DNA from: Promethearchaeota archaeon
GTDB lineage: Archaea > Asgardarchaeota > Lokiarchaeia > Sigyniarchaeales > SOKP01
Length of the DNA stretch: 64,000 nucleotides
Assembly: GCA_016840165.1 (NCBI GenBank)
Contig: JAEOSU010000070.1
Span: forward strand, 72,620 to 136,619
Direction of reading: 5' to 3'
Shown here: positions 1 through 64,000 of the stretch, piece after piece
Layout: each line of letters begins with the position of its first letter
How positions within the stretch are numbered: the stretch's first letter is position 1
Made by a program: the position numbers and the translations under genes
Notes under the pieces: generated by a model
What the model saw: only the letters and a program-made list of their open reading frames with translations
The model's database searches: none
Told to the model about the DNA's origin: nothing

Positions 1-50
1 ACTTTCTTTACGTGTGCCAAAATGCTGATATAAAGCAAAAACATGATAAC

Positions 51-150
51 GGGGCTGTGGATTAGTCGAAGATCGTTCGCTTGGCATGCGAAAGTTAGGG
101 CACTTTTACCTAACCGTAAAAGGCCGGGGGTTCAATTCCCCCCAGCTCCA
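51..150 (+). tRNA. tRNA-Ala(GGC) with 28-nt non-canonical intron (93-120, tRNA position 43/44)
   Basis: Acceptor stem GGGGCTG/CAGCTCC with G3:U70 Ala identity pair; anticodon arm TTCGC-TTGGCAT-GCGAA; T arm GGGGG-TTCAATT-CCCCC; removing 93-120 restores variable loop AGGCC; BHB motif at both junctions. Confidence 0.9.
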
Positions 151-383
151 CTCTATCTTTTTGTTAATTCATCAAAAAGAGTATTTTTAAGGTCTTTAGC
201 GCTTAAAATTTTAGAAAATCCTCTAATTTTAATAAAAGCAATTAATTATATACAAAACCATAGAATAAAAAAAAGTAACTCTCCTAAATCAAGTAAAATT
301 GGTTGTTTTTAAACTCTTTAAGATTTAATTAATTGCATTTCACGATTAATAAAGATTTAAGCCTCGACTTAATTTTTATTCTT

Positions 384-956
384 ATGAAGAGAAATAGGCA
401 ATTTCTGAAAATAATAATTGTCATTTTTCTCTCAGTTCTTTATGTGCTTGCGATTATCTTCTCATGGAACTATTATCCTTCATTGAAGTTATGGAGATCG
501 ATAGATTGGGTACTATTAAATGGGTTTTTGGAGATTAGCCTCTTTAGAATAATTCATTTGATCATCGGGCTACCGATTTTCATCTATAGTTTTATAAATG
601 TTATTGAAATCGTAATTATTAATCAAAAGGCTCAATTAAGAAAAAATTTCCCTAGCTATCTTTTAAAAGAGGGTTTTTATAGTAAAATAAGGCATCCTAT
701 GTATACTATGATAATATTGATTCAATTCAGTTTGTTCTTTTCTTTATGTTCTTTATTAGGAATATTTTTTGGATTATTATTTACATTATTATTCATGTTA
801 TTCGGGTTATACGAAGAGAAATATCAACTTTTGCCAATACTGGGTAAGGAATATAAAGAATATTCAAAAAAAGTAAAAGTAAGATTTTTTCCTTTCCCTC
901 TAAAGATACTTTTACTTCTTTTATATTTATTAATATTTCTCGGTATTTTTTTGTAA
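384..956 (+). CDS. Isoprenylcysteine carboxylmethyltransferase/PEMT family membrane methyltransferase
   Basis: Hydrophobic protein with GFYSKIRHPMY motif and EE..L....G.EY..Y...V..F; ATG at 384 preferred over TTG at 333. Confidence 0.8.
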   Translation: MKRNRQFLKIIIVIFLSVLYVLAIIFSWNYYPSLKLWRSIDWVLLNGFLEISLFRIIHLIIGLPIFIYSFINVIEIVIINQKAQLRKNFPSYLLKEGFYSKIRHPMYTMIILIQFSLFFSLCSLLGIFFGLLFTLLFMLFGLYEEKYQLLPILGKEYKEYSKKVKVRFFPFPLKILLLLLYLLIFLGIFL

Positions 957-1067
957 AAGGAAATTAGTATTTTGGTTGCAATTTCATATGATTATTCAAA
1001 AAAAAACATATTAAAAGCTTTTTTTAAGTCCCAAGTGCTATTTAATATTAAATATAGATTAAGGTAA

Positions 1068-3344
1068 TTGCACATTAGACGCTTTAAACTTACTAAAATT
1101 AGAATAAAGGATTTCACACCGATTATTTTAGTAATGCTATTGCTTTTTGTATCAATAGCATGTGCAAATATGCTTATTCCCAGTTATGCTTCAGTCCAGT
1201 TGGAATTTCTTGTCCCAGAAGCATTATTAGCGATCCCAGATGCTTTTTTTGTATTAGTTAGTGCGTTTTTTGCATTAATCTGGGGCTATTACACGGATCG
1301 TGTTGATAGATCCAAATTAATTATGGCTGGAGCATTTTCATGGACGATTGGGATGCTACTAACCGCTTTTTCTATAAATTATGAAATGCTCATCATTTCA
1401 AGGATGCTTTCAGGGGCAGGACTTGGTTGTGTCTTACCAGTTGGATATTCAATTATCTCCGATTCTATTCCTCCTGATGAACGATCAGGATGGTTTGGTA
1501 CGCTAGCGATCCTTAGTTCTGTTTCAAATGGTATCGGACAAGCGTTATCATCCTTTTTAGGACCAATATTGACTTGGCGCTTCCCCTTTTTTTTACTTTC
1601 AGTAATAAGTATTGTAATTGTTTTTATCCTATTTTTTGTTAAAATACCACAGCGAGGTGCGAGAGAAGAGGAATTGATAGAATTAGCCCAAATGGATTTA
1701 GAATATCAATACACGATTTCAAAAAAAGATTTATCAAGTATCGTTAAAAAAAAAACTAATAGGTACTTAATAATTCAAAGCTTCTTTTCGATTATTCCTG
1801 GTACTATTACTATATTTTTTCTTACTTCAATGCTAAATATTTATTACTTTAATGAATTGCCAATAGAAATACGATTACAAACAGCAACGATCTTCGCAGG
1901 TTTATTAGGAGTCGGCTATATATTGGGAAATTCAATTCTCTCCTATCTCGGAGATATTTTATACAGAAAAAATAAAAAAAATCGCACAAGATTAGCCGCA
2001 ATATGCTTAATACTCTCTGTACCTTTTTATGTTATAACTCTATTATTAATCAGTCCTATACAAATAGCCAATTTAGATATTTCCTATCCCACAGGACCAA
2101 TAGAAACCTCGGAAATAGCTAGATATATGTTTCTAACGATTGGAGAAATTTTTTCTAAATATCCAAATTATATTTACTATTTAATTTTTGGTTTGATTGG
2201 TACAATCTTTAGTGCAGGACCTGTAGCAAATAGAAATGCAGTGATGATCGATATAAATTTACCAGAGCATAGAGGCACCTCTGTCTCATTTTTGAACTTA
2301 TCAGAGCAGGTAGGTAAAGGATTAACCCTCTTAATCTCCTATTTTTTAATTACTTTTCTAGGAAGTATTTTTCAGATGATGCTCTTTTCTACTTTATTCT
2401 GGATTCCAGCAATCGTTATGTGGATCCTCGCTACACGAACAGTTGGAAAAGATTTAAATGTTAAATCCATGATTTTATCTGAAAGAAAGCAAATTAGTTT
2501 ATTAGATTACATTTTCGAATTAGAAATCCAAATGGACAGAGGAATTCAAAAAATACACGATGCACGATATTATATTTTTTCTGACTCTAAGAAATTTGAT
2601 GCTTTATTATCGGATGCAATCAAAATTTTCAATTACTGCGAAAGAGAAGGAGAAAATCGAAGTATTACGAACATTGGAGAAAAATGTCGAAAATTGAATG
2701 TAAGAGCTAAATCCATTAAACAGATGGCGAATCAGATATTTAAAATATTGAAAAATGAGGACTTATCGGCAAAGGAAAGAGACATTTTAAGTGAGGATTT
2801 GCGACAAATTGATTTAATGATTGCGGAAGGGAAAAAAAGTACTTTTGGAGAGCTTCAAATCTATTATGAAGATGCTTATCTAAAGATTATTGAAGCACGG
2901 CTCCTACGGAAAAATGATTTATTAAAATGTATGTCAAAAATTATTGATGCAATTAAAATTTATGAGAGAGTTAAAAATCTTTTAAATGAGAGGTTAGAAG
3001 TAATAAATGATACTTCTGACTTACCTCAAGAAGATTTAGTGGCATATGAAAAAGAGAAAAAGCTATATCATAAGGCTTCAGAATCATTGAAGGCAACAAT
3101 CAAATTAAAAGAAGAATTTAAGGGAATTTTTAAAAAACTTGAAGAAAAAGGCATTATGAAAGCAGATTTAATGAAAATCTCAGAATTAACCAATGAATAT
3201 GATGTAAATCTGTCAGATATCATATTAGAAACATTTGGACAGGATAAAGAAACAAAAAACGCGATTCTTAAAATAATAAAAGAGATAGATATCGTTTTTA
3301 ATAAATATGATGATTGGAAAGAAGTAGAGTTAAATGTTTTTTAA
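1068..3344 (+). CDS. MFS transporter fused to ~290-aa soluble alpha-helical C-terminal domain
   Basis: MFS motif A (WGYYTDRVDRSK), about 12 TM segments to ~aa 460, then charged helical region. Confidence 0.8.
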   Translation: MHIRRFKLTKIRIKDFTPIILVMLLLFVSIACANMLIPSYASVQLEFLVPEALLAIPDAFFVLVSAFFALIWGYYTDRVDRSKLIMAGAFSWTIGMLLTAFSINYEMLIISRMLSGAGLGCVLPVGYSIISDSIPPDERSGWFGTLAILSSVSNGIGQALSSFLGPILTWRFPFFLLSVISIVIVFILFFVKIPQRGAREEELIELAQMDLEYQYTISKKDLSSIVKKKTNRYLIIQSFFSIIPGTITIFFLTSMLNIYYFNELPIEIRLQTATIFAGLLGVGYILGNSILSYLGDILYRKNKKNRTRLAAICLILSVPFYVITLLLISPIQIANLDISYPTGPIETSEIARYMFLTIGEIFSKYPNYIYYLIFGLIGTIFSAGPVANRNAVMIDINLPEHRGTSVSFLNLSEQVGKGLTLLISYFLITFLGSIFQMMLFSTLFWIPAIVMWILATRTVGKDLNVKSMILSERKQISLLDYIFELEIQMDRGIQKIHDARYYIFSDSKKFDALLSDAIKIFNYCEREGENRSITNIGEKCRKLNVRAKSIKQMANQIFKILKNEDLSAKERDILSEDLRQIDLMIAEGKKSTFGELQIYYEDAYLKIIEARLLRKNDLLKCMSKIIDAIKIYERVKNLLNERLEVINDTSDLPQEDLVAYEKEKKLYHKASESLKATIKLKEEFKGIFKKLEEKGIMKADLMKISELTNEYDVNLSDIILETFGQDKETKNAILKIIKEIDIVFNKYDDWKEVELNVF

Positions 3345-3351
3345 TTACATA

Positions 3352-3648
3352 TTAATTGTTCATTAATTCAGAGGACAAAATCTGTTTGAAAGTATGTTTT
3401 TCTCCTTGAGATAATTCTTCTACAGCTTTCCCTTTATTATTATAGTGATCTGCATTATCATGATTGTCAAATAAGTTAATCAATACGATGAGACAATTAC
3501 GTAATTCTAAACTATTACTATTTCCGTTAAATTTTGACATTATCTTTATTAATAGATTGCTCAACCATAATCTGTTTAAATCTGACTGAACTAGACCTTC
3601 TTTTTCTTTTTTCTCATAGAATTCTAAAACTCTGGCTAAACAATCCAT
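3352..3648 (-). CDS. Hypothetical protein (~98 aa)
   Basis: ORF; ATG 3648 follows an AGGT SD-like sequence (track start GTG 3708 less likely). Confidence 0.6.
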   Translation of the reverse strand: MDCLARVLEFYEKKEKEGLVQSDLNRLWLSNLLIKIMSKFNGNSNSLELRNCLIVLINLFDNHDNADHYNNKGKAVEELSQGEKHTFKQILSSELMNN

Positions 3649-3901
3649 TATCTTCTTACCTAAAATCCAATTTAAAATCCAACAGTTAAATAAACTGTAA
3701 GATCCCACACATCAACCGAAATATATATTCTTCAGTAATACAGATGATAGTTTACCTTTAAAAATATTTTTGGTTGAAATTCACGAGATTTTAATGAAAT
3801 GTACAAATCTTTGGAAATTAATTAGAATAGATCAGATTATAGAAAATATTACTTCTTATTTTGAAACGTTAGAGAGTAAATTGTAACAAATATAAGTAGA
3901 T

Positions 3902-4456
3902 TTATAATTCAACTTCAATACTTTCAACAAAATTGTCAATAGATTGCTCCAAATCAATCAAATCTTCGACTTCTCTTATATCTGAGCTAGCGAGCTTTTT
4001 TAAAAACTCCTTTAATAGTTTTTCTTTATGCTTGTCATGTGGAAAGATGAGACTACTTTTATAGTGCTCCCAATCAAGGATAGAAGTAAAGACTAAAAAT
4101 AATTTTTCAATATGGCTATAATCAATCAAACTGTGCAGTTTTTCTCTTGTGATAAGGGTCTGAGTCTGATCCTTATAAAATCCAGATAAATCATTATAAT
4201 AATTTGTGAGACGAGCAATATTATCTAATTGAGCTCTTAAAGCTGCCTGATTAATAGGACTTTCTTCATCTTTATACATAATTTCAAAATATTGATTAAT
4301 GAAATCTTTTAGCTTTTGGAGCTTCTGTTGGAACACGCGCGTCTTTACGATGCGCTCAAACATAGGCGAAGCTTTATCTTTGTAAAACCTTAATTCGAAC
4401 TTAACGATAGCGAGAATGTCCAAGAAGAGTTCGCGTATATCTATGTTCTGGTCCAT
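3902..4456 (-). CDS. Hypothetical helical protein
   Basis: 184-aa ORF, ATG preceded by GGTGA SD. Confidence 0.7.
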   Translation of the reverse strand: MDQNIDIRELFLDILAIVKFELRFYKDKASPMFERIVKTRVFQQKLQKLKDFINQYFEIMYKDEESPINQAALRAQLDNIARLTNYYNDLSGFYKDQTQTLITREKLHSLIDYSHIEKLFLVFTSILDWEHYKSSLIFPHDKHKEKLLKEFLKKLASSDIREVEDLIDLEQSIDNFVESIEVEL

Positions 4457-4527
4457 TTAATCACCATTTCGGTTAATCTCCTTAAAGTTTAGAATAATTC
4501 AACCCATATTTTCGGGGTTCACAAAAA

Positions 4528-4545
4528 TAATTGCAATTGCAATTA
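4528..4545. promoter_or_regulatory. Perfect 18-bp palindrome TAATTGCAATTGCAATTA, possible operator
   Basis: Exact dyad symmetry about 70 bp upstream of the 3902-4456 gene. Confidence 0.3.
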
Positions 4546-4636
4546 CAATTTAAAAAGAATTTTACAATATTTATATTTTTATGTGTTTCTAGAGCACAAG
4601 AGATTATTTATTTAACAGATTTTTAAAACTTAATCA

Positions 4637-5614
4637 TTAAAATTGTAGAGGAAATGAATGACTTGGATCAGTTTGATATCGTGGTTTTGATGGAATTTGA
4701 ATTTTTTTCACTGCCTTTCGGAATTTAATTGCTTTGATATGTATTTTGAGTATTCTAATTGGACAACGTAAAATAAATCTTAAATTATTATAGGGTTCTT
4801 TTCTTAGTTTTAAGAAATCCTGATAAAATAAGTGTGCTTTTTGCTGTAATGAATATTTTTCAAAAGAAATAAATCGTTCAATAATTTTATCTAAATTCTC
4901 AGTGTCGCGGAAACAGTAATAATTTGATGATCTTAAAGACCATTTAATAGCCTCTAATTGAAATTTAATTGACTTTAACTTTTTAAACGGAAATAATAAT
5001 AATGAGAAAAAAGATATAAAAAGGTTCATTACCATGCTTTTAAACATTTCAAAAACAGAAACTCTAATCTTCTTTCTAATCAAATTTCTCAAATCACTAC
5101 CATATAAAACAGTACTATTAATAATAACATTACTGAGAACAATATTTCGGGGAGCAAATATTGCAGAAAACACTTTATTTACTTGAAAGATTTTATGAAA
5201 TGTAGCATTCTTCCAATACTTCTCTTTGGTTAAAAAATGGCTAATAAACATCCCAGTGGCATGTTGGATCGAGGAAATCAAATTCCTTATTACATTTTTA
5301 TTTCCAGACTCAAAATTATGCTTAATTTCAAGTGCTATAAAATATTTTTCAATTTCACGAATATGATGTGAAGAGACCCTATCCTTAAAGATAAATAAAA
5401 GATCGCAATCTGAAATAGAAGTATTTTCTCCTTTTGCTTTGTTTTGTTGGCTCCCAAATAATAAAATAGAAATGATTTTATTGACACCTATTTCTCTATT
5501 TACAAGAATAACAATATCTTTAACGTAATTTCTTGTTTTCTCATTAACCGCTTTTAGTTTATGAGAAATTTTCTCTTTTACATCTTGCGAATCTGTTTTT
5601 TGCAATTTAATCAA
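4637..5614 (-). CDS. Nucleotidyltransferase (Pol-beta superfamily) domain protein
   Basis: ILLFGS...SDCDLLFI motif (GS + DxD). Confidence 0.7.
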   Translation of the reverse strand: MIKLQKTDSQDVKEKISHKLKAVNEKTRNYVKDIVILVNREIGVNKIISILLFGSQQNKAKGENTSISDCDLLFIFKDRVSSHHIREIEKYFIALEIKHNFESGNKNVIRNLISSIQHATGMFISHFLTKEKYWKNATFHKIFQVNKVFSAIFAPRNIVLSNVIINSTVLYGSDLRNLIRKKIRVSVFEMFKSMVMNLFISFFSLLLFPFKKLKSIKFQLEAIKWSLRSSNYYCFRDTENLDKIIERFISFEKYSLQQKAHLFYQDFLKLRKEPYNNLRFILRCPIRILKIHIKAIKFRKAVKKIQIPSKPRYQTDPSHSFPLQF

Positions 5615-5679
5615 TAAATTACATTTTCCATATTTTAATATTTTGATAAAAAAAATGAAAAATTTAGAATTTGTATATA

Positions 5680-7692
5680 TTATTCATTATTGCCAATTTT
5701 ATATCCTCTACTTACTGCTTCCATAACGGTTTCTGGTTTTCGGGCATCTCCAATTTTTTCAATTTTGATATTCCCTAAATCTTTTATTTGATTAGCGAGT
5801 TCTTCATTTGGAATTACCCCTGTTGCATAGTATACATAATCTACTTCATTGATAATCTGATCACGTCCGTTTGCATCAGTGTAATTAACGTAGTCAATAC
5901 CAATCTCAGTCACATCAACATTTTTAAGTAAATTTATTCCTAAAGCGTCACACTTATCTAATAAGACCCATTTAGTAGTCTTTCCCAACGCTGAACCCAA
6001 TTTTGGCAACTTTTCTAAAACGGTTACCTTATTTCTCCCCTCATGAAGCATTCTTAAGGCTACATCCGGTTCTAACGCCTTATAAAAAGTTAGAAAATCA
6101 AATGCTTCGCGACTTAATGTACCAAATTTTGAGATATAGATAGCTAGCTCTATTCCTGTTGCTCCACCACCAATTATGACATTATTTTTTCCAATAGGAG
6201 CATCACCGCTAAATACATCATTTGCCCAGAATACATTATTATTTTCAATACCTTTAATTGGGGGTTTGATTGGTATAGACCCTGCTGCGTAAAAAATTGT
6301 ATCTGGATTAAATTCCTTAACTGTTTCAATGGTTACATTTGACTGCAAATGAGTATGGATTCCATATTTTTGTATCCAGTATGTGTAATTCTCAATCATT
6401 CTTTTAAATTCATTTCTACCTGGAGGGACCCATATAATATTTAAAAGACCACCAATTTTATCATCTTTTTCAAAAATATGGACTTCATGACCACGTATAG
6501 CAGCAATTCTTGCAGCTTCTAATCCTCCTGGCCCAGAACCTATTATCATTATCTTTTTCTTTTGTTTTAGGGGTTTTAACTCGGTTCTTGCCTCATTTCC
6601 CGCTCTGGCATTCCTTAAGCATGTTACTGGCATCATTCTAAATACATTGTCAAAACATCCTTGATTACAACCCACACAGTTCATAATATCTCTGAGTTCT
6701 CCCTTTTTTGCTTTCATAGGTAAGAATGGATCTGCGATCAATGCACGTCCCATACATATAGCATCAGCTTTTCCCGCCATCAAAACCTGCTCTGCTAACT
6801 CGGGATTATTAATCCTATTAGACGAGAAAATGGGAATCTTCACGTGTTTTTTGATGTTTTCTGCTAAATAAGTATAACATCCTTCTGGAACATCCATAGT
6901 TAGTTGAGGCGTTTTAGTTTCATGCCATCCTCCAGTAACATTGAAATAATCGAGATTTTTGCTTAATTCCTCTGCTATAATTGCTTTTTCTTTATATGTA
7001 TTGCTTCCTGGTACAAAATCATCACCAGAAATTCTATATCCGAGTATAAAATCATCGATATTAGTTCTAATTTGTTCAATAGTTTCAAGGGGGAACCTTA
7101 AACGATTTTCAAGTTCTCCACCATATTTATCCGTACGTTTATTGGTTTTTGGAGAAATAAATTGATCCAATAGATATCCCGCATTTGCGCAAATCTCAAC
7201 TGCATCAAATCCTGCTTTTTTAGCCCGTACCGCAGCATCAGCAAATGCTTGTTGTTCTCTTTTAATATCTTCAAGGTTCATTTCTCGAGGAGTAGTTTTA
7301 CTAAACTTGCTATATACTGCTGAGGGTGCAATTGGAGTTGTTCCAATTATTTGGGGAAATGCATAGGCACCACCATGATATAATTGGCAGCAGATTTTTA
7401 CATCATCTCGAGCAGCATGAACTTCATTCGTAAATTCAGTAAGTTTTGGTAAATATTTATCGTCATCGACTGCAATCATGGAAGGTAAACCTTTTCCATA
7501 TATATCAACATAGCATCCTCCAATAATCAAGAGTCCTGCTCCCCCCTTTGCTCTCTCAACATAAAAATCTATTAATTTCTTGTCGATAAAACCATTCTTT
7601 GCTAAGTTAAGGTGCATCGCGGGCATTACTATACGATTAGATGACTCTAAATGTTTTAATTTCAACGGTTTGAAAAGTTTATAAAATTTCAT
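5680..7692 (-). CDS. fadH: NADPH-dependent 2,4-dienoyl-CoA reductase (OYE-like FMN/FAD/4Fe-4S)
   Basis: NRIVMPAM, RTDKYGG, CVGCNQGCFD Fe-S motif, GSGPGG and GGGATG dinucleotide-binding motifs, LGKTTKW. Confidence 0.85.
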   Translation of the reverse strand: MKFYKLFKPLKLKHLESSNRIVMPAMHLNLAKNGFIDKKLIDFYVERAKGGAGLLIIGGCYVDIYGKGLPSMIAVDDDKYLPKLTEFTNEVHAARDDVKICCQLYHGGAYAFPQIIGTTPIAPSAVYSKFSKTTPREMNLEDIKREQQAFADAAVRAKKAGFDAVEICANAGYLLDQFISPKTNKRTDKYGGELENRLRFPLETIEQIRTNIDDFILGYRISGDDFVPGSNTYKEKAIIAEELSKNLDYFNVTGGWHETKTPQLTMDVPEGCYTYLAENIKKHVKIPIFSSNRINNPELAEQVLMAGKADAICMGRALIADPFLPMKAKKGELRDIMNCVGCNQGCFDNVFRMMPVTCLRNARAGNEARTELKPLKQKKKIMIIGSGPGGLEAARIAAIRGHEVHIFEKDDKIGGLLNIIWVPPGRNEFKRMIENYTYWIQKYGIHTHLQSNVTIETVKEFNPDTIFYAAGSIPIKPPIKGIENNNVFWANDVFSGDAPIGKNNVIIGGGATGIELAIYISKFGTLSREAFDFLTFYKALEPDVALRMLHEGRNKVTVLEKLPKLGSALGKTTKWVLLDKCDALGINLLKNVDVTEIGIDYVNYTDANGRDQIINEVDYVYYATGVIPNEELANQIKDLGNIKIEKIGDARKPETVMEAVSRGYKIGNNE

Positions 7693-7803
7693 TATACAAC
7701 TATCCCATTTTGTTAATATTGTAAAATATAATTAGGTAATAAAATTGATAGCAATATAAAATTTTAACTTTTAAAGAAATTAGTCAGATATGTCACACAA
7801 ATA

Positions 7804-8595
7804 TTATCGAAAGTATGAATCAGGACCGCGATCTTCTTGTAGATTTTTCATTAAATGATCAGTTTGTTTTTTATAGGAGTTGATAATTTTTTCCATTTCT
7901 TCAATCTGTTTATTTAATTCATCGAAGTTCATTTTAATGTTAAAATAATTTTTTAATATAGTGACCAAAGCTTTCGAAGCCCTTGGATCTAATGCCATCA
8001 TGGGAAGAGGGAGCGTTTCAGCTAATAGGCAAATGCCAGGAGCATGTCCTTTCTGTCCTGCCCATGCAGGTAGGATTCCATTTGCTCCAGCAATAACTCC
8101 ATTTTCCATTAATTTCGTATTTTTAAATTGTAAAAAGGATCTTACAAGTTCGGGATCTGTTCCACAAATATGTACCTTAGGTGTTGAATCTACTCGTTCA
8201 GAGATCATGGCTCCAGTACTTATATACATCTTTATTTTACCCCCTGTTATTTTATCCATCGCTTCACAAAATTTTTGAGAGAATTCAAAAACACCTTCAG
8301 AAGATTGGGGTTGATAATTTGCTGTCAATATAAAAAAATCATTATTATTTTTATCACTCTTTTTAACATAATATACATCTGCGGTTGGAACCTTCAACTC
8401 GCCTTTTTCTACATTTGATTTTGGAGGAAAATCAAAATATTCAATGGTCATATATTCTTTAGCATCTAATGAATCTCTTATTGACGTTGTTGCTAATTTA
8501 GCTACTAAAGCAATACCAGGCCACCCGATTAATACAATAGGATCGTTTATATCTTCCGGTTTTATTTCAAAATTGCAATTTATATTAAAATACAT
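7804..8595 (-). CDS. PAC2 family (proteasome assembly chaperone-like) protein
   Basis: GWPGIALVAKLA, GVIAGANGIL, CLLAET...DPRAS motifs. Confidence 0.85.
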   Translation of the reverse strand: MYFNINCNFEIKPEDINDPIVLIGWPGIALVAKLATTSIRDSLDAKEYMTIEYFDFPPKSNVEKGELKVPTADVYYVKKSDKNNNDFFILTANYQPQSSEGVFEFSQKFCEAMDKITGGKIKMYISTGAMISERVDSTPKVHICGTDPELVRSFLQFKNTKLMENGVIAGANGILPAWAGQKGHAPGICLLAETLPLPMMALDPRASKALVTILKNYFNIKMNFDELNKQIEEMEKIINSYKKQTDHLMKNLQEDRGPDSYFR

Positions 8596-8615
8596 AAAAT
8601 ACCCTTAAAGATTAT

Positions 8616-9626
8616 TCATGATTCAAAATCCAACGATTCACCACAGTTTGCACAAAATTTCAATTTAGCTGGCATATGAAATCCGCAAAAAGGACAATAG
8701 AAACCTTCTTCATCTTGTGAAGCTTGAGCATAGCGTTGCTGCATAACATAGCTTCCTTTTTGAAAACTATATCCTAATTGTTTTCTTGCTTTTATTGATG
8801 TATAGAATGAAGTCAATATACATATAAATAATGGTGAGAAAATCAAGCTTATCATTTGATAATAGATTAAATCATCTAATATTATCATGAGGTAATTTCT
8901 TGTGCTTGGATTGTACCAAGAAACGTAAGTTGTTGAATTAAAATTCCATACAAAAGTAATAAGATATTGGTAAATGAAATTAATGAAACCTATCATGATA
9001 GAAACCAATAGGAAGAGCCCAATTATTTTCATGAAATTTCCACGAGATAAGTTGCGGGCTTCTTTTAAGGGTGATTCAATAGATTTTTCACGATAAGTAA
9101 AAAAGAGAAATATATAAAAACCTAATAGTATAATGCTTGGAATGAAAAGAAGTAAAGTTCCTAAAGGTACAAAAATACCAAAAATTAGGAGGATAATCAG
9201 TAAATTTTTATTAAAACTACCTTTAAATTCCTCCTTAAAATTGCCATTAGTCTGGGTATATTCTCTATAAAGAGGTACTCCCACTGTACTCATTGCTAAT
9301 GCCGTAAAAAACGCTCCAGAGATGCTCGTTATTAAACTTATAAGATATGTTATCACTAAATATTCAAGTAATATATTCATATCTGCGTCGGTAATAAGTG
9401 TTGGATCCTTTTGATAAATTGCCTCGACAGTTGGAGTCATTTGATAATATTGCCAATTTAAATCAATAACTAATAAATTTGTAATTATAATTGAAATTAG
9501 CGTAAAGAGCAAGAAAGGAAGGATTATTTTAAACCAATTTTTAGCAAAAAGTCTGAGTCCGTCCAATATGACTTGGCTGACCCTCATGTTTGCATATCTT
9601 TGTAGTTTTTGATTATCTTCCGACAT
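8616..9626 (-). CDS. Membrane protein with C-terminal zinc ribbon
   Basis: About 5-6 TM helices; CPFCG...FCANCG. Confidence 0.75.
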   Translation of the reverse strand: MSEDNQKLQRYANMRVSQVILDGLRLFAKNWFKIILPFLLFTLISIIITNLLVIDLNWQYYQMTPTVEAIYQKDPTLITDADMNILLEYLVITYLISLITSISGAFFTALAMSTVGVPLYREYTQTNGNFKEEFKGSFNKNLLIILLIFGIFVPLGTLLLFIPSIILLGFYIFLFFTYREKSIESPLKEARNLSRGNFMKIIGLFLLVSIMIGFINFIYQYLITFVWNFNSTTYVSWYNPSTRNYLMIILDDLIYYQMISLIFSPLFICILTSFYTSIKARKQLGYSFQKGSYVMQQRYAQASQDEEGFYCPFCGFHMPAKLKFCANCGESLDFES

Positions 9627-9759
9627 AATTCGTAATATTTTTGAAATTATTTATAATTTTTCAATAAAAAACATAATTAAACAAATTCTTCATATCAATA
9701 TATGAGGTTTTAATCGAAAAAGATAAATTTAGCAAAAAAATATTATATAATCAGTAGTA

Positions 9760-11676
9760 ATGTTTACACAAAAACCCCCTTCTCGCCAGATTCCCGGAAT
9801 TCTCTCGTATATGGAATATTTTTCTTCCAAAAAGGCAGCATTTTCGATTTATTTTAGTATAATTGGGATCATCGGGTTTCTATCCTTTATTTTTAATTCA
9901 ATTTACAGTGATGTTTGGAATTTTATTTACCTACTTATAGTTATTGGTATGTTTCTCATAATTTCGGGTTCTGGTATGTTAATTTCGATTTTTTATTATT
10001 CGAAACGTGCTCCAATACTTGCAGCTCCGCCTAAAGGATGGGCAGTTCAATTAAATGCATTTTTAACCGCAATAATAGGGATTTCTTTGTTAATTGGACA
10101 TGGTTTAGTGATATTCCTGAGAAATATAGCTTTCCAAGAAGTTTTCTTTATTTTGGGCACAATTGTTGCTTATATTATTGGTTTTGTAATCTATTATTCA
10201 TTTACAACCGTAGGTAGTTATGGGAATCTAATTCTAGCATTAACCCAACCAGTAGTTGGGATTTTATTATATAGCATATTTACAGCACAAATAAATTTCT
10301 TGTTCCTAATAAAAGCAATAATTTTCTTTTGCTCATGTGCTTTTATATTCGCTATCCCTTATGCCCATAGTATGTCTCGCGTAAGTAATATTTATCGCGA
10401 GGCGACAGGTATAGGAGGATATCCTTTTATTCGTGCCTTTATCTTGTCGATGATGACTGATGGAAATGACCAAATGATCGAAAGTTTTTTTGAACGAATA
10501 GGTATAGACGAGGAGATAAAAATTCAATACCTAGCAATTCGTAACAGTACCAGTAAGAAGATAAAGGGTTTATTAATAATTCCAAATATCCATTTTGGTC
10601 CATTCAAAACTTGTGGATCTTCGGATTTACCAGAACACATATATAAAAAATTCAGCAATATTACTGGGACAACTGTATACCACACTACTAATGATCATAC
10701 ACAAAATTTAACTTCTCAAAAAGAAGTGGATAAAGTTCTCAATCAAATAATCAAGGATGTAGATAAAATTAAAAATAATGATTCTCTTACGTGGACAAAA
10801 CAGATTAGAAAGGTGACTAGGAAAATCTCAAATTCTGCAAAATTAATTGGAACTGTGGTTGATAATACAGCTATCATTTTCGTGACTCGACATCCTTTAC
10901 CTTCCGATGATATTCAAGCAGCGATAGGGGAGAAAATTAGCCGAATCGCAACTGATTCTGGGTATGATGATATTGTTATTATTGATTCACACAATTCGAT
11001 CATTGGAGATGAAATTTTAATCAAACCAAAATCATATGAAGCACAGGATATAATCAGCGTTTCAGAAAAATTTTTGCGATCTATAAAAAAGGAAAGGAAT
11101 AACGGACAGGAAGTAAATAAAGTTCAATATGGTGTGGCAAGAGATCCTTTAAATCAATATAATGAAAAAGATGGTATTGGATATGGAGGATTAGTAGTTC
11201 ACATGTTTAAGGATACCATTTCAAACCAAAAAACAGCATTTATCCATTTTGATGCAAATAATGCCTATGCAGATATTAGATCATATATCCTTAATATGCT
11301 ACAAAATAGAGGAATTGAAAGAGGTGAGGTCACTACCTCCGATTCGCATACCGTTGCAAGAAAGTTTACTCGAAGAGCTTATTCCCCGATAGGAGAAAAA
11401 ATTAAACTCCAAACCATTTTAGAGAAGTTAGATTCATTAATTTCCGAAGCAAACCAAGATCTAGAGGAAGTAGAATTTTGTTATTATAAATCTTTTATAC
11501 CTCATACTAAAATTTGGGGAGATCCTAAATATTTTGATGTGATTATGAATACTCTTCAAGAATGCATTAGAATTTCACAAAGATTATTAACTCTTAGCTT
11601 AATATTGCCTACATTCTTTTCATTAATCTTACTTTTATTCTTCTATCAAATTACGGATATTTTTAATTTATTCTAA
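9760..11676 (+). CDS. DUF2070 family membrane protein
   Basis: N-terminal TMs; PNIHFGPF..GSS, DSHN, DANN, TSDSH motifs; C-terminal TM. Confidence 0.85.
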   Translation: MFTQKPPSRQIPGILSYMEYFSSKKAAFSIYFSIIGIIGFLSFIFNSIYSDVWNFIYLLIVIGMFLIISGSGMLISIFYYSKRAPILAAPPKGWAVQLNAFLTAIIGISLLIGHGLVIFLRNIAFQEVFFILGTIVAYIIGFVIYYSFTTVGSYGNLILALTQPVVGILLYSIFTAQINFLFLIKAIIFFCSCAFIFAIPYAHSMSRVSNIYREATGIGGYPFIRAFILSMMTDGNDQMIESFFERIGIDEEIKIQYLAIRNSTSKKIKGLLIIPNIHFGPFKTCGSSDLPEHIYKKFSNITGTTVYHTTNDHTQNLTSQKEVDKVLNQIIKDVDKIKNNDSLTWTKQIRKVTRKISNSAKLIGTVVDNTAIIFVTRHPLPSDDIQAAIGEKISRIATDSGYDDIVIIDSHNSIIGDEILIKPKSYEAQDIISVSEKFLRSIKKERNNGQEVNKVQYGVARDPLNQYNEKDGIGYGGLVVHMFKDTISNQKTAFIHFDANNAYADIRSYILNMLQNRGIERGEVTTSDSHTVARKFTRRAYSPIGEKIKLQTILEKLDSLISEANQDLEEVEFCYYKSFIPHTKIWGDPKYFDVIMNTLQECIRISQRLLTLSLILPTFFSLILLLFFYQITDIFNLF

Positions 11677-11789
11677 AAAGTATGATATCCAATTAATAAT
11701 AATACCATGATATTATGCGGATATCATGCAGATTCATATAAAGAATTAGCTCTTTTTGTGTTAATAAATTCTTTTCAATTGAATATTGT

Positions 11790-12326
11790 ATGTTAAGTAC
11801 TGAATTGAATAAATTAGTAAAAGTCTCATTTTTAGGAGCCCCCGCAGTCGGTAAAACAACAATGTTAAAGTTATTAGCCAAAAATACTATTGATCGTATC
11901 TATATGCCTACACATGGATTTGATTTGAAAACTGTTCAGATAGAAAGTTTTACTCTCAAAGTATGGGATTTAGCAGGTCAAAGGAATTATTTAAAAATGT
12001 ATAGTAAAGATCATCTATTAGGATCGGATATTATTATTGTAGTCACTGACTCGACTCCGCGTAATGTTTTGAGCTCACGAGAATTAATCAATTATGCTAC
12101 TCACTTCGTTGGGAAGGATTGTCCGATAATTGCCATCGCGAATAAACAGGATTTGAAATCTGTCGATGGAAGGATGAATCCCAAAAGAGTAGGAGAAATT
12201 CTCAGGGTAGAAACGTATGGCCTTACAGCAATTAATCCTGAAGAGCGTATGGTTCTTATAAATATTATTAGAAAAGAATTAGAACGAGTAGCAATTAAAA
12301 GAGGTATGCGTGAAGATGAATTTTAA
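11790..12326 (+). CDS. Small Ras-superfamily (Arf/Rab-like) GTPase
   Basis: G1 GAPAVGKT, G2 PT, G3 WDLAGQ, G4 NKQD, G5 TAI. Confidence 0.9.
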   Translation: MLSTELNKLVKVSFLGAPAVGKTTMLKLLAKNTIDRIYMPTHGFDLKTVQIESFTLKVWDLAGQRNYLKMYSKDHLLGSDIIIVVTDSTPRNVLSSRELINYATHFVGKDCPIIAIANKQDLKSVDGRMNPKRVGEILRVETYGLTAINPEERMVLINIIRKELERVAIKRGMREDEF

Positions 12327-12870
12327 TGAAAAAGAGCTTTTTGGAGCAGCTCTCATTGGTTTTGATATGATAGATGGCCCTTTTTTAAAATGGAAACGAG
12401 AATATGCGAAATCGGAAGATATGATGAATTTAGACGATTTTGCGATGAATTTTTATTTGGCATTCCGAGGAGGGAATGCAGGTAAGAAACCAAGGGCAAT
12501 CTTATATGATAAATTCTATATCGTTGCTTTCCCTAAAGATCTAGAACTTTGCTGTCTTTTTATGAAGCCCCAAGGTATCGAAAACAATATTAAGCAACTC
12601 AATAAGATCGCTTTTAGAATTATTAATGAAATGGAGGTTGATGAGGAGCATGAAGAGGGACCAGATCAATCTGATGAAGATACAATGGAAGAAGTAAAAC
12701 GACTGGTTGTGAACTTACTAAATGGTACTGAAATGTCCACTCCGGAATTAAGACGTTATTTTAAGTTAACAAACGCAGAAATATGGAAAGTAATGTCAGA
12801 TCTTGAAAACGATAATAAAATTAAGCGTACAAGGAAAAAAGGAAGAGCTATACTCTGGACAAGCTGTTAA
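12310..12870 (+). CDS. Longin/uDENN-like N-terminal domain plus C-terminal winged helix protein
   Basis: LIGFDMIDGP motif; acidic linker; C-terminal wHTH pattern (MSTPELRRYFKLTNAEIWKVMSDLENDNKI). Confidence 0.6.
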   Translation: MKMNFNEKELFGAALIGFDMIDGPFLKWKREYAKSEDMMNLDDFAMNFYLAFRGGNAGKKPRAILYDKFYIVAFPKDLELCCLFMKPQGIENNIKQLNKIAFRIINEMEVDEEHEEGPDQSDEDTMEEVKRLVVNLLNGTEMSTPELRRYFKLTNAEIWKVMSDLENDNKIKRTRKKGRAILWTSC

Positions 12871-12926
12871 AAACTTAATTTTTTCTTTCATTTTAACTTT
12901 TTTAAATTGAAAGATAAGAGATTAAA

Positions 12927-13739
12927 TCATCTAGTTCTGTGTTCCCAACCTTTTTGTTTTGTGAACATTCGGGAAAACATGATATGACATATATCGGGAA
13001 GTGCTTTATCTTCATTATTTATGGTAATGTAACGAAGTATATGATTGATGATAAATATACCAATCAATTCAGCATGATAACTACCCATATTAGTAAGTTT
13101 TTTTCCTGAGAAGATGATATCCAACCCATCATTTTCAGTCCAGATAATTTCGGCAAACATTTGAGGAAAAAATTCTTTTTTTATTCTCCAACCATTTTCA
13201 GTCTTCCATATCTTTGCTCCAATGAATTCAGATAATTCATCTTTATCTTCATTCTTTAAGTATGTAAATGGTTTAGAACGCTGTGTTAATACTTTTTCCA
13301 TTAGCTCAGTTTTCTTACTATAATCTCTTTCGAAGGGTTCTTTATCTTTTAATAACCTTTCGATGAAATCCATAACGATATCTATATATGTGGCAGTATC
13401 TTCACCGGGAACCCAGTATGAACGATCTCCCGAGAAGAAAAACTTAATTTCAGCCTCAATATCATCCCCAAATTCATCTCCAAAATAATTGTAGGTAATG
13501 TGGATCATAACATCTGGAAATAGCTCAATACTTATTGTCCAATCGTCATCCATTCCTAGATCTTGAAATTTTGCTCCCAATTCGTTAATAATAATTTTTT
13601 CAAATATATTTGGATCAAGATTGATAAAGAGGGGATATTTATTCTTACTAATATTTTCTAATTCAACCTCATGGGGTCCTCGTACGCCCGTTGCGTCGAT
13701 TTGACCTACAGTCCACAATTTAATGTTATTTTTGGCCAT
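12927..13739 (-). CDS. DUF3786-like protein with internal duplication
   Basis: Two similar units (LGAK..WTISIELFPDV / IGAK..WRIKKEFFPQM; FFFSG / IIFSG); GDEF and ED motifs. Confidence 0.55.
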   Translation of the reverse strand: MAKNNIKLWTVGQIDATGVRGPHEVELENISKNKYPLFINLDPNIFEKIIINELGAKFQDLGMDDDWTISIELFPDVMIHITYNYFGDEFGDDIEAEIKFFFSGDRSYWVPGEDTATYIDIVMDFIERLLKDKEPFERDYSKKTELMEKVLTQRSKPFTYLKNEDKDELSEFIGAKIWKTENGWRIKKEFFPQMFAEIIWTENDGLDIIFSGKKLTNMGSYHAELIGIFIINHILRYITINNEDKALPDICHIMFSRMFTKQKGWEHRTR

Positions 13740-13785
13740 AGCATTAACCTAGTATAATATTAATTATCAAAATTATGCTTAATTT

Positions 13786-15090
13786 TTATTTTTTTTTTAA
13801 TCTGCTCACAAAAAAACCTTGAGTATTATGAATTGAAGGAAAAAGTCTTCCTGTTCCTTTTAGAATTGTATTATTGATCTTATAGCTCTTAGAAAAATAT
13901 TTAGGCAAATCCAAAGGTGTTATTTGATCATATATTTCGTTTATCTGATATTCTCCCTCTTCTGGATATAAACTACATGTTGAATAAACTAAATTTCCTC
14001 CTTTTTTTAAAAGATTTAGGCCAGACTCAATCAATTTCTTTTGTATTACTACATTCTGATTAAGAAACTCATTATTTTGACGCCATTTTAGTTCTGGATG
14101 GGAAAGAAAGGTTCCACTTCCGGTACAAGGAGCATCAATTAAAATCTTGTCAAATTTAAAATCGAATTTCACAGGAAAGTTTGTTCCATCAGAATTTAAA
14201 ATACATATATCTATGTTTTTAAATAGACTAAAGAAGTCTTTTGTAAATTGTAATCTGGAATTGCTAAAGTCATTGCAGAGAAGTCTGTATCGATTCTTAC
14301 TTAACTGTACTATTAGGCTCGACTTGATTCCTGGAGCTGCACATAAATCGCATATTAAACCTCCTTGATGTGGTTCTAATAATTCTACTATTGCTGCCGA
14401 AGCCCAGTCTTGGAATAATAGAGTATTATCCTTATAAAGTTTGTTTGAAATTATCAGTCTTTTGTATTGCGCTTGAGTATGGAGAATATAGGGGATTTTT
14501 TCATCTTGTTGAATTTTAATTCCTTCTTTCTGAAATTCGCTTTTAATTAGATCCTTTAAAGTTTCCAATGAGTTATTCGAAGTTAAACTATTAATTCTTA
14601 AACTTACTGTCGTTTGGGAACTATAGTAGTTCATGTATTTGAGATTATCTTTTAAAAAACTTAGTTTCATAACTGGCAATAAACGTTCAATAAAAAAACT
14701 AGGAATTGCCTCATTAATGCTTAGAACCTCTACGTCTTTTTTGTTTCTTAAAGCTATATCCCAGGAGAAATCTTTTAATCGTTCTAAATAAAGAGAAAGT
14801 TTTTCATTTGGTTCAACTTCCATTATGATTTCTTGAGCCTCCGCTTTCTCAAACATAGACCGGTAGGTGACAAACAGTAAAATTTCTGCTCTAGGTGGAG
14901 TGGTGAGCTTTAATGAACGGAGTGTTTTTTTAATCGTAAAATTTAATTTACTCCAGAATCTAATAATTTCATTAAAATAATGAGTAATCTCAGAACTTTG
15001 TCGATCTTGTATATTAATTATTTGAGTCTTACCTTGAATAAATTCAGATAATAAATTTAAAATGGTATTAACAGTATTCTTAGGGAGTAT
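13786..15090 (-). CDS. RsmB/NOL1/NOP2 family RNA m5C methyltransferase
   Basis: DLCAAPGIKS, DAPCTGSG, YSTCS, PEEGE motifs; frame stays open 78 codons upstream of ATG 14856 to an ATA 6 nt after AGGTGG. Confidence 0.85.
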   Translation of the reverse strand: MLPKNTVNTILNLLSEFIQGKTQIINIQDRQSSEITHYFNEIIRFWSKLNFTIKKTLRSLKLTTPPRAEILLFVTYRSMFEKAEAQEIIMEVEPNEKLSLYLERLKDFSWDIALRNKKDVEVLSINEAIPSFFIERLLPVMKLSFLKDNLKYMNYYSSQTTVSLRINSLTSNNSLETLKDLIKSEFQKEGIKIQQDEKIPYILHTQAQYKRLIISNKLYKDNTLLFQDWASAAIVELLEPHQGGLICDLCAAPGIKSSLIVQLSKNRYRLLCNDFSNSRLQFTKDFFSLFKNIDICILNSDGTNFPVKFDFKFDKILIDAPCTGSGTFLSHPELKWRQNNEFLNQNVVIQKKLIESGLNLLKKGGNLVYSTCSLYPEEGEYQINEIYDQITPLDLPKYFSKSYKINNTILKGTGRLFPSIHNTQGFFVSRLKKK

Positions 15091-15161
15091 TTTTAACCAC
15101 CTATTATTGAATATTAAATCAATGATATAATTAAAAGACCTTAAAAAAATATCATTTCACT

Positions 15162-15683
15162 TTAGCCACTTATCTTATACTTGGTTTTTATATATGAAAA
15201 AATGGCTACTCCAGAAACTGCTAGTATTACTTCGGAAAATAATACTTTAATAAACGAAAACCAAACAGGTTGAATTCCTAAACTAAGATATAAAATAATA
15301 GCAACATATAAAGAAATCATATTTGCATACAATACTGCTCCAAGATATCTCAATTTTGAACTTCCCCTAAACAGAATTATACAATATAAAGCGGGAATAT
15401 TAACCACAACACTAACCAAGTCAATAAGACCTAATGGTGAGAATAAATTAACAAAAAACACTCCTATGACTTTTCCAACTAATCCCTCATATGGGAATAG
15501 AATACACATTCCAACAACGATTTCTGCTATTCGAAATTGAATATCTAAAAAACCTATAGGCACACTTATGAAACCTAATGCAACGTATAATGCACCGGTG
15601 ATGGAAATTATCGCTATTTTTAAGCTAATTCCTCTCTCTTCGAAAGAAACAAGTTTCTTCTCGTCAACGTTAATCTCATTCAT
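15162..15683 (-). CDS. queT: QueT family transporter (ECF S-component type)
   Basis: GALYVAL...IQFRIAE and SPLGLID motifs; hydrophobic. Confidence 0.75.
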   Translation of the reverse strand: MNEINVDEKKLVSFEERGISLKIAIISITGALYVALGFISVPIGFLDIQFRIAEIVVGMCILFPYEGLVGKVIGVFFVNLFSPLGLIDLVSVVVNIPALYCIILFRGSSKLRYLGAVLYANMISLYVAIILYLSLGIQPVWFSFIKVLFSEVILAVSGVAIFSYIKTKYKISG

Positions 15684-15805
15684 TATAGATAGGAACCTAT
15701 GATATGAAAATTATCTAAACTATAGCTAAGATATTAATTGAATTTGTAAAAAAGTTTATGGTGAAAAAATAGGAAAAAATAGAATTATTGTTTTTTAAAA
15801 GTTAT

Positions 15806-16657
15806 TTATCTCTTTCTTTTCATATATAATACTAAGCCAATCATTGTTATTACAGAAACTCCAATGAATATAGACAATTCATATCCAGAAATTTGAGCGC
15901 CAGGTAATACAATGCTGTATTGATACACTACTTTACTTTCATTATTTACTAAAGAATAGCCAATAAGAGCGCCATTGTCATAGTAAGTCCATGTTTCCGT
16001 ACAATCCTCGAGATAAGTGAAAGTAGTAAATGGAACTGTATATCCAGCTGTTACGTCATGAATTATTTTCGCACCCGCACTATACCAACCAGCATCCCAT
16101 ATGATATCAGCTAGATAATCTCCCGGTGGTACGGGTAATTGCGCTAAATAGGGACTATATGCTACATCAGCAGCCCATGGCACGGTTACATTTCCAGGTT
16201 GGGCTAAAAAGGCCCTAACTCCTTGTACAAAGGCGGTTAAATTTGCTGGATCCTTTATGACGTAAACCTGTGAGGTTGTTTTATTTGCCTCGAGAAATTC
16301 TCCGGTAGTAAATGCCCAAGAATCTACAGTGATGTTACAGACGGAAACTATTCCTGCTCCCCAGAATGAATAATCTATTGAATCGTTGGTTCTTATCCCC
16401 TGTACAACTGTTTTGAATTTAGCTCCTAAAGTTGAAGCATCTCCAGAAAATGAAGTATTTAATACCGTTTTCCAATCAGCTCCAAAAATATCTTCTAAAC
16501 CAGCCGCATCAACAACAGTTACTTCTAATATTTTTGTGTCTCCCGCTGATGTACTGGGACATGCATAAAGATCTCCACGAACAGCTACAATCGGACTTAA
16601 TACAAAAAGAAACGAGATAACTAGCAATAAAATTGAATTTAATTTTTTATTTCTCAT
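15806..16657 (-). CDS. Secreted surface protein with Loki-CTERM-like anchor
   Basis: Signal peptide; C-terminal ISGY + TM helix + KRKR. Confidence 0.75.
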   Translation of the reverse strand: MRNKKLNSILLLVISFLFVLSPIVAVRGDLYACPSTSAGDTKILEVTVVDAAGLEDIFGADWKTVLNTSFSGDASTLGAKFKTVVQGIRTNDSIDYSFWGAGIVSVCNITVDSWAFTTGEFLEANKTTSQVYVIKDPANLTAFVQGVRAFLAQPGNVTVPWAADVAYSPYLAQLPVPPGDYLADIIWDAGWYSAGAKIIHDVTAGYTVPFTTFTYLEDCTETWTYYDNGALIGYSLVNNESKVVYQYSIVLPGAQISGYELSIFIGVSVITMIGLVLYMKRKR

Positions 16658-16821
16658 TTTCTTTTATAAATTTAGTTTGTTTTTTAGGTTTCTAAATAGA
16701 TTTAATATAATCAATAAATTTATTTTTCTAATATAAAAATATTTTCTTTAAAAGATATCAATTAAGTAATTTTTGAGATAAAGTAAAAATTAACTTATAA
16801 AATATCAGCTAAAATAGCAGA

Positions 16822-17052
16822 TTAAATTGATGCCTTAAAGGTCCTTGATGAGTATGACCAAATAATAAATGCTATCCCAATTCCAAAGACTATCGAGATT
16901 GATAAAAGGAAATTAACCGCAAATGGCTCATCAACGAATTGCCAAAGATTAATAAGATTAACATGCCCCAAGTAAAGCATAATAAAACATAAAATACAGT
17001 CTACAAATAGAATAATTAATCCGATGAGAAATTGATAATTTAGCTTTTTCAT
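16822..17052 (-). CDS. Small two-TM membrane protein
   Basis: 76 aa, two hydrophobic helices, GAGG SD upstream. Confidence 0.6.
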   Translation of the reverse strand: MKKLNYQFLIGLIILFVDCILCFIMLYLGHVNLINLWQFVDEPFAVNFLLSISIVFGIGIAFIIWSYSSRTFKASI

Positions 17053-17260
17053 TATATAACCTCTGATGAATGAGATAAGTTAATTATATGATTATTGAGA
17101 TATCTTAGTATAAAAATATTTATATTTTCAATCAATCTTCGTGAGAGATGGTTTATCATGAAAAGAACCAACAAGAAAGTTTTTTAAATTTGATTTACAA
17201 ACTATTTAATGATTATAATTAATGTCAACAATAATTGAAAAATTAAAATGGTAGACTATC

Positions 17261-18037
17261 ATGGAATATTTTTCCTTAGAAAATGGATTTAAAATAGCAT
17301 ATGAAATTAGTGGAAATGAATCGGGTGCAAAAATGGTTTTGCTACATGGTTTATTTATAAATAGTGATTGCTGGCGCGAACAACTTAAATATTTTGAAAA
17401 TGATTTTCATATTCTACGATTTGATTTAAGAGGACATGGCAGGAGCAGTAAACCAGTAGAGAGATTTACAATTAAAGATTACGTTAAAGATATGCATCTA
17501 CTTCTGGAGCATTTAGGTTGGGATAATGGCTTATATCTTGTTGGTCATTCATTGGGAGCGATGATAAGTTTAGCCTATAGTCTTCTTTATCCTTCCCACG
17601 TTAAAAAGATAATCTGTGCTAGCGGATTTTGTTTCATTAGTTTTGAAGCAGAAACAGATGTTTTAGGAAGAGTCGATAAATATCAATTAGAAAGATTTGC
17701 TTTAGGAATTAGCAAAAGAGGATTAAATCCTTATAATGAAGAAACAGCGCAATTTGTTGCGGCTCAAGTAACAGATCATCTTACAAAAGAACAATGCCTT
17801 AAAGCTACAGCGGCATCGGCAGGATTCAATATTTGCGAGTATCTTAAATCTATCGAAATCCCAACATTACTTATTGTCGGTGAGAGAGATATTACAACAC
17901 CAATGTGGGCAAGCGAGATGCTTCATGATTGGTTAGGTAATTCTGAGATTGCTATTATTCCAGATGCAGGGCATTTAGTAATTTTAGATCATGCTAATGA
18001 ATTTAATGAGCTAGTAGCTTCATTCTGGAAAAAATAA
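17261..18037 (+). CDS. Alpha/beta fold hydrolase
   Basis: LLHG, DLRGHGRS, GHSLG nucleophile elbow, GERD, AGH. Confidence 0.9.
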   Translation: MEYFSLENGFKIAYEISGNESGAKMVLLHGLFINSDCWREQLKYFENDFHILRFDLRGHGRSSKPVERFTIKDYVKDMHLLLEHLGWDNGLYLVGHSLGAMISLAYSLLYPSHVKKIICASGFCFISFEAETDVLGRVDKYQLERFALGISKRGLNPYNEETAQFVAAQVTDHLTKEQCLKATAASAGFNICEYLKSIEIPTLLIVGERDITTPMWASEMLHDWLGNSEIAIIPDAGHLVILDHANEFNELVASFWKK

Positions 18038-18078
18038 GAAATTATAATAAATAAAACAATATAATTTTATACTTCTCT

Positions 18079-19107
18079 TTATTTTTGAGTACCCCATTTA
18101 ATAACTCCAGCATTCCAAGCCCAACCGATTCCAGCGGCAGCAATAACAACAAGATCACCATTTTTAATCTTGCCTTGTTGAACTCCAAATTCAATAGAAA
18201 GAATGCCATCATTTTGGCCATTATGCCCTAATCTATTAAAATATGTGGATTGTTCATATGGATTAATCCCTACAGCATTACAAACGTATTCAAATGCGCT
18301 TCTTTTCATGTGTAATAGGGCAAGATAATCAATGTCCTCCCTTTTATAACCAGAACGAGTGAGTGCTTGATCTATAACCCTTTCAAATGATTTCATTGAA
18401 AAAGCATCGAGCCTTTGTTTTAAACCTTCTGGATCTGGGACATCTAAATAAATTTTGCCCTCTTCAATCGCTTTACAGGATATAGGTTCAACTGTTCCTC
18501 CTGCGGGAACATATACATCGTCAGCAAATCTTCCATCCGTAATTGCGGATATATCTAATATTTCATTCACTCTGGAATCTGCTTTTAGAACAGCTGCTAC
18601 ACCACTCGCTGCAAGACTATACATAAAGCGTGAATTTTCATTTTGATAATTAATCAGATCCGAATTTCGATATCCACTTGCAACTAAAATTCGATCCATT
18701 TCAGGGTAAATTTGAATTAAACTTTTTGCCATCAACATCCCAACTAAAAATGTCCCACAACGTTGATTCACGTCGAATGCCCATGGCTTTTTTGGAGATC
18801 CAAGATACTTTTGTAACTTTATCCCATTAATCTGCATTGGTCTTTCACTATAGACTTCACCAGCCCAGATAATTAGATCCAGATCTTCAGGACTAATATT
18901 AGCTCGTTCTAATGCTTGAAAACTTGCCTTAGCGCCCATTGCAACAGTATGATCTTCAGGTCCAGGAACCGTTTTACTAGTAAGTCCAAATTTATCTTCA
19001 AGAATATCTTTAGGTATCCCTGTTTCTTCCGAGATAAATTTACTTGTATGTCGTTTATCAGGTAAATAAATACCCCATGATTCCAATCCAATGGGACGAT
19101 TTTTCAC
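18079..19107 (-). CDS. 3-oxoacyl-ACP synthase III (FabH-like) family protein
   Basis: AFDVNQRCG catalytic Cys, LLHMKRS, GHNGQND, AAGIGWAW. Confidence 0.85.
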   Translation of the reverse strand: MKNRPIGLESWGIYLPDKRHTSKFISEETGIPKDILEDKFGLTSKTVPGPEDHTVAMGAKASFQALERANISPEDLDLIIWAGEVYSERPMQINGIKLQKYLGSPKKPWAFDVNQRCGTFLVGMLMAKSLIQIYPEMDRILVASGYRNSDLINYQNENSRFMYSLAASGVAAVLKADSRVNEILDISAITDGRFADDVYVPAGGTVEPISCKAIEEGKIYLDVPDPEGLKQRLDAFSMKSFERVIDQALTRSGYKREDIDYLALLHMKRSAFEYVCNAVGINPYEQSTYFNRLGHNGQNDGILSIEFGVQQGKIKNGDLVVIAAAGIGWAWNAGVIKWGTQK

Positions 19108-20678
19108 AATTTTTCCTCCTTTTCCAATTCTTTCTTAAGAATTTTTCCTGTTCCGCTAGTGGGCAATGAATCTTTTATTTCATAATACTTTGGAATTTTA
19201 TATTTTGCCAATTTATCAATTAAATATTGTCTAATCTCATCAGCAGTTGTTGATTGCCCTTTTTTTAAAGTAAGAAATGCTTTTCCGACTTCTCCCCATT
19301 TCTCATCGGGAACCCCAATCACCGCCGCTTGATCAATTGCGGGATGTTTATAAAGTAACTCTTCAATTTCGACAGGAAATACATTCTCACCCCCGCTAAT
19401 ATACATTTCTTTCCTACGACCGACTATATAATAATAACCCTCTTCATCTTGTTTTGCTAAATCTCCAGTATGCACGAATCCATCATCCTCTATTGCGCTC
19501 TTCGTTTCTTCAGGCTCATTCCAATATTTAGAGAAGATATGAGGACCCTTTAATAAAAGTTCTCCAACTTCACCCTGTTTTACTTCCTGATCCGTTTCTG
19601 GATCTAATAATTTCATGTCACAATGAAATACTGGTAATCCGACAGAAGTAGGTTTTTCTTTTATACGATCTTCAGGTAAATAAAAATTATTTGGACCAAC
19701 TTCAGTAAGACCATAACCCATCTTGAAAGGTTTCCCTCTGTCCCAATAATGCTCCATAATCGCAACTGGACATGGAGCACCCCCAGAAATAAAAATTCTC
19801 ACAGAATCAAAATTTGCAGCTTTGAATTCTTCTTTATTTGCCATCATATGAAACATGGTTGGAACCCCAATGATAATTGTACATTTCTCTCTCTCAATGA
19901 CATTTAATGTTTCTATAGGATCAAAATCACCCATTAAAATAGACTTTGCTCCCATATGGAAAAAAGGTAGAAGTAAGACATTCCATCCACCCGTATGAAA
20001 CAAGGGAAAGAGAAGAGGCTGTATATCATCCGGTTTGAGTCCCCAACTCATAATTGTATTTATGGAATTCCAGAAAATTAATCTATGAGATAATGTCGCA
20101 CCTTTTGGTAAACCAGTAGTACCACCAGTGAAAAGTATTAGATGAGGATCTTCAAAATTTAAAATAGGCCGTTCTACAGGTGATTCTGAGACTTTATTAA
20201 CAAGATTGTAATAATTTTTATCACCTTTTAGGTCCTCATTCTCAAATTGTATATATTTATGAATTAAATCCAAATCTTTGATTGTTTGTACTTTTTCTTG
20301 AAATTTATTTTCATAAAATATTATTTTTGGATTCATTTTTATAGCTAATTGCTCAATTTCAGCGGGAGCAAGACGTATATTAAAGGGTACAAAAATAGCT
20401 CCTATTTTACCAGTTGCGAAAAAAATATCAATTAATTCCATTTTATTAGTCGAGAAAGCAGCAACTCTATCTCCTTTTCTGATATCCATATTCAATAGCA
20501 CTCTGGCTAATCTATTTGCCCTATTGTCTATTTTTTTAAAAGTGTACCTTTTATTCTCCATATTATCGAATATCGCTTCTTTATTTGGAGTCAACATAGC
20601 TCTACGAGCTGACCAATTACCAATCCATGAAAATTCCATTGGAAAAGTAAAATCATCTGCTTTATACACTTTATTCAC
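19104..20678 (-). CDS. Acyl-CoA synthetase (AMP-forming, long-chain/MenE-like)
   Basis: FTGGTTGLPKG, GYGLTE, HTGD, GRRKEMYISGGENV, GKILK. Confidence 0.9.
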   Translation of the reverse strand: MNKVYKADDFTFPMEFSWIGNWSARRAMLTPNKEAIFDNMENKRYTFKKIDNRANRLARVLLNMDIRKGDRVAAFSTNKMELIDIFFATGKIGAIFVPFNIRLAPAEIEQLAIKMNPKIIFYENKFQEKVQTIKDLDLIHKYIQFENEDLKGDKNYYNLVNKVSESPVERPILNFEDPHLILFTGGTTGLPKGATLSHRLIFWNSINTIMSWGLKPDDIQPLLFPLFHTGGWNVLLLPFFHMGAKSILMGDFDPIETLNVIEREKCTIIIGVPTMFHMMANKEEFKAANFDSVRIFISGGAPCPVAIMEHYWDRGKPFKMGYGLTEVGPNNFYLPEDRIKEKPTSVGLPVFHCDMKLLDPETDQEVKQGEVGELLLKGPHIFSKYWNEPEETKSAIEDDGFVHTGDLAKQDEEGYYYIVGRRKEMYISGGENVFPVEIEELLYKHPAIDQAAVIGVPDEKWGEVGKAFLTLKKGQSTTADEIRQYLIDKLAKYKIPKYYEIKDSLPTSGTGKILKKELEKEEKL

Positions 20679-21901
20679 CGAAACGTTTTATAAAATGGCC
20701 AATTTTTCCATACGTATGAATAGAGTAATTCAATCCATAAAAACCAAAGAACAAATGGAGTTGGATTAATATTCCAATATTCATTTGGCTGACCACCAAC
20801 AGGATCACCCACGAGATATGGAGCAAAGAAATAATATCCGAAGAACATTAGAGTGCCTAATCCTATAACGAGCAAGAATCTAAAGATCAAATTTTTTGCT
20901 TGACTAAAACGTTTTGGCCAATTATCAAAAAATAAGGATACCATAACTATTGCTAAAATTAGAAAAATAGCATAAGATATCGACATAACATACCATCCTT
21001 TGAATTGAGTTAGCCCATAATCTAATTCAAGTTTAGGATCTCCACCAGCGGCAAGAAAGATTGGATCAAATACATATTGTATGATAAATGGGAAAACTAA
21101 AGATAAAATAAAACCTAATATTGCACAAACTAAAAAGCATAGGATCCCCATATATGGTTGTTTTCTTGCTAAAGTTTTCCAAGGCCAATATTCATATACA
21201 AGTTGAGTGAGTAAAGAGAAAAATATTACCCATTGAGTCCATCCAAGTGAATATGCATATTGTCTATATACCACTTCACCTGCATTAGTAGCAGTTGGAT
21301 TACCAGCAGGCAAGAATAATATAAGCCAAACAATTAGACCTACAATAGTGCCTATTATCCATACAATAATGCCCCTTTTAGGTTGTTTGATTTTAAAAAA
21401 CGGCCAATACATTGTTCCCGCTACAAATAGTACACCAAATGAAAATGTTGAGCCGCTTAGAGAACCAAATATAGAAGCTCCTATGTACCAGGAGAGAAAT
21501 TCATCAGGATTTTGGACAGAGGGCTCATAAAAACTATTAAATAATGGTAATAGTATATAGGTAAAAAGTAATGCAATAGCAATATTTATAAGAGTACCCA
21601 CCAACCCAATTTGCCAGGGTTTTTTAAATTTTCCATAATATGGCCAATTTTCAAACCATATTGCCCATACAACTCCAACTAATCCAAATCCTCCTATTAA
21701 TGATGCATAATGAACCAGATCTGGACCATATATTCGTGGATCAAAAAATAGATACCAAGTTCCTAAACTAATGAAAAAAACTACAATTAACGCTAAAACT
21801 CCTGAAAATGGTTGCTTAAAACGCGGCATAAATATAAGGGGTTGTTCTTCAGCAGAGGGCAGTCCACGAAGTTCTTTAGTGTTTGTATTTTTACTTTTCA
21901 A
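20675..21901 (-). CDS. Multi-pass membrane protein with repeated WP motifs (putative transporter)
   Basis: About 10-11 TM; repeats FENWP/MYWP/YEYWP/FDNWP/KNWP; overlaps acyl-CoA ligase start. Confidence 0.65.
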   Translation of the reverse strand: MKSKNTNTKELRGLPSAEEQPLIFMPRFKQPFSGVLALIVVFFISLGTWYLFFDPRIYGPDLVHYASLIGGFGLVGVVWAIWFENWPYYGKFKKPWQIGLVGTLINIAIALLFTYILLPLFNSFYEPSVQNPDEFLSWYIGASIFGSLSGSTFSFGVLFVAGTMYWPFFKIKQPKRGIIVWIIGTIVGLIVWLILFLPAGNPTATNAGEVVYRQYAYSLGWTQWVIFFSLLTQLVYEYWPWKTLARKQPYMGILCFLVCAILGFILSLVFPFIIQYVFDPIFLAAGGDPKLELDYGLTQFKGWYVMSISYAIFLILAIVMVSLFFDNWPKRFSQAKNLIFRFLLVIGLGTLMFFGYYFFAPYLVGDPVGGQPNEYWNINPTPFVLWFLWIELLYSYVWKNWPFYKTFR

Positions 21902-22127
21902 GATTTTTCCTCTTTAAAATTTTTGTTTTTAAAATATAGTATCATACTTAGTAACAAATATATTTACTCATTTTTTCTTAAAAAGATTTTGTTCAAAAAC
22001 ATTTGTTAACAGAAGACTAATTTAGAAAATCCTAGTTAACCAAATATTATGTATAAAAAGATTAAATAGAAAAAAATTAATAGAAATTAGATATTGAATT
22101 AGCCTATTTATAAAATTCCTGTCTCAT

Positions 22128-22985
22128 CTAAAGCTTAAGAAGCTTTTTCGCATTATCATAAAGGATTTTTTGTTTAAATCCATCAGAAATGGGTAATTCT
22201 CTTACTGCAGGGATTATTTCATTCCAATGGATAAGAGGATGATCCGACGCGAATAAGACCCTGTCTTCCAGAGTGTAATTAGAATATGCGTCAAAAGGGA
22301 ACCAGGGATATAATTTGGCATATGCAGAAATGTCAATATAGACGTTAGCATTCCTTTCTACCACTGACCATGCATCCCACATCCACGGAACCCCCATATG
22401 TCCCATAATAATGATTAATTCCGGAAATCTTATTGCCAATTCATCCACGAGTAAAGGATGACCGTATTTGGTTATAGGATTAATAATACTTTTTAATTGA
22501 GAGGTATGTGTCCAAAGAGGGATATTAAGATCAATCATTTTTTCCCAAATAGGATTATATTTTGTATCAGAGATATCAAATTTTTGTCCCGGAGGTAAAA
22601 CTTTTACTCCTTTGAGATCTAATGACTCAATCGCATACTCAAGCTGATTTAACGCATCTGGAGCAGGGATATCAATACAAGCATATCCAATGAACCTGTT
22701 AGGATATTGAGCTACAAAATCTGCAAGATCATCATTAGTTACAACACAAACACCATAGGCAGTAGTAAGGTTATACGATACAATAACCGCCTTTTCAATA
22801 TCCCATTTATCCATTTGCTCAATATAATCCTTAATCGAGACTTTAGTACGTAAGACATCGAAAAACTTTTCCATCGCACGTCTTCCTCTCTTATTCTCAC
22901 CTAAGAGGGAACGCGCAACAAATTCAACATCTTCACCCCAATTTGCTTCTTTACAAAAAGGATGAATATGTATGTCAATAATCAA
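22128..22985 (-). CDS. Amidohydrolase_2 family metal-dependent hydrolase
   Basis: IDIHIH, LKGVK, WTHT, GHMG, FASDHP. Confidence 0.85.
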   Translation of the reverse strand: MIIDIHIHPFCKEANWGEDVEFVARSLLGENKRGRRAMEKFFDVLRTKVSIKDYIEQMDKWDIEKAVIVSYNLTTAYGVCVVTNDDLADFVAQYPNRFIGYACIDIPAPDALNQLEYAIESLDLKGVKVLPPGQKFDISDTKYNPIWEKMIDLNIPLWTHTSQLKSIINPITKYGHPLLVDELAIRFPELIIIMGHMGVPWMWDAWSVVERNANVYIDISAYAKLYPWFPFDAYSNYTLEDRVLFASDHPLIHWNEIIPAVRELPISDGFKQKILYDNAKKLLKL

Positions 22986-23046
22986 TTTAATCCCTAAATA
23001 AGAAAATATGATAAACTAACTAATTTAAGTACTCAAATTGGGAACG

Positions 23047-24378
23047 CTATAAAAAATTATCGATTGTTCGTTGAGTCTTTATGAAATTAATAATTTTACT
23101 ACTCTTTTTCCAATACTTTAAATCCACCATAAATCCTTTTGCCATATTAAAAACCGCATCATCGAAATTATCAAGAATCTTTGGTTGCGTGGCATTCATT
23201 GCATTTTTAACCGTTTCTCGTATAACCCAGACTCCTAAGGGAACCACATAGCCACCTCTTACCTCTCGAAAGATTAATACTCGTGCTTGACGCCCAATTC
23301 TATAAAGATACTCACAAACTTCCTTCCGAGCAGCATAATACGCACCAGTGATATTACTTGCATACTTTTTTCGGCCTGGATAAAATTCATAATCAGTCAT
23401 TATTTGAGGTTTAAGATCTCTATTGTTTCCTGAAAGCGAAATATTCCATAAGGTATTTGGTGCCCAAACCTCATTCATTTCATATAAAAACTTGCCAGGA
23501 AAAAGAAGAATTTTGAAATGATTGTCAAGATAACTGCTCTGGAAGATCTGATATTCATTAATTTCGGGAAATGTTTTAATTTCTTTTATTAACGCTTTTG
23601 AGATAATATCATCCACTGCTGTAATACTCCATCGTGTAGGAACTAATCTTCTGTTCTCCTTTTTACCAAGAAGACCAGCAGAAAAGACACGCTTAATCGT
23701 GGATTGGGGCACATTTCCTTTAAAAAAAAGATATTCTGACACCGCATCTGAAGCCTTTAAATCTGTATCCGACACACAATATTCTACCTTTGGATGGACT
23801 TTTACATTCTCTGTAATCCTAATACTTTTAGTAATCCCAGAGGGACCTAGTGGAGGAGCGTGATTGTCTAACATTAATCGAAGATTCATTTTATCCAATT
23901 TTGTTTCCGTATCAACAGGTTGAGATGCCATTGCTAATTGTTGGGAAGAATCCAATAATTTTTCTACTTCGAGTGATGGTGTGGTTTTTCTACCGATTTT
24001 ACCTATTTGAACATCTGTTCTAAAGTTGTTCCGGACTAAACTACTCCTGTATTTGACCACCTCGACCATCTCCTTACCAAACCACAATTCCGGGGCATCA
24101 AGGATATAATTATCAGAAATATCAAGATCTAATTTGAAATCTTGAAAAGGAACAAGTGGGCCAATCTGCACTTTAGGATAATTGAAATGCCCAACAAAGA
24201 ACCCGGGTGGACTTGCACCAAAAATTTCGACATTTCTTTTGGTTTTTTCAAACTCAAATGGAACAAGCGACTTTAACACTGATCTCTTAAGTAATATGGG
24301 ACAAGTACGTTTCCCACATAGGAGACGGGAACCCTTGCATTTCAAGCATATATTCTTTTCAGTAGGAGGTCGAACCAA
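23047..24378 (-). CDS. nreA: Nre family archaeal DNA repair protein
   Basis: CLKCKG.RLLCG...CP N-terminus, LVPTRWSITAVDD, GAYYAAR, C-terminal PIP box QRTIDNF. Confidence 0.9.
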   Translation of the reverse strand: MVRPPTEKNICLKCKGSRLLCGKRTCPILLKRSVLKSLVPFEFEKTKRNVEIFGASPPGFFVGHFNYPKVQIGPLVPFQDFKLDLDISDNYILDAPELWFGKEMVEVVKYRSSLVRNNFRTDVQIGKIGRKTTPSLEVEKLLDSSQQLAMASQPVDTETKLDKMNLRLMLDNHAPPLGPSGITKSIRITENVKVHPKVEYCVSDTDLKASDAVSEYLFFKGNVPQSTIKRVFSAGLLGKKENRRLVPTRWSITAVDDIISKALIKEIKTFPEINEYQIFQSSYLDNHFKILLFPGKFLYEMNEVWAPNTLWNISLSGNNRDLKPQIMTDYEFYPGRKKYASNITGAYYAARKEVCEYLYRIGRQARVLIFREVRGGYVVPLGVWVIRETVKNAMNATQPKILDNFDDAVFNMAKGFMVDLKYWKKSSKIINFIKTQRTIDNFL

Positions 24379-24505
24379 TTTTAGATGCCTATTTATGAAT
24401 TTATATGAATTTTATATAGATATCAACTTTAAAAAAGGATGAGCTGCTTAAATTTTTAATAATTATAAAAAATACAAATAATCAAGATAAAAAAGAAAGA
24501 GACCT

Positions 24506-25303
24506 TTGCCTAAAATAAGCTTAAATGATATTGAAATATATTATGAAATTCATGGAGAGGGATTTCCCATTGTCATGATACAGGGATTATCCGCAAATAC
24601 AGATTGGTGGACAAAAGAACTATTAGAAAGCCTAGGAGAAGACTTTAAACTAATAATTTTTGATAATCGAGGAGCGGGTAAAACTCAAAATATAGATCGA
24701 AATTTTTCAATAAAAATGCTTGCAGATGATACTTTAGCTCTGATGGATGCATTGAAAATTAATCGTTTTCATGTTTTCGGAGTTTCAATGGGAGGAATGA
24801 TCGCACAAGAATTAGTAATTAATTATCCCAAGAAAGTAGAAAAGCTAATTCTCGGTTGTACCCACTGTGGAGGTTCGAAACAGATTTTACCATCACAAGA
24901 AGTTATTTATATTCTAAATCGAGATCATAAGAAGATTACACCCGAAAAATTGATTGATGGCACCATACCGCTTCTTTTTACTGAAGATTTCATTAAAAAT
25001 GATCCTGAATTTATTGAATCCTATAGACAAAAATTACTTAAATCTCCAATGTCATCTAAATCTTTTCATCGACAGATTAATGCTATTTCGAGGGTTAATA
25101 ATTATTTGAAATTAGAAAATATTACATGTCCTACTCTAATAATTCATGGGAAGAAAGATGTACTTGTACCTTATGAAAATGCAGAGATCTTAAACAAAAG
25201 AATAAAAAATTCAAAATTATTTCTACTGGATAAAGCCGCGCATTCCTTTTTTCAGCCTAAGCCCGAAATAGTCATAAATGAAATTAAAGATTTTTTAAAA
25301 TAG
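24506..25303 (+). CDS. Alpha/beta fold hydrolase
   Basis: FDNRGAG, GVSMGG, HGKKD, AAH. Confidence 0.9.
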   Translation: MPKISLNDIEIYYEIHGEGFPIVMIQGLSANTDWWTKELLESLGEDFKLIIFDNRGAGKTQNIDRNFSIKMLADDTLALMDALKINRFHVFGVSMGGMIAQELVINYPKKVEKLILGCTHCGGSKQILPSQEVIYILNRDHKKITPEKLIDGTIPLLFTEDFIKNDPEFIESYRQKLLKSPMSSKSFHRQINAISRVNNYLKLENITCPTLIIHGKKDVLVPYENAEILNKRIKNSKLFLLDKAAHSFFQPKPEIVINEIKDFLK

Positions 25304-25379
25304 CATACTTAGCTAAATCTAATTTGCAATTATCCTAATTCTTTTCTGAAGAAAGCAAAAATAAGAAAGAAAAATGCTT

Positions 25380-25979
25380 CTAGTTTATAAATTTTTTAAG
25401 AGGAGGTAAAGATTTTATAAAATCTGTATTCTCTACGGGATTATTGGCAATATTAAGTGTTTCGATATTAATTAATTGAGTGATATTATCAAAATTTTTA
25501 ATCTGATTATTTGAGAGATTTAAAAATTTTAAATTTTCCAATTTTTCCAACCCATCAAACTCTTCAATCAGATTATTACTCAAGTCTAGAAACTCTAGAT
25601 TTTTTAATTTCTCTAAGCCTTCTATCTTATTGATTTGATTATTATTTAATAACAATGTTTTTAGATTGGTAAGATGATCCAAACCCTTGATCTCAGAAAT
25701 TTGGTTTCCTCCGAGTTCAAGTTCTTCCAAATCCTTTAATGCATCCAAGTTTTGGATCTCTGTGATCTTATTAGCTTCCAAATGAAGCTTTTTTAAATTA
25801 ACTAAATGATCAAGCTTTTCGATGGTCTCAATATTATTTTTTTCAGCATAAATTTCCTGTAAATGAGGATTTTTTTTCAACCTTTTAATATCTGAGATTT
25901 TATCAAGATTAAAGCTTTCTAAATACAAATTACCATTACTAATATAAACCCGTTTATTGTGAACTTTTACATAATCCAT
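25380..25979 (-). CDS. SDS22-like leucine-rich repeat protein
   Basis: About 7 tandem 22-aa LxxLxLxxNxIxxIxxL repeats. Confidence 0.9.
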   Translation of the reverse strand: MDYVKVHNKRVYISNGNLYLESFNLDKISDIKRLKKNPHLQEIYAEKNNIETIEKLDHLVNLKKLHLEANKITEIQNLDALKDLEELELGGNQISEIKGLDHLTNLKTLLLNNNQINKIEGLEKLKNLEFLDLSNNLIEEFDGLEKLENLKFLNLSNNQIKNFDNITQLINIETLNIANNPVENTDFIKSLPPLKKFIN

Positions 25980-26164
25980 ATTATTTAGATAGATAAACCT
26001 ATATTTAGCAACATCCTATTTGATTTATAAAAAAATCTTAATATTCAATTATATTTTAGAAGTTTTTTAATATTTAATCTATTTCTTGGTATTTCTCTTA
26101 TTTTTAAGAATCTCTGGACTCCTCTGTGGATTAATTTTAAGAGAGTTATATTTTTTTTTTAATT

Positions 26165-26755
26165 TTAATTTTTCCTACATAATAATTCTCCCTTTCCTAT
26201 AGGGACAATCATACTATCTACACGAGAATCTTTTAACGCTTTATCTATCATTGGTTTTAGTGTTTCATAGTGATTAATTGCATTATCTGCAACAAGTAAT
26301 CCCCCACGATTCATTTTAGGTATTACTAAATCATAACATTCTTCATAGATTTCTTTTTCAGCATCTAAAAAACAAAAGGAGATATTTTTATAATTTTTTA
26401 AAAATTTTATCACATCTCCTTCAATTAGCTCTATTATTTCTTCCATCTTAGTAAATTTTATTGTTTCTTTTGCTAATTTTATTTTACTCTCTAGTATTTC
26501 ATGAGTTTTTAATTTAACCCCATGAATTTGACATGCTAAAGCAATCCATAACGATGAATATCCTGCACTAGTTCCTATCTCGATAAATTCTCCTTTAGGT
26601 GCACTAGCTGCTAATAATGAAAGAAATTTTCCAGTTTCTGGAGGAATTTGACGCAGACGTTGCATTCTCGGAGTCCCATCCTCTCGATCTCGAGAATCAA
26701 TATTTTCTAAGAAATGCATCCTTTTTTTAACAAGTTCAGGGATATTATGAAACAT
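26165..26755 (-). CDS. SAM-dependent O-methyltransferase (COMT/CCoAOMT family)
   Basis: [23 protein letters not shown]. Confidence 0.9.
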
Positions 26756-26875
26756 AATTAAGATTTAATTAATTTATTATGATTTATTATTCTAACTAAT
26801 CACCTAACTATAATCACTTCATACTTCAAAAAACGTAATGAATAAGGTGATTAAATATTTTTGAATATAACTTTC

Positions 26876-27538
26876 TCATGTTTGAGAAAGGGATGGTTTT
26901 ATTTTTTCCCGTTCTGATAACTTTAAAGAAAGTTGTTTTTTTGAATCTGATAACTTTATTTGGATTTCTTTTAAATCTACATTTTTTTTTAAAACTTTCT
27001 GTTCTGATTTGCTAAGAACCTTTTGTTGAGAAAGATACGATTCTTTAGCTGTCGCTTTCTTCTCCTCATTCTCCTCATTTCTAACTTTTTGAATATAGAA
27101 TAATTGTTTTTTTCCTAATTTTTCTCTCTCCTTTGCAGTTTCGATCTTTTCCTCTATAAGTTTTTTATTTTCTTCTGCTAATTTTTTTTCAATCTTAGCA
27201 ATATTTTTATGAATTTCCGCTATTTCTATTTGAACATTTGCTACTTTTTCATTATAATATGCTAACTCTTCTTCAATTTCTAAACCTTTATCTGAATATT
27301 CTAGTAGCTCTTTGACTGCTTTTTTATTTTTAATCAAGTTCCTTGTTTTCTCAGTTAATTCTTTCTTAGATTTTGCTATTTCTATGCCTTTTTGTGCTAA
27401 GTTTTCTCTTGCCTTAGCTTTTTTAATTTGAAGTTTTGCTATCTTTCTAGATTTAATAGCAATTTCTTTTTCATTTCTCGCGATCTCTAAATTTTTATTA
27501 GCACTTCTCATTAAACTTTCAATCTCCTCCATTAACAA
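26876..27538 (-). CDS. Coiled-coil protein
   Basis: K/E-rich heptads throughout; GAGGTGA SD. Confidence 0.65.
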   Translation of the reverse strand: MLMEEIESLMRSANKNLEIARNEKEIAIKSRKIAKLQIKKAKARENLAQKGIEIAKSKKELTEKTRNLIKNKKAVKELLEYSDKGLEIEEELAYYNEKVANVQIEIAEIHKNIAKIEKKLAEENKKLIEEKIETAKEREKLGKKQLFYIQKVRNEENEEKKATAKESYLSQQKVLSKSEQKVLKKNVDLKEIQIKLSDSKKQLSLKLSEREKIKPSLSQT

Positions 27539-27664
27539 TCACCTCTGATCAATAGATTATTTGATTTTCTATAAGATATATATGTTATGTTTAATTAAAT
27601 TCTGATCAATTTTACTCAAAATCAAATTATAAAAAATGAAAAAAATTAAGTAATCAAATAAGAG

Positions 27665-28111
27665 GTGAGAATTATTTTATTACAACTAAGCGAACCATTA
27701 TTATTCACTCTTTGGGTTATTATTGCCGCGGTTATTATGGCTTTAATACTCTTTTTAGCAGTGTTTCTCGTCGTCTCAAAAGAAAAAGCATTGGATAAGA
27801 AATTCTTAATTATAATTTTGGCTATAATTGTTGTTGTGATAATTCCATTCATTAGGCAAGTAGTTATACTATTACTAACTGCTACCGGTGATTTATTAGC
27901 TGCAATAAGAAACTTTATAGACGGAGGCGGATTTAATTATTTGTTATCTTTAGTTCCAATAATTGGATTTATAATGCTTCTACTCTTGGTAAAATATCTC
28001 TTAGATATACCTTGGGATAAAGCTGCTGGAGTTGCTTTGATAACACTAATAATATTGTATATAATATACTCAGTCATACCAGAATTATATCTATTTCTTG
28101 AAGTAGGATGA
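27665..28111 (+). CDS. Four-TM membrane protein
   Basis: Hydrophobic 148-aa ORF; the called GTG lies inside the SD GAGGTGA, so the true start may be ATT 27671/27674. Confidence 0.65.
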   Translation: MRIILLQLSEPLLFTLWVIIAAVIMALILFLAVFLVVSKEKALDKKFLIIILAIIVVVIIPFIRQVVILLLTATGDLLAAIRNFIDGGGFNYLLSLVPIIGFIMLLLLVKYLLDIPWDKAAGVALITLIILYIIYSVIPELYLFLEVG

Positions 28112-28223
28112 AATCAATTAGATTATATCAATTCTAATTCTTTTTTTTTTATATTTAACAGGAAAGTTATTTGATACCGAATAATAAATGAATTAAAAAA
28201 AAAAGGAATTATTTATCAGAATT

Positions 28224-28775
28224 CTATTTTTTATTTAACACCGAATACATTACTCTTGCTAAGCCATTAAAAAGTAGAGAGAGCGAAAGTAAAATTACTA
28301 AAACGAAATAACCAAAAGTAGGAAAGAAAAGCATTATGAAGGCAAATACAAAAGTTACTATTCCAACTAATACAAGTAAATATCGGTATTGCATAGTATA
28401 TTTCTCTACTAAAAGACCTATAGCTATTCTAGCACATCCGATTATAATGAAACTATAGCCAAATAGATTTATCAATATTAATATTGATATACTTGGATTT
28501 ATTAAAGTTAATATCAAAATAGAGAGACTTATTACTATTGCTAATAGACCAACTAAGAACTTTATTATTTTAGCGATTTTATTTAGTTTTTCATTAGCAA
28601 AGGAGTTATAAAGTCTTCCAATCCCTGCAAAAAGAAGAGCAATTGACAATAAGATCATTAAAGATAATAAAGCGGCACTAGAGAATATAATCACTAATAT
28701 CGATAAAAAAATTATGATTAATCCAATTATTATATTGAATCTGATTAATAAGTTTTCTTTTTCCATCAAAATCAA
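28224..28775 (-). CDS. HdeD/DUF308 family membrane protein
   Basis: Six TM with repeated L..G..RI/L units. Confidence 0.7.
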   Translation of the reverse strand: MILMEKENLLIRFNIIIGLIIIFLSILVIIFSSAALLSLMILLSIALLFAGIGRLYNSFANEKLNKIAKIIKFLVGLLAIVISLSILILTLINPSISILILINLFGYSFIIIGCARIAIGLLVEKYTMQYRYLLVLVGIVTFVFAFIMLFFPTFGYFVLVILLSLSLLFNGLARVMYSVLNKK

Positions 28776-28985
28776 TTCATTATAAAAATTTTGTAAATTT
28801 CTTTAAGTAACTTTAATTTAAATTCTTTTTTAGTAATGAAATGAACTTTTTCAATATTAATAATCCTACTATTATTAGGGAGATTTCTTTTAGATTTTAA
28901 ACCAATTTGATTTCCTTATATATAATATTTATTATAAAAGAAAGAAATATATACTAAAGAAAAAGAATGTAATTGATAGTTTAAA

Positions 28986-29633
28986 ATGAGCATTGATTCT
29001 ATAACTGTATATTTGAATTTAATAATCTCCTCAGCTGTCCTAATTTTTATAGTTTGGGATCATCTCAAGGATGATCGTCTATTGACAAGACAAATCCAAG
29101 AATTCTATTCTGATATTGAGATGCAAATTTATAGTTTTATACAAATAATGTACTATAGCGCAATTGAAAATAAAGAAATAGAGATTAATGATCAAAAAGC
29201 TCTGAATAGGACTCGGAATCGTGATATAATTCAGAATTCGTACTTAAAAACTAAAATACTTCAAAATTTTAATAAATATTCCTTCTATCTTGGTTTAACT
29301 ATAAGTAAGGAAGAAAAATTATATCTTAATAATACAATTTATGTTCTTACTTTTGATGGATTACTTAAAAAAAGGAATTTTGAGAACAATTCTTTAGAAG
29401 ATGTCATAACCTCATATATAGATATTACAAATGAAGAAATCTCTGATATATTTAAGTTTTTAAATAGTTTAAGATTCTATTGGAATAAAAATTATAAGAA
29501 ACTTATTTTCAGAACTCGTTTAAATCAAAAAATAGATTTTTATGAGTTGTTAGGCGTATCTAAACCTTTGGAGAAAAAGAAAGGTAGATTGGCTAAAATT
29601 AAATTTAGAGAAAAACAGAATAAATCAAATTAA
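28986..29633 (+). CDS. Hypothetical protein with N-terminal TM anchor
   Basis: 215-aa ORF. Confidence 0.6.
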   Translation: MSIDSITVYLNLIISSAVLIFIVWDHLKDDRLLTRQIQEFYSDIEMQIYSFIQIMYYSAIENKEIEINDQKALNRTRNRDIIQNSYLKTKILQNFNKYSFYLGLTISKEEKLYLNNTIYVLTFDGLLKKRNFENNSLEDVITSYIDITNEEISDIFKFLNSLRFYWNKNYKKLIFRTRLNQKIDFYELLGVSKPLEKKKGRLAKIKFREKQNKSN

Positions 29634-29785
29634 GCTAGCTTAATAATGGTATAATCAAGTCCATAATATTTCGCTAGATAAATCAGTATTTAGTAAGATC
29701 CTATTTGAATTATTAGAAAATAAGTTTATCCTAGTATCTTTTAGAAAATCATAGTAGTAGAAACTTTTAATAAAAAGTACAGACT

Positions 29786-30904
29786 CTAAGTTTGCGATAA
29801 TAGTTCAATAAGTGCGCGGGGTATTTCCTTGAAATTACTAACCGCATAAAATTTTCCACGACCAGCATCCGCTAGCTCCTTACAGGTATCGATCCCTCTA
29901 TCGGCATCATTTTCAGCAGGCATCCCAATTACATGTAATTTTGGATATTTTTTTGCTAAATCTATCGGATCATCTCCACGATTATAATTTCCATCAGATA
30001 TTAGGATCCCAAATTTATTTCGGGTTTTCTCTTTTACTTTGTTCAATTCAGTTAATCCCTTTTCTAACCCTATTGAAATATCAGTAAAGCCAACTGCCTC
30101 TGAATCTAAAATTTCATCGATTATTGAGAATACTGGTTTTTTTTCGTCTATTTTTTTCAAAACCATAGCAATGGAATTAAATAGCACAATGGCATAATCT
30201 TCTTTTTCCATATTATATGCTAAAACTGAAGTGGTGAGTGCAGCATTCAATAAAAGTCTGCCATACATACTTCCACTTGTGTCTAGAATTAAGGCAATTT
30301 TTCTTTTCTGCCGTTTTCTTTTGATACCATAAATATCATTATAACTTAGAGTCTTATTGTAGACTTTTAAAGGATTATGCTGGATGGTCTCATCTAAATC
30401 AAATTCAGGCATTCCGATTTGATAATAGGGAACAGTTTTTTTATAATCACCCCTAATTCCTTTACTTGTAATTTTTAACGAGGTTCGAAGGATACTTTGC
30501 CTTGCTAATCGGCGGAATATATATCTATATTTTTCGGATATTGGACGACGAATAAAGAAGTAAACCTCAGCCATCGATGCTGCAGAATTTTTAGCTTTTT
30601 CCGAGAAAAACTTAACTCCTTCATCACAGTCTAAAGCATCGGTAGCAGCATAGACATTTGATTTAAGTAAGCCCATTATAGCTTCAAGATTTTTGTATTG
30701 GATGGAAAGATAGGTCAATTCCTTTATTTGCTTATAATCTAAAGTATTAGCTAAATGATAATAATAACCAGGCTTTTTCTTCTTTTTCCTTATGATTTCA
30801 TATCGCAATATCTCATTATCTGGAATTCGTTCCGTGAGTCTTACGTGTAGTCGTTTTTTCTCATCTTCTTCTGACTCCTCTGAAGAAAAATCATCGATTA
30901 TTGA
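29786..30904 (-). CDS. VWA (von Willebrand A) domain protein; 5' end uncertain (frameshift fusion with MoxR, or ATA start at 30901)
   Basis: MIDAS DTSGS, GFTDI, ISDG; frame open past the called TTG 30808 up to the MoxR stop, encoding an acidic linker DDFSSEESEEDEKK. Confidence 0.8.
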   Translation of the reverse strand, partial: SIIDDFSSEESEEDEKKRLHVRLTERIPDNEILRYEIIRKKKKKPGYYYHLANTLDYKQIKELTYLSIQYKNLEAIMGLLKSNVYAATDALDCDEGVKFFSEKAKNSAASMAEVYFFIRRPISEKYRYIFRRLARQSILRTSLKITSKGIRGDYKKTVPYYQIGMPEFDLDETIQHNPLKVYNKTLSYNDIYGIKRKRQKRKIALILDTSGSMYGRLLLNAALTTSVLAYNMEKEDYAIVLFNSIAMVLKKIDEKKPVFSIIDEILDSEAVGFTDISIGLEKGLTELNKVKEKTRNKFGILISDGNYNRGDDPIDLAKKYPKLHVIGMPAENDADRGIDTCKELADAGRGKFYAVSNFKEIPRALIELLSQT

Positions 30905-31770
30905 AAATCCGCTTTATTTAATACCGCCAAGACTATGTCTGTAATGATCTCCGTTTTTGATTTAGCGATTCCATCTTCCAGCTCTATTTTATTATAAAGC
31001 GCCATGATGGCTCTATCTACCCATTTCTGAGCACTATGTTGTGTCTCTGAATCGATTATTAGATCTGCTAAATCAATAGCACCTCGAATGGAACTTCCCC
31101 TTCGAAGCGAAGTGCTCTCTCTTGTATATTGAATTATTCTCTGGCATAATAACGCAATTTCTGGATCATCAGAATTTTTGAATTTAGCCTCCTGTTTGAT
31201 TATTTTTATTTCTTCTTCGGGATTTTGGTAATCAAGATGAACCCAGATAAATCGATCCTTCAGAGCTTCCCCAAGAACCGTGACCCCAACGTGTGCTGAA
31301 GGATTTTGGGTCGCAACGACAAAGAAGTCTTTATGAGCTTGAATTGTTTTAAGTTTAGGAATTTCTAATAAACCCTCATCTAATGAAGTAAGCAGTGAAT
31401 TTTGAGTACTTTCGGGCATACGATTAATTTCATTTATGAATAAGCACCCTCCATTCATCATTGCTAATGGTAACGGACCAAAGATGTAAGATCCTTCAAT
31501 ATATCCCTTAGAAATTACTAATGGGGGATCCCAATACCCGACTAAATTATGAGATAGTGTCTCTTCATTACAATCAATGCGATAGAAATCCGAATCAAAA
31601 TATGCAGAAATCGCTCGAGCAATGGTAGTTTTTCCTACTCCAACTTCTCCCTCAATAAGAATGTTTTTCCCGACGGAGCGAGCAAGTATAACTTTCTCCA
31701 ATTCAACTTCTCTACCGATGATTTTATATTTTTGTTGAATCTTCTCGATGATATTACGAGTTAGTACCAT
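30898..31770 (-). CDS. MoxR/CoxD-like AAA+ ATPase
   Basis: Walker A GEVGVGKT, Walker B variant LFINE, ATQNP, EALKDRF. Confidence 0.9.
   Translation of the reverse strand: MVLTRNIIEKIQQKYKIIGREVELEKVILARSVGKNILIEGEVGVGKTTIARAISAYFDSDFYRIDCNEETLSHNLVGYWDPPLVISKGYIEGSYIFGPLPLAMMNGGCLFINEINRMPESTQNSLLTSLDEGLLEIPKLKTIQAHKDFFVVATQNPSAHVGVTVLGEALKDRFIWVHLDYQNPEEEIKIIKQEAKFKNSDDPEIALLCQRIIQYTRESTSLRRGSSIRGAIDLADLIIDSETQHSAQKWVDRAIMALYNKIELEDGIAKSKTEIITDIVLAVLNKADFQ
30904..30910 (-). other. Candidate -1 ribosomal frameshift heptamer G_GAT_TTT
   Basis: Falls in the short interval between a -1 frame TAA and the 0-frame TAA; downstream hairpin possible. Confidence 0.45.
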
Positions 31771-31875
31771 AAATAAGATAGTTCGCTATTTCTAAAAAAC
31801 TAACCTAGTTTTAAAATAATGAGAAGTAGCAATAGGCTATACATAAAAAAAATTATAAATATTCTTCTCGAAATT

Positions 31876-32754
31876 TTATGGGAATAGCTCGAGGAAAATG
31901 CTATATAATGATGGAAAATAGGGTATTGGTAAAAGCCGGATTGTATATAATAGCAAAAACATAAAAATTAATATTGAAATGATAATAAAAAGAAAATCCT
32001 TCTTTTTAAATCGTACTCTAGTTAAATTTGTTCGGTGTTTACTTATCCCAAAACAACGATTTTCCATTGAAATCGATGTAACCTGACTTTTCCGAAGAAT
32101 TGTTACAAGTGTGGCAGCCAATCTATCAAAAACTAACCTATATGCTTTTTTGAAAGTATTAACTCCTTCTAATCCCAGTCCACGAGCTTTTTGAGCTAAT
32201 GCAACCGTTTTTGCCTCCTCTTCTATCAATGGGATATATCGAATACCAACCATAAAAGAGAAACAGTACTTATATGGTATTTTTATGCTTATTAAAGCAT
32301 AGACAAAATCTTTCATTGATGTTGTGTTGGAATATACAATAGCCGAAGAAAATAAAGTCAAAACTATAAATAACGCTTTTAAAGCATAATAAACTGCTAA
32401 ACGTCGTATAGGTAAGAATTCAAGATTAAAGAGATAAAATAAAACAGTCTCTTGATTACTTGGAATTGCATTGAAGAAAATATTAAGGAAAACACTAAAA
32501 ATGAGAATAATTATCATAAATCTTAGCTTTCGGAATAAATTCCTCACAGAAATGCCACTAGCTAAAGCTAAAATTAGAATACTTAAAAATATAAGTGCCA
32601 AAAATATTAAGCTATTTATCACAAAGGTCAAAATTGTTAATAAGGTTAAGAATATTATCTTTGATAATGGATTTAATTTATGCATTAGAGAATTTCCAGG
32701 TGTGTAAGCAAAGTAATATTTTTTGTGATCTAATGCTTTATTTTTGCTTTTTAT
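31876..32754 (-). CDS. ecfT: ECF transporter transmembrane T component
   Basis: YTPGNSLMHKLNP N-terminus extends upstream of the called ATG 32685; AQKARG and MENRCF Arg motifs; probable ATA start. Confidence 0.85.
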   Translation of the reverse strand: MKSKNKALDHKKYYFAYTPGNSLMHKLNPLSKIIFLTLLTILTFVINSLIFLALIFLSILILALASGISVRNLFRKLRFMIIILIFSVFLNIFFNAIPSNQETVLFYLFNLEFLPIRRLAVYYALKALFIVLTLFSSAIVYSNTTSMKDFVYALISIKIPYKYCFSFMVGIRYIPLIEEEAKTVALAQKARGLGLEGVNTFKKAYRLVFDRLAATLVTILRKSQVTSISMENRCFGISKHRTNLTRVRFKKKDFLFIIISILIFMFLLLYTIRLLPIPYFPSLYSIFLELFP

Positions 32755-32760
32755 TTTGAT

Positions 32761-34578
32761 TCACACCCCCATTAATCGTTGTTCAACTTGTTTTAAAAGA
32801 ACAATAGGTCCCAAATTACTATATCGCCGAAAATAGTTATCTTTAATGTCATAATCTCTCAATGAACCGTCTTTATTCAATTCCATAATACGTTTAGTAT
32901 ATTTTAACAGCATATGATAATCATGAGATGAGATAATAATTGTTTTTCCCCGTTTATTTTCGATAAATAGTGTTTCAATCAATGCACCAATAGTTCTTTG
33001 GTCTTGACCGATGAATGGTTCATCTAAGAGAATAATCTCGGGATTATATACAAAGATAGAACTCAAATTTAACCTACGTTTCTGTCCCCAGCTTAATTTA
33101 TAAGGATTCTTTTCCATATCTTCATTTCCAATAAGCTCAATGAGTTTATTTAGATAGTTATCCTCAATTTCATTGAGAATGCTGAAATTTTTTGGTCCAT
33201 AGAGAATCTCATCTTTTATTGTTGGGTTAAATATCATCGTTTCAGGGTTTTGAAAAATAAATCCAATCTTCCGAGCATATTCATAAGAATTGAGCTTCTC
33301 GATATTTTGATTTTTATAAAAGATCTCACCAGAGGTAGGACTATAGAGATTAGCTAAAAGATAAAGTAAGGTTGTTTTACCCGATCCATTTGGACCAACT
33401 AAACCAATGAAATCACCTTTTTGAATCTGAATGGAAAGATTATTAATGGCGATGATCCCACTATTAGGATATTTGAAGGTTAGGTCGCGTGTTTCTAAGA
33501 TGATATCATCGATATCATTTTGAGAATCAACTTCTTGAACCAGAGCATATTTTTTCTTATCTTGCTTATAAGATTCGATGTATAGATTTTCAAATTCTAT
33601 TCTTTCTTGATATGATTCATACTTTTCGAAAGATTTAGGATGTATCTCATTATCTATTATGACTTTTCTTAACTTTTCTAATTGCTCTTGAGTTAACTGG
33701 GGTATCAAATTAAATAAGTTGTTAAAATTCATTTCTTTAGGGAAAGAACTGTTATGGTTGGTTGTCTGATTGAATTGATTGTAAATGTTCAAAATCCAAG
33801 GTACGCGGAGATTACAATCTTTTAATTCATTAAATTTGTAAGTAAATAATTCTTTTGTACCCCCATTAAGAGCAATTTCTCCTTTTTCATTGAGAACTAA
33901 TATTTTATCGGCTATATCCATAACTCTTGATAATCGATGTTCGACGATAATAATTGTTATCGGATACTCACTGGAATCTTTCAACTTCTTCAAACGGGAT
34001 AATAATAAACTTTCAGAATTACGATCGAGAAACGCAATAGGTTCATCTAATATAAGAATCTTCGGTTTTAATGCTAAAAATGAAGATAAAATTACCAGTT
34101 GTTTTTGTCCTCCACTCAATTGATCTGTATCCCGATTGAGAAGATGATGAATTCCCATCAATTTGGAAATACCCTCAATTCTATTTTCAATTTCTTCTAT
34201 AGAATATTCTAAATTTTCTAGACCGAAAGCAATTTCATCTTTTACTTTAAACGTTGTTAATTGATCTAGAGGATTTTGCTTCACTACTCCAATTAACCTC
34301 GACAAGTCAATGAAGTCATAGTCCCAAACACTTTTCCCGAAAAGTAAAACCTCTCCCTTCATTAATCCCTTAATACGGAAAGGGATAATTCCACTCATCG
34401 CATAAGTAAGAGTTGATTTACCACTTCCACTTGGACCGGCTAAAACTAATGTTTCCCCTTCTATTAGACTAAAAGAGATTTTTTTTACAACCGGTCTTTC
34501 TGTACTATTCCTACCGTATATAAATGAAAAATCATTAAAGCTAAGAGCGATATTAGAGTGCGAATTGATCCCAATCAC
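32761..34578 (-). CDS. ecfA: ECF transporter ATPase, duplicated ABC domains
   Basis: Two Walker A (GPSGSGKS, GPNGSGKT), LSGGQKQ/LSWGQKR, LDEP. Confidence 0.9.
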   Translation of the reverse strand: MIGINSHSNIALSFNDFSFIYGRNSTERPVVKKISFSLIEGETLVLAGPSGSGKSTLTYAMSGIIPFRIKGLMKGEVLLFGKSVWDYDFIDLSRLIGVVKQNPLDQLTTFKVKDEIAFGLENLEYSIEEIENRIEGISKLMGIHHLLNRDTDQLSGGQKQLVILSSFLALKPKILILDEPIAFLDRNSESLLLSRLKKLKDSSEYPITIIIVEHRLSRVMDIADKILVLNEKGEIALNGGTKELFTYKFNELKDCNLRVPWILNIYNQFNQTTNHNSSFPKEMNFNNLFNLIPQLTQEQLEKLRKVIIDNEIHPKSFEKYESYQERIEFENLYIESYKQDKKKYALVQEVDSQNDIDDIILETRDLTFKYPNSGIIAINNLSIQIQKGDFIGLVGPNGSGKTTLLYLLANLYSPTSGEIFYKNQNIEKLNSYEYARKIGFIFQNPETMIFNPTIKDEILYGPKNFSILNEIEDNYLNKLIELIGNEDMEKNPYKLSWGQKRRLNLSSIFVYNPEIILLDEPFIGQDQRTIGALIETLFIENKRGKTIIISSHDYHMLLKYTKRIMELNKDGSLRDYDIKDNYFRRYSNLGPIVLLKQVEQRLMGV

Positions 34579-34585
34579 TTCCCTT

Positions 34586-35212
34586 TCAAAATGTTGTCGG
34601 AACCCCGGCTTTAATTAGATAATTCTTGATCGCTCTTCCCAAAATTCCTGTTATAAATACACCGGAGATAAATGCAAAAATGAAAGCTAATGCCCAAAGA
34701 CTCCAATGAAGATAAAATCTTTGATTGATAATCCAAAAGAAAGGTGCTTGAAAGAAATTTCCTAAACCACCCGCAAGACCCCAACCTAACTTGGTCTCCC
34801 CTTCACCTAGATTTTCCATTATAATAAAACCTATTACAAGGAAAAAAGCTTCCATTAGATTGACGAATAGTATCAATAGACCCCAAGGATCTCCAAGTAA
34901 GAATTCAATTAATCCTTTTGAGAACATCGTTAAGAAAATATTATATTTTTTTTTGCTGATTCCATAGACAATAGTAGCCCAGATTACATGATGACCACTC
35001 ACAAGTTGAGTCCCTCCAGTAAATGGATACCAAACTTTAATCAAAAGGCTAAATGGTATTAAACTTGAGATGATTCCACCTAATATGCCAATAATAAAGG
35101 CATAAGAAAGATCGAGATTAGTTATTTTTTTCTTTTCGATAAATCCTGTTTCTTTATAAGAATTTGAAATTTCTCCAGATCCTGAATCTGAAATCGGTTC
35201 TCGTTTAACCAT
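34586..35212 (-). CDS. ECF transporter substrate-binding S component
   Basis: About 6 TM, GLIEFLLG motif; operon with ecfA/ecfT. Confidence 0.75.
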   Translation of the reverse strand: MVKREPISDSGSGEISNSYKETGFIEKKKITNLDLSYAFIIGILGGIISSLIPFSLLIKVWYPFTGGTQLVSGHHVIWATIVYGISKKKYNIFLTMFSKGLIEFLLGDPWGLLILFVNLMEAFFLVIGFIIMENLGEGETKLGWGLAGGLGNFFQAPFFWIINQRFYLHWSLWALAFIFAFISGVFITGILGRAIKNYLIKAGVPTTF

Positions 35213-35240
35213 CTTTTTATCTTCCAGATTTGATCACCTC

Positions 35241-35798
35241 CTAAAAATACATTTTAATGATTATTTCGCTGAGCATTTGGACAGAATATTGAGAACTATA
35301 TTGACCCTCAGGCATAGTTGTTTGATCAAGTACAGATCTTAATGGACCATCTCCGAATAACGGAGCTCCATTTTCCTCATAAGCTATAATTACCAGATTT
35401 GGATTATTTTGTGCTATAGATAAATTTAATGGGAATGGAGAATGGTACTGATCCCGAGCCCAAAATTGGAATGTAAGTAAAGACGGATCAACATCGATTA
35501 AGGCTTCTTCAATTATGATGCTCCATAATGATACCCCTGAATAAATAACGTCATCCTCAGTATCAAAACTATTTAAAATATGAAAAGTTTTATCTATATA
35601 TTGATCATATTTATTAGATTTGAGCTGAGTTGTTGTCAGGGTGATTTGTCTGTTTACACCGTCACCTTGGATGGTGATAGTATTTGGATCTTGAAATAAG
35701 TCGACATCTAATTCAATTATTGCAAATATAAATAACCAGACAATTACCATCCCAACAGCAATTGATGCAATTGCTATATAAAAATTTCTAGCTTCCAT
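35241..35798 (-). CDS. Membrane-anchored protein with molybdopterin-oxidoreductase (sulfite-oxidase-like) fold domain
   Basis: N-terminal TM; YSGVSL, ARDQY, IIAYEENGAPL..DGPLR. Confidence 0.7.
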   Translation of the reverse strand: MEARNFYIAIASIAVGMVIVWLFIFAIIELDVDLFQDPNTITIQGDGVNRQITLTTTQLKSNKYDQYIDKTFHILNSFDTEDDVIYSGVSLWSIIIEEALIDVDPSLLTFQFWARDQYHSPFPLNLSIAQNNPNLVIIAYEENGAPLFGDGPLRSVLDQTTMPEGQYSSQYSVQMLSEIIIKMYF

Positions 35799-35801
35799 TT
35801 T

Positions 35802-36668
35802 TCATGTTCTACTATGATTTTTATTCTTAACTATAATTATATAGAAAACACACGTTAAGATTGAGATCGATAAAATAAAGAATTCAAGATTAAAACCTGG
35901 AATAATTAGCTCAGGTTCCCTCAAATCTAATGCATAGGTCCATGATATAGCATGTTCTTCGTCATGATCATTATTTAAAACGGCAATATTGAATTTATAG
36001 AGTTTCTTTTCATTAAATTGAACATCATAGATTTCATTGGTGTTTAATCTTCTTCTCATCTCTAGGATATAGGAACTACTATCGTTAGTGAAAGCCACAT
36101 CGATACTTTTTGCTTCAGGATTTCCTTGAATCCATCCATTCTCATTGAAACAGTCGTCACCACATAAATGTTCTTCCCCAGGAGATACTGTGTCTTGATA
36201 GATCCATCTCCAAGCATCCACACTACCGTTTCCCATACCAAATGTGTCCATATCTAAGGTATAATATGCTGTGAAATTTACAGTATTTATATCCCAACAA
36301 AATGCAATTCCATCTTGTTCTGGAGGATTGTCATCTCTCGGAGAGCTATCCTCCCATTGGCATAAAATTAGAAGATAATCATTATTTATCACAAACGAGA
36401 TATTTAAACTATAAAGTTCTGGGATTACCCCTTCTGCTTCGATTTCAGCCAACATAATTTCCGTTGGATTTGTCCAAAAATTTTCAGAAGGAAGCCCATC
36501 TAGAACAATTTCTGCTTCAGAATTAAAAGGCACATCGATAAAAGTTATTCCATGATATGCTGAACAATCGCCATCGCCAGGATAGGCTGCCGTACTGACA
36601 ATGTAAAAAAAAGGAGTGAATACAATTAAAATTATAGTCAATATCTTTATATTATTTAGGTTTTTCAC
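35802..36668 (-). CDS. Secreted DOMON/EbdC-like domain protein with Loki-CTERM-like anchor
   Basis: Signal peptide; IVLDG..E.FW, QWED, DAWRW, LEMRRRL.T...DVQF; IPGF + TM + K-rich tail. Confidence 0.7.
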   Translation of the reverse strand: MKNLNNIKILTIILIVFTPFFYIVSTAAYPGDGDCSAYHGITFIDVPFNSEAEIVLDGLPSENFWTNPTEIMLAEIEAEGVIPELYSLNISFVINNDYLLILCQWEDSSPRDDNPPEQDGIAFCWDINTVNFTAYYTLDMDTFGMGNGSVDAWRWIYQDTVSPGEEHLCGDDCFNENGWIQGNPEAKSIDVAFTNDSSSYILEMRRRLNTNEIYDVQFNEKKLYKFNIAVLNNDHDEEHAISWTYALDLREPELIIPGFNLEFFILSISILTCVFYIIIVKNKNHSRT

Positions 36669-36785
36669 TTTAATCCTACTCCTTTAAAATATTGTTAAGA
36701 TTTTAAGATTTGTTATGGTATATAAGCGTAAAAAATGGTAATTAAAATTTTTAAAAATTTTTTGTATAGTTTTGCTCGAATTATT

Positions 36786-38225
36786 TTACGTTACAATAAT
36801 ATATTCTTCCTTGGTTATAATCGCTTCAGATCCATCATCATCGGTGACTGTGAGAGATATTGTATAATTTCCTGCCGAAGAGAATTGATAAATCGGATTT
36901 TGGAGTGTAGAATTCACTAGTATTGTGTTAAAAGTCCATAAATAACTAGCGGGTGGATTGTAAACGGTTCCAGTAAACGTAAATTCAACGGAATCACCTA
37001 CGTTTATTTCAGTCTCATTAGCAGTAAAATCAACAACAGGTATAGTGTCAATTTCTATTTTATTTATCATTTTAATTTGATAGCTACGCACACGTCCTGG
37101 AATTATCAATACATAGGGCCCATGACCAAAACCACAAGTCTTTTTATCAGGCCACGCAGGATTTGTAGCTGAAGAAGTTCCATCAGATTCTCCTAAAATT
37201 TTAACCTCATAGGCTAAAATAATTGGCAAATCATCATATACATCTGGTAATGGCACACCATCATCCTCAGGGTCAGTTTTATTTACATAGTCCCAGTAAT
37301 ACGAATCATATTCTAATCCATTATAGACTTCATCTTCAGTTAGACCACGTTTTTTAGATGAACCATGTGGTGCTGCCCAACCATCTGCTGCTCTCGCTTT
37401 AACTTCGAAATTTATACTATCATCTAGACCAACCCAATCACAAAGCATTGAGAGATTTACTCCATTATAGTATCGATTCATACCCCAATCATCAGTTCTT
37501 TCATATTTATAAGTATATGAGTAATTGTAGGATAAATCGGTTATGTTAGATGGGTCCAATGAGAGTTTTAGCTCGTCATCTAAGTATACATCTAACATCC
37601 AATCACTCAACACATTAATTTCTTCCAAGTTATAAATCCGTGCATCCATAGCTTCACCTATAAGTGCAAACGTTCCATACTTACTACCTAAGGGCGAATC
37701 TTGAAGCCACTGCTGATTTGCTGCAATAGCAATCATTATATTCTCTTCAGCATCTTCCAACTTTTCCAAAAGTTGACTCGCACTAGTTCTAAATACATTT
37801 CTTTGTCCAAAATCATCTTCAACTGATGCAAACTCAATATCTCCTGGAAAATAGGTATAGTATTTATCAAAAAGATCAGTTATACTAAAACCAGTAATAT
37901 GAATGTCGGTTTCAGGGTCAATGATTGTCATTAGCCCTATACCAGTATCATAAGCGCTTGCTTGAGCGTTTTGATATACTTCTATTCCTTTCAAAATATC
38001 TTCAAAGTAGATGTGGACATTACTGTGCGTTTGATTATTTAGTATTAAATAGGTAGAGTTTGGTGCGGTACTCCAATCATCAGGCAGTCCAGAGAGATAA
38101 GTGGGAGGAGTTGTAGTAGTTTTAGGTTCCCAAGTTGCTACCACAAATCCTAGCCCACCAGCTAAACCTGTTGCGATAATTATTAATATACCAATTACTA
38201 AATCTTTAGTTTTCATGTTTATCAA
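36786..38225 (-). CDS. Membrane-anchored protein with two Moco-oxidoreductase-like domains and C-terminal PKD domain
   Basis: N-terminal TM + T-rich linker; YNGVNL, AADGW, ILAYE, GPY; PKD motif YLWTF...QNPIYQFSSAGNYTISLTVTD. Confidence 0.7.
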   Translation of the reverse strand: MINMKTKDLVIGILIIIATGLAGGLGFVVATWEPKTTTTPPTYLSGLPDDWSTAPNSTYLILNNQTHSNVHIYFEDILKGIEVYQNAQASAYDTGIGLMTIIDPETDIHITGFSITDLFDKYYTYFPGDIEFASVEDDFGQRNVFRTSASQLLEKLEDAEENIMIAIAANQQWLQDSPLGSKYGTFALIGEAMDARIYNLEEINVLSDWMLDVYLDDELKLSLDPSNITDLSYNYSYTYKYERTDDWGMNRYYNGVNLSMLCDWVGLDDSINFEVKARAADGWAAPHGSSKKRGLTEDEVYNGLEYDSYYWDYVNKTDPEDDGVPLPDVYDDLPIILAYEVKILGESDGTSSATNPAWPDKKTCGFGHGPYVLIIPGRVRSYQIKMINKIEIDTIPVVDFTANETEINVGDSVEFTFTGTVYNPPASYLWTFNTILVNSTLQNPIYQFSSAGNYTISLTVTDDDGSEAIITKEEYIIVT

Positions 38226-38425
38226 TAATTTTTAAGTAAAATTAATGAGAGATAATCTGAGATGCCTTTTAAATGTTATGTATGGAGGGAAATAACGCTA
38301 TGATTTCTAGATTTTTATTCGAATTAAAAAATTGGATTAAGGCTTAGACCATAACTATGAAATTATAAAATGAATGGACTAAAATAATCCAAAAATTACA
38401 AAAGAAAAAGGTAATAATAAAATAG

Positions 38426-39163
38426 TTATGGTAAAGTTACGATGTTAGTTTCTTCATCTAGTTTAATTATCCCTTTCACTGCTAGTTGCTTGATCGTTCT
38501 CACTGCCATAATTGGAGGCACATCTAACAGCTTTTTAAGTTCTTCAAGGTCGCACGAACCTTGGCTCATAATAGTGGCTAAAATATCAACTTCCGGAATT
38601 TCCACTTCTGAATTTTCAATTAGAAATGAGGTGAAAAAATTATTTCTTTTTAATACATACAATTTCTGGTTTAACTCTTCCATTTTTTCTTCCGTATATA
38701 AAGCTTTTAATTGGTTTTCTCGGTTTTCATTGGAAATCTTTTTCTGTTCCAAATCATTATTTTCATTCTCTAAATTTGTAATCTTTTGATTAAGTGTGTT
38801 CAATTTCGAAAGGGTCTCTTCTAATTCCATCGATGGGGCAGTGAGATCATTGCTTAATCGTTCAATATTACTCTTAAGCTCTGTATTTTTACTTATCAAT
38901 TCTTCATTAACGGTCTTCAAATTATTTACCTTTTTCATGAGATCTTCAACCGTGATTTTTAATTTGGTAATTTCTGAATTCTGATTGTTGATTGTTTCTT
39001 CGTGCTTTTTTACCTCATCATGCTCTAATATAATCATTTTCCACGTATTCTTAAGATTTTGTAGTACTGATTCACTATTTTTATGAAAAGCTTGGATATA
39101 CTCATCAAAATTTTTTTCTAGCTGCTCAATATCAGTAAGAATGCTTTTAATTTCCGTACTCAT
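38426..39163 (-). CDS. Coiled-coil protein with C-terminal winged helix
   Basis: Long heptad region then LEELKKLLDVPPIMAVRTIKQLAVKGII. Confidence 0.7.
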   Translation of the reverse strand: MSTEIKSILTDIEQLEKNFDEYIQAFHKNSESVLQNLKNTWKMIILEHDEVKKHEETINNQNSEITKLKITVEDLMKKVNNLKTVNEELISKNTELKSNIERLSNDLTAPSMELEETLSKLNTLNQKITNLENENNDLEQKKISNENRENQLKALYTEEKMEELNQKLYVLKRNNFFTSFLIENSEVEIPEVDILATIMSQGSCDLEELKKLLDVPPIMAVRTIKQLAVKGIIKLDEETNIVTLP

Positions 39164-39918
39164 TAAAAATCCACCTCCTCTTTAAGAAGTATCGTTCCTT
39201 CTTCTTGATTTAATTCAATAGGGGCATTCTCTTCAATCATCTTCTTAATGATTCGAATCGCTTGATCTTCACGCATATCAATGGCAAGTAAAATATTTTT
39301 TAAATCTAAGGTACTTCCTGGCTGTAAAGCGCGTAAAAATTGATATAAAGCGGAATTAATATATTTCTTATCAATAAGTATTTTCATTGCTGCCACTCTA
39401 TTTTCGTAGGTTTTTACATATCTTTCCTTCTTATAAAATGTATTTTCAAGCTCTTTTTCTAACTCTCTCAGCTTCTTTTCAAAAATTTCGATTTCTCGAG
39501 AGATCTCAATATTTCTCTCATTTAACTTTTTTAATCTAACAGTCCGTGATTCAAATTCCTCTTTCTTGATTCGAATGCTTGCTTGTGTATCCTCAATTTT
39601 CTTTTGTTTCTCTTGGATAGTATCGAGTAACCTCTGCTTTTTTACCTGCAATTCACGATTATGTTCATCAAATTTTTGTATATCACGTTGGCATTGAGAG
39701 ATATTTGTTTTTAATAAATTAATCTCTTCATTGTTAGCATCAATTTTATTTAGTAATGACGTCTTTTCTGTTTCAAACTTCTCAATACTGCCAAGAATCT
39801 TCTCTGGTTGCGCCCTTAACTTAGGTATATAATCACTGGTTAATCCACTTATGTCTACAATTAATGAGACCATCTTTTTTAATGACGCTTTAGCATCCAA
39901 TAAAGGTACTTCACTCAC
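39163..39918 (-). CDS. Coiled-coil protein with C-terminal winged-helix-like domain
   Basis: Long heptad region then LDLKNILLAIDMREDQAIRIIKKM; 1-nt TAATG overlap with the next gene. Confidence 0.7.
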   Translation of the reverse strand: MSEVPLLDAKASLKKMVSLIVDISGLTSDYIPKLRAQPEKILGSIEKFETEKTSLLNKIDANNEEINLLKTNISQCQRDIQKFDEHNRELQVKKQRLLDTIQEKQKKIEDTQASIRIKKEEFESRTVRLKKLNERNIEISREIEIFEKKLRELEKELENTFYKKERYVKTYENRVAAMKILIDKKYINSALYQFLRALQPGSTLDLKNILLAIDMREDQAIRIIKKMIEENAPIELNQEEGTILLKEEVDF

Positions 39919-40037
39919 ATTAACTCTCCTAATAAGTGTAAATTGAATATTTATTTACTATCATATGATCTTATGATTATTAAATTTGCATTTTTCAAAA
40001 GGTAAAGAGAAGTGAATAAAATTTATGAGTCTTGCGT

Positions 40038-40874
40038 TTAAACCTCTTTTGAGATATCCCTAATAAAATCTCTTTTATCAAGACTGAGATTGATCTTTCT
40101 CCGTCTCATTACGATATTTAGATTATCAATTAATTTTTCCGCGAAATATGAAAAGTTAAACTTAAAACTTGGATTTTTATTATAATAGCTTTTTAAAAAT
40201 AGATTAATGAGTTCAATTTTATTTCTTGGATCATTTAATTCAAATATTCCTGGATTTGTATCAAGTAATGAACAGCAGATCCATGATATATCAATAAGAT
40301 GATTGCCTTCTAATGCATCCTCAAAATCCATTCCGTAAACAATTCCCGTTTGAGGATTAAAAATAAAATCTCTTAATCTTGCGTCGCCTTTATTTAATAC
40401 TATCATTTCAGAATCGTTTTCTCGTGATATTATGTTGTTAGTATGTAGCTTCGATACCCATCTTGCTAAACTTTTTATACACAAAAGTATTTCTTGTCTT
40501 GTAATTTCCTCTAAATCATTAAAGTCTTCAACACCAATTAACTTATCGTTTATATAATCACAAGCATTAATACCATCCACCTTTTCAAGAATTAAATAAG
40601 GTTTTTTGTAAAAAAGTATTTCTGGGACTAATAGATTTTGTTTTTTTAGCTTTGTTAAGATTTCAACTTCTTTATCTGCATTTTCCGTTCGAAAAATCTT
40701 TAATATGCATAAACGTGGTAAACTCTCGGTTTCTTTGTTAAAGGTTAACAATAAAACAGAATTTTGTTTACTAGGGAGCTTTTGTAATAAGAAATGATTA
40801 AATTTATCAACAAGTTCAGGTAGTTCTTGTTTAAGTCCACTGATGATTTCCTTTCTTAGCTCTAACAATTCCAT
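40038..40874 (-). CDS. Protein-kinase-like phosphotransferase (APH/RIO/Bud32-like)
   Basis: ILKIF, LILEKVDG, KGDARLRDF, GMDFE. Confidence 0.75.
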   Translation of the reverse strand: MELLELRKEIISGLKQELPELVDKFNHFLLQKLPSKQNSVLLLTFNKETESLPRLCILKIFRTENADKEVEILTKLKKQNLLVPEILFYKKPYLILEKVDGINACDYINDKLIGVEDFNDLEEITRQEILLCIKSLARWVSKLHTNNIISRENDSEMIVLNKGDARLRDFIFNPQTGIVYGMDFEDALEGNHLIDISWICCSLLDTNPGIFELNDPRNKIELINLFLKSYYNKNPSFKFNFSYFAEKLIDNLNIVMRRRKINLSLDKRDFIRDISKEV

Positions 40875-41040
40875 TTTTTTAGTTTAATACAATTAGATTA
40901 TATATTCAAGATAAGTATCTTAATTCTTATATTTAACTCCAACTATTGCTTGTAGCTAAGATCGAATATGTTCGGCTTAAAGATTATATGATTTATGATT
41001 TATTATAATAATAGATAAAACGGTTCAAATAATTTTAATC

Positions 41041-41925
41041 ATGATGAATTCTAAGAAATATTCACTTGGGATATTCTATGGCACTGATCAAGATACCATC
41101 ATGCTTGCTCAAAAATTTGTGGGGAATCTTATCAATGACGATGAATTTTGTAAAGCGTGTGAATTATTAGAACAAAATGTCAAATGTGATAAGTGCCGAG
41201 AGAATTTAAAGAATTTTTCTGGAGATATTTATTTTTATGAACAAATTGGAAAGAATGCACCTGAACTTATTGAAAATCCCGAACAATTTTTACCCAAAAT
41301 GATTCCTGAGGTAGATTTTTTATTAGTTATCGGAATTCATCAGGATTTGCTTGCGGAATTACCATATTATTTGAGAGAAAAAGAAATTAAAGCTGTTATA
41401 ATTCCAATAGAAGACCCTAAGTGGGTTCCACCTGGACTTCAAGTTCAAGTTTTAGAAGACTTTGAGAAGTTTGGAATTCAAGCAGCATTTCCAAAACCTT
41501 TTTGCGCCTTAAGTAATAAATTAAATGAATATAATAAGGTTGGTTTTAATATTACTAAAGAGCGATCTCATATTAGAGAATTTATTGAGTATTTTAAAAT
41601 TGGAGAACCAATTGTAGCATTCTTATTGAGCAAGGATGGGAAAGCAATTGAGGATACATGTGTAATTCAAAGCGCTCCTTGTGGTTCCACCTATTTTATT
41701 GTACAGCAGTTAAAAGCTAAATATATTGAGAATGGTGAGGTAAGTTTAAATGAAAGAATTAGTAAAGCTCATCACTCCTATCCTTGTAATGCATCTATGG
41801 ACCAAGATTCAATTCTGAGAGATTCTATTCTGCACATTGGTGGGTATTTGATTAGAAATGTTATTAGATGTGAGTTAAATCTTGAAGAACAAGAAGGTCA
41901 AAAGTTAGTTTATGTTATAAAATGA
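41041..41925 (+). CDS. DUF166 family protein
   Basis: GIHQDL, PKPFCAL, SAPCGST, HHSYPC.ASM motifs. Confidence 0.75.
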   Translation: MMNSKKYSLGIFYGTDQDTIMLAQKFVGNLINDDEFCKACELLEQNVKCDKCRENLKNFSGDIYFYEQIGKNAPELIENPEQFLPKMIPEVDFLLVIGIHQDLLAELPYYLREKEIKAVIIPIEDPKWVPPGLQVQVLEDFEKFGIQAAFPKPFCALSNKLNEYNKVGFNITKERSHIREFIEYFKIGEPIVAFLLSKDGKAIEDTCVIQSAPCGSTYFIVQQLKAKYIENGEVSLNERISKAHHSYPCNASMDQDSILRDSILHIGGYLIRNVIRCELNLEEQEGQKLVYVIK

Positions 41926-42241
41926 GAATGAAAATGTCAGGAGCAAATATATCTGAACGTATGGGTTTGGCTCTTATAGATGAACAAATTAAAAGATTAC
42001 TCCGAAAACATATACACTTTAAAAACATTAATAATCAAGCATGATACGCAATGAAATGGTATAAAGCAATTTTTAATTAATTTCTCTCTATAATCAATCT
42101 AACTTAGAATATTTATTTATTAAAAATAAAGTAAATTTAACAAAAGTTTCAATAGAGTATACCCTAAGCTATATTTTTTTATACTCCATAAATGTTAAGT
42201 TCTAATTGAAATATATACATTCATTACATAGGTGAGAAATT

Positions 42242-44389
42242 ATAGTTAAAGTAGCATGTTCATCCTCTCTTTGCGAACTAGAGGAGGAGGAAGAGGAAGA
42301 ATCTTTTTTTGAAAAAAAATTCTGGTATTTTATTATTCCTTCAGCTATCTTACTTGGAATCTCAATTTTTTTAGAGTTTGCATTTAAAATTGTATTAAGC
42401 GCTCAAATTCTTGCTATTGCTTCAGCAATTCTTTCAAGTTCTGGTATTGTTAAGGAAACATTCGAAGATGTTAAAAAGAAAAAAATTACTGCTAATCTAT
42501 TAATGTTAATAGCTGGCGTTGCTTCATTTTTTATACTACATGGTCAAGAAGGTGCTACTGCATTACTATTATATGCAATAGCAGAAAGATTGGAAGAAAT
42601 AACTACTGAAAAATCAAGAAATGCTATTAAAAAATTACTTGAACTTGCTCCTGATGAAGCATTACTGAAATCTGACAAAGGATATGTGAATGTTCCTTCA
42701 AAAGAAGTGAAATTAGGGAATATAGTTGGGATAAAACCTGGAATGAAAGTACCCTTGGATGGTACTATTGTAAAAGGAAGTTCCTTTTTTGATGAAAGTG
42801 CAATCACTGGTGAATCTATCCCAGTCTTTAAACAAGAGGGTGATAAAATATTTGCGGCTAGTTTGAATTCTGATAGTTTTGTAGATGTCGAGGTTACAAG
42901 AGAAAGTTCAAATACAATTGTAGCTCAAATTGCGGAAAGCGTAAAAATTGCTCAGCAAAATAAAAGTAATCACGAAAAATTTATTGAAAAATTTGCTAAA
43001 TATTATACTCCTATTATTCTTCTAGCATCCATTTTAGTTATGCTAATTCCCTCTTTATTAGGACTTAACTTTTTTGATTGGTTTTATCGTGGATTAGTTT
43101 TACTTGTAGTTTCATGTCCTTGCGCATTAACACTCTCAAATCCTTTGGCTAATATTAGTGCTTTAACTAAGCTTGCTAGAGAAGGAATAAGGGTTAAGGG
43201 AAATAAATATATAGAGTTAGCTGATAATGTGCAATTAGTAGCATTTGATAAGACTGGAACTTTAACAGAGGGAAAATTAAAAGTTTTTGATGTAATCAGC
43301 CATGGCATTTCAAAAGAGAGATTACTACAAATCGTTGCGAGTTTGGAAGCAATTTCTGAACATCCTATTGGCAATGCTATCGTTAGTCAATCGAAAGTAA
43401 TGGATTTACCTTTATTAACTGTAAAAAATTTTAAAGTAATAAAAGGAATGGGGTTAGAAGGTGTAATAGATAAAACTCTATATCATATAGGAAGTCAAAA
43501 ATATTTGGAGAGCATAGGTTATGAGATACCTAATGAAGACTTAAACTATTTCGGCAGTCAAGGAGTCATACCTGTATTTCTTGGGAGCAATAATAATCTT
43601 TTAGGGTTAATAACCATTAGGGATGTTTTAAGAGTGTCAGCTCCAATATTAATTGATGAATTGAAGAAAATGGGATTGGAAACAGTCTTAATTTCTGGAG
43701 ATCACCAAGCAGTATGCAACACTATAGGTGCTTGTTTAGATATGAATGTTGCTCAAGGTGAACTTTTACCCGACCAAAAATTAGAAATAATACGTTCAAA
43801 CAAAGAAAAGAATAAAAAAGTTGCCATGGTTGGAGACGGGATTAATGATGCTCCATCTTTGGCATTATCTGATCTAGGTATTGCCATTGGGGCCTCGGCG
43901 ACAGATTTAACTCTTGAAACGGCAGACGTCATTATTATGAGCGATGATTTAAAGAAAATTATAACTTTTTTTAATATCGCAAAAAAGACCAATAAGATTA
44001 TAAAACAAAATATTTGGGGCTCTATTTTAATTAAAGTGTCATTCGCAATTCTCACTGTAATTGGGTTAATGACTTTATGGTTGGCAGTTGGAATTGGAGA
44101 TATGGGAGTCTCATTAGCAGTATTATTCAATGGGATGAGAATTTTCAGATATAAAGTTAAATACAAAGATCTGAGCACTGATATGGTTGAGAATGAAGCA
44201 AAATCAATTGTATGTAGAACATGCAATACACGGAATATTTTACCTCAGCATCACGGAAGAGATATGGTGAAAACCGAAAAAAAGTTGGTATGTTGGAGAA
44301 AACTATTAAACAGTGATGAGTTAGAACCGTGCGAGGAAGAAATTCCATTGTTATGCCCCCAATGTAATAATGAATTAGAGGTTATTTAA
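42242..44389 (+). CDS. Heavy-metal P1B-type ATPase (Zn/Cd/Pb, ZntA/CadA-like) with C-terminal Cys/His domain
   Basis: TGES, CPC, DKTGT, SEHP, GDGIND, TM8 DMG; frame open 87 codons upstream of ATG 42503, adding two TM helices, from an ATA after AGGTGA. Confidence 0.9.
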   Translation: MVKVACSSSLCELEEEEEEESFFEKKFWYFIIPSAILLGISIFLEFAFKIVLSAQILAIASAILSSSGIVKETFEDVKKKKITANLLMLIAGVASFFILHGQEGATALLLYAIAERLEEITTEKSRNAIKKLLELAPDEALLKSDKGYVNVPSKEVKLGNIVGIKPGMKVPLDGTIVKGSSFFDESAITGESIPVFKQEGDKIFAASLNSDSFVDVEVTRESSNTIVAQIAESVKIAQQNKSNHEKFIEKFAKYYTPIILLASILVMLIPSLLGLNFFDWFYRGLVLLVVSCPCALTLSNPLANISALTKLAREGIRVKGNKYIELADNVQLVAFDKTGTLTEGKLKVFDVISHGISKERLLQIVASLEAISEHPIGNAIVSQSKVMDLPLLTVKNFKVIKGMGLEGVIDKTLYHIGSQKYLESIGYEIPNEDLNYFGSQGVIPVFLGSNNNLLGLITIRDVLRVSAPILIDELKKMGLETVLISGDHQAVCNTIGACLDMNVAQGELLPDQKLEIIRSNKEKNKKVAMVGDGINDAPSLALSDLGIAIGASATDLTLETADVIIMSDDLKKIITFFNIAKKTNKIIKQNIWGSILIKVSFAILTVIGLMTLWLAVGIGDMGVSLAVLFNGMRIFRYKVKYKDLSTDMVENEAKSIVCRTCNTRNILPQHHGRDMVKTEKKLVCWRKLLNSDELEPCEEEIPLLCPQCNNELEVI

Positions 44390-44400
44390 ATTAATATAAA

Positions 44401-44485
44401 TGCGGAGAGGGAGATTTGAACTCCCGAACCCCTACGGGACTGGATTCTGAGTCCAGCGCCTTTAACCAGACTTGGCAATCCCCGC
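44401..44485 (-). tRNA. tRNA-Leu(CAG)
   Basis: Reverse complement GCGGGGA...CTGGA-CTCAGAA-TCCAG, long variable arm, GGGAG-TTCAAAT-CTCCC, discriminator A. Confidence 0.95.
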
Positions 44486-44679
44486 ATTTCAATTTTTTTA
44501 TATTAGTTACAAATTCAGAATGGTTCTAAGATATAAAATAATTTAATTTTCAAAAATATTTGTTATCTTCTCCTTATTAGAAATAGCGATAGTGCATACT
44601 AATTTTAATACCAATAATACTAATATATTATTAAAACTAATAATAATCACAGAAAGTAATTTAAAATCCCCTTGTTCTC

Positions 44680-45438
44680 ATGACAAATCCTCCAGATAAA
44701 GATCAAGAAAAAGGTGGAATGCCTGAACGAAAAGAAATCTCCCTTACTGTATACCAGTTTAATGATGAAATCGGAGATTTTGAAGAGTTAATTATTGATC
44801 CCGATGTTAAATTACCAGAATTATTAGATGAGGATTTCATCTTACTTTTTGTTGATCCGCAACATTATCGTGTTTGGTTGTGGCATGGATTAAATACTAC
44901 TACTCGTATGAAATTTATTGCGGCAAAAATGGCAGCTCCTATACGAGATAAACATGGTATTGCGTTTAAAATAACAGCAGTTGATCAAGATATGGAAACC
45001 CGTGGTTTTAAGGTCATGCTCGGTTTAGAAGAGGAGATTGATTACTCTAAAGAACAAACTGGTCCGGCATTTAAAGATACTGAAGAAGATCTTGAACTAC
45101 TTAAAGAGATAAAAGAAGAAAAAATTCTTTTAATCCTTGAAAAGGCAGGACTACCTGAAGGCTATAAAAGAAAGATGGTAATCGTCAAGAATAAGCTCTA
45201 TGGATATAAAGAATTTAAGACAAATTACACTGGTTCGGTTTATATGGAACCAAAGTTATTTCCCTTAAAAGAGGAAGTAGAAGATGGGGCATATTTGGCT
45301 GAGAATCTTGTTCCAAGAATGCTTATATCCTATAATAATGTCGTATTAACTGAGTTACTTGAAAAAGTGAACGGAAAGATTTCTAAGAATGTAGCGAATG
45401 ACGTTAGTGATGATGATAGCATTGATAAATTATCATAG
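44680..45438 (+). CDS. Gelsolin-domain protein with C-terminal extra domain (1DGelX-like)
   Basis: LLDEDFILLFVD...RVWLWHG....RMKFIAA...A..IRD...AVDQ..E...F gelsolin pattern. Confidence 0.7.
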   Translation: MTNPPDKDQEKGGMPERKEISLTVYQFNDEIGDFEELIIDPDVKLPELLDEDFILLFVDPQHYRVWLWHGLNTTTRMKFIAAKMAAPIRDKHGIAFKITAVDQDMETRGFKVMLGLEEEIDYSKEQTGPAFKDTEEDLELLKEIKEEKILLILEKAGLPEGYKRKMVIVKNKLYGYKEFKTNYTGSVYMEPKLFPLKEEVEDGAYLAENLVPRMLISYNNVVLTELLEKVNGKISKNVANDVSDDDSIDKLS

Positions 45439-45444
45439 CTCTAA

Positions 45445-46188
45445 TTGAGTATTGAAGAAAAGGTCATCTCATTGCGACTTAAAACTATGGATGTTGGATT
45501 TCTTGTTAGTTTAATTATTATTTCGATTGTTTCACTTGATCTTGTCTTGAATGAGAGCCATAGAAAGATAATCGAAAATATATCGAAGTATCCCCCATTC
45601 CAAAATTTCTTCACAGGATTACTAATAACATTTATTATAACATTAATAGGAAATCTCATTCCGTTTCCGACTCCTTATACTTTTGTCCTATGCTATAGTT
45701 CATTACCATTCATAAATTTAAATTTCATATACCCACTGCTTTTCGCTTTAGTTGCTAGTTTTGGATGCCTACTAGGTGAATTGGGAGGCTATTTTGTTGG
45801 TCGAGGGACATTTGAGTTCATTTCGGAGAAACATCAAACTAGAATAGAGAAATATCACCAATTTCTTATAGATCATCCGAAAGTGACTCCATTCTTAATT
45901 TTCTTTGCCGCCTTAACTCCAATATCGGATGATTTTATTACCGTCCCGTTAGGTATGCTAAAATATTCATTCAAAAAAACAACTTTTTGGTGTTGGCTCG
46001 GAAAACTAGGGTTGATGTCGATATTTGCCTATAATTTAATAGATATATGCAATTTATTAGGAGGAGAAAGCTGGATCTTAAGTATAATTTCACTTTATTT
46101 AATTGTTTTATTAATGTATGTTCTACTCAAAATTGATATATTTGAAATATTGAGTAAAATATTCAAAAAAGAAAATAAATTTGAGTAG
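45445..46188 (+). CDS. VTT/DedA (SNARE-associated) family membrane protein
   Basis: IPFPTPY, LGELGGYFVG, AALTPISDD motifs. Confidence 0.8.
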   Translation: MSIEEKVISLRLKTMDVGFLVSLIIISIVSLDLVLNESHRKIIENISKYPPFQNFFTGLLITFIITLIGNLIPFPTPYTFVLCYSSLPFINLNFIYPLLFALVASFGCLLGELGGYFVGRGTFEFISEKHQTRIEKYHQFLIDHPKVTPFLIFFAALTPISDDFITVPLGMLKYSFKKTTFWCWLGKLGLMSIFAYNLIDICNLLGGESWILSIISLYLIVLLMYVLLKIDIFEILSKIFKKENKFE

Positions 46189-46197
46189 TAATATCTC

Positions 46198-47724
46198 TTA
46201 TTCTTTATCTTTAATTTCAATCCCATCAGGTAAAGTTATGCTATCAACCATAAGATCTTCTGCTTTCTTATATTCATCAAACGTGCGCGCTTCCACATCT
46301 TCAATATATTTTAAAAGTGTTTGATCAAGATCTTTTGAGATTTCATTTTCCTGATGTGTTTCTAGAATTTCTGCTACTTTCTCGCTTGCTCTTTGAATAA
46401 TATCTTTTGCTCCTTTTTTATACCATGATGACCTTCTATTCCTATCGGATAACTTAGGAAAATATAATTCTTTTTTCATGTGGTTTTTTGTATGTCTTTC
46501 TGCAAGAAAATTTACTCCTTTTCGCTCTGTAGTAGCAACTTTCTTAATAACTTCTAAACCAATAGTATCTTCATTTACCGCTATCCCTTCAATTGCGCGT
46601 TTAACCATTCCGATCAGATCATCATCAATAACCAGCAACTCTAATGCTTCAACTAAGGTTGCTTCATAGGTCCCTGCACACGTAATATAATTAATGCCTG
46701 CTTGAGTAGCTAACATTAAGGTTTGTAGTCGTTCGTATCCATTTTGCATATCTAATAGTTTTGAATCGGTACCACATCCTGGACCTCTCGAAGGTATGTT
46801 ATAAAATCGCGCTAATTGAGCGATACCTGCGGTAATTAATCCCATTTCAATAGATCCCATAGCTGAATTTCCAGTTCTCATATCTGTTATATGAGATACG
46901 GTTCCATAAAATATTGGTGCTCCAGGATTATAAATCTGGGAGAGGACTATGCTGCCAAGAATTTCTGCATTAGTTTGGGTTAATAAACCTGCTAAAGTAA
47001 CGGGAGATGATGTTCCCGCAAGAGCTTCTGGAGCAATGATCGTCGGTTGTTTATATTTGGCAAATACCTCAAATCCATTTGTCATAATTTGAGGAAGATG
47101 TAAGGGACTCGTCGGATTCATAAACCCTACTAATCGAGGATGGGCAATTAATTCTTTTTCTCCTCCAACTATCATGGAGGTTAAATTCATCATATCTTGA
47201 CTTGCTAATCTACCAAGACAGCCAAGTCCATAAGGTTTTTTGGTATTTTTTACCCATTGATATATGCAATGGGCATGGAGTGCGGTATATTTGATATCAT
47301 TTGGCCATACATCAATATGAGAGCAGATTACATGTTCTAGACTATCTACAATGCGTATTTGGTTGATAGTATCCGCCATCACCGTTTTTCGTACACCTTT
47401 CTTATGATTAGGATCGTATATCTTAACTGGGGTACCAATTGTTGCGAATTCAGTATGTTTAACGTCTATAGTAGCCTTAAATTTCCCATCTGGACCGTAG
47501 AGGGTGAAAGAGTTGAGTACTGATTTTAGTTTTTCTTTGATTAATGATTCCGAAAATTTAACGAATAAAGAATCATCGCTCACTTCAGCTCCATTTTGTT
47601 TTAAAATAGCTCTTGCTTTTTCTGAATCAACCTTGATCCCGACTTCTTTAAGTAATTCTAAAGATGAGGAGTGAATCTTATCTAATTCATCTGAAGAAAA
47701 TACATCAATCTTATTTAGTTTCAT
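46198..47724 (-). CDS. mttB: Trimethylamine methyltransferase (MttB) superfamily, non-pyrrolysine
   Basis: NPTSPL, AGTSSPVTLAG, DSK..DMQNGYE, AG.YE; no in-frame TAG. Confidence 0.85.
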   Translation of the reverse strand: MKLNKIDVFSSDELDKIHSSSLELLKEVGIKVDSEKARAILKQNGAEVSDDSLFVKFSESLIKEKLKSVLNSFTLYGPDGKFKATIDVKHTEFATIGTPVKIYDPNHKKGVRKTVMADTINQIRIVDSLEHVICSHIDVWPNDIKYTALHAHCIYQWVKNTKKPYGLGCLGRLASQDMMNLTSMIVGGEKELIAHPRLVGFMNPTSPLHLPQIMTNGFEVFAKYKQPTIIAPEALAGTSSPVTLAGLLTQTNAEILGSIVLSQIYNPGAPIFYGTVSHITDMRTGNSAMGSIEMGLITAGIAQLARFYNIPSRGPGCGTDSKLLDMQNGYERLQTLMLATQAGINYITCAGTYEATLVEALELLVIDDDLIGMVKRAIEGIAVNEDTIGLEVIKKVATTERKGVNFLAERHTKNHMKKELYFPKLSDRNRRSSWYKKGAKDIIQRASEKVAEILETHQENEISKDLDQTLLKYIEDVEARTFDEYKKAEDLMVDSITLPDGIEIKDKE

Positions 47725-47739
47725 AATTCATTCTTGCGC

Positions 47740-48390
47740 TCAGTTTTTATTTTCAATAATTTGTTTTATCATAGCTACGGCTTCGATTGCATCATCCGCC
47801 CATGCATCAGCACCTATTTCTTGTGCCCATTCTTCAGATGTAGGAGCTCCTCCAACTATAACCTTGTATTTCTCTCTCAAACCTCTTTTATTTAGCTCTT
47901 CTATGACTTGTCGTTGAAAATCCATCGACATGGTCAAAAGGGAGGACATTCCAATTATATCGGCATCCACCTCTTCAGCTTTATTAATGAAATCTTCGGC
48001 TGTTACCTCCACACCTAAATTGAACACTTCAAATCCATTTGAGAAAAGAAAAGATGCGACTAAATCCTTACCGATACTGTGAACGTCACTCTCGACCGTA
48101 CCGATGACGACCTTTCCTAATGTTTTCATCTCACCACCTTTAGCTCGGATAGCAGGATCTAACACCTCATCAATTACTGCTTTAACAACGTTTGCAGAAC
48201 CAATTAAATCGGGTAAGAATATTTCTTCATTCTCAAACTGATCCCCAATAAATTTCATTATACTTCCAATTATTTTGAGCAATTCTTCTGCTGAAGTTTG
48301 ATTCTCCTTTAGAAGAGAACTGCAAAATTCCTTTAATCCATCTTCATCCCAATCTACCACAAGATTTTTCATTTTCTCTTCAATAGTCAT
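47740..48390 (-). CDS. Methyltransferase cognate corrinoid protein (MttC/MtaC-like)
   Basis: B12 motif DVHSIG...SSLLT...VGGAP; cap motif IFLPDL. Confidence 0.9.
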   Translation of the reverse strand: MTIEEKMKNLVVDWDEDGLKEFCSSLLKENQTSAEELLKIIGSIMKFIGDQFENEEIFLPDLIGSANVVKAVIDEVLDPAIRAKGGEMKTLGKVVIGTVESDVHSIGKDLVASFLFSNGFEVFNLGVEVTAEDFINKAEEVDADIIGMSSLLTMSMDFQRQVIEELNKRGLREKYKVIVGGAPTSEEWAQEIGADAWADDAIEAVAMIKQIIENKN

Positions 48391-48561
48391 AGCTATCTTC
48401 TTTTTTGATTGTAGGTATTAAAATTTTATATTATACAACACTCAATATCAAAAAAAGTTTTTCAAAAAATAGATAAGCTGACGCTAAATAATACTAAATT
48501 ATCAATATTTATGTTAAATATCAAGGGTTTTGCTGAACTCTTGTAGAGGAATATTTAGAAA

Positions 48562-50070
48562 ATGAAACAAAATCAAATAAATGTATTATCTCAAGAAGAA
48601 ATCGATATAATCCACAATCATACTCTCGATTTATTAGAAACGATAGGAATTCGGGTAGATTCTATTGAGGCAAAGGAATTACTGAGAGAAAATGGAGCGA
48701 TAATAGACGAGAAAAGCGATTATGTTAAATTTCCAGAAAGCTTGGTAAAAGAACAGCTAAAAAAAGTTCCTGATTCATTTACTTTATGGGGCTCCGATGG
48801 AACATATAAGTTTGATGTGAATACCAAGAGCGTCAATTTCGCTACAGTAGGTACTCCTGTTAATATATATGACCCAGATCATAAAAAAGGTATAAGAAAA
48901 ACAGTTTTAAGTGACAACGTAAACCAAATAAGAGTAGTAGATAGTCTTAAAAACATCAGATGCTCTCACGTGGATGTATGGCCGAATGACGTTCCATATC
49001 TTGAAACACATTATCATACAATACGCGCTTGGGCCGAACATAGTTTTAAGCCTTATGGATTGGGTTGCTATGGAAGAATAGCGAGTCAAGATATGATGAA
49101 TCTCACATCCATTATTATTGGAGGTGATAAGGAATTAATCAATAGACCACGATTGGTTGGCTTTTTTAATCCAACAAGTCCGTTGATGCTTACGAAAATA
49201 TTACTAAATGGGTTATTTATTTTTGCCAAGTATAAACAGCCGACGATTATTGCGCCGGCTGCAAGTGCTGGATCTACGGCACCAGTCACACTTGCTGGTT
49301 TACTGGTCCAATCCAATATGGAAGTCCTATCTTCGATAGTATTAACTCAGCTAATTAATCCTGGAACTCCAGTGTTTTATTCTACAATGAATTGTCCTAT
49401 GGATCCTCCAACTGGGAATGTCGCATGGGGATCAGTAGAAACGGGGTTAATTACTGCTGGAGCAGCTCAATTAGCACGGTTTTATAATATTCCTTCACGT
49501 GGTCCAGGAGCAGTAACCGAATCAAAATGTTTCGATATTCAAAATGGTTATGAGAGATTTATGACCTTATTGTTTGCTGCAAATGCGGGTATTAATTATA
49601 TTACTTGTGCTGGTACCTATGAATCCTCATTAGCAGAAGCATTAGAACTACTGGTTATTGATGATGAGATAATTGATATCATCAATAGAGGAAGGGAAGG
49701 AATTAATGTGAATGACGAAACGCTAGCACTCGAACAGATCAAGAGAGTTGCATTGGAAGGAAAGAATTATTTAATGCTAAAACATACTGCTAAAAACACA
49801 AGAAAAGAGATTTTTGTTCCCAAATTAGCTGATAGGGATCGAAGAGGGATTTGGAAGCGTAATGGCTCAAAAGATATTATTCAAAGAGCAAGAGAGAAGG
49901 TAAACCAAATACTTGAATCTCAGAAAGGTCCTGGAATTTCAGAGGGTGTAGATAAGCAGCTAAAAGAATATTTCAAAGAAATATCTTCACGAAACATGGA
50001 TTTTTTCAGAAAGGCGGAAGATTTGGATAAAGATAAAGATGTGAAAGGAATTAGTGGATTGGAGGGATAA
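48562..50070 (+). CDS. mttB: Trimethylamine methyltransferase (MttB) superfamily, non-pyrrolysine; paralog of 46198-47724
   Basis: Long near-identical blocks with the paralog (YDP.HKKG.RKTV, ARFYNIPSRGPG, INYITCAGTYE). Confidence 0.85.
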   Translation: MKQNQINVLSQEEIDIIHNHTLDLLETIGIRVDSIEAKELLRENGAIIDEKSDYVKFPESLVKEQLKKVPDSFTLWGSDGTYKFDVNTKSVNFATVGTPVNIYDPDHKKGIRKTVLSDNVNQIRVVDSLKNIRCSHVDVWPNDVPYLETHYHTIRAWAEHSFKPYGLGCYGRIASQDMMNLTSIIIGGDKELINRPRLVGFFNPTSPLMLTKILLNGLFIFAKYKQPTIIAPAASAGSTAPVTLAGLLVQSNMEVLSSIVLTQLINPGTPVFYSTMNCPMDPPTGNVAWGSVETGLITAGAAQLARFYNIPSRGPGAVTESKCFDIQNGYERFMTLLFAANAGINYITCAGTYESSLAEALELLVIDDEIIDIINRGREGINVNDETLALEQIKRVALEGKNYLMLKHTAKNTRKEIFVPKLADRDRRGIWKRNGSKDIIQRAREKVNQILESQKGPGISEGVDKQLKEYFKEISSRNMDFFRKAEDLDKDKDVKGISGLEG

Positions 50071-50072
50071 AG

Positions 50073-51347
50073 ATGGCAGAAAAAAAAACTCAAGACCAAA
50101 TTAATCGGGAATTAAGAAAAGATTGGGATAAATTAAAATTTGAGACTCAGCAAATTCGGGCGGGAGAAGATCCCTACCCCGAAACGCCATCAAGTTTACG
50201 ATTACCAATTTACGCCACAAAATCATACGTATACCCAAATTTCACGGAATTCATTAAAAGCCATTATTATTATTCAAGAACGGAAAATCCAACGTTATAT
50301 GCATTAGATAAAAAGTTGGCGACATTGCATGGAGGGGAAGAAGCATTATCAGTCGCTTCAGGTATGGCAGCAGTTCATTTAGCTTGCTCGAGTCTATTAT
50401 ATCGGCGATTAAAGCGAGTAAAACCAAATAAAATATTTAAATATCTTCCTCAAACCCATTCCGAAGAGATTCCAAATCTCGTCATGCATAAAAACCAATA
50501 TACAGGCACATTTCGCTTATTTATGAATGTGTATCCACAAATGGGAATTGAACCTAGAATTGTTGATATGAGAGATCTACAGCAGGTTAAAGATGCAATA
50601 GATGATCAAACAAAGCTGATATTTATAGAAACCCCTGCTAATCCCTCAATTGATGTAATTGATATACAAGCATGTTCAAATATGATACATGATGCCGGCG
50701 GAAAATGTATTGTTGATAATACATTTGCCTCACCTGCCTTGCAGAAACCACTAGAGTTAGGAGCGGATTTTGTTGTTGAAAGTCTTACGAAATATATCAA
50801 TGGACATGGAGATGCAATGGGTGGAGTAATAATTGGTCCCAAAATAGAATTACAAAAGATAAGGTACTTTTGGTTAGAATTAGAAGGGCAAGTAATGAGT
50901 CCATTTAGTGCATGGTTAATATTACGTGGTTGTCGAACATTAAGCGTTCGCATGAAAAAGCACTGTGAAAATGCTAAACAAATTGCCAACTTTTTAGAAT
51001 CCCATCCTAAAGTAGCAAAGGTAGTTTATCCCGGCTTAGAGTCGCACCCAGACCATTCTATTGCCACCAAACAGATGTCTGATTATGGTGGGATGCTTGG
51101 ATTCGAATTGAAATCTCAAGAAGAGAGTCTTGACTTCATAAATCACTTGAAGATTATTAAAGTTGGTGTTTCATTAGGGGATACCACCTCATTAATTGAA
51201 TATACTTCTCTAATGACGGGTATAGATCTTTCGTCTTGGGAAAAGCGACTGATGAATATTTCAGATACCCATTTCCGATTTTCAATTGGATTAGAAGATT
51301 CCCAAGATTTGATTAATGATTTAAACCAAGCACTTAATCAATTATGA
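50073..51347 (+). CDS. Cys/Met metabolism PLP-dependent lyase (methionine gamma-lyase/cystathionine lyase family)
   Basis: YSRTENPT, SGMAA, ETPANP, DNTF, SLTKYINGHGD, VSLG. Confidence 0.9.
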   Translation: MAEKKTQDQINRELRKDWDKLKFETQQIRAGEDPYPETPSSLRLPIYATKSYVYPNFTEFIKSHYYYSRTENPTLYALDKKLATLHGGEEALSVASGMAAVHLACSSLLYRRLKRVKPNKIFKYLPQTHSEEIPNLVMHKNQYTGTFRLFMNVYPQMGIEPRIVDMRDLQQVKDAIDDQTKLIFIETPANPSIDVIDIQACSNMIHDAGGKCIVDNTFASPALQKPLELGADFVVESLTKYINGHGDAMGGVIIGPKIELQKIRYFWLELEGQVMSPFSAWLILRGCRTLSVRMKKHCENAKQIANFLESHPKVAKVVYPGLESHPDHSIATKQMSDYGGMLGFELKSQEESLDFINHLKIIKVGVSLGDTTSLIEYTSLMTGIDLSSWEKRLMNISDTHFRFSIGLEDSQDLINDLNQALNQL

Positions 51348-51391
51348 TTTTTTTCCATTTCTTCCTTTTGGTAATAATAAAATAAAAAAAA

Positions 51392-52744
51392 TTAAATAGA
51401 ATCTACTCTCGATTCTTTTTCTTTATGTAGTTCATATAATTTTGTTTTAATCTCTTCTACTCTTGCTTTTGGAAAGGGATAGAAATAGAGGCATAATAAT
51501 AAGATTCCTAATGCAATACCCGGAATGACTATAAATAGTAATCGTAGTGCAAGTGTCATGTCAATCAAAGGATTATAAAGTTCCCAATCACTCTGAACAA
51601 ATACTAAACCGATGGTAAATATGGATGCTATCATTGAGAGTCGCATGAAAAAGTTAGTGATACCAAAAAATGCTCCTTCATGTCTTGTGCCTGTTTTTAG
51701 CTCATCCTCATCAATTACATCCGCAATGATTAGATAAATGTAATATATCATTCCCCCGAACCCTATGCCCATGAATAATGCTATTACTACTGCTATTTCA
51801 TATATATTGATAAGCATCAATGGAAGAGATGCGAGAAAGTATGCAGTGACAGATAATGCTAAACCTTTTCTTGAGCCGATTTTAATATCTAACCATCTCC
51901 AAAGAATTACTGATAAAGCGCCCATTATATACATGATACCCATAATAATTGAGGTTTGAAACTCAGTGGCTCCCAAAACTTGTTTTCCGAATATCTGAAC
52001 CAATGTAGCAAGAAGGAGGATAACATATTCATAGAGAAAGAATATGATTGTATAGAGTACAAATCCTTTATTTTTTAGAGAGTACTTTAAACCCTCAAAG
52101 AACTTAAAGGATTGTTGATAATCTAACTTAAACTCTCTTCGTTCCTTCACACCCCATTTTAATGCAATTATCAACGATATTCCTACTATTATCGATGTAA
52201 CGACTCCATTTATTAAATAAGACATAGTATTGCTGTCTACAATAAAACCAGGGACTAATGCTGCCGCTAATAACCCTACAACTGCAAGTAATTGTTTTAT
52301 AGTGTTTACTTCTGAACGTTCCTTCACACTTGTATATAATTCTGGAAATAAGCTGTCGAATGGGAGTGCAATCATAGTATAAAAGGTGTCATAGCAAATC
52401 AACATAATTAATAAATAAATAAATATGGTAAGTTGATTATTTGTAGGAGGGAGCCATAAGATTATCTCTAATATTAACATTGGAATGATTCCTATCATGA
52501 TGTAGGGTTTTCTACGACCCCATCGGGTGTTTGTACGGTCTGATAAATAGCCAATAAAAGGATCATTGAATGCATTCCATAAGGTCCATATGACAGCTGC
52601 AAGAACATACCACCTTATATCCAACCCTACAACTGTAAAGTAATAATAAAAGACCCAGATATTAAAAGCCGTATTGATAAACCATTGAGCGAAAGAACCC
52701 GCACCAAAAGCCCATTTTTGACCTTTGCTAAATTTAGTACTCAT
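51392..52744 (-). CDS. MFS transporter, glycoside-pentoside-hexuronide (MelB-like) family
   Basis: NDPFIGYLSDRT.TRWGRRKP; ADVIDEDELKTG.R.EG. Confidence 0.9.
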   Translation of the reverse strand: MSTKFSKGQKWAFGAGSFAQWFINTAFNIWVFYYYFTVVGLDIRWYVLAAVIWTLWNAFNDPFIGYLSDRTNTRWGRRKPYIMIGIIPMLILEIILWLPPTNNQLTIFIYLLIMLICYDTFYTMIALPFDSLFPELYTSVKERSEVNTIKQLLAVVGLLAAALVPGFIVDSNTMSYLINGVVTSIIVGISLIIALKWGVKERREFKLDYQQSFKFFEGLKYSLKNKGFVLYTIIFFLYEYVILLLATLVQIFGKQVLGATEFQTSIIMGIMYIMGALSVILWRWLDIKIGSRKGLALSVTAYFLASLPLMLINIYEIAVVIALFMGIGFGGMIYYIYLIIADVIDEDELKTGTRHEGAFFGITNFFMRLSMIASIFTIGLVFVQSDWELYNPLIDMTLALRLLFIVIPGIALGILLLCLYFYPFPKARVEEIKTKLYELHKEKESRVDSI

Positions 52745-52895
52745 TTTTTATTCATGTGAATTTATAGTAAATATTTCAGTATAGTAATAAAATACACTAT
52801 TTAAGAGTTGTTAAAAGAATAGTATTACTCTTTGTTAAATTAAATTATTAGATGAAAAGTCCTTCAAGAGCGCTCTATTCCTTATTAAAACACTT

Positions 52896-53111
52896 TTAAG
52901 GTTTAGAATATTTTTCGATAATATAATTTTGTAGACTCCAAGTGTACTTTTCAAGATTTAAGAGTAGTAACTTCTGTTCCATTTCTCTTAAGTAGGATAC
53001 ATCTAGTTCCTTAAAAAGGTCTTTAAGACTCTCTATATTTTCAAAAATTTTATTGATGACTTTCCAATCATGTGCCCATTCTTTATCTTGAAGTGTTAAG
53101 TTGTCCATCAT
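52896..53111 (-). CDS. Small hypothetical helical protein
   Basis: 71-aa ORF with typical composition. Confidence 0.65.
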   Translation of the reverse strand: MMDNLTLQDKEWAHDWKVINKIFENIESLKDLFKELDVSYLREMEQKLLLLNLEKYTWSLQNYIIEKYSKP

Positions 53112-53218
53112 TCCAAGTTTATTATGGTGGTTTAAATATATAAACGTTTAGTAATTCATAGTTTACTGATTTAAAAATAATGAAAAATAATTTGATAAAA
53201 AAATTCGAAGAATTAAGG

Positions 53219-53752
53219 TTAAGCTCTTATAACGACCACATGAGCGAGATGTTGGGTAACTCTTAGACTTTGCCAGCCTTGATCATTCTTTAGAAAGAGA
53301 ATTCCAAAGATTACATCCAATACCAAAAAACCTGTAGCCTTCGTTAGATTATTTAATGCATACATAGAGGGGTCGGCAATTTCAAAATTTTCCTCATTAA
53401 CCGTTCTAATTTTTATAAGTACTTTTCCGAGAGTTTGACCACTATTAAACGTTTCCAATAACCAAAAATACAAAAAGCCTACAACGAAATTATAGGCATT
53501 TGTTAATAATAGTAAACTTCCGAAGTTGAGAAATATAGAGAGTGGTGATGAGATAGTAATCACAATGATAATATCTATAAGCCAAGCAAAGGCTCTCTGT
53601 AGAAAATCAGCGTATTCAATAGCAGAATCTTGAGATTTAAAAGAAGTTTTCTGAATATTAGGTCTTTTCGTTAGATTATAACCACAGTTTGAACATCGAT
53701 CCTTATTTTCATCTAATTTACTTCCACATTTAGGACAATAATTTAGTGCCAA
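53219..53752 (-). CDS. Zinc ribbon plus RDD family membrane protein
   Basis: CPKCG..CSNCG; RAFAWLID; GQTLGK. Confidence 0.85.
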   Translation of the reverse strand: MALNYCPKCGSKLDENKDRCSNCGYNLTKRPNIQKTSFKSQDSAIEYADFLQRAFAWLIDIIIVITISSPLSIFLNFGSLLLLTNAYNFVVGFLYFWLLETFNSGQTLGKVLIKIRTVNEENFEIADPSMYALNNLTKATGFLVLDVIFGILFLKNDQGWQSLRVTQHLAHVVVIRA

Positions 53753-53871
53753 AATTGCATCATTTTTTTGTTCTTTTATTTAAATATTTTAAAATTATTA
53801 AAGTAAAAAATTATTTCGAATATAATATTTATAGAGACCAATCTTCACGTTTATTGCTAGATTCCTTGAGC

Positions 53872-55020
53872 TTAAAGATAGAGTTGAAAATTTCTTTCTA
53901 TTAAGTCTTTAGTTCCTTCAAATTCTGAAATATTAATTATTTTATTCAAGTCTTGAATATCATTTAATTCTTCTGAATATTTTTTTCCAAATTCTTCAGA
54001 AAAATTTTGAGACAAGGTTTCTACGATGGCATTCTTTTTGTTAGTACTTATCATCACCGCATAGCCTCCTTTATTTTCATATAAAACAAGGATGTCAGAA
54101 TTTTTTGTCTTAATTAGTTCTATTTTGTCTTCTTTATCTGTAAATTCGCTCAAAATATAATTCAAGCCAATTAATACATTCCCCCAGATTTTTGAATCAT
54201 CCTGAAACTCAGTTTGCTTTTCAAATTGATAAGAATATAACAATATCCCTGACTTATGATAGATATTTACGGCATAGATCTTATTAGGGAGGATAAAAAA
54301 CAATTCGGGTTTTGTAATTAATACAATATCAACAGCAAAATAGGTTATCCAAATCAATGTAATGTATAATTCTCGGTAAATTGGAGCGCTAAATAAAATA
54401 TATAGAATATACATAAAGGAAGGTAATGAATATATAATTGAATTAATGACTAATGGGAGGCTTTCTGTTTTATTTTTATATTCAAAATTGATTTTAAGAG
54501 AAACATATAGAAGATACAATATAACCGTTATCTGAAATATTATGATAATGAATCCAGAAAAAAAATCAAAATAAAAGTTAACTACAGAAGGATCTCCAAA
54601 AAAAAAAGGAATAGGATCAGATATTTGGATAGAATATTGAATAGAACCAGGTAATATAAGTATCCCGATTAACAATCCAAACATCATTGCTAAGTATAAA
54701 AATGGAAAACTTTGTACTTTTCTATACTTTTTGAAGAAAGAGTAGATAATTGCATTAATTATTAAAGAAATAAATCCCGTAATAATAGAACCCTTCCATA
54801 GAATGACACTCAAGTTATCAGATACATAAAAGAGAATCGAAAAGATAAAGAAAGTAGAGAATATTATCCCTCCATTAAAGATTGCTGCAATATTTAAGTA
54901 CATATTCAATTCTGTTCCATAAGCTATACGATTCCTTAAAATATGTGAAGTTGAGACTATAGTTATAATTGAAATGACGATATAACCAATGAAAAGTATA
55001 AAACCCGTTAAACTTAGCAT
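53872..55020 (-). CDS. Seven-TM membrane protein with C-terminal longin-like domain
   Basis: About 7 TM then IYHKSGILLYSYQF...GNVLIGLNYILSEF...F.EEF.KKY. Confidence 0.65.
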   Translation of the reverse strand: MLSLTGFILFIGYIVISIITIVSTSHILRNRIAYGTELNMYLNIAAIFNGGIIFSTFFIFSILFYVSDNLSVILWKGSIITGFISLIINAIIYSFFKKYRKVQSFPFLYLAMMFGLLIGILILPGSIQYSIQISDPIPFFFGDPSVVNFYFDFFSGFIIIIFQITVILYLLYVSLKINFEYKNKTESLPLVINSIIYSLPSFMYILYILFSAPIYRELYITLIWITYFAVDIVLITKPELFFILPNKIYAVNIYHKSGILLYSYQFEKQTEFQDDSKIWGNVLIGLNYILSEFTDKEDKIELIKTKNSDILVLYENKGGYAVMISTNKKNAIVETLSQNFSEEFGKKYSEELNDIQDLNKIINISEFEGTKDLIERNFQLYL

Positions 55021-55182
55021 AGTTATTAAGTTCTTTTATTAGTTTATTTTCTTATGTGGTTAAAGCTTTAACTTGAATTCTATTCGCTTAATACCCTAAA
55101 AAATAAAAGTAAGATCTGGTATAAAAGCATTACCTCATAAAATATGTATATAAAAAAAATCAAATTTAATTACGGTTCATTT

Positions 55183-56286
55183 TTAGGATTTTTCAATTAT
55201 ATATCGCTTAAAACATTCATTGATTAGGAGTTTCGTCTCTGAAAACCTCGAAATATCAATTAATCCGTGAAGATTTACTAAATAGTCTTTAAATCGCTTA
55301 GAAAATTTATGATTAAAATTACTAACTGAGTGCTCTAATGTAGCATTTTTATGTTTCGCAATTAATAAAATCGCATAACCAAGCTCATTATCAAATTGAA
55401 AAATGACACCTTTATCTCGCAACTCTATCAAGTCCAATTGATTCTTTACGTTCGAAAAATTATTGAGAATATGATTAATTCCAATTAAGATACTCCCCTT
55501 GAGGAGTGAATCGTCAACTTCTTTATCGCTTTGAAAATTGTATGAAAAAAGTAAGATCCCCGATCGATGAAATATAATGAAATCATAGATTTTATTAGTA
55601 AAAACAACCAAAAAGTTTGGTCTTTTGATAATAATGATTAAAATTATTATCCCATTTAAGAAATAGGAAATGAGAAAAAGAATTTTTAAAAACATTATTG
55701 GAAAAATCAAAAAAAGTGAATAAATAACCATTCTTAACACAAAGACAATATCAAAATAATTAAATAAGATACCTAATCCTCTGTCACTATAGTTTTTAAA
55801 TCCTGAAATTTGAGTAATAATTGTGATAAGGACAATCATTAAATTGTATAATAAAATTGAAATTAATAATAATTCATTTTGAAATAAATATGAATAACTA
55901 TTGGTCGATTCGATGACGAAGAACGAATTTGGGCCAACCATCAAACTAATCATAATGCCTAGTAACGTAATTCCGATGAGAACAGGGAGATATCTAACTC
56001 TACTTTTTTTATTCAGCTCAATTGCATGAACAGAAGTCCATATTCCCGTTGAAATTGCTCCAGATATAAGAGCACCATACCATAATACCAAAGCATATTC
56101 TTGGTCAAATATCTTTTCTGTAGAAAGATTAAAGAATGTAAAAGCGTGAATTTCATTTATAAAAAAAATGATAAGCATAATTAAGAAATTTCTATCTGGT
56201 TCATATGTTTCCCTTACAATTATAATATAGGTCAGGGATATAAGAATGATGGAAATATATAGTACTATATTGATTATACCAAGCAT
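55183..56286 (-). CDS. Seven-TM membrane protein with C-terminal longin-like domain (paralog)
   Basis: About 7 TM then IFHRSGILLFSYNF...GSILIGINHILNNF. Confidence 0.65.
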   Translation of the reverse strand: MLGIINIVLYISIILISLTYIIIVRETYEPDRNFLIMLIIFFINEIHAFTFFNLSTEKIFDQEYALVLWYGALISGAISTGIWTSVHAIELNKKSRVRYLPVLIGITLLGIMISLMVGPNSFFVIESTNSYSYLFQNELLLISILLYNLMIVLITIITQISGFKNYSDRGLGILFNYFDIVFVLRMVIYSLFLIFPIMFLKILFLISYFLNGIIILIIIIKRPNFLVVFTNKIYDFIIFHRSGILLFSYNFQSDKEVDDSLLKGSILIGINHILNNFSNVKNQLDLIELRDKGVIFQFDNELGYAILLIAKHKNATLEHSVSNFNHKFSKRFKDYLVNLHGLIDISRFSETKLLINECFKRYIIEKS

Positions 56287-56420
56287 TTTGGAATGGATTC
56301 CAATTTCTATTAATCCAAATTCTACTTAACTAAGAAATATTATAAAAATTATTTAAAACTATTCTATAATTTTTAATAGATGTAAGATATAGTATTAATT
56401 CCAATTTCAACAAACATTTT

Positions 56421-56909
56421 TTATATACTATTTAACCAACCATTTTTAGTATGGAATCTAACATCAAATTCAGACACATAAGGTTTGATATCAAGCACAG
56501 GGGTCCTGTCTATGGCATCAACTCCTTTAATGTGTATAACATTTCGCTTCACATTAATAACTTCGAATATAGATAATCCGATCGGGTTCGGTCTAAACGG
56601 AGTCCTTATAGCAAAGACCCCTTTCTTCTCACTACTCGAAAAAGATCGTGATAGTAATGGCACTGGAGGTTTAATTAAGTCAAAATGATATAAACAGTAG
56701 ATGTGTGAAAAGCCTTCTAAATCTTTCAAACCATCTTGAAAATCTTCGAATATTTCAATAGTGCCCTCTACTTCTGAAAGAGAACTTTGTCTAGGGACTC
56801 CGGCCATCGATTTAAAGGGGGTATATATAATCCCTATTGGTTTAAAACAAATTTCTTCTGGAAAATTTCTGGATTTAATATTTTTCACCTTACGTTTGGT
56901 GAATCCCAT
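56421..56909 (-). CDS. tsaA: tRNA m6t6A37 methyltransferase TrmO/TsaA family
   Basis: PIGII.TPF, LEGFSH, GVFA.R.P.RPNPIG, TPVLDIKPY. Confidence 0.85.
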   Translation of the reverse strand: MGFTKRKVKNIKSRNFPEEICFKPIGIIYTPFKSMAGVPRQSSLSEVEGTIEIFEDFQDGLKDLEGFSHIYCLYHFDLIKPPVPLLSRSFSSSEKKGVFAIRTPFRPNPIGLSIFEVINVKRNVIHIKGVDAIDRTPVLDIKPYVSEFDVRFHTKNGWLNSI

Positions 56910-57005
56910 AGACTTATTGAACTTTACCTATTAAAAAAAATTTTTTCTAATAACGTTCCTTAAGGAAATGGATAAAAAGTCATATGCGTATAGTTTAAAT
57001 AGGAA

Positions 57006-58871
57006 ATGAAAGAATTCATTGAATTTCTTAGAAGCCACAAAATAATATCTATCTTAAAAAAGCGATATCTTAAAGATTCAAATTCCTACGAGCAAATTAC
57101 ATTTTTAGATAATTTAAATGAAACTTTATGGCAATCGAATGAAAAAGAAAATAACAATCTTGATAAGCTGGCATCATTATACGAACGAAATGTATCCTAT
57201 CATCAGCGGAAAAGAATGGGAGAGATATACACTCCGCGAGATATTGTAAATGAAATATTAGATGGAGTGGGTTTTTGTAATAATAACTGTGATGGAAGTA
57301 AGAGTATTATAGATATTAGCTGTGGAGCGGGAAGTTTTTTAATTCAAGCAGTAAAAAGAATTATTAAATGCAAGACAAAAATTAGTAAGAATTTAGATTT
57401 AACCGGCTTAAAAGAGGTTATTAATTTAATTAAATCAAAAGTAATTGGGATAGACATTAATCCTATAGCTTGCATTTTATGTCAAATTAACCTACTATAT
57501 GCGCTATTTAAGGTTATCACTAAAATTATCGCAAAAGATCCTATATACCAAATTCCAATCTTTCATATAGAAAATCAAAATATATTTTCGCATTCATTTA
57601 ATCAGAAGTATGATTTTATTGTAGGTAATCCGCCTTACTTGTTTATAAGAGACATCCCCCAGGAGCAAAAAGAGATAATTGAAAGTAGAGCCTATGAAAC
57701 CTCCCAAGGACAATATGATTATTATCAGTTATTTATTGAAATTGGTATAAAGCTACTGAACTCTAATGGGAAGTTGGGCTTTATTGTTCCCGATTCGATT
57801 CTAGCTTTATCAAATCGAAATGTAATAAGAAAATACATTTATAACCATACGCTTATTAAAAAGATTTTGTATTTAGGACCCCAGTTTGAAGAACCAATAG
57901 TCTCCAATATCATTTTAATTCTGGAGAAGGAACTAGATCGCAAAAAAAGAGAAAATAATCTTGTAGAGATTACGCTTAGAAGAAAATCTGTTATTATTTC
58001 TAATTCGATCCTCCAAAAATATTTCAAGGAATGGAATTATAAATTTCTTATAACCCTTAATCAAGAAGACATTGAGATTTTAGATTATTTAAACAAAAAT
58101 TTTCCTAAGCTTAAGCATTTAATGGATGTTCCTAAGTATAATTTATACCTAAAGCGAGGAGTAGAGCTTACTAAAGAAGGAAAAATTATCTATTGTCAGT
58201 CATGCAATAAGTATTATCCACTTCCAAAAGGTAAACTAGTATGTAAAGACTGTAATAACCAATTAACCACTCGAGCAATTGAAAATATTATTGTAGATCA
58301 AAAACCTCAACAGCAAAAAAAGGATTATGCTTCATTCATTTATTCAATAAATCGATATCAAATCAAGCAATTCAAATATATCATTTTAAACAAACCAGGA
58401 ATTAACTATAAATCTTCTGAAATCTATAAGGACCGAATTATAATAAGACAATTGACCCAAAACAATTTGATTTGTGCTACTTATAGTAAGAATGGTTACA
58501 CTTCTCAATCACTTTATAATTTAGGGATTGAAAACTCCCCCGTTCCAGAATTTAACAGTTTATATCTACTTGGCTTAATTAATTCTGAATTGCTATCGTT
58601 TTATTTTATGAAATCATTTGGGTCGTATAAGGAGTTATATCCTAGAATCCTCCTTGAAAAAATTAAGGATTTACCAATTAAGGTTCCTCAAAATATAAAT
58701 GAGAAGAAAATATCTAATATGATAACTAAATTCATTAAAGAAATATTAAAGTTAATAGAAACTGATCCATCTTTGAGTAATAAATATCAAATGAAAATAA
58801 ATCAGCTCATTTATGAATTATACAATATCAATGATGAAGAGAGAGAGTATATAAAAGAATTTCTCTATTAA
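57006..58871 (+). CDS. N6-adenine DNA methyltransferase (Eco57I/TaqI-like, gamma class), apparently orphan
   Basis: GEIYTP, DISCGAGSF, VGNPPY, TaqI_C-like YLLGLINS; internal CxxC-CxxC. Confidence 0.85.
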   Translation: MKEFIEFLRSHKIISILKKRYLKDSNSYEQITFLDNLNETLWQSNEKENNNLDKLASLYERNVSYHQRKRMGEIYTPRDIVNEILDGVGFCNNNCDGSKSIIDISCGAGSFLIQAVKRIIKCKTKISKNLDLTGLKEVINLIKSKVIGIDINPIACILCQINLLYALFKVITKIIAKDPIYQIPIFHIENQNIFSHSFNQKYDFIVGNPPYLFIRDIPQEQKEIIESRAYETSQGQYDYYQLFIEIGIKLLNSNGKLGFIVPDSILALSNRNVIRKYIYNHTLIKKILYLGPQFEEPIVSNIILILEKELDRKKRENNLVEITLRRKSVIISNSILQKYFKEWNYKFLITLNQEDIEILDYLNKNFPKLKHLMDVPKYNLYLKRGVELTKEGKIIYCQSCNKYYPLPKGKLVCKDCNNQLTTRAIENIIVDQKPQQQKKDYASFIYSINRYQIKQFKYIILNKPGINYKSSEIYKDRIIIRQLTQNNLICATYSKNGYTSQSLYNLGIENSPVPEFNSLYLLGLINSELLSFYFMKSFGSYKELYPRILLEKIKDLPIKVPQNINEKKISNMITKFIKEILKLIETDPSLSNKYQMKINQLIYELYNINDEEREYIKEFLY

Positions 58872-58954
58872 GTTTAAATTCTCGCTAAAAAGAAGGAGAA
58901 AGTTAAAAATTCGAAATACACATCAAATTAAGGTTCTTTCATAATTTTTACTAC

Positions 58955-59119
58955 TTAGGTGAGATATTTCTTGTTAGTATATGCTTTCAAAATTCTTTCC
59001 CATTTATTTGCTAAATCAGTCAAACCAGTTTTTTTGAACAATTCTACTGCCCGTTCTAAGATTTGCTCGATATTATTTTCAAATATTTTTTGTTGTGATA
59101 AAGGAATATTTTCTATCAT
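58955..59119 (-). CDS. Small helical protein (54 aa), paralog of 59225-59401
   Basis: MIENIPLSQQKIFENNIEQILERAVELFKKTGLTDLANKWERILKAYTNKKYLT; below the ORF-track length cut-off. Confidence 0.65.
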   Translation of the reverse strand: MIENIPLSQQKIFENNIEQILERAVELFKKTGLTDLANKWERILKAYTNKKYLT

Positions 59120-59224
59120 AGTTCATAACAACAAAAGTGGGTATTTAAAGAAGAATATTATTGAGATGTAGTTTTTAAAATATTCACATATGAATTACGA
59201 TAATATTTAGGCGTTTTTTCTCAG

Positions 59225-59401
59225 CTATTGTATGAGATTTGAATTTTGATAGTTTTTTAAAATCTTATCACATTTAGTTGCAAGCTCCGATAAGCCTGTT
59301 TGACGACACATCACCACTACTTTATTTAATAACTTTGCGATATTTTCATCATTTTCGGGAGATTTTGGGTCCATATCATTTTCTGAGAAAGTGATCAACA
59401 T
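59225..59401 (-). CDS. Small helical protein (58 aa), paralog of 58955-59119
   Basis: MLITFSENDMDPKSPENDENIAKLLNKVVVMCRQTGLSELATKCDKILKNYQNSNLIQ; 14/32 identity with neighbour in an ungapped manual alignment. Confidence 0.65.
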   Translation of the reverse strand: MLITFSENDMDPKSPENDENIAKLLNKVVVMCRQTGLSELATKCDKILKNYQNSNLIQ

Positions 59402-59530
59402 TAAAAGAGATAGTATTATCTGGATAATTCACACTTCGACATTATAAAGAATTCACTCTCTAATAGCTATATTTAAATTAGTATAAGATATAATAATTTT
59501 AAGAAAAGAATCATTTAAGATGGAGTAAAC

Positions 59531-60508
59531 ATGGAAAGTCTCCCTAATATAGATTTACTAACTGGTTTACTAGAAAATTATATGTATGAAGTAGATGGTG
59601 TTGCTGCTGTAGCGATATGTGACCGTGAAGGTTTAATTATTGCGTCAAAAAGCAGAGAAAAGGATGATAAGGAATCTGATTCGGTTATAGGAGCAATCTC
59701 TGCATTCATAGACAAGTATGTTGATAAAATAAAGAACGAGTACCAAACTCAAAGCAATTTCTTTAATATTACTTCTATGGAAGATAAGAAGTTAGCATAT
59801 TGTTCTATGGGAGAACATTCTATACTCACAACCATTGCGAACCCAATTACCTCTAATAATGAATTAAAGGTCTATTCAGAGCATATAGCGGCTAAGGTGG
59901 AATTGATTCTCGATGGGTATGAAAATGTTTCAATTGAGATTCCAGAAATCATCCGAGTATTATCAAGAAGGAAGGAGGGGAAACTTCCAACCGGGAGATA
60001 TACAGCGAAGTTGATTTTAACTGGCGATTTTAAAGTAGGAAAGACCTCGCTTATTCGGCGCTTTACCGAAAATAGTTTTTTAGATAGCTATATTTCTACA
60101 ATTGGAGTTGAAATTTCTAAAAAATCTGTAGTTTTAGACCAAAATACCCAAGTAAATTTTGTTCTTTGGGATATTGGAGGACAGATTTCCCAAATGGCAC
60201 CATACCGTAAGAGATTTTATGAGGGAGCTAATGCTGCTTTTATTGTTATAGATAGAACGAGAGAAGAGAATTTGAACAGTATTAAGAAATGGTACGATGA
60301 TATCAAACAATCTATTCCCGCAAAAATACCAATAGTCATTGTTGGGAATAAATCGGACCTAAAGGACGCTATTTTGATTAGTGAAAATGAAATTAAAGCA
60401 ACCGCTAAAGAACTTGGATTTCACAGTATAATGACCAGCGCTAAAACCGGAGAAAACGTTAATGAAACCTTTTTGTATATAGCATATCGATTTATCGAGA
60501 AAGCATAA
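59531..60508 (+). CDS. Roadblock/LC7 domain fused to Rab-like small GTPase
   Basis: VAICDREGLIIAS roadblock pattern; GDFKVGKT, STIGVE, WDIGGQ, NKSD, SAK. Confidence 0.9.
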   Translation: MESLPNIDLLTGLLENYMYEVDGVAAVAICDREGLIIASKSREKDDKESDSVIGAISAFIDKYVDKIKNEYQTQSNFFNITSMEDKKLAYCSMGEHSILTTIANPITSNNELKVYSEHIAAKVELILDGYENVSIEIPEIIRVLSRRKEGKLPTGRYTAKLILTGDFKVGKTSLIRRFTENSFLDSYISTIGVEISKKSVVLDQNTQVNFVLWDIGGQISQMAPYRKRFYEGANAAFIVIDRTREENLNSIKKWYDDIKQSIPAKIPIVIVGNKSDLKDAILISENEIKATAKELGFHSIMTSAKTGENVNETFLYIAYRFIEKA

Positions 60509-60610
60509 TTAAAAAATGTAAATTTATTTAGGCAAATCTGTTTTTTACATCATAGAAATGTTGTCTATTATTCCTCAATAGGAATAATTAATTTTATTAA
60601 ATAATAAAAG

Positions 60611-61546
60611 GTGATATATGAAATTCTAAAAGTCGAATTCAATGAGATTCTTGCAACTTGAAATACTGCTGGTTATCTTATGGGATTCTCAGTGAAAGAG
60701 ATGACGTACATGGAGAAGCATTTAATATATCTCACGGATCAAGAATATGCGGGACCATGGTTCAGTTTTAAGTTAAAAGGAAAAAATATTGGTACTGTCC
60801 CCGTAGTTTTAAAAAATATCGAACCTACCCCCATATATCAATTAATAAATAGTAGGAAAGGGACTAAAATTGACAGAATTACTCTTGACTTTGATATCAG
60901 GGAATATTTAAAAAAGCTAATTCGCAGGAAAGAAATTGCCCCTATAGAATTTAAAGATGAAAATCATAAGATTCGAATGTATATCGATGTTTTCTTGAGA
61001 CGGGGGCAAGCACCATATATGAATACTTTCTTTACGATTAAGAATAATTCTGATTTTGATTTAATTGATCTCTCAATGTTTTTCATTTTTGATTTTGATA
61101 TTAACGGTTTAGAAGGATTCGATAGCGATTCAGGAAACTATGATGAGCAGGAAGATATAATCTATCAGTATGACGCTTCAAATGTCCATGCAGGATTCTC
61201 TACTCTTTCCAAGCCGACGCATTATGAAATAGGTCTCACTCGCGAATTTGATCTAGGCAAAAAGCGTTTAAATCTTACTAATACGATTCATAATAAACCC
61301 GGGGAGATCTTATCAGCCTTACAAATAGAATTTAAAACACTTGAACCTAATCATTCATTCCAAACCGCTTTAACGATCTCGGGGGGCTATAGTAAAAAGG
61401 AACTATTTGAGAATATCAATGAAGGAAAGAGAGATGCTATCAAGTATTTGGCGCAAGTGAACCGATCTGTTAAATCAGAACAACGTAATCTTCAAGAAGC
61501 AGGATTTATAAAAATAAATTTGCAAGAAGCAAAAGATTGTAATTGA
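60611..61546 (+). CDS. Candidate selenoprotein of unknown function (Sec encoded by TGA 60659-60661)
   Basis: Frame opens at 60608; GTG 60611 or ATT 60623 (after AGGTGA); reads ...KVEFNEILAT-U-NTAGYL- into the called ORF 60680; SECIS-like hairpin right after the stop. The gene itself is high confidence, Sec moderate-high. Confidence 0.7.
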
Positions 61547-61549
61547 TCT

Positions 61550-61626
61550 TTAATCCTCTTAATGATTCAAATAAGAAAAACAATATAGAAATTATTTGAT
61601 GAAGACTTTGCGCGAGTGAGGATTAA
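61550..61626 (+). promoter_or_regulatory. Eukaryote-like (Lokiarchaeal type) SECIS element in 3' UTR
   Basis: Helix I TTAATCCTC/GAGGATTAA; core ATGAT (61562-66) opposite TGAA (61600-03) giving tandem GA/AG pairs; helix II TCAAATAA/TTATTTGA; apical loop begins GAAAAA. Confidence 0.7.
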
Positions 61627-61633
61627 TTGATTA

Positions 61634-62110
61634 TCAATTTCGAAGAGTTGCTAAAACTTTTTTCTCATCCATTAAAAAATGGATGGCATCAATACAATTA
61701 AAGAAAGCGATATCGCTGTTCATGAGGGTTTTGGAAGCTAATCCCTCTTTTCCTAAAATTGCAATACCAATGATAGCGCTTTTGATCATCATATAATCAT
61801 TGTTTCCATTGCCGATTGCGACTGTTTTTTCTTTTCCCAACTTCAATAATTCATTATTTTTTAGTTCTGCCTCTGAGAGTTCAGATGGAGAGATTCTAAT
61901 TGATTTAACTCCTAATCTTAAAGCAACTTTATCAAGATTTCCTCGAGTATCAGCCGAAATTAAAAATATATTAAAGTATGATTTTAGCTTCATAATTTTC
62001 TTCTTTAGTTTTGTTGGGACAATTCCATCAAACTGTATTGTACCATTTACATCAAATATAATATTCTCTATTTTTATTTTACCATAATTAGGAATATCAA
62101 AAATTCTCAT
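61634..62110 (-). CDS. HAD-superfamily hydrolase (soluble P-type ATPase-like)
   Basis: FDVNGT, SADTRG, IGNGNND motifs. Confidence 0.85.
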   Translation of the reverse strand: MRIFDIPNYGKIKIENIIFDVNGTIQFDGIVPTKLKKKIMKLKSYFNIFLISADTRGNLDKVALRLGVKSIRISPSELSEAELKNNELLKLGKEKTVAIGNGNNDYMMIKSAIIGIAILGKEGLASKTLMNSDIAFFNCIDAIHFLMDEKKVLATLRN

Positions 62111-62158
62111 AAGTAAATGAATATAGAATCATAAATAAATAAATAATAAGCAATAATA

Positions 62159-63259
62159 CTAGTTTAAAATCTGAGTATAATAGCCTACAATTCTTAACTT
62201 GTTATTGAAACGATTTAATTCAGTAATTATGCCTGTAATAGGCGTTCCATCACTATAGATGTTTTTATCAAACTTCATGGTCATAGTTCCACTCTCACCG
62301 GGAGATATTTCTTTTCCTTCTGTAAATTTGAAAGGAGAGATCTTAAGGTCCACAATTGCATAGTATTGAACCCCAAGACCAGGTATTAATTTTCCTTCCT
62401 TAGGAGTGTAATATTTATTAAGAAATACCTGTGCTTTAAACTCTTTAGTTGGTTTCAATATACCTTGAGTTGCTAATATATGATCTCTATTAATCTCACT
62501 AGGAGAAATATTACCTTTTAATGCAATTCCTACGCGATCGCCTATAAAAGCTTCTTTAAAATTCCTATCATGTTTTTGAATGCTTCGAATTATAACTTTT
62601 TTCCCTACACTTTCATTCCCGGTGAGTTCAAGCATTTGGCCTGCATGAATTTCTCCCTTATTCACTATCCCAAGAATAACCGTTCCAATCCCTTTTACGG
62701 GAAAAACATGATCTATTACAATTTTTGAATATTTAATTGAACTATCTTGGGCAATTAGGACTATATCGTTAAAATCTGAGATCTTATCCTTTAATAATTC
62801 CAGATCCTCCTTACTTCTAACTATAAATGTTTCAGTACCTCGCAAACTAGAAGTATTGAGAATTAAATTAATTTTCTTAACCGTATTAGCAAGCTTCCAT
62901 TCATTTTTTTCATTGATACCAGTGATGACTACTAAAGAATGAGTCTGATATAATTGATGATGCAGATCCATCCCAACTAATATTTCTCCAGTAATCGCGG
63001 TTAAATCATAATTTAGATCGATTACTAAAATATGGATATTAGTCATTGCGAGCGTTTGAAGGAAGGGTTTAATCTTTTCGGGATATTCAATTGGTGTGAG
63101 AGCACAAAATACTTGATTGCGTTTTATATCCAACCTATTATAGAATTGAATATCAGATCTCGTTCCAGGCGATCCTAAAGTTTGCCCAATGAGATTATTT
63201 TGACTCTCACTTTCTCCAAAGATACCTACGATAAAATTAGCTTCTTTAACTTCACTCAT
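62159..63259 (-). CDS. Archaeal SelB-like translation factor homolog (degenerate G domain)
   Basis: Domain II DHVFPVKGIGTVILG, IRSIQKHD, GDRVGIALK; N-terminal domain lacks GxxxxGKT. Confidence 0.75.
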   Translation of the reverse strand: MSEVKEANFIVGIFGESESQNNLIGQTLGSPGTRSDIQFYNRLDIKRNQVFCALTPIEYPEKIKPFLQTLAMTNIHILVIDLNYDLTAITGEILVGMDLHHQLYQTHSLVVITGINEKNEWKLANTVKKINLILNTSSLRGTETFIVRSKEDLELLKDKISDFNDIVLIAQDSSIKYSKIVIDHVFPVKGIGTVILGIVNKGEIHAGQMLELTGNESVGKKVIIRSIQKHDRNFKEAFIGDRVGIALKGNISPSEINRDHILATQGILKPTKEFKAQVFLNKYYTPKEGKLIPGLGVQYYAIVDLKISPFKFTEGKEISPGESGTMTMKFDKNIYSDGTPITGIITELNRFNNKLRIVGYYTQILN

Positions 63260-63398
63260 TGAGAAAGTGTAATAGTTCTTAACACATATAATTTACGAAA
63301 AAAGCATAAAGTTTAAAAGTAAAGCAATTTGGAAAGCATAATTTGAATTGTATCCCATGATAATAAGATTAATATGAATTCCTTAATGATTCTCAACT

Positions 63399-64000
63399 AT
63401 GGTAAAAACTAGTCGAGTGAATCAAGTAATTCTTATCATATTTGATTGTATTCGGGCATCGCATATGTTTGAATTAATTAACGCTGGAAAGCTTCCCAAC
63501 ATTGCAGAACTTACAAAGAGCGGAATAGTATGTAATAATTGCGTCACCTCATATCCAAGCATTACTTTCCCTTGCTACGGAAATATAATGACCGGATCTT
63601 ATTCTGGATATTTTCCAAAAGAAGGAAACGCAGTTCCACTATATCATTGGCTAGATAGAACTGATCCTCCCAAAGTAGGAAAAAAACCTCCATTTTATCG
63701 AAAATATTCAGATAGATCGAAAGTATTAAAAATAAATACAGATATTGGAAAAAATGTAAAAACAATATTTGAACAAGCTCCTGAGGGGAATATGTTAAGC
63801 TCCTTTTGTTTTTTATATCGTGGAGCTCATTTTACAATGCCTAAAGTAGTTTCTGATGTAGAGAGTATATTTAAAAATATTTCAAATGGTTTTACAAATC
63901 CTAGTATTTATTTCTCTAATAATGAAGTTCCATTAATAAGCGTAGGTTATATTATGCATACAGATGATATTATGCATGAAAAAGGATTTGCACATCCTGA
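63399..64000 (+). CDS. Alkaline phosphatase superfamily / nucleotide pyrophosphatase-phosphodiesterase, truncated by window end
   Basis: Own translation: MVKTSRVNQVILIIFDCIR...GKLPNI...TSYPSITFP...IMTG...TDDIMHEKG; absent from the ORF track because there is no stop. Confidence 0.8.
   Translation, partial: MVKTSRVNQVILIIFDCIRASHMFELINAGKLPNIAELTKSGIVCNNCVTSYPSITFPCYGNIMTGSYSGYFPKEGNAVPLYHWLDRTDPPKVGKKPPFYRKYSDRSKVLKINTDIGKNVKTIFEQAPEGNMLSSFCFLYRGAHFTMPKVVSDVESIFKNISNGFTNPSIYFSNNEVPLISVGYIMHTDDIMHEKGFAHP

Follow-up and report, generated by a model that had tools for sequence, protein, structure and literature searches.

A probable selenoprotein family of Asgard archaea with a non-AUG start, a conserved in-frame UGA and a eukaryote-like SECIS element

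Layout of the locus and start of the reading frame

The window is the whole 64,000-nucleotide stretch of contig JAEOSU010000070.1 (positions 72,620 to 136,619, forward strand) from the assembly GCA_016840165.1 of a Promethearchaeota archaeon of the class Lokiarchaeia. Toward its end lie a Roadblock/LC7-Ras-like GTPase gene, an open reading frame called at 288 codons whose frame continues upstream through a single TGA, and a hairpin just beyond the stop codon of that frame. The features, in window coordinates, are:

59531 to 60508, + strand: Roadblock/LC7-Ras-like GTPase gene, conserved upstream neighbour (Pfam Ras, Robl_LC7)
60609 to 60614, + strand: Shine-Dalgarno-like AGGTGA (read in the window)
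60623 to 60625, + strand: probable non-canonical start codon ATT (codon usage at the same site across 76 loci)
60623 to 60658, + strand: putative 12-codon leader, ILKVEFNEILAT, an edge beta-strand in the model (amino-acid conservation, entropy, AF2)
60659 to 60661, + strand: in-frame TGA, probably read as selenocysteine, residue 13 (invariant column; aligned Cys or U in orthologs)
60662 to 60679, + strand: six codons, NTAGYL, from the Sec codon to the annotated Met (fixed length, coding-type entropy)
60680 to 61543, + strand: annotated 288-aa core, predicted stand-alone beta-supersandwich (homologs, AF2, Foldseek)
61538 to 61540, + strand: TGT, the only Cys codon of the called frame, Cys306, candidate partner of Sec13 (ortholog alignment)
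61544 to 61546, + strand: stop codon TGA (read in the window)
61550 to 61626, + strand: 3'-UTR SECIS of the Lokiarchaeota (eukaryote-like) type (fold, 72-sequence alignment A3, model R1)

A first-pass annotation of this DNA had proposed a hidden selenoprotein here, and the coordinates that it gave for the ATG, the in-frame TGA, the GTG and ATT codons, the AGGTGA motif, the stop, the Cys codon and the hairpin are all correct. Of the two starts that it offered, GTG 60611 is rejected because it lies within the Shine-Dalgarno motif and because L017, the closest ortholog (88% identical), has GTT there, whereas ATT 60623 is, from comparison of the orthologs, the most likely start. The codon at this site, compared across 76 orthologous loci, is ATA in 63, ATT in 4, ATC in 3 and TTG in 1, and GTG in genus g2, one genus of the same GTDB family (f1). 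A Shine-Dalgarno-like pentamer stands 5-9 nt ahead of it at 69 of the 76 loci, and 26 loci have in-frame stops no more than four codons upstream of it. Initiation at AUA or AUU behind a strong Shine-Dalgarno motif, as this comparison suggests, is an observation in its own right.

With ATT 60623 as the start, the protein would therefore have 307 residues with selenocysteine at residue 13, rather than the roughly 311 residues and Sec17 originally proposed; its assignment as a selenoprotein is supported by the evidence given below. The peptide around the Sec codon reads ..VEFNEILAT-U-NTAGYLMGFSVK in the window, and residues 2-6 of the leader form a strand in the AF2 model. ATG 60680 may be an additional internal start. 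The terminal stop of the orthologs is TAA in 57, TGA in 11 and TAG in 8.

Conservation across the in-frame UGA

The features of the window alone are within chance: the upstream frame is open for only 17 codons in a genome of 32% GC, and the fold z-score of the window hairpin is only -1.5. Their significance comes from comparative evidence. Taken singly, these values would suit an N-terminal extension that has suffered a sequencing error or recently acquired a nonsense mutation, combined with a chance hairpin, an explanation whose probability is now close to nil, refuted by the recurrence of the same TGA and 3' element in approximately 80 independent assemblies and by the presence of the TGA form of the gene in 123 of the 134 species-level genomes (~92%) of its GTDB family (f1).

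Homology upstream of the TGA, which had been predicted from the window sequence, is present in the orthologs: 76 of 80 loci share the Shine-Dalgarno motif, an AUA or AUU start, 13 leader codons, the TGA, exactly six further codons and the ATG, and the remaining four have the same TGA with the frame shifted by an insertion. The family consensus is a Shine-Dalgarno motif, AUA, IVLKVxFN(E/D)(I/V)LAT, TGA, N-x-x-G-Y-(L/V) and ATG, with fixed spacing. In all 76 loci that have no insertion the TGA occupies one column (entropy 0 in the 68 loci scored) and the ATG follows at a distance of always 18 nt. The leader is kept at the amino-acid level across the orthologous loci, with Leu codons swapping synonymously between TTA and CTT. 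Listed by first, second and third codon position, column entropy is coding-like between the TGA and the ATG (0.94/0.38/1.33); the leader has 0.72/0.31/1.41 and the core 0.48/0.28/1.18, but upstream of the start the values are flat, at 1.44/1.44/1.34. Both sides of the TGA thus show the three-base periodicity of coding sequence, and the region upstream of the start shows none.

This periodicity bears on an arrangement of two cistrons, in which a leader of 13-14 residues would end at the UGA as a stop, the 288-aa protein would be made from the AUG 18 nt further on by reinitiation or coupling, and the hairpin would act in termination, in stability or as a k-turn site for protein binding. The six codons between UGA and AUG evolve as coding sequence, in frame and at a fixed 18 nt in 76 loci, which argues against such an arrangement, although all 32 of the orthologs aligned have the annotated Met and the database proteins, among the matches listed, start at that Met or lack the N-terminus, with none extending upstream. 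Homologs of the core form 392 clusters, and those among the 120 listed are of 273-292 aa, nearly all of 286-292 aa; their uniform annotation at the Met is not evidence, because gene callers begin at Met regardless. Homologs beginning at Met 60680 had been named in the first-pass annotation as contrary to its proposal, and two orthologs have no Met or other start there: the position is Phe in the ortholog of genus g2 and Lys in a more distant ortholog (L112, of f28), so that in these the TGA must be read through. UGA is also a normal stop of the same gene, the hairpin lies between convergent genes, where terminators occur, and five alleles carry a frame-breaking insert of 28-32 nt between UGA and AUG, all of which would suit two cistrons; the hairpin, however, has an AUGA/GA core and yields a model that finds a known SECIS, and each Cys ortholog is a single chain that has Cys in the column of the UGA. 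Two separate cistrons are therefore very unlikely.

The prediction that Cys would be found at the TGA column holds for distant orthologs, which read ..C-x-x-C-K-E-K-G-Y.. with the second Cys at that column (P0131, P0135, P0139, P0138, P0140, P0158 and P0183). They include NEF87_004727 of Lokiarchaeum ossiferum and DSAG12_02345 of Promethearchaeum syntrophicum, both cultured Lokiarchaeia, which makes the function of the family open to experiment. These two proteins resemble the window protein in length class (309-316 aa), in the register of the N-terminal motif and in the C-terminal Cys; they differ in having only 23-27% identity to it, an ATG start, CxxC where the window protein has xxxU, and a Phe in place of its Met at the seventh residue past the second Cys. 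Loci of the L. ossiferum type (L099, L100) also have the Roadblock-Ras GTPase gene upstream, as in the window. CxxU forms, with U at the TGA column, occur in g2, f4 and f28. The statement of the first-pass annotation that there is no CxxU motif is thus true of the window protein and not of the family as a whole, which by alignment appears to be a CxxU/CxxC family whose first Cys has been lost in the lineage of this genome, as in most f1 members. Among the 80 loci examined within f1, none has Cys at the Sec column. The penultimate Cys to which attention had been drawn, Cys306, is invariant in 32 of 32 orthologs and aligns with the C-terminal Cys of both the Cys and the CxxU forms.

The 3' element and the selenocysteine machinery

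The 3' element starts 3 nt past the stop codon, ~900 nt downstream of UGA 60659-61, and has the structure first described for it: a 9-bp helix I (61550-58 paired with 61618-26), AUGA (61562-65) opposite GA (61601-02), an 8-bp helix II (61567-74 paired with 61592-99) extended by a U-U pair, and an A-rich apical loop of 17 nt that opens with GAAAAA; a side hairpin occupies 61605-17. Across the family, the conserved parts are the AUGA, helix II, the A run, the GA, a ministem and the side hairpin. All 72 elements aligned in A3, from which L096 (AGGA) was excluded, have the AUGA, and the g2 element has AA in place of GA. In A3, for which the structure was supplied by hand, 90.5% of cells are paired, compared with 26-50% when the partners are slid; compensatory changes occur at 17 of 20 pairs, and none of 500 shuffles reaches the observed values. 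RNAalifold had recovered helix II alone from the same alignment, because of alignment gaps.

A covariance model (R1) built from the family of the window gene alone scores the window's own copy at 70.7 bits and the UGA loci L096, L097 and L101 at 57-95 bits, but finds nothing significant at the Cys-form loci L099 and L100, so that the element accompanies the TGA forms, as had been anticipated. Its best non-self match in the genome lies directly 3' of a Prx-like UxxU open reading frame with two in-frame TGAs, at the SECIS of that gene (38.7-38.8 bits, E 2.6e-4 genome-wide, with 150 of 7576 candidates scored); the same scan, again with 150 of 7576 candidates scored, gave no match to the SelD SECIS. 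Two other R1 matches were taken to be false positives: one at 24.6 bits, in a 541-aa open reading frame on contig C15, and one at 21.9 bits, within the coding sequence of SelD. The f28 form has an element of its own with AUGA, a 9-bp stem and GA, and no SECIS turned up for the CxxU forms of f4.

Mariotti et al. (2016, PMC4989117) found the standard SECIS models to be unsuccessful in Lokiarchaeota. Rfam at gathering thresholds matched only two tRNAs in the whole window, and a permissive Rfam scan of 61480-61700 matched no SECIS family, returning only C/D-box snoRNA matches at chance level (E 0.5-8), which are due to the UGAUGA/k-turn-like core of the element. The lokiSECIS is described as AUGA, a stem of roughly 9 bp, adenines at the start of the loop and GA after the stem (PMC4989117); the window element fits this description as well as the type I/II model (PMC11227280). 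It shares the kink-turn-type AUGA/GA core of eukaryotic type II SECIS and the eSECIS-like type II elements of Asgard archaea (Huang et al. 2024, PMC11227280), and the family element further resembles type II in its 3'-UTR location, unpaired adenines and apical ministem, in a type that has an upper stem of 7-15 bp. The family element differs from type II in its shorter helix II (8 bp plus the U-U pair) and in the conserved 4-bp side hairpin, which makes a three-way junction. The window copy is without the ministem and is thus type I-like, with a 17-nt loop and no match to the Rfam SECIS models.

Of the machinery for selenocysteine that had been expected in this genome, SepSecS (476 bits), SelB (246 bits), a PSTK-like gene (153 bits) and a SelD gene that itself has an in-frame TGA and is Sec-containing were found, but tRNA-Sec was not detected. 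Rfam RF01852 found none in the genome, matching only tRNA-His and tRNA-Arg below its cut-off; ARAGORN found none with default settings, and nothing came from scanning 20 kb around SelB and SepSecS. Five low-threshold ARAGORN candidates for tRNA-Sec were rejected by Rfam. The published tRNA-Sec of Lokiarchaeota has a 31-nt intron in its T-loop (PMC4989117), and such an intron could hide the gene from the RF01852 and ARAGORN models. SepSecS is present in 128 of the 134 genomes of f1, the family that holds the TGA form; this co-occurrence is uninformative, since both are present in almost every f1 genome.

The undetected tRNA-Sec, together with the fact that the inserted residue is deduced from sequence, would also be consistent with read-through of the UGA as Trp, Cys or Arg by near-cognate or suppressor decoding, with the 3' element serving as a generic read-through or stability signal. 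Against this stand the presence of every lokiSECIS hallmark in the element and its resemblance to the SECIS of the two-Sec gene in the same genome, the SepSecS, SelB, PSTK-like and Sec-SelD genes, the use of UGA as an ordinary stop elsewhere, including at the end of the same gene, and the aligned residue of the homologs, which is a Cys of CxxC, a classic Sec/Cys exchange. Read-through with an amino acid other than selenocysteine has only a slim chance of being correct. The gene at 60623-61546 very probably encodes a 307-residue selenoprotein with a non-AUG start, a conserved UGA and a eukaryote-like SECIS. In the proposed course of translation, the ribosome would initiate at the near-cognate AUU (AUA in most orthologs) 8 nt after the strong Shine-Dalgarno motif, translate the 12-codon leader, decode UGA 60659-61 as selenocysteine under the direction of the Lokiarchaeota-type eukaryote-like SECIS in the 3'-UTR, and pass the annotated Met into the beta-supersandwich domain that ends in the conserved Cys. 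As a speculation, initiation at the near-invariant AUG seven codons past the UGA might, under selenium scarcity, yield a shorter product that lacks Sec.

Relation to known selenoproteins, fold and insertion alleles

Published surveys list 11 archaeal selenoprotein families (PMC11227280, PMC13188914), none of which resembles the window protein, in agreement with the first-pass annotation. The Asgard selenoproteins among them were all found via homology to known selenoproteins or Cys homologs (PMC11227280, PMC13188914). No publication on the family of the window gene was found, and it is not in the searchable archaeal selenoprotein lists or in reviews to 2026; it would be the twelfth archaeal selenoprotein family. 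The records of Sec-containing forms, among those examined, all begin at the same internal Met. The omission of this family indicates that selenoproteome surveys driven by homology overlook families confined to one lineage, and that the selenoproteins of Asgard archaea have probably been undercounted. The family also offers ~80 naturally varying copies of a eukaryote-like SECIS, in which covariation is clear and the junction has an additional hairpin; these copies bear on the evolution of the eukaryotic SECIS and its archaeal binding factor.

Among known selenoproteins, PrxL.1 and PrxL.2 of Lokiarchaeota (Mariotti et al. 2016, PMC4989117) are comparable in being Asgard-restricted, in having Sec in a CxxC-type redox box with few or no other Cys residues, and in the AUGA, roughly 9-bp stem, A-rich loop start and GA of their 3'-UTR lokiSECIS. 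The window protein is unlike them in its beta-supersandwich instead of a thioredoxin fold, and in the placement of its redox box in the first 14 residues with the partner Cys at the extreme C-terminus. The family further departs from PrxL in its non-AUG start, in the loss of the first Cys of the box in most f1 members, and in its SECIS, which has a ministem and, between GA and helix I, a further side hairpin.

The AF2 model (pLDDT 89.6, pTM 0.88; pLDDT below 50 at residues 9-15, so that it is unreliable around Sec13) predicts a stand-alone all-beta supersandwich, after which, with three helices, the protein ends. The first-pass suggestion of a glycoside-hydrolase-type N-terminal supersandwich was borne out by Foldseek on this model, which retrieved the N-terminal domains of GH94 cellobiose/cellodextrin phosphorylase, GH116 beta-glucosidase and GH15 glucoamylase (E 7.5e-8 to 1e-5). 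These have the same overall fold (TM-score 0.4-0.58 normalised to the query, identity ~12%), but the window protein has no catalytic (alpha/alpha)6 domain and carries redox-type terminal tails. A protein atlas gave a weak feature-level lead to GH94_b-supersand/SOGP_N clusters, and Pfam gave no match for the 288-aa core. Identity as a glycoside hydrolase or phosphorylase was rejected, there being no (alpha/alpha)6 barrel, no Pfam match and alignment only to N-terminal domains. A CxxU selenoprotein of the thioredoxin fold was also rejected: CxxU is found in g2, f4 and f28, yet the predicted fold is all-beta.

Sec13 may correspond to the second residue of an N-terminal redox box that was ancestrally CxxC/CxxU. 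Since the first Cys is lost and Cys306 is the sole other chalcogen residue, the likeliest chemistry would be either a selenylsulfide formed reversibly between Sec13 and Cys306, or the binding of metal or selenium by both flexible tails together. At 77 of 81 loci the GTPase gene is the immediate upstream neighbour on the same strand, and distant Cys orthologs have it upstream too; this fixed place suggests a role linked to the GTPase, which is a possible functional partner of the selenoprotein. Complex prediction from the GTPase alignment (A5) and the core alignment (A1) gave no answer (score 0.00), which speaks neither for nor against binding. It is doubtful, though conceivable, that the protein is a selenium redox switch working with the upstream Roadblock-Ras GTPase and that, in a sub-clade, the tRNA-splicing endonuclease must splice its mRNA at a bulge-helix-bulge of which the Sec codon forms part.

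The five alleles with inserts (L059, L064, L080, L095 and L119) have their 28-32 additional nucleotides between the TGA and the next codon, and agree with a selenoprotein only on condition that the insert, which breaks the frame, is taken out. All five inserts have a CUUG/CAAG helix, an AAU bulge and an inner hairpin of 8-10 bp, with three nucleotides (AAA or AUA) after CAAG and a weak outer helix. Removal at what we take to be the canonical bulge-helix-bulge cut positions restores the frame in all five. Pattern search in the five genomes found the insert to be single-copy, and a repeated mobile element was rejected. The bulge-helix-bulge consists of a 4-bp helix with two flanking 3-nt bulges on opposite strands (PMC7714728), and the insert appears bulge-helix-bulge-like, a candidate mRNA mini-intron at the Sec codon. 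Like the intron of the cbf5 pre-mRNA of Crenarchaeota (PMC2738675), the inserts are short, lie in a protein-coding gene, have a 4-bp helix with 3-nt bulges and restore the reading frame when removed; unlike it, they belong to Asgard archaea, are located at the codon that follows a Sec UGA and have a weak outer exon-exon helix, and their splicing is putative. If such splicing occurs, this would be, as far as was found, the first protein-coding intron reported in Asgard archaea.

Reading frame upstream of the annotated start

Re-reading of the sequence showed that the coordinates assigned in the first-pass annotation to the gene, the TGA, the possible starts and the hairpin were exact. The features of the gene, read from the sequence, are:

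60609-14, + strand: AGGTGA, SD-like
60611, + strand: GTG, upstream in frame
60623, + strand: ATT, upstream in frame
60659-61, + strand: single in-frame TGA, upstream of which the frame is open as far as TAA 60605-07
60680 to 61544-46, + strand: called ORF of 288 aa, ATG to stop TGA
61538-40, + strand: TGT, sole Cys codon of the ORF

Numbered from ATT 60623 (307-aa reading), the predicted protein has just two chalcogen residues, Sec13 (the TGA) and Cys306. Taken alone, the features of the window (17 open codons and a hairpin) are without significance, and the upstream frame is unremarkable by itself because 17 open codons are ordinary at the genome's GC content of 32%. A protein search with the 288-aa sequence yielded 392 clusters at E 1e-3, with close homologs in the hundreds; none of the 120 clusters listed reaches upstream of the Met, nearly all being 286-292 aa long, and the N-terminus MGFS is invariant among aligned close homologs.

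The frame upstream of this Met was read in 80 orthologous loci fetched with their flanks. The order in 76 of the 80 is SD (GGAGGT), 5-9 nt (most loci), ATA, leader, TGA, six codons and ATG, with leader codons for V-L-K-V-x-F-N-(E/D)-(I/V)-L-A-T, codons for N-x-x-G-Y-(L/V/I) between TGA and ATG, and a TGA-to-ATG distance fixed at exactly seven codons. TTA and CTT interchange at leader Leu codons and F-N alternates with W-H, variation of the protein type, not the RNA type. Across the three codon positions, column entropy is 0.72/0.31/1.41 for the leader, 0.94/0.38/1.33 for the six-codon stretch 3' of the TGA and 0.48/0.28/1.18 for the core; it is flat 5' of the putative start (1.44/1.44/1.34) and zero in the TGA column. 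If the UGA were instead the true stop of a leader peptide, the 288-aa protein would have to be started separately at the AUG; the orthologs of genus g2, in the same GTDB family (GTG start, ..N-I-C-I-T-U-D-N-R-G-Y-L-F-G-F-S..), and of one genome of another family, f28, cannot start there because they have Phe and Lys, respectively, at the position of the annotated Met.

For the start of the Sec-containing reading, the first-pass annotation had offered GTG 60611 or ATT 60623. The codon 5-9 nt past the SD in most loci is ATA (63 of 76 loci), ATT (4), ATC (3) or TTG (1), with in-frame stops just 5' of it in 26/76 loci; the f28 start is ATG. We infer initiation in the window at the homologous codon, ATT 60623, 8 nt past GGTGA; GTG 60611 was rejected, as it forms part of the SD motif and an 88%-identical ortholog (L017) has GTT in its place. 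Non-AUG starts at Ile codons with a strong SD recur in this gene, in the P1B-ATPase gene at 42242 (AGGTGA, six nt and ATA ahead of the gene, window 42230-42244) and in the Roadblock-Ras GTPase ortholog of L017 (354-356), whose first codon is ATC where others have ATG.

The 3' element and the Sec machinery

The hairpin downstream of the gene comprises:

61550-58 with 61618-26, + strand: helix I, from the fold; the hairpin begins 3 nt past the stop
61562-65, + strand: AUGA, from fold and sequence
61567-74 with 61592-99, + strand: helix II, from the fold
within helix II, + strand: apical loop of 17 nt opening GAAAAA, from the fold
61601-02, + strand: GA, from fold and sequence
61605-17, + strand: small side hairpin, from the fold

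Its fold z-score is -1.5, and Rfam gave no SECIS match on the window. The same element is found right 3' of the stop in nearly all loci (stop-to-AUGA median 13 nt), with a consensus of AAAUCC, five variable nt, U-A-AUGA, U, UCAAAUAA and AAAAA(A) in its 5' part, a CC..GG ministem at the apex after AAAAA(A), and AAG, UUAUUUGA, U, GA-A, a 4-bp side hairpin and GGAUUU in its 3' part. In a covariation test on a 72-sequence alignment with the structure supplied by hand, 90.5% of cells are paired versus 26-50% with partners slid 1-3 columns, and none of 500 shuffles attains the observed values. A covariance model, R1, built from the SECIS of this family alone and run on the whole genome as an independent test, scored 70.7 bits on the window's copy; its best other match (38.8 bits, E 2.6e-4) begins on the stop of a Prx-like ORF, 170 aa long and interrupted by two TGAs in frame (..W-U-K-H-U..), which belongs to PrxL, a family of selenoproteins already described in Lokiarchaeota. 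With filters off, R1 found nothing significant at two Cys-form loci (L099, L100) and scored 57-95 bits on the other Sec-form loci of that run. The 3' element is evidently a SECIS, and the co-variation anticipated in the first-pass annotation is borne out by compensatory change in 17 of 20 pairs (for example AAU to GGU opposite AUU to ACC in L050; also L041, L076, L073 and L081) and by absence of the element from the Cys-form loci scanned. It shares the published traits of the lokiSECIS, namely AUGA, a stem of ~9 bp, adenines opening the loop and GA past the stem (PMC4989117), with a G closing the loop in most copies, and fits the type I/II SECIS model of Huang et al. (PMC11227280). The f28 SECIS-like element, unrelated in sequence, has the same plan (AUGA, 9-bp GC-rich stem, 12-nt loop, GA) and overlaps the end of the coding sequence. 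L096 (2361-2457) has AGGA for AUGA and scores 95 bits with R1 nonetheless; L046 (2362-2470) has a diverged SECIS with a shorter, GC-containing helix II, unrecognised by R1.

The Sec machinery expected from the first-pass annotation is represented in the window's genome (completeness 99.7%) by SepSecS (476 bits), a SelD gene containing a TGA in frame and a PSTK-like gene product (153 bits, under the curated cut-off), together with SelB (246 bits); tRNA-Sec was not found with Rfam RF01852 or ARAGORN. The tRNA-Sec published for Lokiarchaeota has a 31-nt T-loop intron (PMC4989117), which could defeat these models. SelD has Sec at residue 20 (..K-I-H-G-U-S-C-K..) and a 77-nt 3' intergenic region with AUGA (L004:2509-2585, G000:C40), in which R1 has no match, in agreement with the SPS-type lokiSECIS of the literature being a distinct type. 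A 366-aa EF-Tu/SelB-like paralog (window 62159-63259, - strand; Pfam domains 2 and 4 only, 77 bits to the SelB model), whose P-loop looks degenerate (GIFGESES), is convergent with the selenoprotein gene and within 1.5 kb of it in 20/81 orthologous loci.

Sec and Cys forms and insertion alleles

Distant relatives (23-30% identity), found by exhaustive profile-free search, have an N-terminal extension of equal length bearing CxxC. In a protein alignment of Sec and Cys orthologs (A2), the second Cys of CxxC occupies the TGA column, where the first-pass annotation had proposed looking for Cys, and the C-terminal Cys is also aligned. Cys forms include hypothetical proteins of two cultured Lokiarchaeia, Ca. 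Lokiarchaeum ossiferum (NEF87_004727) and Promethearchaeum syntrophicum (DSAG12_02345). Of the 81 Sec-form loci, 77 have a Roadblock-Ras GTPase gene as their immediate same-strand upstream neighbour, as do the two Cys-form loci that were examined, L099 and L100 (L100 being on a 6.0-Mb L. ossiferum-type chromosome); the Cys forms are positional orthologs. This neighbour encodes a Roadblock/LC7-Ras fusion GTPase (window 59531-60508, + strand), and its synteny with the selenoprotein gene is tight, the two genes being ~100-170 nt apart across loci.

Forms with CxxU and a canonical start occur in f28 (M-I-V-E-S-R-M-L-C-S-K-U..) and in a further family, f4 (..F-D-Y-V-C-T-V-U.. and ..C-S-I-U..); with CxxC in the Cys forms, the family as a whole is therefore of the CxxC/CxxU type. 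The first Cys has been lost, with Sec invariant, in most of f1, the GTDB family of the window's genome, including this genome. The earlier observation of no CxxU/UxxC motif is valid for the window's protein but not for the family, with CxxU in g2, f28 and f4. Among 400 genomes of the phylum searched, the TGA form is present in 123 and SepSecS in 128 of the 134 f1 genomes, and outside f1 there are only distant forms. In the f4 homologs L114 (G282:C329) and L115 (G280:C123), the in-frame TGA of CxxU likewise lies 5' of the annotated start, and entries in databases, among them P0129 (288 aa), therefore lack the N-terminus as well; no convincing SECIS was found downstream of these two loci.

Five insertion alleles, comprising the four exceptions among the 80 loci and L119, retain the leader, TGA, six codons and SECIS, with extra nucleotides directly after the TGA, before the next codon:

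L059, 1391-1500: 31 nt
L064 (complete chromosome), 1391-1500: 29 nt
L080, 1391-1500: 28 nt
L095, 1391-1500: 31 nt
L119, G217:C43:89915-90095, minus strand: 32 nt

No insert length is divisible by three, and a fixed frameshift is ruled out because the remainders differ. If unspliced, these alleles would favour, for their genomes, a terminating UGA and a separately started 288-aa protein. The insert 3' end, CAAG, pairs with exon CUUG, which takes in the U and G of UGA; an AAU bulge and an 8-10 bp hairpin follow this helix, and AAA or AUA (3 nt) lies past CAAG. This geometry matches the archaeal bulge-helix-bulge motif of a 4-bp helix and 3-nt bulges (PMC7714728), although in the outer helix exon pairs with exon only weakly. 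Each genome has one copy of the insert, whose hairpin varies among alleles through compensatory changes. The cut, as reportedly described by Marck and Grosjean in 2003, falls between the second and third bulge nucleotides; excision there restores ..A-T-U-N-x-x-G-Y-V-M-G-F-S.. in 5/5 alleles, partly by construction owing to a 2-nt AA ambiguity. The insert is a candidate protein-coding mini-intron of Asgard archaea, with the balance tilting slightly towards its being spliced out.

Published families, fold and neighbours

The Asgard selenoproteins listed in a 2016 Lokiarchaeota analysis, a 2024 survey of >400 Asgard genomes and a 2026 review are SelD, FrhA/VhuU, HdrA, FrhD/VhuD, Prx-like, AhpF-N-like and DsbA-like proteins, out of 11 archaeal selenoprotein families in all, none of which resembles the window's protein. 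The published surveys took as their starting point selenoprotein families already known, or the Cys homologs then available, and no paper describing this family was found in the journals searched. The mechanism of Sec insertion here is the one already known; the non-AUG start, the junction hairpin in the SECIS and the candidate intron at the Sec codon are unusual.

The beta-sandwich reminiscent of glycoside-hydrolase N-terminal supersandwich domains, first guessed from the sequence, agrees with both AlphaFold2 and Foldseek. The AlphaFold2 model on A2 is confident (pLDDT 89.6, pTM 0.88) and shows an all-beta supersandwich and, at the C-terminus, three helices; the leader forms an edge strand, while the stretch around Sec (residues 9-15) and the final eight residues are flexible or uncertain. 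Foldseek matched N-terminal domains of GH94 phosphorylases, GH116 and GH15 enzymes (E down to 7.5e-8, query TM-score 0.4-0.58); the window's protein has no catalytic domain and gave no Pfam match. The protein atlas contains three clusters of Asgard hypothetical proteins, of 305, 288 and 233 aa. In our working model, the protein would be a module for redox chemistry or chalcogen binding, whose two tails, with Sec at the N-terminus and Cys at the C-terminus, would either be linked by a selenylsulfide or serve to bind a ligand, and which may act together with the conserved upstream Roadblock-Ras GTPase. The f28 CxxU homolog instead adjoins a GcvH-like gene and a convergent SepSecS gene (L098:1131-1991, 1998-3875, G307:C6; L112, G308:C17); this adjacency, present in 4/5 f28 genomes, points to a possible link between the protein and selenium metabolism.
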